64,000 bases of DNA from an uncultured Negativicutes bacterium. GTDB lineage: Bacteria; Bacillota; Negativicutes; JBAXTZ01. This document shows positions 1-64,000 of the stretch, piece by piece. Under the pieces are notes generated by a model, which saw nothing but the letters and a program-made list of their open reading frames with translations, searched no databases and had not been told where the DNA came from. A program made the position numbers and the translations under genes. Where the stretch lies: contig CAVRJL010000016.1 in the NCBI GenBank assembly GCA_963721525.1, forward strand, positions 32,001 through 96,000, given 5' to 3'. Within the stretch, counting starts at the first letter, position 1, and each line of letters begins with the position of its first letter.

Positions 1-1
1 G

Positions 2-706
2 TTAACAATTAATGTAGGGCACTTCGCTTTACTTTTTACAGCTATAAAGTTAGGTATATTTGCTGGATTATCTGCTGTAATTATGCAAACACAAGTCCTT
101 TTTACAATGTCAATGTCTGTGATATTCTTAAAAGAAAAATGGGATTGGAATAATATAGTTGGATTGATTTTAGGAATATGTGGGATAGCTAGTATAGGTT
201 CTTGTTGCTTTAGTAGGGAAATGATAGGCCCCTTTTTGTTAACTTTATTAGCTGCTTTTTGTTGGGCGTTAGGGAATATAGTTATAAGCTACTGCAGTCA
301 AAATATGGAAAATTTTTCGATGTTTTCTCTAATAACTTGGTCAGGAGCTATAGCAATCTTACCTTTTGCTTTATTATCTTTATATTTAGAAGGCTTCTCT
401 TCATGGGTTTTTACAATAACTACTCATCCATTATCTTTTGCTTTTTCAGTTATTTATTTGTCTAGTTTAGCTACTATGATAGGTTTTGGATTATGGGGTC
501 AGTTACTTAAAAAATATTCTTCTCTTTTAATAACTCCTTTTGCTCTTTTAATACCAATCGTTAGTATAATTAGCTGTAAAGTAATTTTTAGAGAAAAATT
601 ACTTTTTTGGCAAAATATTGGCTGTTTGTTTATATTTTTTGCCTTATTGATAAATATTTTTGGCAGGAAAATAGTAAAGATAATAATAAAAAATAAAAAT
701 TTATAG
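2..706 (+). CDS. EamA/DMT family transporter (cysteine/O-acetylserine exporter-like), 5' truncated by the window
   Basis: Frame open from base 2 (LTINVGHFALLFTAIKLG...AGLSAVIMQTQVLFT); multiple TM helices; motifs AAFCWALGN, GFGLWGQLL, PFALLIP typical of EamA/YdeD. Confidence 0.8.
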   Translation, partial: LTINVGHFALLFTAIKLGIFAGLSAVIMQTQVLFTMSMSVIFLKEKWDWNNIVGLILGICGIASIGSCCFSREMIGPFLLTLLAAFCWALGNIVISYCSQNMENFSMFSLITWSGAIAILPFALLSLYLEGFSSWVFTITTHPLSFAFSVIYLSSLATMIGFGLWGQLLKKYSSLLITPFALLIPIVSIISCKVIFREKLLFWQNIGCLFIFFALLINIFGRKIVKIIIKNKNL

Positions 707-781
707 TTATTCGAAAAAATAATTTTGAAACTTAGTCTTTTCCCCATAGTGAATATTTACTATTAGGTAGTAAATACTCAG

Positions 782-1161
782 TATATAACTACCTCTATTT
801 CTTCAGGTATTGATCTATTTATAGGAACAGATCTTGGTTGAAGTTTTCAACTGCTGGTAGTTGCTACAGACGATAATATGCCGATGGAGTCATAAATGAA
901 TATAAAGGATAGTCTCTTATCCTTGAATATTGGCGCTTATGTCCAACTTTTCCTCATCTACAAGTTAATGCTGACACAATTTTTAGTAATGCTCAAAATA
1001 ATAAAATCCATATTAAAATCCGCTATAATTTAGGGGCCTTACTACAACCAGCGATAGTGATAGAAAATTAACAAAATAAAGCAGTTCCGGTAAATTTAAA
1101 AAACATTAGCTATAAAATGATACAATCTGTACAACGTAACAATTTAATAAATGTGCTATAC
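782..1161 (+). pseudogene. Relic of inverse autotransporter (invasin/intimin-type) beta-barrel domain, C-terminal half
   Basis: Manual translation SSGIDLFIGTDLG / YRR*YADGVINEYKG*SLILEY...IHIKIRYNLG...YKMIQSVQRNNLINV resembles the barrel end motif VxRNNxI; internal stops and a frameshift. Confidence 0.45.
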
Positions 1162-1740
1162 ACCTTCCTAATAATTAATATATTTTTACTACAATAAAAA
1201 AGGATCTACTTCTTTTTTTTATCTCAACTAATTATTGTAACTAGATCAATAGTAAATATTAATGTTATTATAGAAGGAGTATAAAACTATAAGGTAACAA
1301 TGAAGCTAAAATTCAATTATTATGAGAAAAATGAGGAATAAACACAAGTTAAGTATACATATATTTATAAATGTATATACTTATTAATATATATTGTAAG
1401 AGGAGTTCTTGTATATTCAGACATATATTTAAAAATTAGTATTTGCATTAAGACGTATTATAAGCTATAAGATTAGCATAAATTCAAGTTCTACTAATAA
1501 GTACTTTGCCGAAGTGGAACTTATTTTTAGTAGTATTTTTATATACTTTATTCACTTAAAAAAGATGTAATTTTATCTTATTATTCACTTTGCTGAGAAA
1601 GTACTCATAAGAAATACAAACACGATACAAAATTTTTGGGATTAGGAAATAAATTAAAAGCTTTAGAATAAATTCCCTTAAAATAGGTTTTTTAAATTAA
1701 ACACAGTCTTTGAAAATATGTTAAATTTATCCAAAATAAA

Positions 1741-1905
1741 AATAAAACAGAAAAATTAATAAATGAATTATCTAAAATTAAAATAAATTATTTTATGAAA
1801 ACTATGGCAAAGGAATATAAAAATCCGAACGAAGCATTAAAAAATAATAGAGTATAATTTCACTATAATGTACAAGAGATTATAGAAGATATAAAAATGA
1901 AGTAA
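1741..1905 (+). pseudogene. Relic of phage/mobile-element toprim primase C-terminal segment
   Basis: TEKLINELSKIKINYFMKTMAKEYKNPNEALKNNRV*F resembles the toprim YKDPNEAL motif; internal stop, no intact start. Confidence 0.4.
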
Positions 1906-2122
1906 TAGATAAATGTAATTAAATAAAAGAAAACTATCTGCTACAAAATTCAATAAAATGGTATATGCACGAATTTATACTAGAAGCTGAATTATTCTCT
2001 TTAAATAAGATAATTAGAATAGATGATAAAAACCGTAATGTATAATATGTGTTTAATTTGATTTTTTATAAAAACTTCTAAAATATATTGAAAATCGTTG
2101 TTAAAGTAGTATAATAAAGTTG

Positions 2123-2322
2123 AGCCTGACAGAAAGCTTAGGAGAGAGTCCGATGACACAGAATAACTCAAAACTAACATAGTTAGACCAACTCAATGTG
2201 TTTGTAAAATAAACGAGAAGCAATATTAAGAATGGATACTGATGAATGTGTTTAAGAGTGTGGCTGAATAAGCGAGGTTGATGATCGAAATTAAATATCT
2301 TAGTCAAGTTTTCTGTTAGGCT
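2123..2322. mobile_element. MITE-like, internally deleted IS remnant (200 bp)
   Basis: 17-bp terminal inverted repeats agcctgacagaaagctt (2123-2139) and aagttttctgttaggct (2306-2322) with 2 mismatches; RBS-like ggagag + ATG just inside the left end; no intact transposase. Confidence 0.5.
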
Positions 2323-2341
2323 ATTTTAAGTGAATTATTAA

Positions 2342-2386
2342 TAATAGTCCAGATGATAAAAGCTGTTTTTATCGTCTGGACTATTA
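2342..2386. terminator. Long hairpin (20-bp arms, 5-nt loop), probable terminator
   Basis: taatagtccagatgataaaa-gctgt-ttttatcgtctggactatta, one G:U-compatible mismatch. Confidence 0.55.
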
Positions 2387-2968
2387 AATATTTAGAGTAA
2401 TACTAAACAGTATATATATTGATTTGTTAGGGATATAATTAAGTTCGGAATAGCAGCGCAAGCTCCTGGCGATGTACTATGGATAGTCACGCAAGATGAA
2501 ATCAGTAAGACTAGGACTTGAGCGGACTGACAAGCAATATAAAAGCAATAGCAAAGCATGCAAATTCAGAGGAGCATTTCGAGATAGGCAAAACAATCAT
2601 TAGGTAAATTAGAATACAACCCTCGTGCTAACTTGTTTAATGGTTATGGGTTAAATAGACAAGAGACGTCGCTAATTTTAAAATTAAGAAATAAAATTGA
2701 GACTAGAAATACGATACAGATAATGATTTTTGCTATGAGTAAGTATTACTGGGCTTACGGATTATCTATTGACAAAACGTTACACAAATCAATGTTCTAA
2801 AACGACCTATATATGCACCTATATACGCGTTATCGAAAGATTAACTACCAAAACAGTTATGGATAGATCGTTGATTATACGAATGAAGGATGGTTAATGC
2901 TGACAAATACCTATAGGTTAGATTATACATTCGAAGAAATATCTTTAGCAATGAGAATTCAAGAAGGT

Positions 2969-3514
2969 GGTTTGATTTCAAATTGGTTAACTTTTGGAGA
3001 TGTTGCTTATGAGTTTCTAAAAGCGACAGACTTTCGCGAACACTTAGCGAATCTCGTTAACTTCTAGCTTATATGATTGTGTGTGAAAAACATGATAATA
3101 TGCGCGGTATTGTACCAATTGAAGCTGAACTGTTAGCTGTTGACGTAGATAGTACAGCTCAACGATTTTTATTAGGCCATTAGAGTATGAGGCGAACGGT
3201 TAACAAGTTGGATGAATTATGGTTATTGCAAAACTTAGAACGAAATAAGAGAATTAATTGTCGATAGTTATTTCCCTAATAAGAACGGAGAAGCACATTC
3301 AGTAGCTTTGTGTTTTATTGATTCCGGCTTTCGCACTAGACGAAGTATGTGACTTTTTTTATGTACTCAGACGTTTACTATCTATCTAAAGAAGCGCTCA
3401 TCCGTTAAGATAACGATTATTTAGCACATCGAATATCGATAGAATGCTATATACGGAATTAAACTGTATATAATTAATATTTATGTGTTTAAAGATTTCA
3501 TTAATGGAAGATGA
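2969..3514 (+). pseudogene. Phage terminase large subunit (GpA-like) relic
   Basis: Fragments GLISNWLTFGDVAYEFLKATDFREHLANLVNF*L, RGIVPIEAELLAVDVD/VQLNDFY*AIRV*GERLTSW, VALCFIDSGFRT, KLYIINIYVFKDFINGR match GpA nuclease-domain motifs in order; stops and frameshifts. Confidence 0.8.
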
Positions 3515-3738
3515 TATGTTGCTGTAGATTGCGAACAATGAGTAAATGCACAAAATGAAAAAATTATGCCAAAAAATAGACAGAATAAGGGATTAATTAA
3601 TATCAATATTTAATATTTTTTTAATTCATCAGGTTTAATACTTTTTTAATCATATAAAAAATTTTTTAAGATGATTTCCTGCTTAACTTTATTTTTCTCT
3701 GTTTTATTAAAAACTTTTATAATCTTTTATTTTATTTC

Positions 3739-6387
3739 TTATAAAGATTTTTCTTTACTAAGCACTGCTTGTGCTGCTGCTAATTTTGCTATGGGAATTC
3801 TAAAAGGGGAACAAGATATAGAATCTAAGCCAATATCATGACAAAATTGAATTGAATTTGGATCTCCACCATGTTCTCCACAAATTCCTATTTGTAAATT
3901 AGGACGGGTTTTTTTCCCTTTTTCAGTTGCTATTTTCATTAATTGGCCAACCCCTTTACGATCTAAGGTTATGAAGGGATTTTCTTTAAATATTTTTTTA
4001 TTTATGTAATCATTCATGAATTTTCCTTCAGCATCGTCTCTACTAAATCCTAAAGTTGTTTGTGTTAAATCATTTGTACCAAAACTAAAAAAATCGGAAA
4101 CTTCAGCGAGTTCATCTGCTAAAAGTGCAGCTCTAGGTAATTCAATCATTGTACCTACTTTATAAGTAAATTTAATTGAGTTTTCTTCTTGAATTTTTTT
4201 TGCAATAATATTGATTTTTTCTTTAAAAAAAATCATTTCATTAATGTCAATAGTTAAAGGTATTTCGATTTCAGGATAAGGATAAAATCCTTCTTTTTTT
4301 AAAAGTGCTGTAGCATTAAAAATAGCTTGAACTTGCATTTCATAAATTTCAGGCCAACTGATTCCTAAGCGACATCCCCTATGGCCTAACATTGGATTAT
4401 TTTCTTGTATAGATTGTATTTTCTCCCATAATTTTTCTAAAATGGGTAATTTTTCTTTGTTTTTACTTGTTTCACGAATTAAAGCGATTTCTATTATAAC
4501 ATCATCATAGCGAGGTAAAAATTCGTGTAATGGGGGATCCAGTAACCTTATACATACAGGATAACCGTCCATTATCTTTAGTATATTATAAAAATCATTT
4601 TCTTGAAAAGATAAAAGCTTTGCTAGCGCTTGTAAACGTTGTGTTGAGTTTTCGGCCAGTATCATTTCTTGAATATAAGGTAGACGCTCTGCTCCTAAAA
4701 ACATGTGCTCAGTACGAGTAAGCCCAATACCTATAGCACCAAATTCACGAGCTTTTAAAGCATCTTCAGGTGTATCCGCATTAGCTCGTATTTGTAGAGT
4801 TCTTATACTATCTGCCCAACTGAGAATTTTTAAACATTCAGGAGAAAACTTAGATTTGATTAAAGGTAAATTTCCCATAATAACTTTTCCGCTAGTACCA
4901 TCAATGGTTAGCATTTCCCCTTCTTTTATTATATAATTACCTATATATAATACCTTTTTTTCTATATCTATGGATAATGATTCGCAACCGCATACACAAG
5001 GTTTTCCCATACCTCTTGCCACCACTGCTGCATGTGAAGTCATTCCCCCATGAATAGTAAGTATTCCTTCGGCTGCATGCATCCCATGTATATCATCCGG
5101 ATTTGTTTCTTTGCTTACAAATATTGTTTTTATATCTCTTTCAGCCATAATTTTTGCCTCATCAGCAGAAAAAATAACTTTACCACATGCGGATCCTGGA
5201 GAAGCTGGCAATCCTATTGCAATAGGATTTATTTTTACTGAAGGGTCAAGTTGAGGATGTAAGAGCTGGTCAAGTTGATTAGGTTTAATTGAAAGTAAGG
5301 CTTCTTCTTTTGTAATTATTCCTTCTTTTTGTAAATCGTAAGCAGTTTTAATAGTAGCATGAGCACTCATTTTTCCATTTCTTGTTTGTAAAAGAAAAAG
5401 ATTTCCTTTTTCTATTGTAAATTCAATATCTTGAACATTTTTATAATATTTTTCCAATTTTTTTGCAATTTCCAAAAGTTCTTCATAAATTTGTGGCATA
5501 TCTATATTTAAGTCATTTATTTTTTTAGGAGTTCGTATACCAGCAACAACGTCTTCACCTTGAGCATTAAATAAGTATTCTCCATATAATGTGTTTTGTC
5601 CGTTGGATGGATTACGAGTAAAAGCAACTCCTGTGCCGGAATCGTTTCCCATATTACCAAATACCATTGTTTGTATATTTATTGCTGTACCTAAATTGTG
5701 ATCGATTTTATTAAGATTACGGTATATAATTGCTCGTTCATTATTCCAAGAATCAAATACTGCCTCAATTGCTAATTTTAATTGTTCTATAGGGTCATTA
5801 GGAAAATGTTTCCCCGTACATTTAAAAACGTGATTTTTGTAAATTTTTATTATTTTGCATAATGCTTTTTCGCTTAATTGTTGATCATAAGTTACGTTTT
5901 CTTGTTTTTTTGTATTCTCTAGTATATTTTCGAAATCATTTTTTGATATATTAAAAACAATATTAGAAAACATTTGAATAAATCTTCTATAGCAATCTAA
6001 CGCAAACCAACGATTGTTAGTTTGTTTTATTAAGCCTTTCACTGTTTTAGAGTTTATACCCAAATTTAAAATAGTATCCATCATACCCGGCATTGAAAAA
6101 ACAGATCCCGAGCGTACGGACAATAATAAAGGATTTTCAAAGTCGCCAAATACCTTATTAGTTTGTTTTTCAATAATTTGTAAATTTGCTTTAATTTCTG
6201 AAAGCAAATCAGCCGATAACTTGCAGTTCATAGAGTTATACTTATGGCAAGCTTCAGTAGTAACTATAAATCCAGGAGGTACTGGCAAACCGATTTTAGT
6301 CATTTCTGCCAAATTAGCTCCTTTGCTGCCCAATAAAGTTCGCATTTTTTTATTCCCTTCACGAAATAGATAAACATGTTTTGCCAT
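3739..6387 (-). CDS. ppdK: Pyruvate phosphate dikinase
   Basis: 882 aa; GxKGANLAEM, LLSVRSG, GGMTSHAAVVARG phospho-His motif, FSFGTNDLTQ, GICGEHGG. Confidence 0.98.
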   Translation of the reverse strand: MAKHVYLFREGNKKMRTLLGSKGANLAEMTKIGLPVPPGFIVTTEACHKYNSMNCKLSADLLSEIKANLQIIEKQTNKVFGDFENPLLLSVRSGSVFSMPGMMDTILNLGINSKTVKGLIKQTNNRWFALDCYRRFIQMFSNIVFNISKNDFENILENTKKQENVTYDQQLSEKALCKIIKIYKNHVFKCTGKHFPNDPIEQLKLAIEAVFDSWNNERAIIYRNLNKIDHNLGTAINIQTMVFGNMGNDSGTGVAFTRNPSNGQNTLYGEYLFNAQGEDVVAGIRTPKKINDLNIDMPQIYEELLEIAKKLEKYYKNVQDIEFTIEKGNLFLLQTRNGKMSAHATIKTAYDLQKEGIITKEEALLSIKPNQLDQLLHPQLDPSVKINPIAIGLPASPGSACGKVIFSADEAKIMAERDIKTIFVSKETNPDDIHGMHAAEGILTIHGGMTSHAAVVARGMGKPCVCGCESLSIDIEKKVLYIGNYIIKEGEMLTIDGTSGKVIMGNLPLIKSKFSPECLKILSWADSIRTLQIRANADTPEDALKAREFGAIGIGLTRTEHMFLGAERLPYIQEMILAENSTQRLQALAKLLSFQENDFYNILKIMDGYPVCIRLLDPPLHEFLPRYDDVIIEIALIRETSKNKEKLPILEKLWEKIQSIQENNPMLGHRGCRLGISWPEIYEMQVQAIFNATALLKKEGFYPYPEIEIPLTIDINEMIFFKEKINIIAKKIQEENSIKFTYKVGTMIELPRAALLADELAEVSDFFSFGTNDLTQTTLGFSRDDAEGKFMNDYINKKIFKENPFITLDRKGVGQLMKIATEKGKKTRPNLQIGICGEHGGDPNSIQFCHDIGLDSISCSPFRIPIAKLAAAQAVLSKEKSL

Positions 6388-7162
6388 TTCTTAACCCCTT
6401 TATATTTTTACAAATTTTAAATGATATAAGTTAGTTGTAATTATATATAAAAAAATATTTGTATAGCAAGTTTTTATTGAAATTATCTTCCCCTATATTA
6501 AAAATAAAAAAATATATTTATAAATTAATTAATGATAGCACAACGTTTAAATTTTACATTATAGGCAAATAGAAAACTTATTGTGCTTATAATGTAAAAT
6601 TTCCATATGATTTTGAAAAAAATAAAATAAGCTATCATACGGATATAGGTTTTATAAAAAAGTTCTTTATGATTAATTTGGAAACTCTAATTTATTTTAG
6701 AAAGAAACTCGGACATTTCGGATATTAATGTTGATAAACGTAAACTTCCTTCTATTTTCTATTGTCAAAAAAGACCTTTTATCACATATTGAAATTGAAG
6801 TACCCATACTTTTTTAAGAGTTAAAAATAAAAATTGCCGGTACAAATAATATAATGGCATTTTCAAATATTTGATATTTTGTAGTATATTAAATCGTTGA
6901 AATAGTGAAGCAATTCTGTTAAAATAACAAGAGGTAAAAATGTTTTTAAAAAAACTATACTTTGAAAAATAATTAAAATTTATAGATTTTAGCGTAGTAT
7001 TTATTGAAAATTGTAGAAAAATAGGATATTATTTATAAATCATAATTTTTAATAAGTATTATAGTTTGCTAATTATTTATTTATCGTTGCTGTGTATGTC
7101 AAAAAACATTTTATCGTACATTTGGTTTTTATTTTTAAATTATTCTAAAATAGGAGTTGTTT

Positions 7163-7645
7163 ATGAAAAAAATATCATTGGTTTTACTAAGTTTCATATT
7201 TATTTTTACCGTTGCTGGTTGTGGGAAAACACAAGTAGGAATAGTTGACCAAGGAAAAATAATGAAAAATAGTGAGCACATGAAGCGAATTGGAGAGGAA
7301 TTTAGAAAAAAAGCTACAGATTTACAGGAAGAAGAATATAAAGCACGCCAAATGATAAAAGATGAAATTTCTAAACAGAAGAAAAATCAGGAAATTAGAA
7401 GTAAATGGGAAAAATTACAGAGCGAGACACAACAAAAAGTATTTACAGAATTAAAAGCAGCTGTACAAACTATTGCTAAAGAAAAGGGGTTAGACATAGT
7501 TGCTGAAAACATGGTTATTTATACAACTGGAACAGATATCACAGACGAGGTTGTTAAAAGACTAGATGTAAATATTCAATCACAATTTCAATCTAAAGTT
7601 AAACCTAAAGAAGTACTCCCCGAAGGGAAAAAAGAGGAGATCTAA
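7163..7645 (+). CDS. OmpH/Skp periplasmic chaperone with lipoprotein-type signal
   Basis: RBS aggag; lipobox VAGC; VGIVD, coiled-coil middle, AKEKGLDIV and DITDEVVKRL motifs. Confidence 0.85.
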   Translation: MKKISLVLLSFIFIFTVAGCGKTQVGIVDQGKIMKNSEHMKRIGEEFRKKATDLQEEEYKARQMIKDEISKQKKNQEIRSKWEKLQSETQQKVFTELKAAVQTIAKEKGLDIVAENMVIYTTGTDITDEVVKRLDVNIQSQFQSKVKPKEVLPEGKKEEI

Positions 7646-7869
7646 GCAGAATAAAAAGTAATTATAATAAATAAAGTTGTTTATAGTGCTGTTTGTGGTA
7701 ACAAGAAGAGATTAAGCAGAGGATATTAGTTGAGTAAAATTAGGAATGCGCAGTAAGCTGAGAATATTTAAAGTTTCAATTACAGTGGGGTTTTCGAAAT
7801 TTAGAGTAGTTATTTGATTTAACTTTACCGTAAAATTGAATTGTATGACAGCTGTTGATTAAAAAAACG

Positions 7870-8042
7870 AAAGGCAATAGGTAATAATTTAAGAATCTTA
7901 TTCAGTAATTAGTTTTAATGTTTGAATAGGAAATAATATGATAATGAAACTTCATATGTAATTTTCTCAGGATTCGGGGTTTATTATGGTAGACAATAAA
8001 GTTGTAATCGGAAGTTTTACAAGTATTCATCAATTATATTAA
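7870..8042 (+). pseudogene. lpxA: Relic of UDP-N-acetylglucosamine acyltransferase LpxA
   Basis: Fragments KAIGNNLRILF, IGNNMIM and SGFIMVDNKVVIGSFTSIHQL (aligns to the LpxA motif AGHVxVxDxAxIGGxxxxHQF); position downstream of ompH as in Negativicutes outer-membrane clusters. Confidence 0.5.
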
Positions 8043-8189
8043 CAAAATCCATAATAAATGATGTTTAGTAAAAAATAAAGGGCTTGTGTTGTTGCGTTAT
8101 TTTTAAATGATGTAATAATGCTGAGCACTTTATTTTTTTGTATTATACCTCTCAGATAAATATCTATAATTAAGAGAAGTAAAGAGGGC

Positions 8190-8214
8190 TTTCACAAACT
8201 TTAAGTTTGTGAAA
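8190..8214. promoter_or_regulatory. Perfect inverted repeat upstream of permease (operator-like)
   Basis: tttcacaaactt-t-aagtttgtgaaa, 12-bp arms. Confidence 0.4.
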
Positions 8215-8247
8215 ATAGAGAAAAAAGTGGAATTGGAGGTAAAATTT

Positions 8248-9660
8248 ATGGGATTAATTATTGAAGAAAAACAGCTTAGGCGAGGATTAAAAAACCGTCA
8301 TATTCAATTTATAGCTTTAGGATTCATTATTGATAGCGGGTACTTTCTTGGTAATAGTTATGCTATTGAAAAAGCAGGACCGTTATCTATTTTAGGGTAT
8401 TTACTCGGAGGAATAATTGTCATGATGGTTATGCTTTGCTATCGTGAGCTTATGATATACAAACCTATTACTGGTTCATTTATCACTTATACTAAGGAAT
8501 TGGTATCGTCAACATGGGCGTGTGGTATTGGTTGGTGCTATTGGTTACAATGCGTTACCCCGTCTGAACCAATAGCTGCCGGTATGATTATGAACTTATT
8601 TATGCCTCGAATTGGAACGGTATGGTGGGCTGTATTTTTTTGTTTATTTGTTACAATTTTAAATTTATTTAAAGTGGAAGCTTTTGGAGAAGCTGAATTT
8701 TGGCTTTCTTTAACAAAAGTTGGAGCAATTATAGTTTTTAGTATTCTATCTGTATTTATTGGTTTAGGCTGGATTGGGGCTCAAGGTTATATAGGTATAA
8801 AATTACTTTTAGGAGACGGTGGTTTTGCTCCTAAAGGTTGGTTTTCTGTTTTTCTTGTTATGATGATAGTATTAGGAAATTATCAAGGAGCTGAAACTAT
8901 AGGATTAACTGCAGGCGAAAGTAAAAATCCACAAAAATCCTTACCAAAAGCTATTAAAAATGTAACTAATACTATTATAGGATTATATACCATACCTATA
9001 TTTTTATTATTAGTCATTTTCCCTTGGAGACAAGCTGCAATTTCAGAAAACGCTTTTAGTGAAGCGCTTGTAATTCATGGTTTCAGGTGGTTGGGTAGCG
9101 GTATTTCTTTTATTATTTTGATTACAGCTTTATCTGCAGCAAATAGTGATATGTATGCTTGTTCAAGGATATTATATTCTTTGCAAAAAGAAGGATTTGC
9201 TCCAAAATTTTTAGGGAAATTAAATATTAAAAATGTTCCACAAAATGCTACTATTATGTCTAATATAATAGCTTGGGTTTTTTTGGTGTTTTATGTATTA
9301 GATAAAAGTGGATTATTTTATGAACATCTCCTTTTATTAAGTGGATTTGCTGGAGAAATTGTGTGGATAAGCATTTGCATTGCCCAATTTCGTTTTCGTA
9401 AGAAGTACATAGCTTCAGGGCACAATATAGAAAAATTAAGAAACAAAACTCCCTATTTCCCATATCTTACATGGTTAGCAATACTAACACAGGCTGTTTG
9501 TTTATTAGCTATGCTTTTTTCTCAAGAAATGAGAGATACTTTAATTTTTGGAATGCTTACTATTTTATTAAGTTCATTAATTTATTATGGATACAAAAAA
9601 AAATGGGGAACTAGATTAGCGGCCATCATCAATACTATACTATTTTTTAATTTTAATTAA
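8248..9660 (+). CDS. Amino acid permease (APC superfamily, AAT/LysP-RocE-like)
   Basis: LRRGLKNRHIQFIALG, FGEAEFW, GLTAGESKNP, SAANSDMYACSRILYSL; RBS ggaggt before ATG 8248. Confidence 0.92.
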   Translation: MGLIIEEKQLRRGLKNRHIQFIALGFIIDSGYFLGNSYAIEKAGPLSILGYLLGGIIVMMVMLCYRELMIYKPITGSFITYTKELVSSTWACGIGWCYWLQCVTPSEPIAAGMIMNLFMPRIGTVWWAVFFCLFVTILNLFKVEAFGEAEFWLSLTKVGAIIVFSILSVFIGLGWIGAQGYIGIKLLLGDGGFAPKGWFSVFLVMMIVLGNYQGAETIGLTAGESKNPQKSLPKAIKNVTNTIIGLYTIPIFLLLVIFPWRQAAISENAFSEALVIHGFRWLGSGISFIILITALSAANSDMYACSRILYSLQKEGFAPKFLGKLNIKNVPQNATIMSNIIAWVFLVFYVLDKSGLFYEHLLLLSGFAGEIVWISICIAQFRFRKKYIASGHNIEKLRNKTPYFPYLTWLAILTQAVCLLAMLFSQEMRDTLIFGMLTILLSSLIYYGYKKKWGTRLAAIINTILFFNFN

Positions 9661-9707
9661 TAATTTAGTGTAAGCTATATAGAAACTATAAAATATAGAA
9701 TTAATAG

Positions 9708-10268
9708 TTAGTTTTTATTAAATTTATGCATGTTTTTTTGGATATCATTTTCAAGCCAAAAAAAAGCTATTTCTGTAGAAAGTTTTAAGGTGGGTTGTAA
9801 TTTTTTCCACTCTTCTTTGTTAAAGCGACTTAATACCCAATTAGAGGTATTCCACTCTAAAGGAGCTTTCCCTATACCTATTTTCAGGCGTGGAAATTGG
9901 TCGCCAATATGTGAAATAATTGATTTTAAACCATTATGTCCGCCTGAAGAACCATGCGAACGAATTTTTATTTTACCTAAAGGTAAATCAAGATCATCAT
10001 AAATGATTAATACATCTTGAGATTTAATTTTATAAAAATTCATAATGTCATTAACGGCTTCCCCACTATAATTCATAAATGTTTGTGGTTTCAATAGTAA
10101 AACTTTTTCATTTCTGTTAAATATTTCTGCAACTAGGCTTTTATTTTTTTTAATCCAATTAACACAAAGATTATCAATAATTAAGTCAAGCACTATGAAT
10201 CCTAAATTATGTTTTGTATATTTATAATGTATTCCAGGATTACCAAGTCCGACTATTAACTTTGGCAT
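9708..10268 (-). CDS. pth: Peptidyl-tRNA hydrolase
   Basis: LIVGLGNPG, TKHNLGF, KPQTFMNYSG, GSSGGHNGLKSI. Confidence 0.97.
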   Translation of the reverse strand: MPKLIVGLGNPGIHYKYTKHNLGFIVLDLIIDNLCVNWIKKNKSLVAEIFNRNEKVLLLKPQTFMNYSGEAVNDIMNFYKIKSQDVLIIYDDLDLPLGKIKIRSHGSSGGHNGLKSIISHIGDQFPRLKIGIGKAPLEWNTSNWVLSRFNKEEWKKLQPTLKLSTEIAFFWLENDIQKNMHKFNKN

Positions 10269-10296
10269 ATTTATACCTCTTAATAAAAATTGAAAA

Positions 10297-11265
10297 TTAG
10301 GCTTTGTTTTTAAATAATGCTTTAAAAAGAAAATTTACTATTTTTTTTTCATATTTTTTTGAGTACAATATGTAAGCTTTGGTATGCTCACAATTGAATA
10401 CATGCCAAATTTTTTTTGGTTTTTTTGCTGCTTTTATTAATTTATCTCCTTGTCCCAATCCAACAATAGTGTCGTTTTCGGGCTGAATGATGAAAATAGG
10501 TCGAGGTGAAATTAAATGTATTTTTTTCATAGCTGAAACATCTTCTACTTTAAACCCTATGATTTTTTCAGCATTTTTTTTTATAGGATTTACTAATTTT
10601 TTAGCTAAAAATTTTGGAATATTGGCAAAGTTTATTAATCCTAATTCAATTGTTACTTTTAATGAAGAATAAGGGCTATCCGCAATACAAGCTTTTATTT
10701 GTTTAAAACTTGCAGTAGCTAATATTGCTATAACACTACCCATGCTATTCCCCATGATAGCAATTTTGTTTTTATCAATATCGTTCAACGTGTTTAAATA
10801 ATTTAAACAAGCTTTTACGTCTTTAACTTCTTCTTTCCCAAAGGTAATCATATTTCCCTGGCTATGTCCATGGTGACGAAAATCAGCCATTAATACTGAA
10901 AATCCATGGTTGTTGAGAAATTTTGCTATTGGTAACATTTCCTCCCGATGATATTTATAGCCATGCTGCAAAATAACAACTGCTCTATTTGTTCCTGGGA
11001 TATACCAAGTTGCAAGTTGGAGATTATCATCTGTTACTAAAGTTATTGCTTTAAAGTTTATACCAAATTCAAAAGGAGTAAGTTTAGGTGTAGATCTAAG
11101 ATTTTTTTTTGTTATCCAAAATTGCCACCAGTGTTTACTATCTATTTGTTTTATAACATTAAGGGTTATATGCATAATAAATAAATTTTTTACTAAATTA
11201 AATATTTTATTTATTATTAAAAATAGAATAGGTAATGTTATGGATAGTGTTAATAATATTTTCAT
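10297..11265 (-). CDS. Membrane-anchored alpha/beta hydrolase
   Basis: N-terminal TM helix; HGY, DFRHHGHSQG, GNSMG nucleophile elbow, C-terminal Asp and His. Confidence 0.85.
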   Translation of the reverse strand: MKILLTLSITLPILFLIINKIFNLVKNLFIMHITLNVIKQIDSKHWWQFWITKKNLRSTPKLTPFEFGINFKAITLVTDDNLQLATWYIPGTNRAVVILQHGYKYHREEMLPIAKFLNNHGFSVLMADFRHHGHSQGNMITFGKEEVKDVKACLNYLNTLNDIDKNKIAIMGNSMGSVIAILATASFKQIKACIADSPYSSLKVTIELGLINFANIPKFLAKKLVNPIKKNAEKIIGFKVEDVSAMKKIHLISPRPIFIIQPENDTIVGLGQGDKLIKAAKKPKKIWHVFNCEHTKAYILYSKKYEKKIVNFLFKALFKNKA

Positions 11266-12116
11266 TTTTGTTTTATTTTTAAAGAAAAATCAAAAGCTCT
11301 TACAGAATGAGTTAAAGAACCGACAGATATGTAATCTACACCTGTAGAGGCTATTCTTGGTATTTTCTTTAAAGTCACGTTACCTGAAACTTCTATTTTA
11401 GTTTCTCCGTTAATTAAATTAACCGCTTGATTTAATGTTGTAGATTGCATATTATCGAGTAATATGCAATCTACTTTAGCAAAAAGAGCTTGGTGTACTT
11501 CTTTTATCGTTCTGGCCTCTAGTTCAATTTTAAATTTATTTTTCCACTTGGTGCGTATTGCTTCTACTGTTTTTAATATTCCGCCGCCACTATCAATATG
11601 ATTATCTTTAAGTAGCACCATATCGTATAGTCCCATTCTGTGATTTTGTCCACCCCCGCAACGTACTGCGTATTTTGATAAAGAGCGCCATCCAGGTAAA
11701 GTTTTTCGAGTGTCAAGAATTTTAGCTTTACCGAAATTTTTTGCAATCTTTACAAATTTATTTGTTTGTGTGGCTATTCCTGATAAAAAAGCTATAATAT
11801 TTAGCAATGAGCGCTCGGCTTTAAAAATTTCATCTGTTTGTCCTATGAAATCGGCTATAAGATCCCCTTTATTAATAATATCGCTATCTTTTTTATAAAT
11901 CTTTATTTGCACATTCTTAAAAAAATGGGAAGAAAAAAATCGGGAAATTACTTTAGAACCGACAAAAATTCCTTTATCTTTACTTACTAATATAGCATTA
12001 GTTTTATCATCAGGATTAAAAAGAGGAATTGTTGAAATGTCTCCAATATTCTTAAGATCTTCTTTTAATGATATTGTAATTAGATTTTGCAATTCTAAGT
12101 AAGGAAAATTTTTCAT
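11262..12116 (-). CDS. nadC: Quinolinate phosphoribosyltransferase
   Basis: ILDTRKTLPG, NHRMGLYDMVLLKDNH, ILLDNM, EVSGNV, GVDYISVGSLTHS. Confidence 0.97.
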   Translation of the reverse strand: MKNFPYLELQNLITISLKEDLKNIGDISTIPLFNPDDKTNAILVSKDKGIFVGSKVISRFFSSHFFKNVQIKIYKKDSDIINKGDLIADFIGQTDEIFKAERSLLNIIAFLSGIATQTNKFVKIAKNFGKAKILDTRKTLPGWRSLSKYAVRCGGGQNHRMGLYDMVLLKDNHIDSGGGILKTVEAIRTKWKNKFKIELEARTIKEVHQALFAKVDCILLDNMQSTTLNQAVNLINGETKIEVSGNVTLKKIPRIASTGVDYISVGSLTHSVRAFDFSLKIKQK

Positions 12117-12304
12117 ATTTAGCCTCGCTTATATTTTAAATAAAAATTTATTTATTTAAAAATACGTTAATATTTAGTAATTATTTTACAATAAATTAAA
12201 CATGTTTAAAATTGTTTAGATAGATTATTAGTAACCATTGTAATATTTGTTTATAAAAATTTTAGGTATATCAGAATGTAAGATAAAATAAAGATATAAA
12301 AGGG

Positions 12305-12348
12305 AAAAATAAAATAAACCTATAATATTATAGGTTTATTTTATTTTT
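12305..12348. terminator. Perfect 44-bp palindrome downstream of the tRNA-Ser pair, probable terminator
   Basis: aaaaataaaataaacctataat|attataggtttattttattttt, no spacer. Confidence 0.6.
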
Positions 12349-12368
12349 TGCTAATCTGTTAATTAGAA

Positions 12369-12459
12369 TGGCGGAGTGGAGAGGATTTGAACCTCCGTAC
12401 GCCTTTCAACGTCTAACGGTTTAGCAAACCGTCCTCTTCAGCCACTTGAGTACCACTCC
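12369..12459 (-). tRNA. tRNA-Ser(GCT)
   Basis: Reverse complement GGAGTGG...ACGGT-TTGCTAA-ACCGT, long variable arm, GGTTCAAATCC, ends CCA. Confidence 0.96.
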
Positions 12460-12469
12460 ACTTATAATT

Positions 12470-12559
12470 TGGCGGAGAGAGTGGGATTCGAACCCACGGC
12501 TCTATTTTAGAGTCACCGGTTTTCAAGACCGGCTCCTTAAACCACTCGGACACCTCTCC
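12470..12559 (-). tRNA. tRNA-Ser(TGA)
   Basis: Reverse complement GGAGAGG...CCGGT-CTTGAAA-ACCGG, long variable arm, GGTTCGAATCC, ends CCA. Confidence 0.96.
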
Positions 12560-12876
12560 TTCCTACCAAGAAAAATTATATTAAGATATTTATTATTTGT
12601 CAATCAAATTACAATTAATAATTAATATTTGAAATTGTGTTATACTTATGTAATATATTGGAGGTATTTATTTAAAATACGTTAAATATGTAAATAATTT
12701 ATTTTCTTATAAAGAGAATAATATAGTTATATTAATAAAGATAAGAATTTATATTAAATATAATAATTTTTTACGAAAAAAATTGCCAAAATTGAATGGT
12801 TTGTAGTAATATATACTCGAGGTTGTAGTCAATATTTCAAGATAAGTATTAATTTTATCGATTAAGTGGAGGAAAT

Positions 12877-14469
12877 ATGAAAAAAAAAATAATAGCGGCA
12901 ATATTAAGTGTTACTTTTACGATGAGCTTCAATTTAGTAGGTTGTGCTTATGCTTTAACAACTATAAGCCCCTTCAGTGATGTACCGAAAAGTAATTGGG
13001 CGTATAGTGCAGTAGAGGAGTTAGTAAAAAAGGGAATCATAGAAGTGGGTCCTGATAAAATGTTTCGAGGGAACCAAAATGTTACAAGATATGAACTAGC
13101 AGCCATAATTGTTAGGGCGGTTAGTTCTTACAAAGGAGCAGATAATCACAGTATCTCTCTATTAGAAAAACTTGTTAGAGAGTTTGCAGTAGAACTAAGA
13201 GATATTGAAATTCAGTCAAACAATTCACAAGTGCAAGTGAAAATGAAAGTGAAAAATTTAGAAAAAAAAGTGAATACACTACCTAAAGTCAGCGGAACTT
13301 TTTCGGTATTAAATTATACTACAATGAGTCAATTGGTTGACCTTTACGGAAGAACTGTTATAAATCCTAAGTGTGATGAGACCTTTTTTTCAACTAATAA
13401 ATTTAGGACAAATTTACAATTTAATGGAAACATTGATACAAAATGGAACTATATTGGCGAATTACAACTCGAATTACCTATGAACTATAAGGACTATGAA
13501 AATAACTCTAATGTGAACGCGCAGATGCGTAGTATTTGTGCAAACGGTAACTTTTGTAATGGATGTAAAGTGAATATAGGACGTTTTGGAGCTTCATCTA
13601 CTTTATTAAGTAATGGAGTACAAGGTTTACTGTATGGTGATAATCGTATTAACGGAGCGCGTTTAGTATATGAAAATAAAGGATTTAAAGCTGATATTTT
13701 TGGCGGATTTTCTGATGTTGGTATGCCTAGATATTATAGTATAGGAGGAATGGAGCGAGGAGCATTGGGTACAGGTTTTATGTTAGGTTATAGTGTTAAC
13801 GATATTGTTAATATATATGCAGGAATCAAGGAACATATAGGACATAATGCGCCACGTAAAAACAATCCTTACAGCAAAGAAACGTGGTCTCCTATTCAGC
13901 ATATAACATTTGCAGAGGGAGGTTTTGATATCAAACCAATTGAAAATGTTAAAATAAGCTCTTTGTTTGGCTGGTCCCCTAATATGAAAGACGAATATAT
14001 TTATTTGTGGAATGGAAAACCACACGGCTTTTTTCAAGCTCCTTTCCTTGAAAATCGTGGTTTTTATGATAATATAGCATGTATTGCACGTATAGATGTG
14101 GGGGATTTTGATTTACAAAAAAGATGGTCCTTAAACGCATATGGTCAATTTCATTACGCTGGGAAATATGCCATAATAAACAAGTATATACCTCTTAGCG
14201 TAGACGTAGATGGTTACGATTATGGTCATGGCAATGATGGAATTTGTTTAGGAAAAGAGGGGCGAGAAGCAGGTATGAACTTCGTTTTATTCAAAAATGT
14301 AAATTGGCATACTTTTGTAACTCAGACAAGTATGGAACCGACGCTAAATAGAATGGTGAGAGTGCCTTATTTAGTTACAAGAAAGGGCAAACTATCTTGG
14401 GATAGATTACACTATTGGGAAAGAGACCCTATTGTAACTGTAGGCTCGGAACTTAGTTTTTCTTTCTAA
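12877..14469 (+). CDS. S-layer-homology domain outer membrane beta-barrel protein (OmpM-like)
   Basis: Signal peptide; SLH motif PFSDVPKSNWAYSAV...FRGNQNVTRYELA; coiled coil LEKLVREFAVEL; beta-rich C-terminus ending in Phe. Confidence 0.88.
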   Translation: MKKKIIAAILSVTFTMSFNLVGCAYALTTISPFSDVPKSNWAYSAVEELVKKGIIEVGPDKMFRGNQNVTRYELAAIIVRAVSSYKGADNHSISLLEKLVREFAVELRDIEIQSNNSQVQVKMKVKNLEKKVNTLPKVSGTFSVLNYTTMSQLVDLYGRTVINPKCDETFFSTNKFRTNLQFNGNIDTKWNYIGELQLELPMNYKDYENNSNVNAQMRSICANGNFCNGCKVNIGRFGASSTLLSNGVQGLLYGDNRINGARLVYENKGFKADIFGGFSDVGMPRYYSIGGMERGALGTGFMLGYSVNDIVNIYAGIKEHIGHNAPRKNNPYSKETWSPIQHITFAEGGFDIKPIENVKISSLFGWSPNMKDEYIYLWNGKPHGFFQAPFLENRGFYDNIACIARIDVGDFDLQKRWSLNAYGQFHYAGKYAIINKYIPLSVDVDGYDYGHGNDGICLGKEGREAGMNFVLFKNVNWHTFVTQTSMEPTLNRMVRVPYLVTRKGKLSWDRLHYWERDPIVTVGSELSFSF

Positions 14470-14488
14470 CATTCGCTAATTGTTAACA

Positions 14489-14543
14489 AAAAAGTAAGCG
14501 TACGTTCATTTATTGTACCTGATGAATGAGTGTGCGCTTTTTA
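14489..14543 (+). terminator. Probable rho-independent terminator after the OmpM-like gene
   Basis: aagcgtacgttcatt ... aatgagtgtgcgctt stem followed by a T-run. Confidence 0.5.
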
Positions 14544-14718
14544 CCGTATTATTATGATATACTTATGCTTATAAATGTTAGGAAAACAATAAAGGTTAGA
14601 AATTATTTTATTAACTTTTTGTTAATCCAATTATTCGAGTTGAATTAACTTATTAATATATTGATTACCACCTTAATATTTTATTACACTGATTAAGTAA
14701 ATTTTTTGAGAGGTAAAA

Positions 14719-14949
14719 ATGGTTACTTTTTTAGAAATAATAGTTTTTTTGTTGTCTATAACGTTAATTTTATCTATTATACTCCAGTCCGGGAAATCTG
14801 CCGGTCTTTCTGGTTCTGTGAGTGGAGGGGCAGCGATTTTATTTGGAGGTAAAAGGCGCGGGTTGGATGAGATTTTAGTGAAATTTACGATAATTTGCAG
14901 TATTTTGTTTACTATTGCTATTGTTGTTTTAGAAAAAAAACTAAGTTGA
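14719..14949 (+). CDS. secG: Preprotein translocase subunit SecG
   Basis: 76 aa, two TM helices, ILQSGKSAGLSGSVSGGA...LFGGKRRGLD. Confidence 0.95.
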   Translation: MVTFLEIIVFLLSITLILSIILQSGKSAGLSGSVSGGAAILFGGKRRGLDEILVKFTIICSILFTIAIVVLEKKLS

Positions 14950-15018
14950 GGTATAAATTAGAAACAATTTTTATAAACCTATTTGGGTAATTCTTATTAT
15001 GGGGAGGTTTAAGTAATA

Positions 15019-17034
15019 ATGTCTCAGTCAATGACTTTATATATTGCTCCTTTCGCAGGAGTAATTTCTTTATTGTTTGCACTAATTATGATGATATCTA
15101 TTTTAAAAGAATCAAAAGGCAATATTCGTATGCAAGAAATTTCGCAGGCTATCTATGAGGGAGCTATGGCTTTTTTAAATAGACAATATCGTACTTTAAT
15201 ACCATTTACTTTAGTAATCGCAATAGTTTTATATATTAAAATAAGCACTCCTATGGCAATATCTTTTCTAGTTGGTGCGATATGTTCTGCATTATCAGGA
15301 TATATAGGAATGAATGCTACAACTAAAGCTAATAGTAGGACATGCGAAGCTGCCAGGAATAGCTTAAATAAAGCACTAAGTATTTCTTTTCGTGCGGGTA
15401 CAGTAATGGGTATGTCAGTAGCGGGTTTAGGATTGCTTGGTGTTTCAGTTCTATATTTAATTTATAGAAATCCTTCGATAATAAATAGTTTTGCTTTTGG
15501 AGCTTCGGCAATAGCATTTTTCGCACGTGTAGGTGGGGGTATTTATACTAAAGCAGCTGATATAGGAGCTGATTTAGTAGGAAAAGTAGAAATAGGAATC
15601 CCTGAAGATGACCCCAGGAATCCTGCTGTTATTGCCGATAATGTAGGTGATAATGTTGGTGATACTGCTGGCATGGGGGCAGATTTATTTGAATCTTATG
15701 GAGCTACTACCATTGCAGCAATGTTATTAGGTAATAATCTTTTTGGTATAAACGGAGTGTTATTTCCTTTATTACTTGGTTCAGCAGGAATTTTTGCTTC
15801 AATGATCAGTATGATTTTAGTTCGTACGAATGAAAATGGGAATCCTCAAAATGCTCTTAATAAAGGTATAGTGTCGACAAATATTATATTGATGATAGTT
15901 GCTTATTTTTTAAGTAACAAGTTGTTTATAGGTTTTAATTCTAGGGGAATATTTATAGCTGCTGTCAGTGGACTGGTTGTCAATATTGCTATTGGAAAAT
16001 TGACGGAATATTATACTTCACATGAATTTGCGCCAACACGTAAAATAGCTTATTCTTCTTCGACGGGCGAAGCTACAACTATAATCGCTGGTATAGCAAA
16101 TGGGCTTAAAAGTACAGGCTGGATAATGTCTGTACTTGTTATTGCTATTGGAGTATCTTATTATAGCGGAGGCGGTATATATGGAATCTCTGTAGCTGCT
16201 ATGGCAATGTTATCAACATCAGGAATGGTGGTTGCAGTTGATTCTTTTGGGCCAGTAGTAGATAATGCCGGCGGTATAGCTGAAATGGCAAAACTTGGAT
16301 CAGAAGTTCGAAAACGAACTGATAGGCTTGATGCTGTAGGAAATACTACTGCTGCTATGGCGAAAGGATTTGCCATAGGGTCTGCAGCTTTAACTGCATT
16401 AGCGTTATTCAGCGCTTATTCTGAAGAGATAATAAAAAACCATAAATTATCTTTTTTATTAACTAATGGACATATGTATATTAGTATTACAGATACATTT
16501 GTATTAATTGGGATGTTTATTGGATCTACCGTGCCATTTTTAGTTTGTGCGCAAACAATGGAAGCAGTTAGCAGAGCAGCTGTCCATATGATTAATGAAG
16601 TACGTAGGCAATTTAAGGAAATTCCTGGCATTATGAAAGGGGAAGGAAAACCGAATTATGCTCGTTGTGTAGATATAAGTACTAAATCTGCACTTACTGA
16701 GATGACTATACCTGGATTACTTGCAGTTTTTATTCCTTTATTAGTAGGATTTATATTAGGTGCAAAAGCATTAGCTGGGTTTTTAGCTGGGATTACTTCT
16801 ACAGGAATCTTGTTGGCAATATTTATGGCTAATTCTGGTGGATCATGGGATAATGCAAAGAAATTTATTGAAAAAGGTAACCTTGGAGGAAAAGGAACTA
16901 AAGCACATGCTGCTGCAGTAGTTGGCGATACTGTCGGTGATCCTTTTAAAGATACAGCAGGACCAGCAATGAACCCTCTTATTAAAGTTGCTGGAACAAT
17001 AGCTTTACTTATAGCACCGTTGTTATTTCATTAA
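15019..17034 (+). CDS. hppA: Membrane pyrophosphatase, K+-dependent, probably Na+-translocating
   Basis: [55 protein letters not shown]. Confidence 0.96.
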
Positions 17035-17229
17035 GTAGTCGATTGTTTAATATATTTTAACTACTATTTATATCTTTTTTTAAGAGTAGTTTTTGTTATT
17101 TTTTTAATTTTATTAATATAATTAATGATATAAAAACTATCGGGGAATATTGCAACTAATAATAAATTGCTTTTTTAATGAAATAGAAATTTTTTATTAT
17201 ATAATATAATAATATTTTTGGAGAAAATA

Positions 17230-18360
17230 ATGGATAAGACAATAATACAAATGATAAAAACTTTTTTATTATTTGTTATTATAGTTTCTTTAGCGCATAC
17301 TTCATTTGCAAAAGAAATAAACTTTAAAAAAGTAAATTCAATAAAATTAGAAACTACTAAAATTAAACCTGTACAAATTGTTAAAATTCGTTGGTCTGTT
17401 ATATCGAGAGTTAGTAGCATGAAGAAAATTCGCATAGTATGTGATTTATCAGGAACATATAGTTCCTGTGTAAATATAATTGGTAAAATAAATGAATTAA
17501 ATAATGTTTTAGAGGTACATTTAAATAATAGTGTTTTATCTCCAAAAATTTATTCTAAAATTATACTTAATTCGCAAATAGTTACTAGTTTTAGGTTTAT
17601 TGAAAATAAAAAAGATTTAATAATGAGAATACTTTTAACAAAAAAAATACAAAAAAATGATTATACTTTTTTTATTTTAAAAGAGGATCAACTACTAAAA
17701 AAACCTTGTCGTTTAGTAGTTGATATTACTAAACTAATTCCTCAAACTAAACTTATGTTCAACTCACGTCTCGAAGGGAAATCTATTTGTATTGATCCTG
17801 GCCATGGAGGTAGTGATTGCGGAGCTATAGGTATAGACAAAACTTTTGAAAAAGATATCACCCTTCCAATTTGTTTAGAACTAAAAAATATTTTAGAACA
17901 GCAAGGCATAAATGTTATTATGACTCGTGAAATAGATAAGGATGTTTTTTCTCTTAACTCTGTGGGCATCGATGAGCTACAGTCAAGGGTTAATATTGCG
18001 AATAATAACAAAACAGATTTATTTATCTGTGTTCATGCCAATTCTTATATAGATACTAATGTACATGGAGTTTCGACCTTTTATTATCCAAAAACAAATT
18101 TAGATAGTATTTTAGCAGGATATGTTCAAAAAGAATTTATAAATATTCCCCAATTAAGCGATCGAGGTATTAATAGAGCAAACTTTTATGTATTGAGATA
18201 TAGCAAGATGCCAGCTATTTTATTAGAAACAGGATTTATAAGTAATAAAAATGATTGCAAACAATTAATAACTAAAAATTTCCAAAAAATAATAGCACTA
18301 AGTATTATGAAAGGCGTAGTAAAGTTTTTTTATGATATATCGGATACAATTAAAAGTTAA
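17230..18360 (+). CDS. N-acetylmuramoyl-L-alanine amidase (Amidase_3) with N-terminal AMIN-like region
   Basis: Signal peptide; RLVVDI; IDPGHGGSD, EKDITL, FICVHAN, MPAILLETGFISN. Confidence 0.92.
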   Translation: MDKTIIQMIKTFLLFVIIVSLAHTSFAKEINFKKVNSIKLETTKIKPVQIVKIRWSVISRVSSMKKIRIVCDLSGTYSSCVNIIGKINELNNVLEVHLNNSVLSPKIYSKIILNSQIVTSFRFIENKKDLIMRILLTKKIQKNDYTFFILKEDQLLKKPCRLVVDITKLIPQTKLMFNSRLEGKSICIDPGHGGSDCGAIGIDKTFEKDITLPICLELKNILEQQGINVIMTREIDKDVFSLNSVGIDELQSRVNIANNNKTDLFICVHANSYIDTNVHGVSTFYYPKTNLDSILAGYVQKEFINIPQLSDRGINRANFYVLRYSKMPAILLETGFISNKNDCKQLITKNFQKIIALSIMKGVVKFFYDISDTIKS

Positions 18361-18399
18361 TAGCAATATATGTGTCTTGATGTGTAAGGTTAGTTTGAG

Positions 18400-18825
18400 A
18401 TGAGTAAAAAAATATATAAAATAACTTGCATAAAAGAAATGTTCAAATTGGGAGAAAAAATAGGAAAAAGGCTTATCAACAAAAATATAGTTTTGTTAAA
18501 TGGGGAAATAGGCGCTGGAAAAACTACTTTAACAAAAGGAATAGCTTTAGGGCTAGATATTAAGAAAAATATAACGAGTCCGACTTTCAATTTATTGAAC
18601 GTTTATTCTGGAAAATATATTTTATATCATTTTGATTTATATAGAATAGAATCTCATTTTGAATTAGAAGACATTGGATTTTATCAATTTATTAAAAACA
18701 AAGGTATTGCAGTTATAGAATGGGGAAAAAACTTTATTTGCCATATACCTGGAAAAACTATAATGATAGAAATAAATGTTAAAAACGGGTTGCGTTTAGT
18801 TAAAATAGAAGGAATCAAGATTTGA
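18400..18825 (+). CDS. tsaE: t6A biosynthesis ATPase TsaE
   Basis: GEIGAGKTT, ITSPTF, YHFDLYRI, VIEWG. Confidence 0.95.
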   Translation: MSKKIYKITCIKEMFKLGEKIGKRLINKNIVLLNGEIGAGKTTLTKGIALGLDIKKNITSPTFNLLNVYSGKYILYHFDLYRIESHFELEDIGFYQFIKNKGIAVIEWGKNFICHIPGKTIMIEINVKNGLRLVKIEGIKI

Positions 18826-18826
18826 A

Positions 18827-19501
18827 ATGACAATATTGGGCATTGAAACTGCTACTTTAGCTTGTAGTGTATGTTTATTAAATAATAATAGGATTATTAG
18901 AGAAATTACTGATCAAAATAATTTAAATCATTCGGTAAAGCTAGTTCCGAATATTGTACAATTATTCGATAAAATCGATTATAAAAAAAATAAATTAAAT
19001 GCAGTAGCGATTAGCAAAGGACCTGGTTCATTTACAGGGTTAAGGATTGGAATGGCTGTAGCAAAAAGTTTAGCTTATGCATTGAACATACCTATTTTGG
19101 CTGTACCTACTATGCGGGGGATGGCCATGCAATGTAGACATCGTGGAAAATATATTATCCCAATTATTAACGCTCAACAAAATACTATATATGCACAAAT
19201 TTATGGAGCAGCAGGAGAATGTAGTGATACATATATGTTACCAATAAAAGATATACCAAAACTTATAAAGAATTCAGACAAATATGTTTTTTGTGGAGAA
19301 ATTTCATCTGAAGAAATCGACATCATAAAGACAATTCCAAATGCAAGTATTGTAGAAAAAAAATTATTGCTTCCGCGAGCAAAATATGTAGCATTTATAG
19401 GTAAAAGATATTTAGAATGTGGAATGGAAGAGGAACAGTTTTTTTTAGAACCAATGTATATAAGAAAACCAGCAGCAGAAGAAAAACTTAATGTAAAATG
19501 A
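18827..19501 (+). CDS. tsaB: t6A biosynthesis protein TsaB
   Basis: ILGIETAT, GPGSFTGLRIG, PMYIRKPAAE. Confidence 0.95.
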   Translation: MTILGIETATLACSVCLLNNNRIIREITDQNNLNHSVKLVPNIVQLFDKIDYKKNKLNAVAISKGPGSFTGLRIGMAVAKSLAYALNIPILAVPTMRGMAMQCRHRGKYIIPIINAQQNTIYAQIYGAAGECSDTYMLPIKDIPKLIKNSDKYVFCGEISSEEIDIIKTIPNASIVEKKLLLPRAKYVAFIGKRYLECGMEEEQFFLEPMYIRKPAAEEKLNVK

Positions 19502-19556
19502 TATAATTGAAACGAAAAATAAGATTAAGTTTAGGAGCTAATTATTACTAGAAATA

Positions 19557-20012
19557 ATGTTTAAAATACGCAGAATGTTTTTCTATGAAGCCGAAGAAGT
19601 ATATAGAATAGAAAAGCAATGTTTTAATGTTTCTATAGGGTCTTTAGATGTGATTATTAATAAAGCGTGTGGTGAAAGCACTATATATCTTGTTGCAGTT
19701 GCGAAAAATAAAATAGTAGGTTATTGTGAATTTTGGGTTATCGTTGATGAAATTCATATGAATAATATTGCTGTTTTACCTGAATTTAGAAGAAAAGGAA
19801 TTGCTAATGCTTTATTAAAAGAAACTATAAACTATGGAATGAGTCACAGTGCAATATCGATGACTTTAGAAGTTAATGTTAATAACATACGAGCTCTTAA
19901 TTTATATTATTCTTTAGGTTTTATTAGTGAAGGGCGAAGAATTGATTATTATGCTAAAGACCAAGATGCCCTTATTTTATGGAACCGTAAATTATCAGAA
20001 AGCAGTTTTTAA
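19557..20012 (+). CDS. rimI: Ribosomal protein S18 N-acetyltransferase
   Basis: GNAT motifs NIAVLPEFRRKGIA, TLEVNVNNIRALNLY, RIDYY; position between tsaB and tsaD. Confidence 0.9.
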   Translation: MFKIRRMFFYEAEEVYRIEKQCFNVSIGSLDVIINKACGESTIYLVAVAKNKIVGYCEFWVIVDEIHMNNIAVLPEFRRKGIANALLKETINYGMSHSAISMTLEVNVNNIRALNLYYSLGFISEGRRIDYYAKDQDALILWNRKLSESSF

Positions 20013-20013
20013 A

Positions 20014-21045
20014 ATGAATAAGAAAAAAAATATATTGATTTTGGCTATAGAAACAAGTTGTGATGAAACATGTGCTTCGGTCGTTGCAAATGGACGCAAA
20101 ATATTATCAAATGTGATCTCATCACAAATTAATACGCATGCATTATATGGAGGAGTAGTACCTGAAATTGCTTCACGTAAGCATATCCAAATCATAACTT
20201 TTATAATAGATGAAGCTATAAATCAAGCCAAAGTAACATTAGATGATCTAGATGCCATTGCTGTAACTTATGGGCCAGGACTTATTAGCTCATTATTAGT
20301 TGGAGTTTCTGTTGCCAAAGGTTTGAGTTTTGCAAAAAATAAACCGCTTATAGCAGTAAACCATATAGAAAGTCATATTTTTGCTGCTTTTTTAGAGTAC
20401 GAAGATTTAACCCCTCCGTTTTTGTCTCTTATAGTATCAGGTGGACATACTTCATTGATTAAAGTATATAATTACAATAAATTTGAAGTAGTAGGCCAAA
20501 CAAGAGATGATGCTGCAGGGGAGATATTTGATAAGGTTGCACGCGTAATGAGCTTAGCCTACCCTGGCGGCCCTGAAATTGAAAAAAAAGCGAAAAACTG
20601 TTACAATATAACAATTAGCTTTCCTAAACCAAAATTTAAAAAGAATTGTAGGGAATATTCTAATAATTATGATTTCAGTTTTAGCGGAATAAAATCAGCA
20701 GTTATTAGTTTTTTTAGGAATAGAAATGAAAAAGAATTAAATATTAACGACGAAGAAATAGCGGCTGCTTTTCAACAAACTGTTTGTGAATATTTAGCTG
20801 AAAATACTATGAAAGCAGCTATTGAGTTTAGTAGTACTAAATTAGTCTTAGCGGGAGGAGTAGCTTCTAATGAAAAATTACGTAGTACAATAAAGAGCTT
20901 ATGTAATAAAATGAATATAAAGTTATATATACCCACTCCTATTTTATGTACTGATAATGCTGCTATGGTTGCAGCACGTGCATATCGAAAATTTCTTTCA
21001 GAAGAATATGCAAATTTAGATTTAGATGCGAAATCAATTTTATAG
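20014..21045 (+). CDS. tsaD: t6A synthase TsaD
   Basis: ILAIETSCDET, GGVVPEIASRKH, VSGGHT, TRDDAAGE, CTDNAAMV. Confidence 0.97.
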   Translation: MNKKKNILILAIETSCDETCASVVANGRKILSNVISSQINTHALYGGVVPEIASRKHIQIITFIIDEAINQAKVTLDDLDAIAVTYGPGLISSLLVGVSVAKGLSFAKNKPLIAVNHIESHIFAAFLEYEDLTPPFLSLIVSGGHTSLIKVYNYNKFEVVGQTRDDAAGEIFDKVARVMSLAYPGGPEIEKKAKNCYNITISFPKPKFKKNCREYSNNYDFSFSGIKSAVISFFRNRNEKELNINDEEIAAAFQQTVCEYLAENTMKAAIEFSSTKLVLAGGVASNEKLRSTIKSLCNKMNIKLYIPTPILCTDNAAMVAARAYRKFLSEEYANLDLDAKSIL

Positions 21046-21091
21046 ATTTTTATGATTGCAAAAATTATAATTATGTTTTTAGGAGTAATCT

Positions 21092-22630
21092 GTGTATAAC
21101 AAAGAAAAAATTTTTATTATGGATTTTGGTGGTCAATATGCGCAATTGATAGCCCGGAGAATACGCGAATGCGGCGCATATTCAGAAACAGTTTCATATA
21201 AAATAGATGTAAATAAAATAAAGGAGGAAAACCCAAAAGGAATTATTTTTTCTGGTGGTCCATTGAGCGTATATGCAGAAAATGCACCTAAATGTGATAA
21301 GAAATTGTTTAAAATAGGAATTCCTATTTTAGGTATTTGTTACGGTATGCAACTTATAGCGCATATGCTTGGAGGTCAAGTAGAACGCCCTAATTGTCGA
21401 GAATACGGAAATGCCTTAATTAATATTGATAAGAATGATAATTTATTTAAGGGAACGAATAAAAGCCAAACTGTATGGATGAGTCATGGAGACCATATAT
21501 CTATTGCACCAAAGGATTTTGTTATTAGTGCACAAACAGGCTCGACACCTATTGCTGCTTTTTCAAACTATAAAAAGAAAATATATGGTGTTCAATTTCA
21601 TCCTGAAGTTACGCATACTTCTTATGGTATGCATATTATTAAAAATTTTTTATTTGATATTTGTAAATGTGCTAATACTTGGAATTTAGGTAATTTTATT
21701 GATATTTATGTAAAAAAAATAAAAGCAAAAATAGGATCTAAACAACAAGCTATATGTGCTTTTTCAGGTGGAGTTGACTCTGCTGTTGCAGCAACATTAG
21801 TGCATAAAGCTATAGGAAGACAGCTGACATGTATATATGTTAATCATGGGTTTATGCGTAAAAATGAATCTGAAGAAGTAATAAAAATTTTTCGCGACGA
21901 ACTTAAAATAAATTTGATATATATCGATGCTACAAAAAGATTTATAGAAAAACTAAAAAATATAGTTGACCCTGAGAATAAACGTAAGCTAATAGGAAAA
22001 GAGTTTATAAAAATATTTGAAGAAGAAGCTAAAAAATTAGGACATATTAAATTTTTAGTGCAGGGAACTTTATATACTGATATTATAGAAAGCGGAACAG
22101 GTATGGCAGCAGTAATTAAAAGCCATCATAATGTAGGTGGTTTGCCTAAAAATATAGATTTTAAACTCATAGAACCTCTTAAAGAATTGTTTAAGGACGA
22201 AGTACGCCTATTGGGAATAAAATTAGGACTATCTAAAGAAATAATAGATAGACAACCTTTTCCAGGACCAGGTTTAGCTATACGTATAATTGGAGATGTT
22301 ACAGTCGAACGCTTAGAAATTTTACGTGAAGCGGATGCTATTGTTCGCGAAGAATTGGAAAGAGCACATGAATATGTTAATGTTTGGCAGGCTTTTGCTG
22401 TTTTACTTGTATCTCAAAGCGTTGGCGTAATGGGAGATAAGCGTATTTATGGATACACAATTTGTATACGTTCTGTATCAAGCGAAGATGGTATGACTGC
22501 TGATTGGTCACGTATTCCCTATGAAGTATTAGAAATTATGTCAAAAAGAATTGTAAATGAGGTGCATAGTGTTAATAGAGTTGTATATGATATTACATCT
22601 AAGCCACCTGCAACAATTGAGTGGGAATAA
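21092..22630 (+). CDS. guaA: GMP synthase (glutamine-hydrolysing)
   Basis: [52 protein letters not shown]. Confidence 0.98.
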
Positions 22631-22640
22631 ATAAGGGGAT

Positions 22641-23110
22641 ATGAAAATCAGTATATAGTAAATGGACTAAATGTTTTAAAAGTAAAAAATACAGCTAAAA
22701 TAGCACGGAGGATTATGATTTCTATTAAAAATGGTGGAAATAATTTAGGTATAAGTGTGAGATTAAAATTAGATTTACAAGAAGTTAAAGAAAATAATAT
22801 TCTAAAAGAGAATATCAATTCAGATATCCAGAGAAAACTAGGAGGACTGGAAGAAGAAAATATAAGTGCTATTATGTATGAAAAGTACGGTCTGACTGGG
22901 GTAGCAGTATTAATAGAAGCTATAACTGATAATAGAAATATTACTGTTGCGGATATGCGCCATCTTTTTACAAAGTTTGGTGAAAAATTAGGCGAGATAG
23001 TTTGCGTAAATTGGATGTTTAAAAATAAAGGTCAATTTACTATTAAAAAAATAAAAAAATTGATGAAGATAAAATAACTTGTCTTGTATATCTCTAGAAG
23101 TAGGAAAGGC
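22641..23110 (+). pseudogene. yebC: YebC/PmpR family protein, degraded
   Basis: Broken N-terminus (SKW remnant); YEKYGLTGVAVLIEAITDNRNITVADMRHLFTKFG...VNWMF is the YebC core with mutated glycines; truncated; canonical position upstream of ruvC. Confidence 0.85.
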
Positions 23111-23233
23111 ATTTAAAAAAACAAGCTAGAATCAATTTAAACGAACATAATGATTTAAATTTGAAAGAAATAGTCTTTTTTAGTAAAACGATTAAGTAAT
23201 AAATTTAATCTAAAAATTTAATTGGTAGGTGTT

Positions 23234-23731
23234 ATGTTGATTTTAGGAATTGATCCTGGTATGGCTATTTGTGGATATGGGTTAGTTTGTCAAAAAGCTA
23301 ATAAATTATTGGCTGTTACTTATGGGGCGATCTCTACAAAATCTACATATTCAATGAGTAAACGTTTAAATATAATTTATCATGAATTAGGACAGATAAT
23401 TCATGAATATCGTCCGGATGCAGTTGCAGTTGAACAATTATTTTTCTCTAAAAACGTAAAAACAGCATTAAATGTTGGACAAGCTAGAGGGGTGATAATG
23501 TTAGCTGTTGAAAGAATAGGGGAAATATCTATACTTGAATATACTCCATTACAAGTTAAGCAAGCAGTTGTAGGTTATGGTAACGCTGATAAGAAACAGG
23601 TAGCATTTATGATTATGAGAATTCTAAATATAAAAAAATGTCCAAAACCGGATGATGTTACGGATGCTTTAGCTTTAGCTATTTGTGGTATAAATAGTTC
23701 TATTAATTGTTTGCGATGGAATAAAAAATGA
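23234..23731 (+). CDS. ruvC: Holliday junction resolvase RuvC
   Basis: ILGIDPG, VEQLFF, GQARGV, YTPLQVKQAVVGYG, PDDVTDALALA. Confidence 0.97.
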   Translation: MLILGIDPGMAICGYGLVCQKANKLLAVTYGAISTKSTYSMSKRLNIIYHELGQIIHEYRPDAVAVEQLFFSKNVKTALNVGQARGVIMLAVERIGEISILEYTPLQVKQAVVGYGNADKKQVAFMIMRILNIKKCPKPDDVTDALALAICGINSSINCLRWNKK

Positions 23732-24330
23732 TCGGATTTATACGCGGTATTGTGGATACAGTTTTTGACGAATATTGTTTTATGGACTGCAATGGAATAG
23801 GTTATAAAGTCTTTATACCAGCTTCCACAAAACTAAAAATAAAACAGGGTGATAATATTCGTTTATATACTTATTTTCACGTACGTAAAGATGCTATGAT
23901 TCTTTATGGTTTTTTAACAAAAGAGGAGTATGATTTATATTTATTATTAATTAGTATAAATGGGATAGGTGGGAAAGCTGCTGTAGCTATTTTATCTGCT
24001 TGCAGCGTAAATAATGTTCGATTAGCTATAATTAATAAAGATATTCTATTTTTCACAAAAATTGTAGGTATAGGTAAAAAAACAGCGGAAAGGATTATTT
24101 TAGAGTTAAAGGATAAAATAATAAATTTTGTTGATATTACAGATTTGTCAAAACAAAAATCTTCTGAAGTTAATAACCTGCACAGTGATCAAAATGAAAT
24201 TATTCAAGCTCTTAAAGAATTAGGATATACTAAATTGGAAATTATGCAGGCAATGAAAAGGATATCCCAAAAGATAACAGGTAAAGAATTGATGAAAGCT
24301 GTGTTAAAAGAATGTGGAAAAAACCAATAA
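23728..24330 (+). CDS. ruvA: Holliday junction branch migration protein RuvA
   Basis: MIGFIRG, GIGYKV, LYGF, GIGKKTAERIILELKDK. Confidence 0.97.
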   Translation: MIGFIRGIVDTVFDEYCFMDCNGIGYKVFIPASTKLKIKQGDNIRLYTYFHVRKDAMILYGFLTKEEYDLYLLLISINGIGGKAAVAILSACSVNNVRLAIINKDILFFTKIVGIGKKTAERIILELKDKIINFVDITDLSKQKSSEVNNLHSDQNEIIQALKELGYTKLEIMQAMKRISQKITGKELMKAVLKECGKNQ

Positions 24331-24410
24331 TAAAAAATAGATAATTTGTTAAAATAAATACAACATATGTATCAAATAAAAATATAAAGCCTATAGAATA
24401 TGGAGACTAT

Positions 24411-25415
24411 ATGGAAAATAGAATAATAGCTTTAAATGAAGGGGAAGGAGATACTTGGCAATATTCTTTACGTCCAAAGCGTTTAAAAGAATATATAGGC
24501 CAACCCCAATTGAAAAGAAATCTTGAAATCTTTATTAAAGCTGCTTTAAATAGAAAAGAAACACTTGATCACGTATTATTATATGGACAACCTGGACTTG
24601 GTAAAACTACATTAGCTGGAATTATAGCAAATGAATTAAATGTTAATATAAGAATAACTTCTGGTCCAGCAATTGAAAGGCCAGGAGATTTAGCTGCAAT
24701 AATTACTAATCTCGGGGAATATGATGTATTATTTGTTGATGAAATTCATCGTTTAAGTAGAAGTGTAGAAGAGATTTTATATTCTGCTATGGAGGATTTT
24801 GTTCTAGATATTGTTATTGGTAAAGGGCCGAGCGCACGGACAATGCGCATTGATTTACCACCGTTTACTCTTGTGGGTGCAACAACAAAGGCAGGCGCAT
24901 TATCAGCCCCTCTACGTGATCGTTTTGGCATAGTAGCTCGCCTTGAATATTATTCTTACCAAGACTTAATACATATAATTAATAGATCAGCTGACGTTTT
25001 ACAAATAGATTTGGACACTCAAGGGACGAAAGTGTTAGCTAAACGTTCACGAGGAACTCCTCGCATCGCTAATAGGCTTCTCAAGCGTGTAAGAGATTTT
25101 GCTCAAGTAGAAGGGGAAGGAATAATAACAAAGAACATAGCAAATAAAGCTCTAACATTATTAGAAGTAGATGAGTTAGGACTTGATCAAAATGATCGAA
25201 GATTATTAGAAACAGTTATGAAAAAATTTGAAGGTGGACCTGTTGGGTTGGATACTTTAGCTGCTTGTATAGGAGAGGAAGTAGAAACAATTGCGGATGT
25301 TGTTGAACCTTTTTTATTACAATTAGGCTTTATCCAAAGAACGCCGCGCGGTAGGATTACGACTCGCGCAGCATACGAACATTTGAAAATAAATTATATT
25401 AATAATAAATATTAG
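24411..25415 (+). CDS. ruvB: Holliday junction helicase RuvB
   Basis: [46 protein letters not shown]. Confidence 0.98.
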
Positions 25416-25680
25416 CAAAAAAATCTATTACCACCGGATATTATAAAAATTTATTTTTCAATTTAGTTTATATAATTAATTATATAGGGATAATTATTTT
25501 GTATTTTTCTGTACTTTCTGTTACTGCTGTTTGCTCAAAAAACGTCCTTTTGTAATTATGTTTTGATCTTTTCACTTTTTTTGTAGCATAATAACCTCTA
25601 AATATTTAGTATTTTTAGAGCAAAGAAAAAGTTGTTAAAGAATCGGTAAACTTACTTTCTATTTAGAGGAAATTTAACTT

Positions 25681-26991
25681 ATGAGAATAATTAGGGTTCA
25701 ATCTAATTTGAAAATTTTATTAGGTTTATCGTCAATAGAGTTTTGGGAGCGGTTCAGTTTTTATACTCTTTCTTATTTATTACCATTTTATATGGTTGAT
25801 AAAATTATAAATGGTGGAATGGGTTTTTCGGAAACAAGAGCACTGTTCTGGGTAGGGATTTATGGGTTTTGTGCATGGTCTTCTCCTGTACTTGGCGGAA
25901 TTATTATTGATCGATATCTAGGACTTTTTAACTCTATTTTATTTGGTGGAATGTTAATTATTTGTGGACATTTAACTTTATTTTTTATAAATGTTAATAA
26001 CTTTCTAATGTTGTTTTTAGGCTTATTGTTAATATGTATCGGTACAGGCTTATTTAAGCCATCCATTACAGGATTAGTTGGACAAGTATATGACAATAGT
26101 CCTTTTTATCGAGAAAGAGCATATTCATTTTATTATTCGATTATTAATTTAGGCATATTATTAAGTGGTATGATAAATGGGTTAGTAGTAGCGAAACTTG
26201 GTTATAAATGGGGGTTTTCAATAGCAGGAATAGGTATGATTGTAGCGATGTTTTGGATTATAGTTCAATTTTCAGCATTTAGAGAAAAAATTTACTTTAT
26301 CGATAAAGTAAATAAGCGTGAAACTATCTTAAAATCTCATAAAAATAAATCTTTCATTAGTAAAATAGTTTTACTTTTCAGTTATTTATGTTCTTGGCTA
26401 TGGGCTTGCGGTTATTTTTTAGGTATAGGTGGGTTTATCATGTTTCTTATAAAACAATACACTAATCGGAGTATAGGTTTTTTTAAGATTCCAATTTTTT
26501 GGTTTCCATCGCTTAGTCCTTTGTTGTTAATATTATTTACTTTTATGCTTAACTTTATATGGAAAAGGCTAGACAATATTTATATGGAACCTTCGACCTT
26601 TCGTAAACTTGCTTTTGGGCAATTAATATGCGGTATAAATTTAGGTATATTAGTTATTTTATTGTTAAGTATAAAAAATATTTCTCCAAACGCGCATATA
26701 TTGAAACTCGATTTCTTTATTATTTTTTATATTATTGGAGTTATCGGAGAAATTTTAACATGTCCAATAAGTTATTCATTAATAAGTTCTGTAAGCAAAA
26801 CAAAAAACATTGGTTTAAATCAAGCAGTTTGTTTTGCATGCTATGGTTTAGGCTCTATTACGGCGGGAAGTATAGCATCATTATTTTATTTAAATTATTC
26901 TATAAACTGGATAGTATTTTTTATGATCTGTTCATTTATTACAGCTTTTTCAATGATTTATATTGAAAAAAAATTAAATTTACAGAATTAA
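25681..26991 (+). CDS. POT/PTR family proton-dependent oligopeptide transporter
   Basis: EFWERFSFY (ExxERFxxY), GTGLFKPSI, FYYSIINLG, GEILTCPI. Confidence 0.9.
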   Translation: MRIIRVQSNLKILLGLSSIEFWERFSFYTLSYLLPFYMVDKIINGGMGFSETRALFWVGIYGFCAWSSPVLGGIIIDRYLGLFNSILFGGMLIICGHLTLFFINVNNFLMLFLGLLLICIGTGLFKPSITGLVGQVYDNSPFYRERAYSFYYSIINLGILLSGMINGLVVAKLGYKWGFSIAGIGMIVAMFWIIVQFSAFREKIYFIDKVNKRETILKSHKNKSFISKIVLLFSYLCSWLWACGYFLGIGGFIMFLIKQYTNRSIGFFKIPIFWFPSLSPLLLILFTFMLNFIWKRLDNIYMEPSTFRKLAFGQLICGINLGILVILLLSIKNISPNAHILKLDFFIIFYIIGVIGEILTCPISYSLISSVSKTKNIGLNQAVCFACYGLGSITAGSIASLFYLNYSINWIVFFMICSFITAFSMIYIEKKLNLQN

Positions 26992-27421
26992 ATTAAGAAC
27001 ATTAAAGTGCAATATATATATATTTTTTTGCTTTTAACATTTATTTGAATAAAGAATTAATTCGTCGTTTAAATAAAGGAAAACAACTTATACAAGATGA
27101 AAAATTATTCCTTTATTTATACTGACAAAATTTGTTTGGCAAAAAACTTTTATTTTAAATATAAATTAAAATAAGTTACTGATTCTTCAATAAAAAATGT
27201 ATGTTAGAAATTTATGACAACTTTATTGTAATTGTATTTTTAGTAAAAAAGGCAGTAGACTTTTTTAAAATTTATGATACAACATATATGGGTTATGTCA
27301 AGAGTATCAATGAAAGAAGATTTTTAAGTAAGTATTGACGTGGAGAGTTTTGTGAGGATTCAAGGTAAAAAGTGGGAAGAAAGGAAGGTGATTCCAATGA
27401 TAAATTTTATTTATAATGCTT

Positions 27422-28024
27422 CTAATCTAACAAATCCTTTATTACTTCTCCTGCAATTATTAATCCTGCTATTGCCGGAAGAAATGAAATGCTTCCAGGA
27501 GAAGTTTTTCCTGAAGATGATTTTATAAAGCATTTTTTTGGTGTTTCCGTTGAGTATACTACTTTTAAATTTTTAATATTTTTTTTACGTAGTTCCTTTC
27601 TTATTATTCTAGAGAAAGGACAATTTTGGGTTTCAAAAATATTTCCTATTTTAAATTTTGTAGGATCAAGTCTATTACCTACTCCCATAGAATTTATAAT
27701 AGGTATTTTTAAATCTATGGCATTATGTATTAAACACACTTTTGCTTTTATTGTATCTATAGCATCTATTATATAATTACAATGGTGTAATAGCATGCTT
27801 TTTATATTAATAAACCATGATAGAGTATGTTCTACAAATATAAATCGGCAGATACATGCTACTTACGAAACAATTAATATAAAGTTTCCTATGTCTGCCC
27901 GCGCTAACGATTCTACTGCGTATGAACCCACTCCCCCAATTCCGAATACACCAATAGTACTGGCTTGTAATTTTTGTAGCCCATTATTACCAATAAGAAG
28001 TTCAGTTCTAGAAAATTGATTTAT
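27422..28024 (-). pseudogene. tcdA: tRNA threonylcarbamoyladenosine dehydratase TcdA (ThiF family), disrupted by an internal inversion and deletion
   Basis: Minus strand NQFSRTELLIG...VFGIGGVGSYAVESLAR and IIDAID...SMGVGNRLDP...PGSISFLPA; the middle motif DRVCSTNINRQIHA lies on the plus strand; no standard start codon. Confidence 0.9.
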
Positions 28025-28031
28025 AAAATTT

Positions 28032-28961
28032 TTATTCATTGTTTTGTTCTATATATTGTTCCACCATTTTTGCAGCTATAGCTCCATCTGATGTTGCTGT
28101 AACTATTTGTTTTAATAGTTTTTTTCGACAATCACCTGCGGTAAATATCCCATTTATATTTGTTTTTGTTGTTTCGTTAGCAATTATATATCCTTCTTCA
28201 TCAATATTTAACAAATTAGAAAAAATTTCGGTGTTTGGTATCATACCAAGATAAATAAATATTCCTTCGGTATTATGAATACTTTTTTCGCCGGTAACAG
28301 TATTTTTTATTGTTATACTTTCTACAATTTCTGTACCATTGATTGATTCAATGACACTATTAAAACAAAAATTTATTTTCGGATTATTGAAAGCTCTATC
28401 TTGTAAAAACTTTGTAGCTCGTAACTTATTGCGACGGTGTACTATTGTTACTATTTGAGCAAATTTTGTAAGATTAAGAGCTTCTTGAATTGCTGAGTTC
28501 CCACCGCCTACAAAAACAATATTTTTTGCATTATTATAAAATGCGCTATCACAAATTGCACAATAAGATACTCCCATACCTCGAAATTCTTTTTCTCCAG
28601 GACAATTTAAGGTTCGAGCTCTAGCACCTGTAGCTATTATTATAGTTTTGGAATTAAAACTTTTGTTAGTTATAGTCTGAACACTTTTAATTTTATTATC
28701 TAAAATTAATTTTGTAGCTTTTACAGTAATTTTTTGAATATTATCAAAATGCTTAATTTGATTTTCCATATAATTACTTAGACTATATCCTGAAATATTA
28801 CCGGGGGTACCCGGATAGTTTTCAATGTTATTTGTAACAAGCATTTGTCCACCTATAGAACCTTGCTCAATTAATAATATATTTAATTTCGCTCTACCGC
28901 AATACAGGGCTGCAGTTATTCCTGCTGGTCCACCACCTATAATTATTGTATCATATATCAT
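28032..28961 (-). CDS. trxB: Thioredoxin reductase
   Basis: IIGGGPAGITAA, GVSYCAICD, GGGNSA, GIFTAGD. Confidence 0.97.
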   Translation of the reverse strand: MIYDTIIIGGGPAGITAALYCGRAKLNILLIEQGSIGGQMLVTNNIENYPGTPGNISGYSLSNYMENQIKHFDNIQKITVKATKLILDNKIKSVQTITNKSFNSKTIIIATGARARTLNCPGEKEFRGMGVSYCAICDSAFYNNAKNIVFVGGGNSAIQEALNLTKFAQIVTIVHRRNKLRATKFLQDRAFNNPKINFCFNSVIESINGTEIVESITIKNTVTGEKSIHNTEGIFIYLGMIPNTEIFSNLLNIDEEGYIIANETTKTNINGIFTAGDCRKKLLKQIVTATSDGAIAAKMVEQYIEQNNE

Positions 28962-29266
28962 AGAAATCTCCTTAATAATGGTTAATAGAAATATTTATAT
29001 AATTGCATAATATAAGGTAATTATAAAACAATATATAATATTACGCAATTTAAAATAAACGTAGTGAAATAACAAAAGCATGTATGTTAAAGGATAGAAC
29101 TTAAGAATGTACTTGTTATCCTAAATTTAGCAAAAAAATAAATTATATACATATATAAATAAAAAATTGTAATACGGGTATAATAGTAAAAAATTCTTTT
29201 AAAATTACAACAATTTTAAAAGAGGAATCAACATCCTTAGATTAATTTTATTACTATAAAAAGCTC

Positions 29267-29355
29267 TTGCTTATTTATACTTAATTTGATATAATACACA
29301 GTTGTTTATAAAGATGGTCCTATATATAAATTAAATACTTTGGTAAGAACATCTA
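29267..29355 (+). promoter_or_regulatory. sigmaA promoter and probable L19 leader of rplS
   Basis: TTGCTT-17-TATAAT (29267-29295); agatggtcct...agaacatct stem before the RBS aggagg. Confidence 0.55.
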
Positions 29356-29373
29356 TGTTTCAGGAGGAGAAAA

Positions 29374-29721
29374 ATGAATTTAATTGAATTAATTAATCAG
29401 GATCAACTACGTTCGAATATTCCTGAATTTCGACCAGGGGATACTCTAAAGGTGATGGTCAAAATTGTTGAGGGAAGTCACGAGCGTTTACAAGCTTTTG
29501 AAGGTGTTTGTATTAAACGTAATGGTGGAACAAGGATACAAGCAACATTTACTGTTCGAAGAATGACTTATGGAGTTGGAATTGAGAGAACTTTTCCTCT
29601 TCATTCTCCTCGTATTGATAATATAAATATTATTCGTAGAGGTGTTGTTCGTCGAGCACGATTGTATTATTTACGTAATCTTACAGGAAAAGCAGCACGT
29701 ATTCGTGAAAAAAGATCATAA
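29374..29721 (+). CDS. rplS: 50S ribosomal protein L19
   Basis: [35 protein letters not shown]. Confidence 0.98.
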
Positions 29722-29770
29722 CTATCCAAAAAGAGCCATATGGCTCTTTTTGGATAGTTATGATCTTTTT
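29709..29770. repeat. Perfect 62-bp loopless palindrome overlapping the rplS stop codon (terminator position)
   Basis: 31-bp arms checked base by base, centre ...gagccat|atggctc... Confidence 0.9.
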
Positions 29771-29907
29771 ATTGTTACGGTTAAAATTTAAAAAGAAAAT
29801 AAATAATACTATATCAAGATAGAAATTAATTTTTATAGCTGTTGGGCAAAAAATCGACAAGTATAATTTAATTGATCTTAAAATATTGATCTTAAAATAA
29901 GGAATTT

Positions 29908-30669
29908 ATGTTTCAATTTTTTCAAAAAAGAAAAAATCCTGTCAATTTAAATATTAATAATTTAGATAAAAACAATCTTCCTAAACATATAGCAATAATT
30001 ATGGACGGTAATGGGCGCTGGGCAAAAAAAAAAGGCCTAATTCGTTCTCAGGGACATAAGAAAGGTTCAGAGGTTTTACGTACTATTATAAAAACTTCTG
30101 CTGATTTAAAGATAAGAATGTTAACTGTATATGCTTTTTCTACCGAAAATTGGAAAAGACCCAAAAACGAAATAAATTTTTTGATGAATTTACTTTCCTA
30201 TTATCTTGAAAATGAATTAAATGAATTAATAAAAAATAATATACAAATGAGGTTTATTGGTAATTTAGAAGTTTTAAAAGAAACAATCAAAAAGAAGTTA
30301 GAGACAAACACTAAGTTGTTATCAAAAAACACTGGACTGATTGTAAATGTTGCATTAAATTACGGTGGCCGTTCGGAAATTATAAAAATAACAAAAGAAT
30401 TAGTGAAAAAAGTTGTTTATGGTAAATTAAATCTTGACGATATCGATGAGCAAATATTTAATGAAAATTTATTTACTTTTCCATTATCTGATGTTGATTT
30501 ATTAATAAGAACTGGCTCTAATTATAGAATAAGCAATTTTCTTTTATGGCAAATAGCTTATACAGAATTATATTTTTCAGATTGTTTTTGGCCAGATTTT
30601 TCAGTTGAAAAATTTATTGAAGCAATAATAAATTATCAAACACGAGATCGTAGGTTTGGTGGATTATAA
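29908..30669 (+). CDS. uppS: Undecaprenyl diphosphate synthase
   Basis: HIAIIMDGNGRWA, YAFSTENWKRP, RISNFLLWQ, RRFGG. Confidence 0.97.
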   Translation: MFQFFQKRKNPVNLNINNLDKNNLPKHIAIIMDGNGRWAKKKGLIRSQGHKKGSEVLRTIIKTSADLKIRMLTVYAFSTENWKRPKNEINFLMNLLSYYLENELNELIKNNIQMRFIGNLEVLKETIKKKLETNTKLLSKNTGLIVNVALNYGGRSEIIKITKELVKKVVYGKLNLDDIDEQIFNENLFTFPLSDVDLLIRTGSNYRISNFLLWQIAYTELYFSDCFWPDFSVEKFIEAIINYQTRDRRFGGL

Positions 30670-30682
30670 TTTTGGAGGGAAA

Positions 30683-31513
30683 ATGCTTATTATAAGAACT
30701 ATAAGCTCAATTGTGGGAATATTTTTGTTGGCTGTTTTAATAATCTGTGGTGGATACTTATATAGTTTAGCTATAGTTTTTTTAGCGTTAATTTCTTGGC
30801 TGGAATTAAGTTCATTGTTTCGAAAAGTTGGAGTAAATATAGAAATGACTGTTGGTTTTTTACTTATAGTTTTAAACATGACTTTCGTGCGATACGCTAA
30901 TTCTACTGAGTGTGATTTTTTTATTTTTATAGGATTTGTTTGGTTGCTCACCAAGGTAATTATTACTAAAGGAAAATTTAATATCGGAGATTGTTTAGGA
31001 AACATTTTTTGTTTTTTTTATATTTCTTTTTTATTTTCTCATTTTATTGAATTACGTTTTATAGACGAAGATACTATTTACAAATATAAATACTTTTCTT
31101 TATCGTTTGGATCATTGTATTTATCGCTTGCACTGATTGGAACGTGGATAAATGATTCTTTTGCTTATTTGGTCGGGTCAAGCATTGGGAAATATAAAAT
31201 TAATAGTAAAATAAGTCCTAAAAAAACTTGGGAGGGATTTATTTGTGGAACAATAGGTACGATATTATTTTTAATAATATCCGTTTATTTATTAGGGTTT
31301 CCTATATGGCAAGGGATAAGTATTGGATTGATCGTTACTATTTTTGCTTTTTTAGGAGATATGGCAGAATCAGCACTTAAAAGATTTTGTGGTGTAAAAG
31401 ATTCCGGGAAATTTGTGCCTGGGCATGGGGGTATACTTGATCGTTTTGATAGTATGCTTTTTGTTGTTCCGGCTATTTATTATTTTGTTGTAATTGTTAT
31501 TTTAAACTGTTAA
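30683..31513 (+). CDS. cdsA: Phosphatidate cytidylyltransferase
   Basis: ISPKKTWEG, GDMAESALKR, PGHGGILDRFDS. Confidence 0.96.
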   Translation: MLIIRTISSIVGIFLLAVLIICGGYLYSLAIVFLALISWLELSSLFRKVGVNIEMTVGFLLIVLNMTFVRYANSTECDFFIFIGFVWLLTKVIITKGKFNIGDCLGNIFCFFYISFLFSHFIELRFIDEDTIYKYKYFSLSFGSLYLSLALIGTWINDSFAYLVGSSIGKYKINSKISPKKTWEGFICGTIGTILFLIISVYLLGFPIWQGISIGLIVTIFAFLGDMAESALKRFCGVKDSGKFVPGHGGILDRFDSMLFVVPAIYYFVVIVILNC

Positions 31514-31533
31514 TTAAAATTAAATTATAAAAA

Positions 31534-32685
31534 ATGAAAAAATTAACTATATTTGGCAGTACAGGTTCTATTGGACAACAAACGCTTGATGTTATCAGAA
31601 GTCATAAAAATTTATTTTCTGTTGTTGCTATTTCAGGGCAAAAAAATATCGACCTACTTGAGAAACAGATTAATGAATTTAAACCTAAAATTGCAGTTGT
31701 TTGCGATAATGAAAAAGGAAATATTTTACGTTCTCGTTATAGTGGGGATACTAAAATTTTTATTGGAAAACAACATTTAACAGATGATGCTGTTATAGGT
31801 AAAGCAGATATTGTCTTAAATGCATTAACAGGTTTTGCTGGTTTTAAACCCACATTAGCAGCAATAGAAGCAAAGAAAAGAATTGCGTTAGCCAATAAAG
31901 AAACACTTGTTGTTGCAGGGGATATTGTAATGAAGTTGGCGCATGAAAAAAAAGTAGAAATTATTCCAATAGACAGCGAGCATAGCGCCATTTTTCAATG
32001 TTTAAATGGTGAAAATAAAAAAAATATGAAGAAAATATTACTAATAGCTTCAGGAGGACCATTTTTTGGTAAAAGTAAAGATGAACTTGAATATATTTCA
32101 GTAGAAGAAGCACTTAAACATCCAAATTGGAATATGGGTATGAAAATAAGTATTGACTCTGCTACTTTAGCTAATAAAGGATTAGAAGTTATCGAAGCTA
32201 AACATTTATTTGATATGCCTGTTCATGATATAATCGTTTTAGTTCATAAGCAAAGTATTGTTCATTCAATGGTAGAATTTAAAGATAATAATATTATTGC
32301 CCAACTAGGATTACCTGATATGCGTATACCTATTCAATATGCACTTACTTACCCCAAGAGGATTTCCGTTAATTATAATTCCGTAGATTTTTTTATTTTC
32401 AATAATTTAACTTTTGAGAAGCCTGATTTAGAAACCTTTCGTTGTTTAAAGCTTGCTTATGAATGTGGAGCAGTTGGAGAAAATTATCCTTGTATTTTTA
32501 ACGCTGTTAACGAAGTAGCGGTGGAGGCATTCTTAAATAAGAAAGTGAAATTTTTAGATATTCCTAATATTATTGAAACGATTTTAAATAAAAGTGAATT
32601 TACAAGGATAAATAATATAAACGAAATATTTTTAATTGATAATAAAGCAAGAATCGATGCTAAAAATTATATAAAAAAAATATAA
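31534..32685 (+). CDS. dxr: 1-deoxy-D-xylulose 5-phosphate reductoisomerase
   Basis: GSTGSIG, LANKETLV, PIDSEHSAIFQ, HPNWNMG. Confidence 0.98.
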   Translation: MKKLTIFGSTGSIGQQTLDVIRSHKNLFSVVAISGQKNIDLLEKQINEFKPKIAVVCDNEKGNILRSRYSGDTKIFIGKQHLTDDAVIGKADIVLNALTGFAGFKPTLAAIEAKKRIALANKETLVVAGDIVMKLAHEKKVEIIPIDSEHSAIFQCLNGENKKNMKKILLIASGGPFFGKSKDELEYISVEEALKHPNWNMGMKISIDSATLANKGLEVIEAKHLFDMPVHDIIVLVHKQSIVHSMVEFKDNNIIAQLGLPDMRIPIQYALTYPKRISVNYNSVDFFIFNNLTFEKPDLETFRCLKLAYECGAVGENYPCIFNAVNEVAVEAFLNKKVKFLDIPNIIETILNKSEFTRINNINEIFLIDNKARIDAKNYIKKI

Positions 32686-32709
32686 AGTATTAACTTTATT
32701 GGAGTATAA

Positions 32710-33729
32710 ATGATTATTATAGGAATAATATCTGTTTTTTTTATTTTGGTTTTTTTTCATGAATTGGGACATTTCATTATGGCAAAGATTACAGGGATGA
32801 AAGTAGAAGAATTTGCTATCGGTATGGGTCCTAAATTGATTTCTTTTAAAATTGGTGAAACAAAATATTCTATAGGTATTATACCTATAGGTGGGTATAA
32901 TAAAATTGTAGGGATGGGTCCAGAAGAACAAAATGAAGAAAGAGGTTTTACTAAAAAATCTCTAGGAGCTCGTTTACTTGTTATTGCATCAGGAGGAGCA
33001 ATGAATATTGTCTTGCCTATATTTTTATTGTTTACAATATATTTCTTAAATGGTATAGAAAAAATTGAAAATAAACCGATCATAGGTAGTGTGGCGAACA
33101 ATTCTCCAGCTTATCACGCTGGTATATATGTAAATGATAAAATATTAAAAATAAATAATATTGAAATAAAAACATGGAATAAAGTTATAGATGTTATAAA
33201 AAACAACCATGATAAAGAAATAGTATTTTTAATAGAACGCTATAATAAAGAAGTTAATATTAAGATTCACCCTATATATAATAAAGAAATAAAAAAAATA
33301 ACTCTAGGTATCACACAGAAAACTTATAGACAAAAATTAGGCTGTTTAGATTCTTTTAAGCTTGCGATAATACGCACGTATAAAATAGCAAAATTTATTA
33401 TTTTTTCTTTATTCAGTATTATTTTAGGAAAAAATAAAGCGGAATTTGCAGGTCCCATTGGATTAATTGCTATGACGAGAGATGCCGTAAAAATAGGTTG
33501 GCTTTATCTACTTGAATTTCTTGCTTCATTCAGTATTAATTTAGGAATAATAAATTTAATCCCTATACCTGTTTTAGATGGAGGATATATTGTAATTTTA
33601 CTAATTGAGGCAATTAGAAGAAAATCTTTTTCTACAAATATTTTATATAAAATACAAATAGTTGGATTTTTCCTTTTAACTTCTTTGTTATTATTTGCTA
33701 CAATACAAGATTTGTTAAGAATAAGTTAA
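32710..33729 (+). CDS. rseP: RIP metalloprotease RseP
   Basis: HELGH, PDZ region, NLIPIPVLDGG. Confidence 0.95.
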   Translation: MIIIGIISVFFILVFFHELGHFIMAKITGMKVEEFAIGMGPKLISFKIGETKYSIGIIPIGGYNKIVGMGPEEQNEERGFTKKSLGARLLVIASGGAMNIVLPIFLLFTIYFLNGIEKIENKPIIGSVANNSPAYHAGIYVNDKILKINNIEIKTWNKVIDVIKNNHDKEIVFLIERYNKEVNIKIHPIYNKEIKKITLGITQKTYRQKLGCLDSFKLAIIRTYKIAKFIIFSLFSIILGKNKAEFAGPIGLIAMTRDAVKIGWLYLLEFLASFSINLGIINLIPIPVLDGGYIVILLIEAIRRKSFSTNILYKIQIVGFFLLTSLLLFATIQDLLRIS

Positions 33730-33752
33730 AAGGAAACTTAAGAGAAGAGAAA

Positions 33753-34835
33753 ATGTATGAAATAATTCGTCGACAAACTAAAAAAATTAAAGTTGGTAAT
33801 ATAAGTATAGGTAATAAATCACCTATAAGTATTCAATCAATGTGTACCACTAAAACTTATGATATTGACTCAACAGTAAACCAAATTAACGATTTAAAAG
33901 CTATAGGATGTGATATTATTCGTGTAGCTGTACCCGATATTGCTTCAGCTGAAGCAATTGAAAAAATTAAAAAAAGAATAAATATTCCTCTTATAGCAGA
34001 TATACATTTTGATTACCGGTTAGCTTTAAAAGCTTTAGAACAAGGTATAGATGGATTAAGGATAAATCCTGGAAATATTGGAAATGTGGAAAATGTAAAG
34101 ATTGTTGCCAGAGAAGCGAAAAGACGTAATGTTCCGATAAGAATAGGTATAAATAGTGGATCGATAGAAAAAGATTTATTAGAAAAATATGGAAATTTTC
34201 CAACTGCAGAAGCGATGGTGCAAAGTGCTATACGCCATATAATAATACTAGAACAATGTGATTTTTATAATATTAAAGTTTCTTTAAAAGCAAATAGCGT
34301 TCCTCTGACTATTGAGGCTTATCGTTTATTAGCAAGTCAATATAATTATCCTTTGCATATTGGAATAACTGAAGCAGGAACTATAAAATCTGGAATAGTC
34401 AAATCTGCTATAGGCATAGGAATTTTATTAGCGCAAGGAATAGGAGATACAATTAGAGTATCTCTTACAGACGATCCTAAAAAAGAAGTTAAAGCAGGAA
34501 TTGAAATCCTAAAAGTGTTAGGTTTAAAAAAATATGGAGTAGAATTAATATCTTGTCCTACATGCGCAAGAACAGAGATAGATCTAATAAATCTTTGCAA
34601 ACGAATAGAAAAAAGAATGCAATGTATAATTGAACCTTTATCAGTAGCAATAATGGGATGTGTTGTTAATGGGCCAGGAGAAGCTAAACAAGCTGATATA
34701 GGAATAGCAGGGGGAAAAGGGGAAGGAGTATTATTTATAAAAGGGGAAATAATAAAAAAAGTACCAGAAAATAAGTTAGAAGAAGCTCTTTTTATAGGAA
34801 TAAACGATATTTTAAAAAATAAAATAATTTATTAG
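33753..34835 (+). CDS. ispG: HMBPP synthase IspG
   Basis: IQSMCTT, ADIHFD, RINPGNIG, SCPTCAR, MGCVVNGPGE. Confidence 0.98.
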   Translation: MYEIIRRQTKKIKVGNISIGNKSPISIQSMCTTKTYDIDSTVNQINDLKAIGCDIIRVAVPDIASAEAIEKIKKRINIPLIADIHFDYRLALKALEQGIDGLRINPGNIGNVENVKIVAREAKRRNVPIRIGINSGSIEKDLLEKYGNFPTAEAMVQSAIRHIIILEQCDFYNIKVSLKANSVPLTIEAYRLLASQYNYPLHIGITEAGTIKSGIVKSAIGIGILLAQGIGDTIRVSLTDDPKKEVKAGIEILKVLGLKKYGVELISCPTCARTEIDLINLCKRIEKRMQCIIEPLSVAIMGCVVNGPGEAKQADIGIAGGKGEGVLFIKGEIIKKVPENKLEEALFIGINDILKNKIIY

Positions 34836-34903
34836 GCTTATGTTTCTGTGAAAACAAAAAATTTTTATCGAATCTTATTCAGGGAGAAATTATTTAAAAT
34901 TAT

Positions 34904-34932
34904 TTGCAAGGTTATAGAAGTTATGCTATAGT
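34904..34932 (+). promoter_or_regulatory. sigmaA promoter of the S10 operon
   Basis: TTGCAA-17-TATAGT with extended -10 TG. Confidence 0.55.
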
Positions 34933-35059
34933 ATTTTGGTATTTGGTAAGAGATATTTTCTAGCATTCATATGATACGCCCGGAAGCGTTTACATAAAAT
35001 TTTTAGTATTTACAACTTAACTGTATAATTTTAGCTGAATAAGGAGGATATAATTATTT

Positions 35060-35371
35060 ATGGGGAAACAACAAAAAATTAGAATTAGATTGAAAGCATA
35101 TGATCACAAGGCATTAGATATGTGTGCACAACGAATAATTGATACTGTAAAAAGAACTAATGCGTTGGTTGCAGGACCTATACCTCTACCTACAGAAAAA
35201 AATACATATACTATTCTTCGTTCACCACACGTTAATAAAGATTCGCGCGAACAATTTGAAATGCGTACACATAAGCGCTTAATTGACATTGTTGAACCTA
35301 CAAAAAAGACGGTAGATGCTTTAAAAAGACTTGATCTGCCAGCAGGTGTAGATATAGAAATTAAGCTCTAG
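35060..35371 (+). CDS. rpsJ: 30S ribosomal protein S10
   Basis: [29 protein letters not shown]. Confidence 0.98.
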
Positions 35372-35379
35372 GAGGAAAT

Positions 35380-36015
35380 ATGCAAAAAGGTTTATTAGGT
35401 AAAAAGTTGGGAATGACTCAAGTTTTTTCTCAAGATGGCACGTTATTACCAGTGACGGTTGTAGAAGTTACAGATAATGTTGTTTTACAAAATAAGACTA
35501 TTGAAAATGATGGATATAATGCGGTACAAATTGGTTTTGGAGCAGTTAACGAAAAAAAACTAACTAAACCAGCTATAGGATTTTTTAAAAAAATAAATAA
35601 AAAGCCTGTACGATATATTCGCGAAATTCGTTTAAAAGAACCTTCTATTTACACTCCAGGTACTTTATTAGGACCAGATATTCTCAGCATAGGCGAATCA
35701 GTTGATATCACAGGTATTTCTAAGGGAAAAGGATTTTCAGGAGGCATTAAACGGCATAATTTTGCACGTGGACCCATGAGTCATGGTTCTAAATCCCATA
35801 GAGAACCGGGATCCATGGGGCCAAGAATGTCAGGTGGCGGCGGTAGAGTTTTTAAAGGCAAAAAATTACCTGGACAAATGGGTTTTGAAAAAGTTACTGT
35901 CCAAAATTTAACAATAGCAAGAATAGATAAACCTCGTAACTTGCTTCTTATAAAAGGTGCGGTCCCTGGATCTAAAGGGGCTTTAGTTTTAATACGTAGA
36001 GCGAAAAAATGCTGA
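35380..36015 (+). CDS. rplC: 50S ribosomal protein L3
   Basis: GKKLGMTQVF, SKGKGF, IKGAVPG. Confidence 0.98.
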   Translation: MQKGLLGKKLGMTQVFSQDGTLLPVTVVEVTDNVVLQNKTIENDGYNAVQIGFGAVNEKKLTKPAIGFFKKINKKPVRYIREIRLKEPSIYTPGTLLGPDILSIGESVDITGISKGKGFSGGIKRHNFARGPMSHGSKSHREPGSMGPRMSGGGGRVFKGKKLPGQMGFEKVTVQNLTIARIDKPRNLLLIKGAVPGSKGALVLIRRAKKC

Positions 36016-36055
36016 TAAACAATAAAGATTAGGGGAATAAGGAGGATTAGTTATT

Positions 36056-36679
36056 GTGCCTATAGTTAAGGTATATAATATGCAAGGTTCTCAAACTGAT
36101 GAAATAGATTTAAAAGAGTCTGTTTTTGGAATTAAAGCCAATGAAGCGCTAGTTCATCAGGCAGTAAAAATATATTTAGCTAGTAAAAGATTAGGAACTC
36201 ACAAGACAAAAAAACGTGATGAAGTGAGAGGAGGAGGCAAAAAACCTTGGCGACAAAAAGGTACAGGGCGTGCACGAGCTGGTTCGATTCGTTCGCCTCT
36301 TTGGGTAGGCGGAGGAACGATTTTTGGTCCACACCCACGCAGTTATACTTTTACAATGCCGCGTAAAGCTAGGAGAATAGCTATAAAATCTGCTCTTAGC
36401 AGCAAGATAGAATCTTCAGAAATAATAGTTATTGATGAAATAAAATTAGCCGAAATAAAAACAAAGCAAATTGTTGAATTTTTAAAAAATTTTGATAGTC
36501 CAAAAAAGGCTTTAATAATAACTGCAGTAAAAAATGAAAATATACTGAAGTCAAGTTTAAATATAACTGGAGTTAAGTCAATAATTTCTGTAGGTATAAA
36601 TGTTTTCGATTTATTGTACCATGATAAGATTTTTGTTGAAAGAGCAGCAATTTCTAAAATTCAAGAGGTGTGTATATAG
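36056..36679 (+). CDS. rplD: 50S ribosomal protein L4
   Basis: GGGKKPWRQKGTGRARAGS. Confidence 0.98.
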   Translation: MPIVKVYNMQGSQTDEIDLKESVFGIKANEALVHQAVKIYLASKRLGTHKTKKRDEVRGGGKKPWRQKGTGRARAGSIRSPLWVGGGTIFGPHPRSYTFTMPRKARRIAIKSALSSKIESSEIIVIDEIKLAEIKTKQIVEFLKNFDSPKKALIITAVKNENILKSSLNITGVKSIISVGINVFDLLYHDKIFVERAAISKIQEVCI

Positions 36680-36966
36680 TGGATAATTTGCATAATATGG
36701 TAATTAAACCTCGTATAACTGAAAAATCAAATGATATGATAACTGAGAATAAATATGTGTTTAAAATCCCACTCACTGTAAATAAAATTGAGATTAAAAT
36801 AGTTATAGAAAAAATTTTTAAAGTAAAAATAGTTAATGTTAATATAATTAGAGTTTATGGAAAAATAAAACGTATGGGTAAAACTGTAGGTCGTCGTTCT
36901 GATTTTAAAAAAGCTATTGTTAAGCTCGCACCGGGTAATCGTATAGAAGCATTAGAAAGTATTTAA
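36679..36966 (+). CDS. rplW: 50S ribosomal protein L23
   Basis: PRITEKS, KKAIVKL; operon position. Confidence 0.95.
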   Translation: MDNLHNMVIKPRITEKSNDMITENKYVFKIPLTVNKIEIKIVIEKIFKVKIVNVNIIRVYGKIKRMGKTVGRRSDFKKAIVKLAPGNRIEALESI

Positions 36967-37005
36967 GCTTTTATTTGATTTTGAAATAATTAGGAGGGGA
37001 AAAAG

Positions 37006-37835
37006 ATGATGGCTCTTAAAACTTTTAAACCAACATCTAAAGGTAGACGTTTTATGAGTGTTGCTGATTTTTCCGATATTACTGCAACAAAGCCGGAACG
37101 TTCTTTAGTAGTTAAATTAGATAAACATGGTGGGAGAAATCACCAGGGGCGTTTAACTGTGCGTCATCAGGGTGGAGGCGCTAAAAGAAAATATAGAATT
37201 ATTGATTGGAAAAGGAATAAGGAAAATATAATTGCTAAAATAGCAACTATTGAATACGATCCTAATCGTTCCGCCTATATTGCTTTATTGCATTATATGG
37301 ATGGAGAAAAGCGTTATATTTTAGCGCCTAATGGAATAAGAGTCGGAGACATTGTATTAAGTGGAAACGAAGTTGATATTAAGATAGGAAATTGTTTACC
37401 TCTTAAAAATATTCCTGTAGGTAGTACTGTCACAATATGGAAATGAAAATAGGCAAGGGGGCTGAAATGGTACGTTCTGCAGGGTCTTTTGCTCAACTTA
37501 TGGCGAAAGAAGGGAAATATGCTTTATTGCGTTTGCCTTCAGGAGAACAACGTAAAGTTCACTTTAATTGTAGAGCGACTATTGGACAAGTGAGTAACAT
37601 TAATCATGAAAATATTACTATTGGGAAAGCTGGACGAAATCGTTGGTTGGGGAAAAGACCTGAAAATCGCGGAACCTCAATGAATCCTTGCGATCATCCT
37701 CATGGTGGGGGAGAAGGGCGTTCTCCAATAGGTCGGAAACATCCCGTTACTCCTTGGGGAAAATGCGCAATGGGAGCGAAAACTCGGCATAAAAAACTTT
37801 CTGATAAGATGATAGTGTCTCGACGTGTAAAATAA
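37006..37835 (+). CDS. rplB: 50S ribosomal protein L2, split by a 1-nt deletion near 37431 (probable sequence error)
   Basis: Two ORFs (37006-37446, 37437-37835) give contiguous L2: IEYDPNRSA ... [13 protein letters not shown]. Confidence 0.93.
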
Positions 37836-37852
37836 ATAAATAGGAGGGAATA

Positions 37853-38137
37853 ATGTCAAGATCGACAAAAAAAGGACCTTACGTCCATTCAAGTATATTA
37901 AAAAAAATAAACATCATGAATGAAAAAAATGAAAGAAAAGTATTTAAAACATGGTCAAGGACTTCCACAATTTTGCCTAGCTTTGTAGGCCATACTATAG
38001 CAGTACACGATGGTCGTAAACATGTTCCTATATATATGACTGAAGATATGGTTGGGCATAAGCTGGGAGAATTTGTGCCAACAAGAACTTTTAAAGGTCA
38101 CGGGTCTCATACAGAGCGTTCAACATCGTTGAAATAA
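37853..38137 (+). CDS. rpsS: 30S ribosomal protein S19
   Basis: [16 protein letters not shown]. Confidence 0.98.
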
Positions 38138-38149
38138 TGGGAGGATTGA

Positions 38150-38482
38150 ATGGAAGCTATAGCTAAAGCAAAATATATACGAATTGCGCCTAGGAAAGCA
38201 CGTATAGTAATTGATTTAATTCGTGGTAAAAATATTGATGAAGCCATTGCAATTTTGAAGTTCACTCCAAAAATCGGGGCACTGATTGTTGAAAAAGTTT
38301 TAAAATCTACTATTGCAAACGCTGAACATAATTATAATATGAATACTTCAAAGTTATACGTATCAAAGGCTTTAGTAGATCAAGGACCAACGTTGAAAAG
38401 AATTCATCCAAGATCTCGAGGTCAGGCATTTAAAATTTTGAAAAAAACAAGCCATATCACTATGGTTGTTGCTGAAAGGTAG
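38150..38482 (+). CDS. rplV: 50S ribosomal protein L22
   Basis: [20 protein letters not shown]. Confidence 0.98.
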
Positions 38483-38494
38483 TAGGAGGGGATT

Positions 38495-39157
38495 GTGGGG
38501 CAAAAGGTAAATCCGCATGGATTAAGAATAGGAATTATAAAATCTTGGGATGCTAAATGGTACGCAGATAAAGATTTTGCGAAATATTTGCATGAAGATA
38601 TAAAGATTCGTAATTTATTAAAGAAGAAATTATATACTGCTGGAATTTCTCGCGTTATTATAGAACGTAATGGAAATCGTCTTAAAGCCACTATTTTCAC
38701 AAATAAACCAGGTATAATTATAGGACGAAGCGGTGCAGGTATAGAAGAAATAAAAAAAAATATAGGTCAATTTACTGACCATAATATAGAAGTGCAAATT
38801 CAAGAAATAAAACAAATTGACTTGGATGCAGTGTTAGTAGCACAGTTTATTGCTGCTCAATTGGAAAAAAGAATAGCATTTCGTCGTGCTATGAAACAAG
38901 CTGTGATACGAACTATGCGTGCTGGTGCTAAGGGAATAAAAGTTATGGTAAGTGGTCGTTTGGGAGGAGCAGAGATAGCTCGAAATGAGCTATATAGAGA
39001 AGGAAGTATTCCTCTTCACACGTTGCGTGCAAATATCGACTATGCTATTGCACAAGCGCATACTACTTATGGTATTATTGGCGTAAAAGTATGGATATAT
39101 AAAGGTGAAATTTTGCCTCAAAAAAAAATTCTTTCTGCTGAAGGAGGCAAACAATAA
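38495..39157 (+). CDS. rpsC: 30S ribosomal protein S3
   Basis: [28 protein letters not shown]. Confidence 0.98.
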
Positions 39158-39596
39158 TGCTTGTTCCAAAAAGAAGTAAATTTCGAAAACAATTTCGTGG
39201 TAGAATGGTTGGTAAAGCAAATAAAGGAAATAAAGTCTCTCATGGCGAATTTGGATTAACGGCTTTAGAACCGTCTTGGATCACAAATAGACAAATTGAA
39301 GCTGCTCGTATTGCGATGACACGTTATATTAAGCGTGGAGGACAAGTTTGGATAAAAATTTTTCCAGATAAACCTGTAACTGCAAAGCCAGCTGAAACTC
39401 GTATGGGTAGCGGTAAAGGTTCTCCAGAATATTGGGTTGCTGTGGTGAAACCAGGTAGGGTTATGTTTGAAATTGCTGGAGTGTCTGAAGAGGTTGCAAA
39501 AGAAGCATTTCGTTTAGCTGGTCATAAATTACCTATTAAAACAGGTTTTATTAAAAAAGAAACGGAAGGTGAAGTAGTGAAACAAATGAAAGTTAA
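39157..39596 (+). CDS. rplP: 50S ribosomal protein L16 (appears fused to L29 through a probable 1-nt deletion)
   Basis: [16 protein letters not shown]; adding one G in gtagtgaa restores EVGETNES* at 39594-39596. Confidence 0.93.
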
Positions 39597-39784
39597 AGAG
39601 ATCCGTGAAATGAACGATAATGAATTATTAGGAAAGTTGAATAAATTAAAAGAAGATCTTTTCAACTTACGTTTCCAACTTGCTATTGGGCAATTAGAAA
39701 ACTTTTCGCGAATACGTGAAGTAAAAAAAAGTATTGCTAGAATAAAAACTGTACAGCGTGAACAGTGAACTGAAACGCGCTTAG
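39586..39784 (+). CDS. rpmC: 50S ribosomal protein L29 (probable extra base near 39764)
   Basis: MKVKEIRE...LFNLRFQ...SIARIKTV; removing one base gives RERELKRA*. Confidence 0.92.
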
Positions 39785-39803
39785 GAAAGGAAGAGGTAAA
39801 AAA

Positions 39804-40057
39804 GTGGAAAGAAATGAACGCAAAGTACGTATTGGTAAAGTCGTAAGCAATAAGATGAAAAAAACTGTGGTTATTTCTATCGACCGTATCGTTTCTCATC
39901 CAATGTATAAGAAGTTGGTAAACCATACAAAAAAATTTAAAGCTCATGATGAAAAGAATGAATGTTCTATAGGCGATACAGTTAAGATTATGGAAACACG
40001 TCCATTATCTAAAAATAAATATTTTAGAGTAGTAAAATTACTGAAAAAGTAAAATAA
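39804..40057 (+). CDS. rpsQ: 30S ribosomal protein S17 (3' end probably shifted by 1 nt)
   Basis: [23 protein letters not shown]. Confidence 0.95.
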
Positions 40058-40096
40058 AACAATTTAGTTGTTTTATGAGCTGAAGGAGATAATTTA

Positions 40097-40465
40097 ATGA
40101 TTCAGCAAGAAACAAGATTGAATATTGCGGATAATACCGGAGCAAAAGAAATATTATGTATTCGTGTATTGGGAGGATCTTTCCGTAGATATGCTAATAT
40201 TGGAGATGTTATTGTTGGTTCTGTCAAAGAGGCATCCCCCGGAGGCGTTGTTAAGAAAGGGGAAGTTGTAAAAGCGGTAATTGTTCGTTCTGCTAAAGGA
40301 CTGAAACGTTCGGATGGATCGTATATTAAATTTGATGATAATGCGGCTGTTATTATAAAAGATGATAAGTCTCCTAAAGGCACTCGTGTATTTGGCCCAG
40401 TAGCGAGAGAGTTGCGTGAAAAAGATTTTATGAAGATAATTTCGCTTGCGCCAGAAGTAATTTAG
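40097..40465 (+). CDS. rplN: 50S ribosomal protein L14
   Basis: [30 protein letters not shown]. Confidence 0.98.
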
Positions 40466-40490
40466 GAAGTAATTTAGGCGGAGGTTTGGA

Positions 40491-40830
40491 ATGGTTAGGG
40501 GAAAAAAAATACATATAAAAAAAGGCGACAATGTTATAGTTTTATCAGGAAAGGATAAAGGGAAAAAGGAAAGATTATAGAAGTTATTACCTAACAGTGG
40601 AAAAGTTATAATAGAAGGGATAAACAAAGTATACAAACATATGCGTTCTACTCACAAAAAATCCTCAAGGCGGTATTATACTTAAAGAAGCTCCGATTTA
40701 TGGGTGTAAAGTTATGTTATTATGTCCAAGTTGTAATAAACCGACTAGAATTAGTAAGACGGTTTTATCAGATGGGGAAAAAACTCGTGTTTGTAAAAAC
40801 TGTGAGGAAATAGTTGATAGCAGAAAATAA
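40491..40830 (+). CDS. rplX: 50S ribosomal protein L24, with indels (probable sequence errors)
   Basis: [40 protein letters not shown]; absent from the ORF track because of frameshifts. Confidence 0.9.
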
Positions 40831-40851
40831 CGCGTAGAAAGGAGTAAAAAA

Positions 40852-41400
40852 ATGGCATCAAGGCTAAAAGAAAAATATTTTAAAGAGATTGCCGATATTT
40901 TAAAGGCAAAATTTAATTACAAAAATATTATGCAAATCCCAAAAATTGAAAAAGTAGTAATTAATGTCGGTATTGGAGAAGCGGTCGGAACTCCTAAAAC
41001 GATAGATGTCAGCTATGCAAGATATAATGACTATTTCCGGACAAAAGCCTGTTATTACTAAAGCTAAAAAATCAATTGCGGCATTTAAAGTCCGTCAAGG
41101 TATGAATTTAGGAATAAAAGTAACTCTTCGCAATGAGAGAATGTATTATTTTTTAGATAAATTAATTAATGTAGCATTGCCAAGAGTACGTGACTTCCGT
41201 GGAGTAAGTTCAACGTCTTTTGATGGACGAGGAAATTATAACTATGGGTGTTAAGGAACAACTTATTTTTCCTGAGATAGAATATGATAAAGTTGATGAA
41301 ATTCGTGGCATGGATATTGCGATTATAACTACGTGCAGAAAATGATGAAGAAGCGCGTGAATTATTAAAATTATCGGCATGCCATTCAGCGTAAAGAAAG
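40852..41400 (+). CDS. rplE: 50S ribosomal protein L5, with several indels (probable sequence errors)
   Basis: [50 protein letters not shown] spread over different frames. Confidence 0.92.
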
Positions 41401-41412
41401 GGGAAATAGATA

Positions 41413-41599
41413 ATGGCAAAAAAATCAATGATAGAAAAATGGAAAAGCGAACCGAAATTTCCAACTCGTAAATATAACAGATGCGAAATTTGTGGGCGTC
41501 CACATGGATATTTGAGAAAATTTAAAATGTGTAGAATTTGTTTTCGGAATTCAGTGCTATAAAGGTGCTATTCCGGGTGTAACTAAAGCAAGTTGGTAA
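41413..41599 (+). CDS. rpsZ: 30S ribosomal protein S14 type Z (zinc-binding), frameshifted near 41550
   Basis: MAKKSMI...[11 protein letters not shown]...MCRICFR...IPGVTKASW. Confidence 0.92.
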
Positions 41600-41625
41600 G
41601 CTTTTTATAAAGGGGGTTAACAATA

Positions 41626-42027
41626 ATGGTAATGACCGATCCTATTGCTGATATGCTTACTCGAATTCGTAATGCTAATTCGGTTTATCATGCTAAAGTT
41701 GAAATACCGGCGTCAAAAATAAAAGAGGCAATTGCTCATATTCTAAAAGCAGAGGGATTTATAACGGATTATAAATTTATCGGAAATAATAAACAAGGTA
41801 TTTGAAAGGTTCGATTACGTTATAATATAGATAAACAGAAAGTAATTTCACTGGAATTAAACGTATTTCTAAACCCGGATTACGCGTTTATGCCAAACAG
41901 CGAGGAAATACCACGTGTATTTGGGGGCTTAGGTATTGCCATTATATCGACTTCGCAGGGGCTTATGTCTGATAAGCATGCACGTAAAGCTAGTCTCGGT
42001 GGTGAAGTTATAGCTTATGTTTGGTAA
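41626..42027 (+). CDS. rpsH: 30S ribosomal protein S8, with several indels
   Basis: [46 protein letters not shown]. Confidence 0.92.
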
Positions 42028-42056
42028 TAAGCGAATAAGCGGAGGTGAATATAAAT

Positions 42057-42605
42057 ATGTCAAGAATTGGTAGAAAACCAATTATTATACCCAAAGATAT
42101 TAATTTAGAAATTAATAATAATTTTATTACAATACAAGGACCTAAAGGGCAATTAAGTAGACAAATTAATATAAAAATAAAGATTGAAGTAAATAATAAT
42201 GAATTAATTGTAAGACGTCTAAATGATGATAAAATACAAAAAAGTATGCACGGATTATCCAGAACATTAATTGCTAATATGATTGAAGGAGTAACTAAAG
42301 GTTTTAGTAAAACTCTAGAAATAGTAGGTATAGGTTATCGTGCTGCTAAAACTGAAAATAATTTAACTTTAACTTTAGGGTTTTCTCATCCTATAGTAGA
42401 AGTACCACCAAAAGGAATAAGTATTGATGTGCCAACTCAAAATAAAATTGTAATTAATGGTATTGATAAAGAAGCGGTAGGTGCTTTTGCCGCAAAAATT
42501 CGGGGGTATCGTGCACCTGAACCTTATAAGGGGAAAGGAATTAAGTATGAGGGCGAATTAATACGTCGTAAAGCCGGAAAAACTGGAGCTAAAGGTAAAA
42601 AATAA
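42057..42605 (+). CDS. rplF: 50S ribosomal protein L6
   Basis: [20 protein letters not shown]. Confidence 0.98.
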
Positions 42606-42630
42606 CACTATTATTAAAGGAGTAAACGTC

Positions 42631-42993
42631 ATGCTCAAAAAAGTAGATAAGAACCTTTCCAGAAAAAACCGTCATCTAAAAATACGTAAAGTAGTTATCG
42701 GGACACCGGAAAAGCCACGTTTAAGCATTTTCCGAAGCTTGAAAAATATTTATGCTCAAATTATAGATGACGAAAACGGTAAAACTTTAGTGGCCGCTAA
42801 TAATATAATAAAAGAATTAAGAGGAAGATACGGTGGTAATATCGAGATAGCAAAAGCTATAGGAAGTATGATAGGTAAACGTGCTTTAGAAAAAGGTATT
42901 AAGAAAGTGGTGTTTGATCGTAACGGATACCTTTATCATGGTCGTGTTGAAGCCGTAGCTGTTGGTGCCCGTGAAGCAGGACTAGAATTCTAA
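42631..42993 (+). CDS. rplR: 50S ribosomal protein L18
   Basis: [29 protein letters not shown]. Confidence 0.98.
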
Positions 42994-43006
42994 ATTGGAG
43001 GAATAG

Positions 43007-43519
43007 ATGACAAGGATTGATTATTCGACATTAGAGTTGAAAGAAAAGGTTGTATATATTAACCGTGTTGCAAAAGTTGTAAAGGGAGGCCGTAGATTTT
43101 CTTTTTCTGCCTTAGTGGTTGTTGGGGATGGAAGTGGATATGTAGGTGTTGGCTTAGGCAAAGCTTCTGAAGTTCCTGAAGCAATTCGTAAGGGCGTTCA
43201 AGATGGAAAGAAAAATTTAATAAATGTGCCGATTGTAAACACTACTATTCCTCATGAAATAATAGGATTTTTTGGAGCTGGTAAGGTTTTATTAAAACCG
43301 GCAACGCAAGGTACGGGAGTTATAGCCGGTGGTCCTGTTCGCGCGGTCTTAGAATTAGCGGGAGTTAGGAACATCTTGACAAAATCTTTGGGTTCTTCAA
43401 ACTCTGCCAATATGATAAAGGCTACATTAAATGGATTAGGAATGCTAAAGAAAGTTGATGAAGTTGCTTTATTAAGAGGGCGAAGTATTTCAGATATTTT
43501 GGGAGGTAGAAGAATATAA
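43007..43519 (+). CDS. rpsE: 30S ribosomal protein S5
   Basis: [22 protein letters not shown]. Confidence 0.98.
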
Positions 43520-43701
43520 TGGCAAAGTTAAAAATTACTTTGAAAAAAAGTTTAATTGGTAGACCAAAAACACAAATAAAAATTGTAGCAGCTTTAGGTT
43601 TAAAAAAAACAAATAGTTCTGTAATAAAAAATAGTGAGGATACTATTTTAGGAATGCTTAAAAAAGTAAACCATTTAGTTTGTATCGAAAATGTGGAATA
43701 A
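43519..43701 (+). CDS. rpmD: 50S ribosomal protein L30
   Basis: [17 protein letters not shown]; operon position. Confidence 0.95.
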
Positions 43702-43718
43702 GTTAGAGGAGAATTGAC

Positions 43719-44159
43719 ATGAAACTACATGAATTATCTCCAGCAATGGGCTCAATTAAGAGTCGTGTGCGTGTAGGACGCGGTTTGGGATCTGGTGTAG
43801 GAAAAACATCAGGGCGAGGGCAAAAAGGACAAAAAGCTCGTGCGGGAGGAGGTGTAAGAATCGGGTTTGAAGGGGGACAGATGCCTTTGTATAGGCGTTT
43901 ACCCAAACGTGGATTTCATAATAAATGGGGAACAGAGATAGTTATAATCAATGTAGGATTATTAGAAAAATTTAAATCTAATACAATAATTGATCCTGTA
44001 ATGTTAATACGGACAGGAATAATAAAAAAGGTCAAAGATGGAATAAAAATTTTAGGTAGCGGCGAAATAACAAAGCCTTTTATTGTGAAGGCACAAGCTT
44101 TTTCTAAATCTGCCAGAGAAAAAATAGAATCTGTAGGCGGAAAAGCTGAGGTGATTTAA
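43719..44159 (+). CDS. rplO: 50S ribosomal protein L15
   Basis: [23 protein letters not shown]. Confidence 0.98.
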
Positions 44160-45419
44160 TTGATTTCGGAATTAAAAAGTATTTGGTCAGCAATGGAATT
44201 AAGACGAAAAATAAAGTTTACTTTATTTATGTTTTTAATTTTTCGCTTTGGTTCTCATTTAACGGTCCCTGGAATAGATATAAGCAAATTGGCTAAAATG
44301 TTTGGAAAAAATAGCTTATTTGACTTGATGGATTTATTCGCTGGTGGTTCGTTTTCTAAGTTTTCCATATTTGCTATGAGTATCACGCCTTATATTAACG
44401 CATCTATCATTATGCAGTTGCTTGGAATTTTGATACCTACAATCCACCGTTGGGGTAAAGATGAGGGGGATGAAGGTCAAAAAAAACTTATACAATGTAT
44501 ACGTTATGGCACTGTAGTTCTTGCCTTTATTCAAGGAATAGGATTATCTTACGGATTTTCTGCCGCTCTAGTTAATGAAGGGATAAATTTACATCTGTTG
44601 ATTGCTACAATTTTGACGGCTGGGACAGTATTTTTAATGTGGATTGGGGAACAAATTACTGACAAAGGCATAGGCAATGGTATATCTTTGATTATTTTTG
44701 TTGGAATTATATCCGGATTGCCAAGTGGAATAAGTACTATCATAAAGTATGTTTCTGCTGGCACGATTAATATTTTATCGGTTTTATTGTTTATGTTTTT
44801 AGCAATATTAATGATAATATTTGTTATTTTTATTCAGCAAGGGCAAAGAAAAATTCCTGTTCAGTATGCTAAACGAATGGTTGGCCGTAAAGTTTATGGA
44901 GGACATTCAACATATATACCTTTGAAGGTAAATCAATCAGGAGTCATACCAATTATATTCGCTTCTTCTATTTTAATGTTTCCGCTTACTTTAGTTCAAT
45001 TTATAAATGTTGCTTGGATAAAAACAATAGCAACTTATATTTCTTGGGGAACGTTTATACATAGTTTTTTTTATGTTATTTTGATAATTATGTTTACTTA
45101 TTTTTATACAAGTGTTACTTTTAATACTGAAGATATTGCTGATAATATGAGAAAATATGGAGGATTTATTCCAGGGTTAAGACCTGGTAAGTCCACAGCA
45201 GAATATTTGTACAAAGTTATGTTTCGCATAACTTTACCGGGAGCTGTTTTTTTGGCAATAATTGCAGTATTACCAAATTTTATGGGTTGGATTAGTGGAA
45301 TTCCAGGGATATACTTTGGCGGAACAGCATTATTGATTATTGTAGGCGTAGCACTAGATACTATGAAACAAATTGAATCAATAATATTACAACGTCAATA
45401 TAAAGGATTTATGAAATAA
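44160..45419 (+). CDS. secY: Preprotein translocase SecY
   Basis: SITPYINASII, GIGNGISLII, FIPGLRPG, FGGTALLI. Confidence 0.98.
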   Translation: MISELKSIWSAMELRRKIKFTLFMFLIFRFGSHLTVPGIDISKLAKMFGKNSLFDLMDLFAGGSFSKFSIFAMSITPYINASIIMQLLGILIPTIHRWGKDEGDEGQKKLIQCIRYGTVVLAFIQGIGLSYGFSAALVNEGINLHLLIATILTAGTVFLMWIGEQITDKGIGNGISLIIFVGIISGLPSGISTIIKYVSAGTINILSVLLFMFLAILMIIFVIFIQQGQRKIPVQYAKRMVGRKVYGGHSTYIPLKVNQSGVIPIIFASSILMFPLTLVQFINVAWIKTIATYISWGTFIHSFFYVILIIMFTYFYTSVTFNTEDIADNMRKYGGFIPGLRPGKSTAEYLYKVMFRITLPGAVFLAIIAVLPNFMGWISGIPGIYFGGTALLIIVGVALDTMKQIESIILQRQYKGFMK

Positions 45420-45435
45420 AAGGCGGAATAATATA

Positions 45436-46077
45436 ATGTATTTAATTCTTATAGGAGCACCAGGATCGGGAAAAGGGACTCAGGGGCAAAAGCTTTCTGA
45501 ATATTATAAGATACCACAAATTTCTACTGGTGCTATGTTTCGAGAAGCTATAGAAAGAAGGACATCGGTTGGATTAAAAGTTAAAGAATATATGGGTTCT
45601 GGAAAATTAATTCCTAATGAGTTTGTTTTAGAAATAACTAAAGAAAGATTAAATCAGCAAGACTGCAAAAAAGGATGTATACTTGATGGGGTCCCACGAA
45701 CTATAACCCAAGCTGAAAATTTGGAAAAAGTTTTTTTTCAAAAACAATTAAAACTTATAAAAGCTTTACATATAATTGTATCAGAAGAAAAATTGATCGA
45801 AAGAGCTATTGGGAGACGATTTTGCAAAATTTGTCAAACTACTTATCATATATTATTTAATCCGCCAAAAATTGAAGGAGTTTGTAACCTTGATTCTGGA
45901 AAATTATTTCAACGGTATGATGATAAAGAAGAAACGATAAAAAATAGAATTTTAGAATATAGAAATTTAACTTATCCGTTAGTAGATTATTATAAGAAAA
46001 AAAATATATATTATGCTTTAAATGGTTTACAATCAATTGATAAAGTTTTTTTAGATATTCTTTCAGTTTTGAAATAG
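45436..46077 (+). CDS. adk: Adenylate kinase
   Basis: GAPGSGKGTQ, LDGVPRT, lid zinc motif. Confidence 0.97.
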   Translation: MYLILIGAPGSGKGTQGQKLSEYYKIPQISTGAMFREAIERRTSVGLKVKEYMGSGKLIPNEFVLEITKERLNQQDCKKGCILDGVPRTITQAENLEKVFFQKQLKLIKALHIIVSEEKLIERAIGRRFCKICQTTYHILFNPPKIEGVCNLDSGKLFQRYDDKEETIKNRILEYRNLTYPLVDYYKKKNIYYALNGLQSIDKVFLDILSVLK

Positions 46078-46095
46078 AGTGGTATAAAATAATAA

Positions 46096-46842
46096 ATGAT
46101 AATTATAAAAAATATTAAAGAAATAGGATATATGCGTAATGTTGGGAAATTAGCAGCAGAGACTCTAAAGCTAGTAGGTTCGTTTGTTAAGGTAGGTACT
46201 ACTACGAATAAACTTAATTTTTTAGCAGAAGAATTTATATTGAAAAAAGGAGCTTTGCCTTCTTTTAAAGGATATAATGGATTTCCGGCGATTATATGTA
46301 CATCGATTAATGAAGAAGTTGTACATGGAATACCAAGTGAGCGTGAATTGGTTGAGGGAGATATAGTTAGTATAGATGTAGGAGTGTATTTAAATGGATT
46401 TCACGCCGACGTTTCTGCTACATTTGCTGTTGGTGAAATACCGTTTTGCACAAAACAGTTATTACAAGTTACGAAAAAGTCTTTATATAAGGGAATTTAT
46501 TCGGCGACCGCGGGGAATAGAATAGGAGATATATCTTATTCTATTCAATCTTATTGTGAATCTTTCGGTTATGGAATTGTAAAAGATATGTGCGGACATG
46601 GCATAGGAAGAAATTTACATGAAGAACCTGAAGTTCCTAATTTTGGTAAGTGCAAAACAGGAGTAAAACTTATACCAGGTATGACTTTAGCAATTGAACC
46701 TATGGTAAATATGGGAAAAGATGAGATAGAAGTTTTAGATGATAATTGGACAGTAGTAACAAAAGATTATATGATATCAGCGCATTTTGAACATACTATA
46801 TTGATTACCGAAAATGAACCAGAAATTTTAACCATTAGTTAA
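46096..46842 (+). CDS. map: Methionine aminopeptidase type I
   Basis: CTSINEEVVHGIP, GHGIG, AIEPM, SAHFEHT. Confidence 0.98.
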   Translation: MIIIKNIKEIGYMRNVGKLAAETLKLVGSFVKVGTTTNKLNFLAEEFILKKGALPSFKGYNGFPAIICTSINEEVVHGIPSERELVEGDIVSIDVGVYLNGFHADVSATFAVGEIPFCTKQLLQVTKKSLYKGIYSATAGNRIGDISYSIQSYCESFGYGIVKDMCGHGIGRNLHEEPEVPNFGKCKTGVKLIPGMTLAIEPMVNMGKDEIEVLDDNWTVVTKDYMISAHFEHTILITENEPEILTIS

Positions 46843-46866
46843 GGCGTAAACGAGGAGGATTTATCT

Positions 46867-47085
46867 ATGTCTAAGCAAGATATAATCGAGATAGAAGGAA
46901 TTGTAATGGAATCATTGCCTAATGCTATGTTTAAAGTTAAAATAGAAAATGGTCATATTATTTTAGCACATGTCTCAGGCAAAATTAGAACAAATTTTAT
47001 TAGAATTTTATCTGGAGATAAAGTTCTTGTAGAACTTACGCCTTATGATTTAACACGTGGCCGTATTACTTATCGGTTTAAATAG
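46867..47085 (+). CDS. infA: Translation initiation factor IF-1
   Basis: [23 protein letters not shown]. Confidence 0.98.
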
Positions 47086-47098
47086 GGAGGAATTTTGA

Positions 47099-47212
47099 AT
47101 GAAAATTAGATCGTCCGTAAAACCAATATGTGAAAAATGTAAAATTATTAAACGTAAGGGTAAAATAATGGTTATTTGTGAAAATCCAAAACATAAACAA
47201 AAACAAGGATAA
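47099..47212 (+). CDS. rpmJ: 50S ribosomal protein L36
   Basis: [37 protein letters not shown] (37 aa, below the ORF-track cutoff). Confidence 0.97.
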
Positions 47213-47229
47213 GGGGGAATAAAATAGTT

Positions 47230-47601
47230 ATGGCGCGTATTGCCGGCGTTGATTTACCAAGAAATAAGAGAATGGAATATGCTTTACCATATATTTATGG
47301 AATTGGTTTGATTTTATCTCAAGAAATATTAAAATCTATAGCTATTAATTTTAATACTCGTGTTAAAGATTTAACAGAAGAAGAAGTAGCTAAATTACGT
47401 GAATATATTGATAAGAATTATAAGGTGGAAGGAGATTTACGTCGTGAAGAACAATTAAATATTAAGAGATTAATTGAAATAGGTTCATATCGTGGACGTC
47501 GTCACCGCATGAGTCTGCCTACTAGAGGACAAAGGTCGAAAACTAATGCACGTACTTGTAAAGGTCCACGACGTACTACAGGTGCTAAGCGAAAAAAATA
47601 A
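47230..47601 (+). CDS. rpsM: 30S ribosomal protein S13
   Basis: [26 protein letters not shown]. Confidence 0.98.
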
Positions 47602-47619
47602 TAAAAGGAGGAGAAAATT

Positions 47620-48011
47620 TTGGCAATCAAAAAGTCGATGAAAACGAAAAAAAAGAATATAAAAATATTGATCATGGAGATGCACATATTCATTCTACTT
47701 TTAATAATACTATAGTAACAATTACCGATAAAGTAGGTAATTGTATTGCTTGGTCAAGTGCTGGTATTTTGGGATTTAAAGGTTCAAGGAAAAGCACTCC
47801 TTTTGCTGCGGGTATTGTTGCCGAAAAAGCAAGTAGGACAGCTATAGAACACGGCTTAAAGATAGTGGATGTTTTTGTTAATGGACCGGGTGCAGGACGC
47901 GAAGCAGCAATACGTTCATTACAAATGACGGGTTTGGATGTTTCTTCTATAAAAGATGTAACTCCTATTCCACATAATGGTTGTCGTCCACCTAAACGTA
48001 GAAGAGTATAA
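47620..48011 (+). CDS. rpsK: 30S ribosomal protein S11, frameshifted in an A8 tract at 47647-47654
   Basis: TTG start after aggagg; one extra A gives [22 protein letters not shown]...[10 protein letters not shown]...[13 protein letters not shown]. Confidence 0.93.
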
Positions 48012-48030
48012 ATGGAGGAAATAGAAACAA

Positions 48031-48663
48031 ATGGCAAGATATATTGGAGCGTTATGTAGATTATGTCGTCGTGAAGGAGGTAAGCTATTTCTGAAAGGTG
48101 ATAAATGTTATAGTGTTAAATGTCCAATTTTAAGGAGAACTTATGCTCCTGGACAGCACGGATTAGGAAGGAAAAAGAAACTTTCAGAATATGGTATTCA
48201 ATTACGCGAAAAACAAAAAGCTCGTCGTATATATGGACTTACTGAAAATCAATTTAGGCTTACTTTTGGTAAAGCTGAAAGAATGAAAGGAATAACAGGA
48301 GAAAATCTACTAATAACCTTAGAAAGAAGGTTAGATAATGTTATTTATAGGATGGGTATGGCTGATAATAGAAATCAAGCACGCCAAATGGTTCGGCATG
48401 GGTTTTTTTTAGTAAAAAATACAAGAGTAAATATACCGTCTTATCTTGTAAAAATAAATGATGACATTACGGTGGCTGAAGATCGTAAAGAGTCGTCTTT
48501 AATCAAAGCCATAGCAGATGCTTTGCCTCGTAGAGGAACTTTAGCCCAATGGATGGAAATAGACACAAATAATTTAAATGCTCGTATTTCTCGTTTTCCT
48601 AATCGGGATGAAATAATAATTCCATTACAAGAACAATTAATAGTGGAATTATATTCCCGATAA
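48031..48663 (+). CDS. rpsD: 30S ribosomal protein S4
   Basis: [34 protein letters not shown]. Confidence 0.98.
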
Positions 48664-48708
48664 CATACGCTACAATTGCTACAATAGAAAAATTGGGAGA
48701 AATGTAAC

Positions 48709-49683
48709 ATGGTAGAAAGTAAGCAATCTAAAATAAGTTTGATTGATTCTAACGATTCTAACGTAAAGAATACATATGGGCGTTTTGTATGGGAGCCATT
48801 ACCACGTGGGCATGGAATTACATTAGGTAATAGTTTACGAAGAATTTTGATGTCTAGTCTTCCGGGAGCAGCAGTTACCTCAATAAACATAGAAGGAATT
48901 TTACACGAGTTTTCAACTGTAGTTGGAGTACGAGAAGATGTAACAGATATAGTATTGAATATAAAGTCTTTACGCTTACGTATTGATTCGAAAGAGCCAT
49001 GTAAAATTAAAATAGATTATAAAGGACAAGGTATAATAAAAGCGAGTGATATAATTTGTCCACCAGAAGTCAGTATCCTTAATCCTGAATTATATATCGC
49101 CTCTTTAGAAAAAGAGGGAGAGTTAAAAATTACTATGAACGTACAAACTGGTATAGGATATGTGTCGGCAGAGAAAAATAAAAATTCAAGTGTATCCATT
49201 GGAGAAATATACGTTGATTCAATATTTACTCCTATTATAAGAGTAAATTATGATATTTCGGATACACGTGTAGGAAATGTTACAAATTTTGATAAATTAA
49301 CGCTTGATATTTGGACAGATGGAAGCATAACTCCGAGTTACGCTCTTGGAAAGACAGCAGGAATATTTATTGAATATATGCAACAAGTTACTAATTTAGC
49401 AGGTATTGAGGTTGTTCATGAAAATATAGGCAATTTTAATCAAGTTAGTAGGTTAGATAATGATCACCAATTGATTCCTATAGATGATGTTGAATTTTCT
49501 GTCAGGGCAAAAAATTGTTTAGCACGTACAGGTGTTAAATATTTACATGAAATAAGTAATTTAACTGAAATGGAACTAAATAATATTAAAAACGCGGGTA
49601 AAAAAACAATTGATGAAATTAAAGCTAAATTAATTTCATCAGGAATGAGTTTACGAACAACTACTAAAGGAGGCATTCTATAG
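48709..49683 (+). CDS. rpoA: RNA polymerase alpha subunit
   Basis: EPLPRGHGITLGNSLRRIL, GVREDV, SVRAKNCL. Confidence 0.98.
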   Translation: MVESKQSKISLIDSNDSNVKNTYGRFVWEPLPRGHGITLGNSLRRILMSSLPGAAVTSINIEGILHEFSTVVGVREDVTDIVLNIKSLRLRIDSKEPCKIKIDYKGQGIIKASDIICPPEVSILNPELYIASLEKEGELKITMNVQTGIGYVSAEKNKNSSVSIGEIYVDSIFTPIIRVNYDISDTRVGNVTNFDKLTLDIWTDGSITPSYALGKTAGIFIEYMQQVTNLAGIEVVHENIGNFNQVSRLDNDHQLIPIDDVEFSVRAKNCLARTGVKYLHEISNLTEMELNNIKNAGKKTIDEIKAKLISSGMSLRTTTKGGIL

Positions 49684-50022
49684 ATGGTACGAAGAAGGCT
49701 TGGCAGAGATAGCAGTGCATTGCGTGCTTTACTGAGGGGAATTACGACTTCTTTTTTGTTACACGGAAAAATTAAAACAACAGCAGCGAAAGCTAAGGAA
49801 TTAGTTAGGTGTGCATCAAAAATGATAACTTTGGCTAAACGCGGCGATTTGCACGCTCATAGACAAATTCTAGCATTTATAACAGACAAAAAAGTTGCAA
49901 AAAAATTATTGGAAGAAATAGCCCCAAAATATGTTGATCGTAATGGTGGATATACTAGAATATACAAGTTAGGTACTCGTCGTGGTGATTGTGCTCCACT
50001 TACGTTTATTGAGTTAGTGTAA
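49684..50022 (+). CDS. rplQ: 50S ribosomal protein L17
   Basis: [22 protein letters not shown]. Confidence 0.97.
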
Positions 50023-50188
50023 GGTATATTTTTAATAAATACAAATAAGTATTTTAAAAGAAATTTATTTTAAGTTAGGACTTGATTTTTTTTATTTTTT
50101 ATTAAATAATTTAAAATATAAATTTAGTATATTAAAAAAACATTTACCCTTTCCCTGCGGAGAGGGTTTCTAAGTTTTTGAGGGTAAA

Positions 50189-51025
50189 ATGGATTTTATA
50201 AAATGCGAAAACTTAAATTATGTATATAAAGAAAAATACAAAGAAGGAAAAGCTATCATAGCCTTAAATAATATAAACTTAACTGTAAAAGAAAACGAAT
50301 TTATCGTCATTTTAGGAGGAAATGGATCTGGAAAATCATCTTTAGCAAAACATTTTAATGCTTTATTAACGCCTAGTGCAGGAAAATGCTTTATTAAGGG
50401 CAAAGATACTTCTGATTTAGAGGAAATTTGGAATATTAGGCAACTTGTAGGTATGGTATTTCAAAATCCTGATAATCAAATTGTTGCTACAATTGTTGAG
50501 GAAGATGTTGCTTTCGGCCCAGAAAATATTGGAATGGAATCTACAGAAATCCGCAAAAAAGTAAATGAAGTGTTAAAAATTGTAGGAATGAGCGACTATA
50601 AACTCCATAAAATTCACCATTTATCAGGGGGGCAAAAACAAAGAATAGCAATAGCAGGAGCGCTTGCTTTAGATGCACAATGTCTTGTTTTAGATGAACC
50701 AACGGCAATGCTTGATCCTAAAGGACGTAATGAGGTATTGGATACTTTAATAAAATTAAATACAAAAAAAAATAAAACTATCATCCACATTACACATTAT
50801 ATGGAAGAAGCCTTAATAGCAGATAGAATTATTGTTATGTCTAAAGGTAAAATTTTGATTGATGATTTACCCATAAATATTTTTTCAAATACCGAGCTTG
50901 TTGAATATGCTAAGCTTGATGTTCCCTTAGCAATTGATTTGGCAAATAAAATTCGTTTGTTAGGAATATCTATGCCGAAAGGGATAATAAATAAAGAACA
51001 ATTATTGGAGTTTTTATGTCCATAG
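50189..51025 (+). CDS. ecfA1: ECF transporter ATPase EcfA1
   Basis: GGNGSGKS, VFQNPDNQ, LSGGQKQR, DEPTAMLDP. Confidence 0.95.
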   Translation: MDFIKCENLNYVYKEKYKEGKAIIALNNINLTVKENEFIVILGGNGSGKSSLAKHFNALLTPSAGKCFIKGKDTSDLEEIWNIRQLVGMVFQNPDNQIVATIVEEDVAFGPENIGMESTEIRKKVNEVLKIVGMSDYKLHKIHHLSGGQKQRIAIAGALALDAQCLVLDEPTAMLDPKGRNEVLDTLIKLNTKKNKTIIHITHYMEEALIADRIIVMSKGKILIDDLPINIFSNTELVEYAKLDVPLAIDLANKIRLLGISMPKGIINKEQLLEFLCP

Positions 51026-51882
51026 TTATAGAAAATGTTAATTTCACTTATATGAAAAAAACTCCTTTTGAAAAACGAGTTTTGGCAGATATAAATATTA
51101 CTATTGAAAAAGGAGAAATTATAGGACTTATTGGACATACAGGTTCTGGAAAATCAACTCTTATTCAACATTTCAATGGTTTATTAAAACCAGATAGCGG
51201 AAATGTTTTCATAAATGGAATTAATATAAATAAACGCTCTAAAGAAGCTCTAATACAAAAACGTAAAGTCGGATTAGTATTTCAGTACCCTGAATATCAA
51301 TTATTTGAAGAAACAATAGGAGATGATATAAGGTTTGGACCAAAAAACTATGGATTAGATACGAAGGAAATAGAAAAAAGAGTGAGGTTTTCCATGGAGG
51401 TTGTAGGATTAAGCTACCATGAATATGTAAATCGTTCACCTTTTTTCTTATCGGGTGGTCAAAGGAGAAGAGTAGCATTGGCAGGAATACTGGTATTAGA
51501 GCCAGAATATTTGATTTTAGATGAACCATCTTCAGGGTTGGACCCGAATGGAAAGCGTTATATACTTGATAAAATTTCAGAAATACAAAAAAAAAGAGGT
51601 TGTACAGTAGTAATGATTTCTCATGACATGGAGGAAATAGCAAAATATACGAACAGAATAATAGTAATGAATAATAAGCGAATAATTCTTGATAATAAGA
51701 AAGAGTTTATTTTTAAAAAAATTGTAAAGTTACAAAAAATTGGGTTAGATATACCAGATATAATAAAAATAATGAGAACAGCAAAGCAAAGAGGATTAAA
51801 CGTGAAAGAAAATATCTTTGATCGTCAAGAAGGTGCTGAACAATTGGCTAAAGCGTATAGAGAGAAAATAAATGTTGAATGA
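51016..51882 (+). CDS. ecfA2: ECF transporter ATPase EcfA2
   Basis: GHTGSGKST, VFQYPEYQLFEE, LSGGQRRR. Confidence 0.95.
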   Translation: MSIVIENVNFTYMKKTPFEKRVLADINITIEKGEIIGLIGHTGSGKSTLIQHFNGLLKPDSGNVFINGININKRSKEALIQKRKVGLVFQYPEYQLFEETIGDDIRFGPKNYGLDTKEIEKRVRFSMEVVGLSYHEYVNRSPFFLSGGQRRRVALAGILVLEPEYLILDEPSSGLDPNGKRYILDKISEIQKKRGCTVVMISHDMEEIAKYTNRIIVMNNKRIILDNKKEFIFKKIVKLQKIGLDIPDIIKIMRTAKQRGLNVKENIFDRQEGAEQLAKAYREKINVE

Positions 51883-52690
51883 CATTACAATAGGACAGTT
51901 TTTTCCTGGAAATAGTTTTATTCATAAACTGGATCCTAGAACAAAAATTGCTTTATGTGTAGCATATATAATTATTCTTTTTTTTCTTGTTAGTTCAATA
52001 GTATACACTTTTAATTTTATAGTAGTTTTTGCAATACTTTTAATAGCTAAAATTCCATTAAAAATGATAATAAAATCAATAAAACCTCTTTATTTTATAA
52101 TAGTGATAACATTTGTGTTTCAGATTTTTTCAACTAATGGCAAAAATATTATTAAGTGGCATTTTTTAACAATAACTAAAGAAGGAGTATTTAGTGGAAT
52201 AACGCTATCCTCGAGATTAATTTTATTAATACTAATGTCTTCTTTATTAACTTATACTACTTCTCCGCTTGATTTTACTGATGCTATTGAAAAATTATTA
52301 AATCCATTAAAAAAAATAAAAGTTCCAGCACACGAAATAGCTATGATTATGACAATAGCACTAAGATTTATTCCTACTTTGATAGAAGAGCTTGACCGCA
52401 TAATAAAAGCACAACAATCTCGTGGCGCAAATTTTACTCAAGGTAGTTTAATAAGACGTATGCAACATATTATTCCTATATTAGTTCCGCTTTTTATCAG
52501 TGCTTTTAGACGCGCAGATGAATTAGCAATAGCTATGGAAGCTCGTTGTTACCGCGGCGGACATGGCCGCACTAAGATGAAAAAATTGTTTTTTACTTGG
52601 AGAGATGGAATAGCTGTACTATATTTCATTTTTATAATTATTGTAATAACTTCTATTTATCATTATTCTTATACTAAAAACTTATTCTAA
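51872..52690 (+). CDS. ecfT: ECF transporter transmembrane subunit EcfT
   Basis: LDPRTK, ALRFIP, AQQSRG, AMEARCY. Confidence 0.95.
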   Translation: MLNDITIGQFFPGNSFIHKLDPRTKIALCVAYIIILFFLVSSIVYTFNFIVVFAILLIAKIPLKMIIKSIKPLYFIIVITFVFQIFSTNGKNIIKWHFLTITKEGVFSGITLSSRLILLILMSSLLTYTTSPLDFTDAIEKLLNPLKKIKVPAHEIAMIMTIALRFIPTLIEELDRIIKAQQSRGANFTQGSLIRRMQHIIPILVPLFISAFRRADELAIAMEARCYRGGHGRTKMKKLFFTWRDGIAVLYFIFIIIVITSIYHYSYTKNLF

Positions 52691-52881
52691 AAATTTTAAA
52701 GCATATGAGTACTTTTTAATATTTAATAATTAATCAGTTAGAAATAATAAAAAGATATAAAAAAACGTGTCTGTGTTAGAATAATTATAAAAGAAATGAA
52801 AAAGTTATATATGCTTGTAGTCGGACTAAAGTAATTTTACAGCTTCGTCACAAAAGCTTTATTTAATAAATATAAAAAAAT

Positions 52882-54108
52882 TCATATATAAAATTTTTTA
52901 AGTGTACTGTATATTGGTAATCCATTTTCCCATTTCAACATTGGGGTTCCGCTAATTAAAGGACGAGCGTATTTTATAAAGTCTTCGGTAACATATGTGC
53001 CCTCACTATTTATCATATATTTTGGGACTCTGTTCTCCAAGTTTGCTACGGTGCTTAAATCTACTGTAGTGAAATTTGCTGTGTACGGATCATTGCTTTC
53101 TCTTTTTATTGCTATCATTTTCCCATTTTTACCTTGCATAACGGCGTTAACAGCTCTTTTCCCGCAAATCCATGCTTGAATTATATCAGTGTCACTTGCA
53201 ATATGAGAAGCTGCTCTTTGAGCTGAAGCAGTTATTATAACTCTAGATTTCAAATTTAGTTCTTTATCAATAATATCTTTAAGTATATTTGCACAACCGC
53301 CAAGTCGAGAATGACCGAATTCGTCAGTTTTATTGCTTTTTGCCAATAATTTGCCGTCGTTAGTATGTATTCCTTCAGAAACTACTATTAATACTCTACC
53401 AATTTTTTTGATTGTTTTATTCACATCTTTTATAAAATTTTGTATATTAAAATCTATTTCTGGCAAATATATAAGGTGAGGACCTTGATTTATATAATTA
53501 TTTCTGTTGGCTAAAGAGCTTGCAGCAGCAAGCCATCCTGAGTTTCTTCCCATTGATTCTATTATTACTACGGGAGTTGTTGGTAAGTCTCTTTGATCTA
53601 TATCAACTTCTGCAACTAATGTTGCAAGATATTTAGCAGCTGAAGGATATCCTGGACAATAATCAGTATGAGCAAGATCATTGTCAATTGTTTTTGGAAT
53701 TCCAATACAATACAGATCATAGCTCATTTCAGCAGCAATTTTATTTACTTTATTTGCAGTATCCATGGAGTCATTGCCGCCTATATAAAAGAAATAACGA
53801 ATATTAAATTTTTTTAATGAATTTATCACTGTTTGAAAATCTTCGTTTAACTTAAGTTTATATCTAATGGAGCCGAGAGCGGCTCCGGGAGTATATTTGA
53901 GATTTTCGATTGATTCTTTATCTTCTTTTTTTAAGTCTATTATTTCTCCATTTATTAATCCCCGTATTCCACCTACAGCTCCGTATATATTTTCAAATAA
54001 AATTTTTTCTTTCTGTGTTTCCTGGATTATTCCACAAAGTGAAGAATTTATTACTGCTGTTGGTCCACCGCTTTGCGCTATTAGCACATTCCCTTTTAAT
54101 TTTTTCAT
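52882..54108 (-). CDS. pfp: Pyrophosphate-dependent phosphofructokinase
   Basis: QSGGPTAVIN, GGNDSMDT and PKTIDND (Asp/Lys signature of PPi-PFK), ESMGRNSGW. Confidence 0.9.
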   Translation of the reverse strand: MKKLKGNVLIAQSGGPTAVINSSLCGIIQETQKEKILFENIYGAVGGIRGLINGEIIDLKKEDKESIENLKYTPGAALGSIRYKLKLNEDFQTVINSLKKFNIRYFFYIGGNDSMDTANKVNKIAAEMSYDLYCIGIPKTIDNDLAHTDYCPGYPSAAKYLATLVAEVDIDQRDLPTTPVVIIESMGRNSGWLAAASSLANRNNYINQGPHLIYLPEIDFNIQNFIKDVNKTIKKIGRVLIVVSEGIHTNDGKLLAKSNKTDEFGHSRLGGCANILKDIIDKELNLKSRVIITASAQRAASHIASDTDIIQAWICGKRAVNAVMQGKNGKMIAIKRESNDPYTANFTTVDLSTVANLENRVPKYMINSEGTYVTEDFIKYARPLISGTPMLKWENGLPIYSTLKKFYI

Positions 54109-54517
54109 TTTTTCTCCTGGTTTAAATTTTTTAATTTGTTTATATAAATATACCTTAATGACGATAATCTCTTGAAAATTCTGTAGCGAATTCAGTATAG
54201 GAGTTATCTAATATATTTTTTTAGTTTTTTACGAAACCTATTAGGCTTTGTTTTCTTAGATATCAGGGTACGTTCTTGTATTATTCCACATAATGCTTGA
54301 TTTTTTTAGTATGTGCTTTAAGCAGCCTTGTGCCCAAAGAGTTATGTGTTCTACTGATTCTTTATCATAATGATAAACGCGAGAATATATTCTATTAATA
54401 TCGGTAAGGTTAATTCTAATGTATGAAAATTTATTATAAGTATGTTAATTAATTAAAACTTATATGATGGATAAATAAATATATCTAGCGTTCTCTGTAT
54501 TTCTTTTATTTCGTTTT

Positions 54518-54558
54518 CATATGTTATTGGTTAGATACATTCTAACCAATAACATATG
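54518..54558. repeat. Perfect inverted repeat, 18-bp arms, 5-nt loop
   Basis: catatgttattggttaga-tacat-tctaaccaataacatatg. Confidence 0.85.
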
Positions 54559-55231
54559 GTCTATTTTTATGATTTTTTCAAATTTTGTTAATAATTGAGT
54601 TGTCAAAGTGTCCCCCGACTGTCATCGCAGTAAGAATAGATTGTCTGATATATTTTTGAATTCTCTAAAATTTGTTGCTTTAAGTATTTATCAATAAAAA
54701 GATAGTTCTTAATGGTCTAGGTATGATATTGTTATTGCTAATTCTTTAACATTGTGTATTGTGTATAAAAAGTTTATTATTAAATATTTATTTATTAAAT
54801 TTTTTCAATTTTAATGCTACAAATAATTATTAATTATTATAAAAAAATGAGAAAGCTTTTATATTTATAGAAGCTAAAATAACTGAGAAGCAGTCTTAAT
54901 TTTAGCGTATTTTATAGTAAAAAAAAGAGTAAAGAGTAAATCTTGAACAATAAAAATTGTAACACTTTTTTTTTTTTTACAACCTCATATTTATTTAAAG
55001 AATGAAAAGCAATACGGAATTAATTCAAAAAATTATGTTTCTTGTTACTAAATAAAAATATCGATGATAATAATGTAATTTGCGAAATCCATTAAGAAGA
55101 TTTCTATATAAAAATAGAAAATTACTATATAAAAAAATTGAAGCTTTTATCTTATTTTTAATGATAAAGGTTTTTATTTAAATTTATATGTTATAATATT
55201 AAAAATTTTATTTCATAAAAGGCTATTTAGA

Positions 55232-56947
55232 ATGAAAATGTCAAAATTATATATTCCTACTTTGCGTGAAGTCCCCGCAGACACAACAATAATAAGCCAT
55301 CGATTATTGTTACGCGCTGGTTTTATTCGCAAAATGGCAGGAGGTATGTATAGTTATTTACCTTTAGCATGGAAAGTTTTAAGGAAGATAGAAGAAATAA
55401 TCAGAGAAGAAATGAATAAAGAAGAAGCGCAGGAAATATTAATGCCTATCATTCAATCTGCCGAAATTTGGGAAAAATCTGGTCGTTGGAATGTTTACGG
55501 GGAAGAAATGTTTCGTTTAAAAGATAGAAATGGAAGGCAATTTTGTTTAGGACCTACACATGAAGAATTGATTACAACGCTTATAAAAAATGATATACAT
55601 TCTTATAAACAATTACCGTTTATTTTTTATCAGATACAAAATAAGTATAGAGATGAGATACGTCCTCGTTTTGGGTTAATACGATCGCGTGAGTTTATAA
55701 TGAAGGATGCGTATTCTTTTGATAAAGATGAAGATGAACTTGATATTACTTATCAAAAGATGAGCAATGCTTATACACGCATATTTAAGCGTTGTGGTTT
55801 AAATTTTCATATAGTTCAGGCTGATAGCGGAGCAATAGGAGGAACAGGGTCCCATGAATTTATGGCTATTGCTAAAGAAGGAGAAGTATCTATTTTTTAT
55901 TGTGAAAAATGTGGGTATGCGGCATCAGAAGAAAAAGCTGAAGTAAATTCATCACAAAAAAAATTAAGTAATGAGAATATTGAATTGAAAGAAAAATCTA
56001 TTGTCGATACTGGGAAAGCATCTACAATAGATGAAGTATCTTCTTTATTAAAAATAGCTAAGAATAAAATTATAAAAGCTTTAACTTATAAAACAGAGAA
56101 AGGAGAAATTATTGCTTTAGTAAGAGGGGATCATAGATTAAATGAAACAAAGTTAAAAAATGCGCTTAACTGTACGCAAATTGAGGTAGCGAATCAAATA
56201 TTAATAAATAATAAAATGGAAAGTATGTACAGTTGTATCGGACCTATTAGTACTAAAAATATAAAAATTGTGGCTGATAATAGTGTAATGAGTATTAAAA
56301 ATGGAGTTTGTGGATCAAACGTTAAAGGTAAATATTATATAAATGTTAGTCCTATAAGAGATTTTAAAGCCAATATTATCTGTGATTTACGTTTAATGCA
56401 ACGGGGAGATGAATGTCCGCACTGCACAGAAAAAATAGGCGCTGCCAAAGGAATAGAGGTAGGGCAGATATTTAAGCTTGGAACAAAATACTCAAAAGAG
56501 CTTGAAGCTACATATCCTGCTGTAACAGACGAGTCAAAGTTAATACTTATGGGATGTTATGGAATTGGTGTTTCAAGGACTATGGCGGCAGTGGTCGAAC
56601 AATTAAGTGATGAGAACGGAATTAATTGGCCTGTATCAATAGCTCCTTATCATTGTGTGATTATTCCCATAAGTTTTAAAGATAAAAAACATAAAAAATT
56701 AGCTGAAAGTTTATATACTAAATTTATTGCTTTAGGTATCGAAACTATTTTAGATGATCGTGACGAACGTCCAGGAGTAAAATTTAACGATGCTGATTTA
56801 ATAGGGTATCCTTTAAAAATAATCGTTGGAAATAAATCTGTAAATGAAAATTTAGTTGAAATAAAAGAGAGAAAAGCGGGGAAAATACATTTGGTAAAAA
56901 TAGGTATGACTGCTAAATATATAAGGAAATTATTGCAAAATATTTAA
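55232..56947 (+). CDS. proS: Proline-tRNA ligase (bacterial type with editing domain)
   Basis: LGPTHEE, RPRFGLIRSREF, IEVGQIFKLG, MGCYGIG. Confidence 0.98.
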   Translation: MKMSKLYIPTLREVPADTTIISHRLLLRAGFIRKMAGGMYSYLPLAWKVLRKIEEIIREEMNKEEAQEILMPIIQSAEIWEKSGRWNVYGEEMFRLKDRNGRQFCLGPTHEELITTLIKNDIHSYKQLPFIFYQIQNKYRDEIRPRFGLIRSREFIMKDAYSFDKDEDELDITYQKMSNAYTRIFKRCGLNFHIVQADSGAIGGTGSHEFMAIAKEGEVSIFYCEKCGYAASEEKAEVNSSQKKLSNENIELKEKSIVDTGKASTIDEVSSLLKIAKNKIIKALTYKTEKGEIIALVRGDHRLNETKLKNALNCTQIEVANQILINNKMESMYSCIGPISTKNIKIVADNSVMSIKNGVCGSNVKGKYYINVSPIRDFKANIICDLRLMQRGDECPHCTEKIGAAKGIEVGQIFKLGTKYSKELEATYPAVTDESKLILMGCYGIGVSRTMAAVVEQLSDENGINWPVSIAPYHCVIIPISFKDKKHKKLAESLYTKFIALGIETILDDRDERPGVKFNDADLIGYPLKIIVGNKSVNENLVEIKERKAGKIHLVKIGMTAKYIRKLLQNI

Positions 56948-57027
56948 AAGCCATAAGTTAAGATAATAGTTTGAGAAATCTAATTTATAGCAGTAATAAG
57001 TTATAATATTATTTTTAAAAGAGTGTT

Positions 57028-60000
57028 ATGGATAATTTTAAAGAGTTAGTTAAAAAGCTTGATTTACCTCAATCTTCTATTGAGGCTTTTCTTAATAGTG
57101 AAATTTATTCGATAGAAATTGAAGAAAAAAATAAAACAATGACGATTATTTTGAGGACAAACTATAGTTTTACTGTTGAAGAGAAAATAATCGCTGAGAC
57201 ACAATTGCATAAGTTATTTAATTTTGAAATTATAGAAATTATAATAAAAAAAAGAAAAGAATATAGTTTTGAAGAATTATGTAATAATCTGTTTTTTATT
57301 TGGGAAATGATTGACATTTCACCCCTAATTAAAAAAATAACAAAGAATATCAAATTATCCCTAGAAAAGGATAATTTATTATTAGCGGTTGAAAATTCAA
57401 CAATAGAAACTATCTTAAAGGAGAATAATGTTACAAGGAATATTTATGAATTATTTGACACAAAATATTCTAAAAAGCTTAATATTAGGGTAAGTATTGA
57501 AAAATTCATGTTTAATGCGTTTAATAAAGATAATAAATTTAAAATAACAGAAATTAATGATAATAATTATAATATGGAAATGGCTACAGAAAATAAATTT
57601 TTATCAAATAAATTGTCAGATAAAAATCTTCAGATATTAGGTAAAAAAATTCTTGCTGAAAGTGTTACTATTAATAAAGCGCTAAAATTAAATAATAAAT
57701 CTATTATTGTGCAGGGAAAGGTTTTTTGCACTAAAACAAGACAAATAAAGGGTAAATTAACATTATTAAGTTTTTATATTGTTGATTTTACGGAGGCAGT
57801 GCAGTGCAAAATATTTTTAGGATCGAGAAACGATAAACAGATTATTGAAGAAATAAAAGATGGTATGTATATAAAAACTAGAGGTAAATTATGTTTAGAT
57901 CGATATGAAAAAAATATACCGATAGTTGAACCTAAAGATATTGAGAAAATAGAAATAAAAGAGCGAATAGATGAATGCGAAAAAAAGAGGGTAGAATTGC
58001 ATTGTCACACCAAAATGAGTTCCCTAGATGCTGTTATGGCTCCAACTGAATTAGTATGCACTGCAGCACTGTGGGGTCATAAGGCAGTAGCAATTACAGA
58101 TCACGGAGTAGTGCAAGCTTTCCCAGAGGCTGCAGTTGCGGGAAAGAAATTTGGAATAAAAGTTATTTATGGAATGGAAGGATATTTAATTGATGATTCT
58201 AAACCAGTTGATGAAAAAGGAAATAATTTTCATATAATAATACTTGCTAAAAATTATATTGGATTAAGAAATTTATATAAACTTGTTTCTATATCTCATA
58301 TTAAGCACTACAAAAAACGTCCTCGTATTATTAGAGAGGATATAATTAAATATCGTGAAGGTCTAATGTTAGGTAGCGCCTGTGAAGCAGGAGAATTATT
58401 TAGGGCAGTTATTGCAGGTAAAAAAGATGACGAATTGAGAAAAATTGGTGAATTTTATGATTATTTTGAAATTCAGCCTATTTCTAATAATGAATTCATG
58501 GTTAAAAATGGACATGTATCCGATTGCGATAAACTAAAAGAATTTAATAAGAAGATAATATTTTTAGGTGATACCATGAATAAAGTTGTTTTAGCTACGA
58601 CAGATGCTCATTTTTTAAATAAAGAAGATGAGATTTATCGTTCAATAATTTTATCAGCGAAAAACATGGAAAATTTTGCCGATAGTAATCCTCTATATTA
58701 CAGAAACACAGAGCAAATGTTGAAAGAATTTGAATATTTAGGGAAAGATAAAGCAAAAGAAATAGTAATTACAAACACCAATCTTATTGCTGGACAAATA
58801 GATTCTTTACAGCCGATTCCTTCTGAGTTATATATACCAAAAATTAATGGTGCTCAGGAAGAAATATTAAGAATTGCGCACAAAACAGCAATGGAAATAT
58901 ATGGAGAAAAATTACCCTATATTGTTTCAGAACGTTTGGAATATGAGCTTCAGGCAATTATTAATCATGGGTATGCGGTCTTATATTATATAGCTTACAA
59001 ATTAGTAAAAAAATCAAATTTAGATGGGTATCTTGTAGGATCTAGAGGTTCAATAGGTTCTTCTTTTGTAGCGACAATAACAGGCATAACTGAGGTAAAT
59101 CCTTTGCCCCCTCATTGGGTATGTCCTTTTTGTAAAAAAAGCGAGTTTATCGTAGACGGAAGTTTTACAAATGGTTTTGATTTGCCAGATAAAAAATGCT
59201 GTTGCGGAAATTTAATGAAAAAAGACGGGCACGATATACCTTTTGCAGTGTTTATGGGTTTTAAAAAGAATAAAGTTCCTGATATTGATTTAAATTTTTC
59301 TGGCGAATATCAATCACAAATTCATAAATATACAGAAAAATTGTTAGGAAAAGAAAATGTATTTCGCGCGGGTACTATATCAACTGTAGCAGATAAATCA
59401 GCGGAAGCTTTTACTAGAGCTTATTTTAAAAAAAGAAGAATTTTTGCGTCAGAAGCGTATATAAAAAGTTGTAGTGAAAAATGTATTGGAGTTAAGAGAA
59501 CAACAGGACAGCATCCAGGGGGATTAATGGTAATACCCCATGGAGTAGATATACATGAGATTACTCCTATACAATATTCGGCCGAAGCAATAGATAGAGA
59601 TATAACTACAACTCATTTTGATTATCACTCAATTCATAATGCCCTTGTGAAACTTGATAATTTAGGACATGATGCGCCTACTATAATAAAACATTTACAG
59701 GAATTATCAGGTTTTGATGTTAGTAACATTCCTTTTAATGATCCATATACTTTGAGTTTATTTAATTCTACTAAAGCTATAAACCTTACATCAGAACAAT
59801 TACAAGGATGTTCTGTAGCGACACTTGGCATACCAGAATTTGGAACAAGTTTTGTAAGACAAATACTTGAAGTTATAAGACCAAAGCAATTTAGTGATTT
59901 AGTGAGAATAGCAGGTTTCTCACATGGAACAGATGTATGGTTTAGTAATGCAAAAGATCTAATAGATAATAAAATAGGAAAAATAAATGAAATAGTTTCT

Positions 60001-60702
60001 TCTCGTGATGATATAATGAATTTTCTCATGAAAAAAGGCCTTGATAGGGAACATGCTTTTAATATAATGGAACAAGTAAGAAAAGGTCAGGGGCTAAAAA
60101 AGGAAGATATAAAAGTAATGAAAGCGATTAAAGTCAAAGATTGGTATGTAAATTCATGTAATAAAATAAAATATTTATTCCCAAAAGCTCATGCAGTGGC
60201 TTATGTTATAATGGCATTTCGTATAGCATATTTTAAGGTACATTATCCACTTGCTTTTTACGCGGCCAGTTTTTCTGTAAAAACTGGCGATTTTGATGCA
60301 GAAAAAATATGCAATGGCTTAAATAGATTACAACAGGAATATGAAATGATTTTACAAAAAGGTACAGAGGCCAGTCAAAAAGAGAAAGCGTGTATGCCGC
60401 TTATGGAATTAGCGATGGAAGCTTATTTACGGAAAATAGAATTTACTAAGATAAATTTAAATGAATCACATAGCTTTAAGTTTAAAATAAAAGGTGATAG
60501 GTTATTACCGCCGCTTGCAGCGTTGAACGGAGTAGGAGAGAATGCTGCTAGTAATATTATAGCAGCAAGGAAAGAACGTCCTTTTACATCCATAAGAGAT
60601 TTGCAAAGTCGTGCACATTTAAATAAAGTTGTTATAGAAGTATTTGATGTTAATGGAATATTAGATGGATTAGATACTACAGATCAAATTAGTTTATTTT
60701 AA
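57028..60702 (+). CDS. polC: DNA polymerase III PolC-type, lacking the 3'-5' exonuclease insert
   Basis: RVELHCHTKMS, AITDHG, GSRGSIGSS, KVPDIDLNFSGE, YLFPKAHA; 1224 aa with no DEDDh domain inside PHP. Confidence 0.96.
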   Translation: MDNFKELVKKLDLPQSSIEAFLNSEIYSIEIEEKNKTMTIILRTNYSFTVEEKIIAETQLHKLFNFEIIEIIIKKRKEYSFEELCNNLFFIWEMIDISPLIKKITKNIKLSLEKDNLLLAVENSTIETILKENNVTRNIYELFDTKYSKKLNIRVSIEKFMFNAFNKDNKFKITEINDNNYNMEMATENKFLSNKLSDKNLQILGKKILAESVTINKALKLNNKSIIVQGKVFCTKTRQIKGKLTLLSFYIVDFTEAVQCKIFLGSRNDKQIIEEIKDGMYIKTRGKLCLDRYEKNIPIVEPKDIEKIEIKERIDECEKKRVELHCHTKMSSLDAVMAPTELVCTAALWGHKAVAITDHGVVQAFPEAAVAGKKFGIKVIYGMEGYLIDDSKPVDEKGNNFHIIILAKNYIGLRNLYKLVSISHIKHYKKRPRIIREDIIKYREGLMLGSACEAGELFRAVIAGKKDDELRKIGEFYDYFEIQPISNNEFMVKNGHVSDCDKLKEFNKKIIFLGDTMNKVVLATTDAHFLNKEDEIYRSIILSAKNMENFADSNPLYYRNTEQMLKEFEYLGKDKAKEIVITNTNLIAGQIDSLQPIPSELYIPKINGAQEEILRIAHKTAMEIYGEKLPYIVSERLEYELQAIINHGYAVLYYIAYKLVKKSNLDGYLVGSRGSIGSSFVATITGITEVNPLPPHWVCPFCKKSEFIVDGSFTNGFDLPDKKCCCGNLMKKDGHDIPFAVFMGFKKNKVPDIDLNFSGEYQSQIHKYTEKLLGKENVFRAGTISTVADKSAEAFTRAYFKKRRIFASEAYIKSCSEKCIGVKRTTGQHPGGLMVIPHGVDIHEITPIQYSAEAIDRDITTTHFDYHSIHNALVKLDNLGHDAPTIIKHLQELSGFDVSNIPFNDPYTLSLFNSTKAINLTSEQLQGCSVATLGIPEFGTSFVRQILEVIRPKQFSDLVRIAGFSHGTDVWFSNAKDLIDNKIGKINEIVSSRDDIMNFLMKKGLDREHAFNIMEQVRKGQGLKKEDIKVMKAIKVKDWYVNSCNKIKYLFPKAHAVAYVIMAFRIAYFKVHYPLAFYAASFSVKTGDFDAEKICNGLNRLQQEYEMILQKGTEASQKEKACMPLMELAMEAYLRKIEFTKINLNESHSFKFKIKGDRLLPPLAALNGVGENAASNIIAARKERPFTSIRDLQSRAHLNKVVIEVFDVNGILDGLDTTDQISLF

Positions 60703-60715
60703 AAGCAATAACCGC

Positions 60716-60744
60716 TTGCAATATATACTTATTATAAGTATATT
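60716..60744 (+). promoter_or_regulatory. sigmaA promoter of the nusA-infB operon
   Basis: TTGCAA-17-TATTAT. Confidence 0.45.
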
Positions 60745-60918
60745 ATATATAGATGATGAAATAATAGAATATATAATGAAGATTACGTATTGATAAGCGA
60801 AAGTTAAATAAAATATTTGGTAAAGAAATTTTTATTTTTCAGTCCGATTTTTTAAAAGAATCTTCACCTAGTGTTAGTTAGTAAGAAATTTTTATCAAGA
60901 GAGATTAAGGTGTAAAAT

Positions 60919-61947
60919 ATGCAACAGGAATTAATGGGTGTGGTTGCTAAACTTGCTCGTGAAAAAAATATTAAACCAGAAATAATTTTAGAAGCGTTAA
61001 AAACATCTTTAATAACAGCGTATAAAAAAAATTTTGGAATAACGAGTGGTTTACGTATTACTTTTGACGAGGGTAGTTGGCATGTTTTCATTACTAAAAA
61101 AGTTGTAGAAACTGTTTTAGAGCATAGATATGAAATATCATTAACAGACGCGAAAAAAATAAATGAAGCACATGAGGTTTCCGACGAGATAGAAATAGAA
61201 GTTACTTCTAAAGATTTTGGACGTATTGCGGCACAAACAGCAAAACAACTTGTCATGCAAAAAATTCGCGATGCAGAAAGAGATGTTATTTTTGAAGAAT
61301 ATTCTGATAAAGAAAATGATATTGTTTCGGGAATAGTTCAAAGAACAAATTACAAAAATGTATATGTTGATTTAGGAAATACTGAGGGCATTCTTGTTCG
61401 TAGCGAAACAATTCCAGGAGAATTTTATAAAGTCGGGGAACGTATAAAAACTTATATAATTTCAGTAAGAAAAACATCTAAAGGTCCTCAAATAATGCTT
61501 TCGCGTACTCATCCTGGATTATTAAAAAGATTATTAGAAATTGAAGTTCCTGAAATTAAAGATGGTGTAGTAGAAATAAAATCAATATCGAGAGAACCTG
61601 GCGCGCGTTCAAAAGTAGCAGTTCATTCTTTAAATAAAGATATAGACTCTATAGGTGCTTGCATAGGGTATAAGGGATTGAGAGTTCAAATGATAGTTAA
61701 TGAAATGCATGGTGAAAAAATGGATATAGTGGCGTGGTCTGAAAATCTTGTAGAATATATAAGTAATGCTTTAAGTCCTGCAAAAACTGTATCTGTACAG
61801 ATCGATGAAGAAATAAGAGCTTGTCGTGTTATTGTGCCTGATTTTCAATTAAGTTTAGCTATTGGTAAAGAGGGACAGAATGTTAGACTTGCTGCTAAGC
61901 TGACGGGATGGAAAATTGATATAAAAAGTGAAAGTCAATTAATATGA
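60919..61947 (+). CDS. nusA: Transcription termination factor NusA
   Basis: FGRIAAQTAKQ, LSRTHP, REPGARSK, SLAIGKEGQNVRLA. Confidence 0.98.
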   Translation: MQQELMGVVAKLAREKNIKPEIILEALKTSLITAYKKNFGITSGLRITFDEGSWHVFITKKVVETVLEHRYEISLTDAKKINEAHEVSDEIEIEVTSKDFGRIAAQTAKQLVMQKIRDAERDVIFEEYSDKENDIVSGIVQRTNYKNVYVDLGNTEGILVRSETIPGEFYKVGERIKTYIISVRKTSKGPQIMLSRTHPGLLKRLLEIEVPEIKDGVVEIKSISREPGARSKVAVHSLNKDIDSIGACIGYKGLRVQMIVNEMHGEKMDIVAWSENLVEYISNALSPAKTVSVQIDEEIRACRVIVPDFQLSLAIGKEGQNVRLAAKLTGWKIDIKSESQLI

Positions 61948-62204
61948 GTTCTATACCAAAACGTATGTGTATTGTTTGTAAAAATAGATACGAAAAAATA
62001 TATTTAAATAAATTTATTAGAACTCGAAAAAATATACTTATTAGGGATAAAATAGGTAAAATGAATGGACGGGGTATGTATATTTGTTATAAAAAAGAAT
62101 GTATGGATAAAAATATAAACAATAAATTATTGGAAAAATATTCTAAAAAATTTTCAAAAAATAAAGAAATAGTAAAAATAGGTGAAAAAAAGAGGTGTTT
62201 TTAA
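61944..62204 (+). CDS. ylxR: YlxR/RnpM family protein (divergent)
   Basis: PKRMCIVC, GKMNGRGMYIC; position after nusA. Confidence 0.85.
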   Translation: MSSIPKRMCIVCKNRYEKIYLNKFIRTRKNILIRDKIGKMNGRGMYICYKKECMDKNINNKLLEKYSKKFSKNKEIVKIGEKKRCF

Positions 62205-62312
62205 TAAATATTATTCATCAAATTGAATGGAAAAAACTAAAAAAAAATGCTATTAATGCGGATGAGAATTTAACTTTCGGCAAGCTAATAGTAGCTGGGG
62301 GTATATTAATTA

Positions 62313-64000
62313 ATGCGTGTATATGAATTGGCTAAAAAATTGGGAGTTGATACTAAAAAACTAATCGAGTTATTAAAAGATAATGGAGTTTCAAAAAAAA
62401 GCACTTTTAGCGGGTTAAGTGATAGTGAGGTAACGATTATTTATTCTTTGCCGCAATTTTCAGATAAAGAGAGAAAAGAAAAGTATTGTATTGAAAAAAA
62501 TATAATAAAACAAGAATTGGAAATAAAAGAAGTAAATAAAACCCAAGTAAGGAACCATTCTTATACAAGGCGTGTCACAATAGGACTAGATACAAAACAT
62601 CGTTATGATTCTAAAAAAATTTTGGAAATAAACGCTAGAATTACTAAATCTCCTAAAAATCAACAGGAGCTTCCTAAAATGACACGTGAACAACGTGAAT
62701 GGCTAGAAAAACAAAAACGTACATCCGAAAATGAATTAAAGGATAATATCTTTCCTTCAAAATTTAAACAATACTATTCACAACAAACTCCTCTAAAAGA
62801 AAAAATATTATCTAAAGAATATTGTCAACATAAAGAAATTGTAAAAACTGAAAATTGTCCTAAGAAAAAGTTTATAAAAAAAGAAGAAAAAGATTTCGAA
62901 AAAAAAAGAAATATCCCTAATGTTTTCGTACCACAAAAGAAATCTATTCCGATAAAAAAAACACCTCAAATTGATAATAAAGAACAAACTTTTAGAAGAA
63001 AAGAACAAACATCTCAGCTGGTGCAAACTAATTTAAGTAGTAATGTACATCAAAAAAAGTCGGCTGTTTTGCCAATAAAAATAGAGATTTCAAAAAAATT
63101 AATAGGCCGCAAATCATATTCAAGCTCTGAAAAAAATAAACGAATAGATCAGCGTAAAAAAGAAGGCGAAAATTTAGGTAGTATCAATAAGTATTTTAAA
63201 CCTAAAATAAAAACAGGAGGGACAGATAATCCTCATATTCCTAAAACAAGACCAAAAGAAATAAAATTAATAGATAGTATACCGGTAAATGAATTTGCTT
63301 CAAAAATAGGAGTTACTGCCGGACAAATTATAATGAAATTAATGAAACATGGTGTAATGGCGACTCTTAATCAAGAAATAGATATAGAAATTGCAGCTAT
63401 AATAGGTGAAGAATACGGAGTAACTGTTACTAAATTACCTCCTGAAACAGATTCGTATGAAGTTGAAAAAATAATTGATTCAGAGAAAGATTTGCAAAGT
63501 CGCCCGCCAGTTGTTACGGTTATGGGTCATGTTGATCATGGTAAAACTTCTTTACTTGATGCTATACGTTTTACGAGAGTAGCTGCTGGCGAAGCAGGTG
63601 GAATAACTCAACATATTGGTGCATATCAAGTTGTTTATAACGAAAAAAAAATATGTTTTCTAGATACTCCTGGACATGAAGCTTTCACGGCGATGCGTTC
63701 ACGTGGAGCTAAAGCGACAGATATAGCGATACTTGTTGTCGCGGCTGATGACGGGGTTATGCCGCAAACCATTGAAGCAATTAACCATGCTAAAGATGCT
63801 AAAGTTCCTATTATTGTAGCTATAAATAAAATAGATAAAGAAGGAGCTAATCCAGATAAAATAAAGCAAGAACTTGTTGAATATGGTTTACAATCGGAAG
63901 ATTGGGGCGGGGATACGATAATAGTATCTGTTTCTGCTGTAAAAAAAACAGGAATAAATGAATTATTAGAAATGGTTTTACTTCTGTCAGAAATAAATGA
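62313..64000 (+). CDS. infB: Translation initiation factor IF-2, 3' truncated by the window
   Basis: [11 protein letters not shown]; frame stays open into [40 protein letters not shown]. Confidence 0.97.

Follow-up and report, generated by a model that had tools for sequence, protein, structure and literature searches.

Negativicutes are diderm Firmicutes in which lipopolysaccharide (LPS) is normally made. In the published surveys, the lipid A genes are described as complete or universal in this class (PMC5007114, PMC13249872), and Acetonema is covered in PMC13018214. Among the Bacillota surveyed, LPS and BamA are reported to occur either together or not at all (PMC11448272, PMC13249872). The outer membrane is described as having been lost several times in the Firmicutes, with loss of the OmpM tether as the proposed trigger (PMC5007114; bioRxiv 2021.05.31.446380), and the latter source, which also deals with CsaB, gives OmpM as absent from Gracilicutes. 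In Veillonella parvula, an mlaD tamB mutant was reported as viable, and a second AsmA-like protein is mentioned there (PMC10665443). Outside the Firmicutes, Anaplasmataceae are stated to be without LPS but with BamA (PMC5481527), and reduced endosymbionts to retain TamB or YhdP whether or not LPS is present (PMC8593681). No LPS-free Negativicute was described in the literature searched, although published genome tables could list one.

The outer-membrane gene cluster known from Veillonella and Acetonema (PMC5007114, PMC10665443) forms the same ancestral block, in the same order, in the family relatives of the genome analyzed here. This genome, G000, is a Negativicutes assembly of 769,348 bases in 16 contigs, and the window, that is, the whole stretch of 64,000 nucleotides under analysis, corresponds to positions 32001-96000 of its contig C16. 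Two genomes of the same family, G001 (2.4 Mb) and G002 (3.4 Mb), were used for comparison. In both, the left part of the block reads ppdK, GH127, metallo-hydrolase, ompH, a 299-aa gene, ompH, lpxD, lpxC, fabZ, lpxA, lpxI, lpxB, and the right part msbA, kdtA, lpxK, kdsB, kdsA, kdsD, lipid A acyltransferase, lptC, lptA, lptB, lptF/G. Beyond lptF/G, two ompM genes preceded by a 279-aa gene were observed in G001. The initial annotation had stated that ompH normally lies beside lpx genes and fabZ in Negativicutes; both genomes contain the run ompH-lpxD-lpxC-fabZ-lpxA. In G000, the order was ppdK, a gap, ompH, 225 bp, an lpxA remnant, a permease, pth, a hydrolase, nadC, two tRNA-Ser and ompM. The main features of the window are as follows.

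3739..6387, minus strand: ppdK, the left syntenic anchor; 68% identical to ppdK of G001 and G002, in the same orientation upstream of the same block
6388..7156: AT-rich gap (GC 0.20), where the relatives carry GH127, the metallo-hydrolase, the first ompH and the 299-aa gene
7163..7645, plus strand: intact ompH (Skp-like chaperone with a lipobox-like signal); PF03938 E 2.5e-14, 43-44% identical to G001 and G002
7646..7870: collapsed interval of 225 bp; the relatives have about 2.7 kb here (lpxD, lpxC, fabZ and the 5' part of lpxA)
7871..8042, plus strand: lpxA pseudogene remnant, approximately residues 108-165, with a frameshift at 7925 and three internal stops
8209..9660, plus strand: amino-acid permease (Pfam)
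12877..14469, plus strand: ompM, the right anchor of the ancestral block; SLH E 7.7e-12, helical stalk, predicted 16-stranded barrel ending in Phe
17218..18360, plus strand: N-acetylmuramoyl-L-alanine amidase; PF01520 E 6e-52, 46% identical to the G002 orthologue

The ompH of the window was the orthologue of the relatives' ompH that precedes lpxD. Its distance to the lpxA remnant had shrunk from 2.7 kb in the same-family genomes to 0.23 kb, and its distance to ompM from 18 kb in the relatives to 5.2 kb of unrelated genes. In the collapsed interval, profiles of LpxD, LpxC, FabZ and OmpH scored at chance level (202, 237, 431 and 487 of 500 shuffles reached the score, respectively). A second decayed ompH at 7650-7779, hinted at by pairwise DNA alignment, was discarded, its score being equaled by 487 of 500 shuffles. 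In the AT-rich gap, a weak trace of the metallo-hydrolase was observed at about 6594-6650 (1 of 300 shuffles reached its score), while the other three gap families were at chance level.

The loss of lpxD, lpxC, fabZ and most of lpxA thus took place within one contig. The place of the genes from lpxI to lptF/G was occupied by the permease, pth, an alpha/beta hydrolase, nadC and the two tRNA-Ser genes, the permease and hydrolase being recognized by Pfam and pth and nadC from their translations. It is likely that the lpxI-to-lptF/G genes were also lost at this locus, although no scar of them remains and the gene order has been rearranged; LptF/G, LptA, LptB and the 279-aa gene gave no trace in the locus (42-206 of 300 shuffles reached the score). 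The first 21,000 positions of the window had a GC content of 0.22-0.38 and were free of foreign segments. Within them, a short antisense frame was the sole open reading frame of 80 aa in the 3 kb at 707-3738, which had no match among the proteins compared; decayed genes may perhaps lie there.

The remnant itself amounted to about 55 codons in two pieces. The peptide quoted in the initial annotation lies on the plus strand at 7926-8039, followed by a stop at 8040-8042, and a second piece in another frame at 7871-7924, beginning with KAIGNN and ending with CL, extends the LpxA match upstream over the one-base shift. The alignment to LpxA contained a 3-residue insertion, and the internal stops were located at 7910, 7916 and 7959. 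Identity to 15 intact Negativicutes LpxA proteins was 20-39%, compared with 60-71% for the same segment between intact LpxA proteins of different families. With its stops, the remnant reached 16.7 bits against the 231-bit cut-off of a functional LpxA, which has an open frame of about 260 aa. The histidine of the HVAH motif is catalytic in LpxA; the corresponding region of the remnant contained two stops and no histidine.

Among hexapeptide transferases, LpxA gave the best match, including the His-Gln motif. A frameshift-aware LpxA profile scored 60.9, a value reached by none of 2000 dinucleotide shuffles (maximum 46.1) and the highest among 594 intergenic strand-regions (297 regions, both strands), with the runner-up at 44.4. 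The LpxD profile scored 27.1, which was reached by 15 of 500 shuffles, and the NeuD-type (sugar) acetyltransferase profile 20.5, below the maximum of its null distribution (21.3, 120 shuffles). Pairwise scores were 37-71 for LpxA, 26-44 for LpxD, 19-41 for NeuD-type proteins and 49 for the GlmU of G000 itself. The curated model TIGR01852 matched 7896-8036 with E 1e-3, and its four other matches in G000 were GlmU and a gamma-carbonic-anhydrase-like protein. The position was also that expected for lpxA, downstream of the ompH-lpxD-lpxC-fabZ order and on the same strand.

The identification of the fragment downstream of ompH as a decayed lpxA was therefore confirmed at the sequence level, as was the description of it as stop-ridden and mostly deleted. 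The initial annotation had placed it at 7650-8045, an extent now narrowed to 7871-8042, and had regarded it as aligning residue for residue, whereas the match is gapped. Its statement that OmpH, the OmpM-like protein and the amidase are intact proved correct for all three; the amidase, however, is no outer-membrane marker. In G002, the amidase orthologue comes after tamB-bamA.

The completeness of G000 was rated at 81%, and approximately 20% of the genome is missing. The absence of tyrS, trpS, leuS, lysS and the native ileS shows that this incompleteness is real and makes the absence of any single gene weak evidence. One tetranucleotide signature was common to contigs C3, C5, C6, C11, C12, C15 and C16 (7 contigs, 579 kb). 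About 28 kb of foreign high-GC DNA was found at contig ends (C6 from about 90000, C15 from about 210000 and the first 6 kb of C16), leaving approximately 0.55 Mb; a fatty-acid desaturase and a second aspS in the foreign end of C15 were set aside. The true genome size is probably near 0.7 Mb, with about 500 genes. Contig C7 belonged to a second organism and carried the assembly's only ileS along with a further set of ATP synthase genes, C8 was phage-like (DnaB, gp32-like and intein-bearing polymerase genes), and for the short contigs C1, C2, C4, C9, C10, C13 and C14 a foreign origin is merely suspected.

The essential gene rplB was split by a one-base shift, so that lone frameshifts in G000 do not prove pseudogenes. 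Single-base shifts or fusions were observed in rplB, rplP/rpmC, the ligase gene described below, ugtP, wecB and atpG (window 37006-37835 and 39157-39768; C6:83989-85244; C15:113700-115000; C5); they are probably assembly errors, with slippage at A/T runs possible for some. On C15, mutS and mutL were joined in one 1460-aa frame (L072:6400-10779), either a true fusion or an assembly error. Contigs C15, C6 and C3 carried genes for lysine fermentation, purine and pyrimidine breakdown, [FeFe] hydrogenases with maturases, butyrate and acetate kinases, and the shikimate and MEP pathways, and the organism is likely an amino-acid and nucleobase fermenter that releases H2.

The nearest relatives of the G000 BamA were Negativicutes, and no second genome of the genus was present among the genomes searched. 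A metagenome scan with OmpH returned only two signal-peptide matches, and word-index searches yielded one other OmpM-like and two other GT9 proteins, in neither case with a sister genome.

Thirty-one family profiles, each built from 1-16 proteins of relatives, were run on all six frames of the whole assembly. No orthologue of the lipid A, Kdo, Lpt, MsbA, Mla, TolC, FabZ, FabF or FabD proteins was found; the top matches were known paralogues (GlmU, DAHP synthase, PlsC, ABC ATPases), the MsbA and LptB profiles matched solely the ATPase domains of other ABC transporters, and the OmpH control reached 102 bits. Curated models likewise found no LpxC, LpxB, LptF/G, KdtA, TamB, OEP/TolC, MlaD, FabF, FabD or PlsY in G000. 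TIGR01852 gave no match above its cut-off in G000, compared with 39 of 40 relatives, and the relatives scored for TamB (20/20), OEP/TolC (5/5, at several loci each) and MlaD (5/5).

No intact member of the lipid A and Kdo set of an LPS diderm (lpxABCDK, lpxI, waaA, kdsABCD), of MsbA with LptABC/FG or of mlaEFD-tolC-tamB was found in the 81% complete assembly. The AsmA model PF05170 found nothing in G000, but it is insensitive here, detecting neither of two family relatives. Partial family scans covered 148, 142, 133, 133 and 47 ORFs (with repeats and differing thresholds) of the 622 ORFs of at least 100 aa, most ORFs of the window being read by eye; within these scans, no secretin, flagellar or autotransporter family was seen.

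LpxC was present in 390 of 400 other genomes of the class, and none of the ten that lacked it had the pattern of G000. Four of them (G031, G074, G110, G206) kept lpxB and lptF/G and G076 kept lptF/G, while in G090 the block was cut by a contig end after lpxD. In G057, G064, G070 and G290, ompH of the block and bamA were also absent (by search only in G064 and G070). In genus g15, 4 of 12 genomes were without lpxC, and 3 of 12 (G057, G064, G070) were without lpxC, lptF/G, the block ompH and bamA; missing contigs are the most likely cause, although G057, with only about 20 contigs, is a candidate for true loss of the outer membrane.

Two further scars were located on other contigs. The C-terminal end of TamB, interrupted by stops, was recognized at C6:23601-23398 (L028), upstream of bamA and ending 3 bases before its start. 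It was the best TamB match in G000, with 24 of 68 residues identical to the G002 protein (E 1e-3) and its score reached by 4 of 2000 shuffles, and tamB lay upstream of bamA in all 58 loci with at least 5 kb of upstream flank. No other AsmA-type lipid bridge was found in G000, given the insensitive AsmA model. A 569-aa membrane protein without a Pfam family (L068:16880-18586, C15) was considered as a hidden bridge and rejected, as all its look-alikes belonged to Bacillota clusters without a name. Of FabF, the C-terminal end was found between acpP and rnc on C15, the place of fabF in the relatives (0 of 300 shuffles). As these scars and that of lpxA lie on different contigs, one missing contig cannot explain the pattern.

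The initial annotation had described lipid A and LPS as possibly being lost. Its point that no intact gene of this kind lies here held for the whole assembly, in which neither an intact lpxA nor any further gene of lipid A synthesis was found; the pathway, however, is already gone, together with Lpt, Mla, TolC, TamB and fatty-acid synthesis, a reach of loss that fits general genome reduction. The loss of LPS is old and not under way, and the organism very probably makes no LPS at all.

Proteins of the outer membrane itself were retained, as had been proposed. In addition to ompH and ompM, bamA was intact at C6:21500-23395, encoding a protein of 631 aa that has POTRA and Omp85 domains and ends in an aromatic residue, and its structural model (pLDDT 65, 5 sequences) matched BamA structures. 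Of 153 conserved columns, BamA kept 108, whereas the two loci closest to it kept 116 and 120. BamA and OmpH were 44% identical to their family orthologues, similarly to rnc and tsaE (44-46%). The OmpM model (pLDDT 76, 54 sequences) comprised the SLH domain, a helical stalk and 16 strands, with Veillonella OmpM1 as the best fold match (E 1.4e-18). A screen for barrel-type C-termini returned 12 proteins, and only BamA, OmpM and a PBP, the last a false positive, also had an N-terminal hydrophobic segment. An HtrA/DegP protease, csaB and peptidoglycan genes were also present.

Contigs of a public RNA library (X1) matched ompH (7323-7621, one contig, one difference) and ompM (13082-14477, three contigs) at 99-100%. 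They confirm both sequences independently, which is not proof of transcription, and as they do not span bamA or the remnant, they say nothing about these either way. Matches in runs X2 and X3 were mostly short and divergent. Beside bamA on C6, at the site of the deepest X1 contigs of that 20-kb stretch, a gene (L028:8009-9061) encoded an NlpC/P60 protein that carries a signal peptide and Pro- and Cys-rich tandem repeats, each about 76 residues long.

Genes for ADP-heptose synthesis (gmhA, hldA, hldD, gmhB-like, hldC) were found on C3 (C3:17944-21047, C3:4295-4762), 44-62% identical to Negativicutes orthologues; G001 and G002 had no hldD over the cut-off. A single GT9 protein (C16:12500-13618, 373 aa) was present, compared with 10-11 matches in G001 and G002. 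It fell below every heptosyltransferase cut-off and was only 21-29% identical to the relatives' GT9 proteins. An O-antigen-ligase-like gene (Wzy_C) was also kept; the ligase gene, gmhB and ugtP each had a frameshift or lacked an in-frame start, perhaps through assembly error. The wall-polymer set (C3:46466-53693, C15, C5, C6) consisted of DUF5693-csaB, an LtaS-family sulfatase with an orthologue in the LPS-core locus of the diderm G001, TagA-like, WecA-like and UgtP-like genes and a frameshifted wecB, and could provide the anchor of OmpM.

The retention of heptose genes, GT9 and ligase without Kdo-lipid A suggests another acceptor. ADP-heptose itself is reported as an immune signal in mammals (PMC10269868). 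With peptidoglycan and ADP-heptose genes both retained, the idea that loss of LPS could reduce recognition by a host is weakened and not supported.

Of lipid metabolism, G000 kept ACP, plsC, cdsA, pssA, psd and Aas adjoining LplT. Aas was 53% identical to family orthologues, and Aas with LplT lay close to acpP (C15 204170-207557; L078, L103). Neither fabZ, fabD nor plsY was found in G000, and fabF only as its scar. It appears that fatty-acid synthesis was lost and scavenging of fatty acids and lysophospholipids through Aas-LplT was left. Aas loads free fatty acids onto ACP, and the acyl donor of LpxA and LpxD is 3-hydroxyacyl-ACP, which comes from fatty-acid synthesis, so that loss of this synthesis would remove the substrate of LpxA.

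A possible order of events can be proposed from this gene content. A host-dependent lineage would have shifted to scavenged fatty acids and lysophospholipids; without chain elongation, no 3-hydroxyacyl-ACP would be formed and LpxA and LpxD would be left without a donor. The genes for lipid A, Kdo and Lpt would then become useless and be deleted, as would those for Mla, which maintains lipid asymmetry. OmpM would still depend on OmpH as its chaperone and on BamA for insertion; its SLH domain would go on linking the membrane to the wall, and its pore would admit solutes. We infer such substrate starvation; the reverse order or independent drift is also compatible with the data. Host dependence is probable, judging from the genome size, the GC content of 31% and the gene content.

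On balance, it is rather probable that an outer membrane was retained without LPS. Gene content predicts that this membrane, in a small-genome Negativicute, likely contains only BamA and the OmpM porin-tether. The fullest version, a real outer membrane without LPS or any known lipid delivery (Lpt, TamB/AsmA, Mla), with BamA and its sole substrate OmpM as the two barrels and possibly a heptose glycolipid, is put forward tentatively. Against an LPS-free membrane stand the 81% completeness, in view of which single absences weigh little, the rearranged lpxI-lptF/G region without a scar, the lack of a detected AsmA/TamB-type bridge (with a model that found 0 of 2 family relatives), a BamA drift slightly above that of the relatives, and the heptose synthesis, GT9 and ligase-like genes, which loss of LPS does not explain. 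The last of these would be accounted for if LPS had been replaced, with heptose added by the GT9 to another lipid, such as a UgtP-like glycosyl-diacylglycerol, and a glycan added by the ligase to give a lipid A-free glycolipid. This is compatible with an LPS-free outer membrane and draws on the five heptose genes, the single GT9, the Wzy_C ligase and the UgtP-like enzyme. It is nevertheless doubtful, as the GT9 scores below the heptosyltransferase cut-offs and has little identity to the relatives' GT9 proteins, the ligase, gmhB and ugtP reading frames are disrupted (possibly in error, as in the split rplB), no exporter is known, and heptose could alternatively go to a wall polymer or protein.

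The outer membrane might instead be vestigial or gone, with bamA, ompH and ompM lingering as the final genes to disappear on the way to a monoderm state. No known lipid-delivery system was found (Lpt, TamB, Mla and TolC are lost), BamA has drifted a little further than its relatives, and the LtaS-family, UgtP-like, TagA-like, TagO/WecA-like and csaB genes are usable for monoderm-type wall polymers. This is unlikely, however, since bamA, ompH and ompM are full length beside an lpxA at 20-39% identity and so have long outlasted it, and BamA and OmpH are as conserved as rnc and tsaE. Further, ompM and ompH occur on X1 contigs, the LtaS-family gene has its orthologue in an LPS-core locus of a diderm, and the V. 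parvula double mutant is reported as viable (PMC10665443).

That the lipid A block moved, or has a second copy in the unassembled fifth of an ordinary LPS diderm, is quite improbable. The incompleteness is real, the block drops out as one unit elsewhere (broken after lpxD in G090; absent from G057, G064, G070 and G290), some relatives have two lpxA copies, and the heptose and ligase genes would keep their usual use. But G001 and G002 each have one lpxA over the cut-off, a moved gene would leave no decayed middle piece at its old place, and the loss lies inside one contig of uniform GC, with tamB and fabF scars on others. The TolC-family genes, multi-locus in each relative, are all missing, and no source of 3-hydroxyacyl-ACP is evident.

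Hardly any credence is left for the view that the fragment after ompH arose by chance or through misassembly, or that it stems from a different hexapeptide transferase. The match is short, the curated model gave only E 1e-3, and pairwise DNA alignment favored a short stretch of G001 lpxD over lpxA. A DNA-level profile search (nhmmer) missed the remnant, because the relatives are GC-richer and the decay is too deep. G000 also has indel errors and foreign contig ends, and no read set spans the remnant. Against this, no shuffle reached the LpxA score, the region ranked first of 594 with strand and order right, the LpxD and NeuD-type profiles were at or near chance level, and large deletions combined with 20-39% identity are not the outcome of indel errors.

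Compared with the Negativicutes cluster (PMC5007114, PMC10665443), G000 likewise keeps the OmpM tether, OmpH, BamA and csaB, whereas lpxACDIBK, waaA, kdsABCD, lpt, msbA, mlaEFD-tolC and tamB, given as complete or conserved for the class in these papers, are absent or scars. Anaplasmataceae (PMC5481527) and Borrelia and insect endosymbionts (PMC8593681) are similar to G000 in having no lipid A genes, BamA, few outer-membrane proteins and a small genome; unlike G000, they are not Firmicutes and have no OmpM/SLH tether. As in these LPS-free diderms, the lipid A pathway is missing and BamA is present in G000, but no TamB/YhdP bridge was found with the insensitive AsmA model. Borrelia and the surveyed endosymbionts are reported to keep TamB or YhdP (PMC8593681), whereas tamB of G000 is a scar, and the retained heptose synthesis of G000 is a further difference from these groups.

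Thermotogae and the LPS-free Deinococcus-Thermus (PMC5007114) share with G000 a secondary loss of LPS within Terrabacteria and a retained SLH/porin-type tether. They are free-living, with larger genomes and ancient losses, whereas G000 is a scarred terminal branch inside an LPS-positive class. The atypical Gram-negative-staining Bacillota (PMC11448272) are reported, like G000, to be without lpxABCD and lptA, but they are also without BamA and OmpH and are monoderm; both genes are intact in G000, which keeps OmpM as well.

If the two-barrel, LPS-free membrane is real, no outer-membrane system in Firmicutes would be smaller, and its scars would document the sequence of losses, with LPS and lipid bridges first and the tether last. 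Phospholipids would have to arrive by a non-canonical route, for which there would be few candidates among about 500 genes. Loss of LPS is already familiar from symbionts with reduced genomes, and what happens in such a lineage need not repeat ancient free-living transitions. G000 may be seen as a possible snapshot of how outer membranes are lost, and may represent either a step toward the monoderm state or a stable end state.

LPS-free diderms are known elsewhere, and an LPS-free Negativicute is apparently a new case within the literature searched. G000 stands between the Bacillota with LPS and BamA and those with neither. Its order of loss is opposite to the tether-first scenario, LPS, Lpt, Mla and TamB being gone while OmpM, BamA and OmpH are kept.
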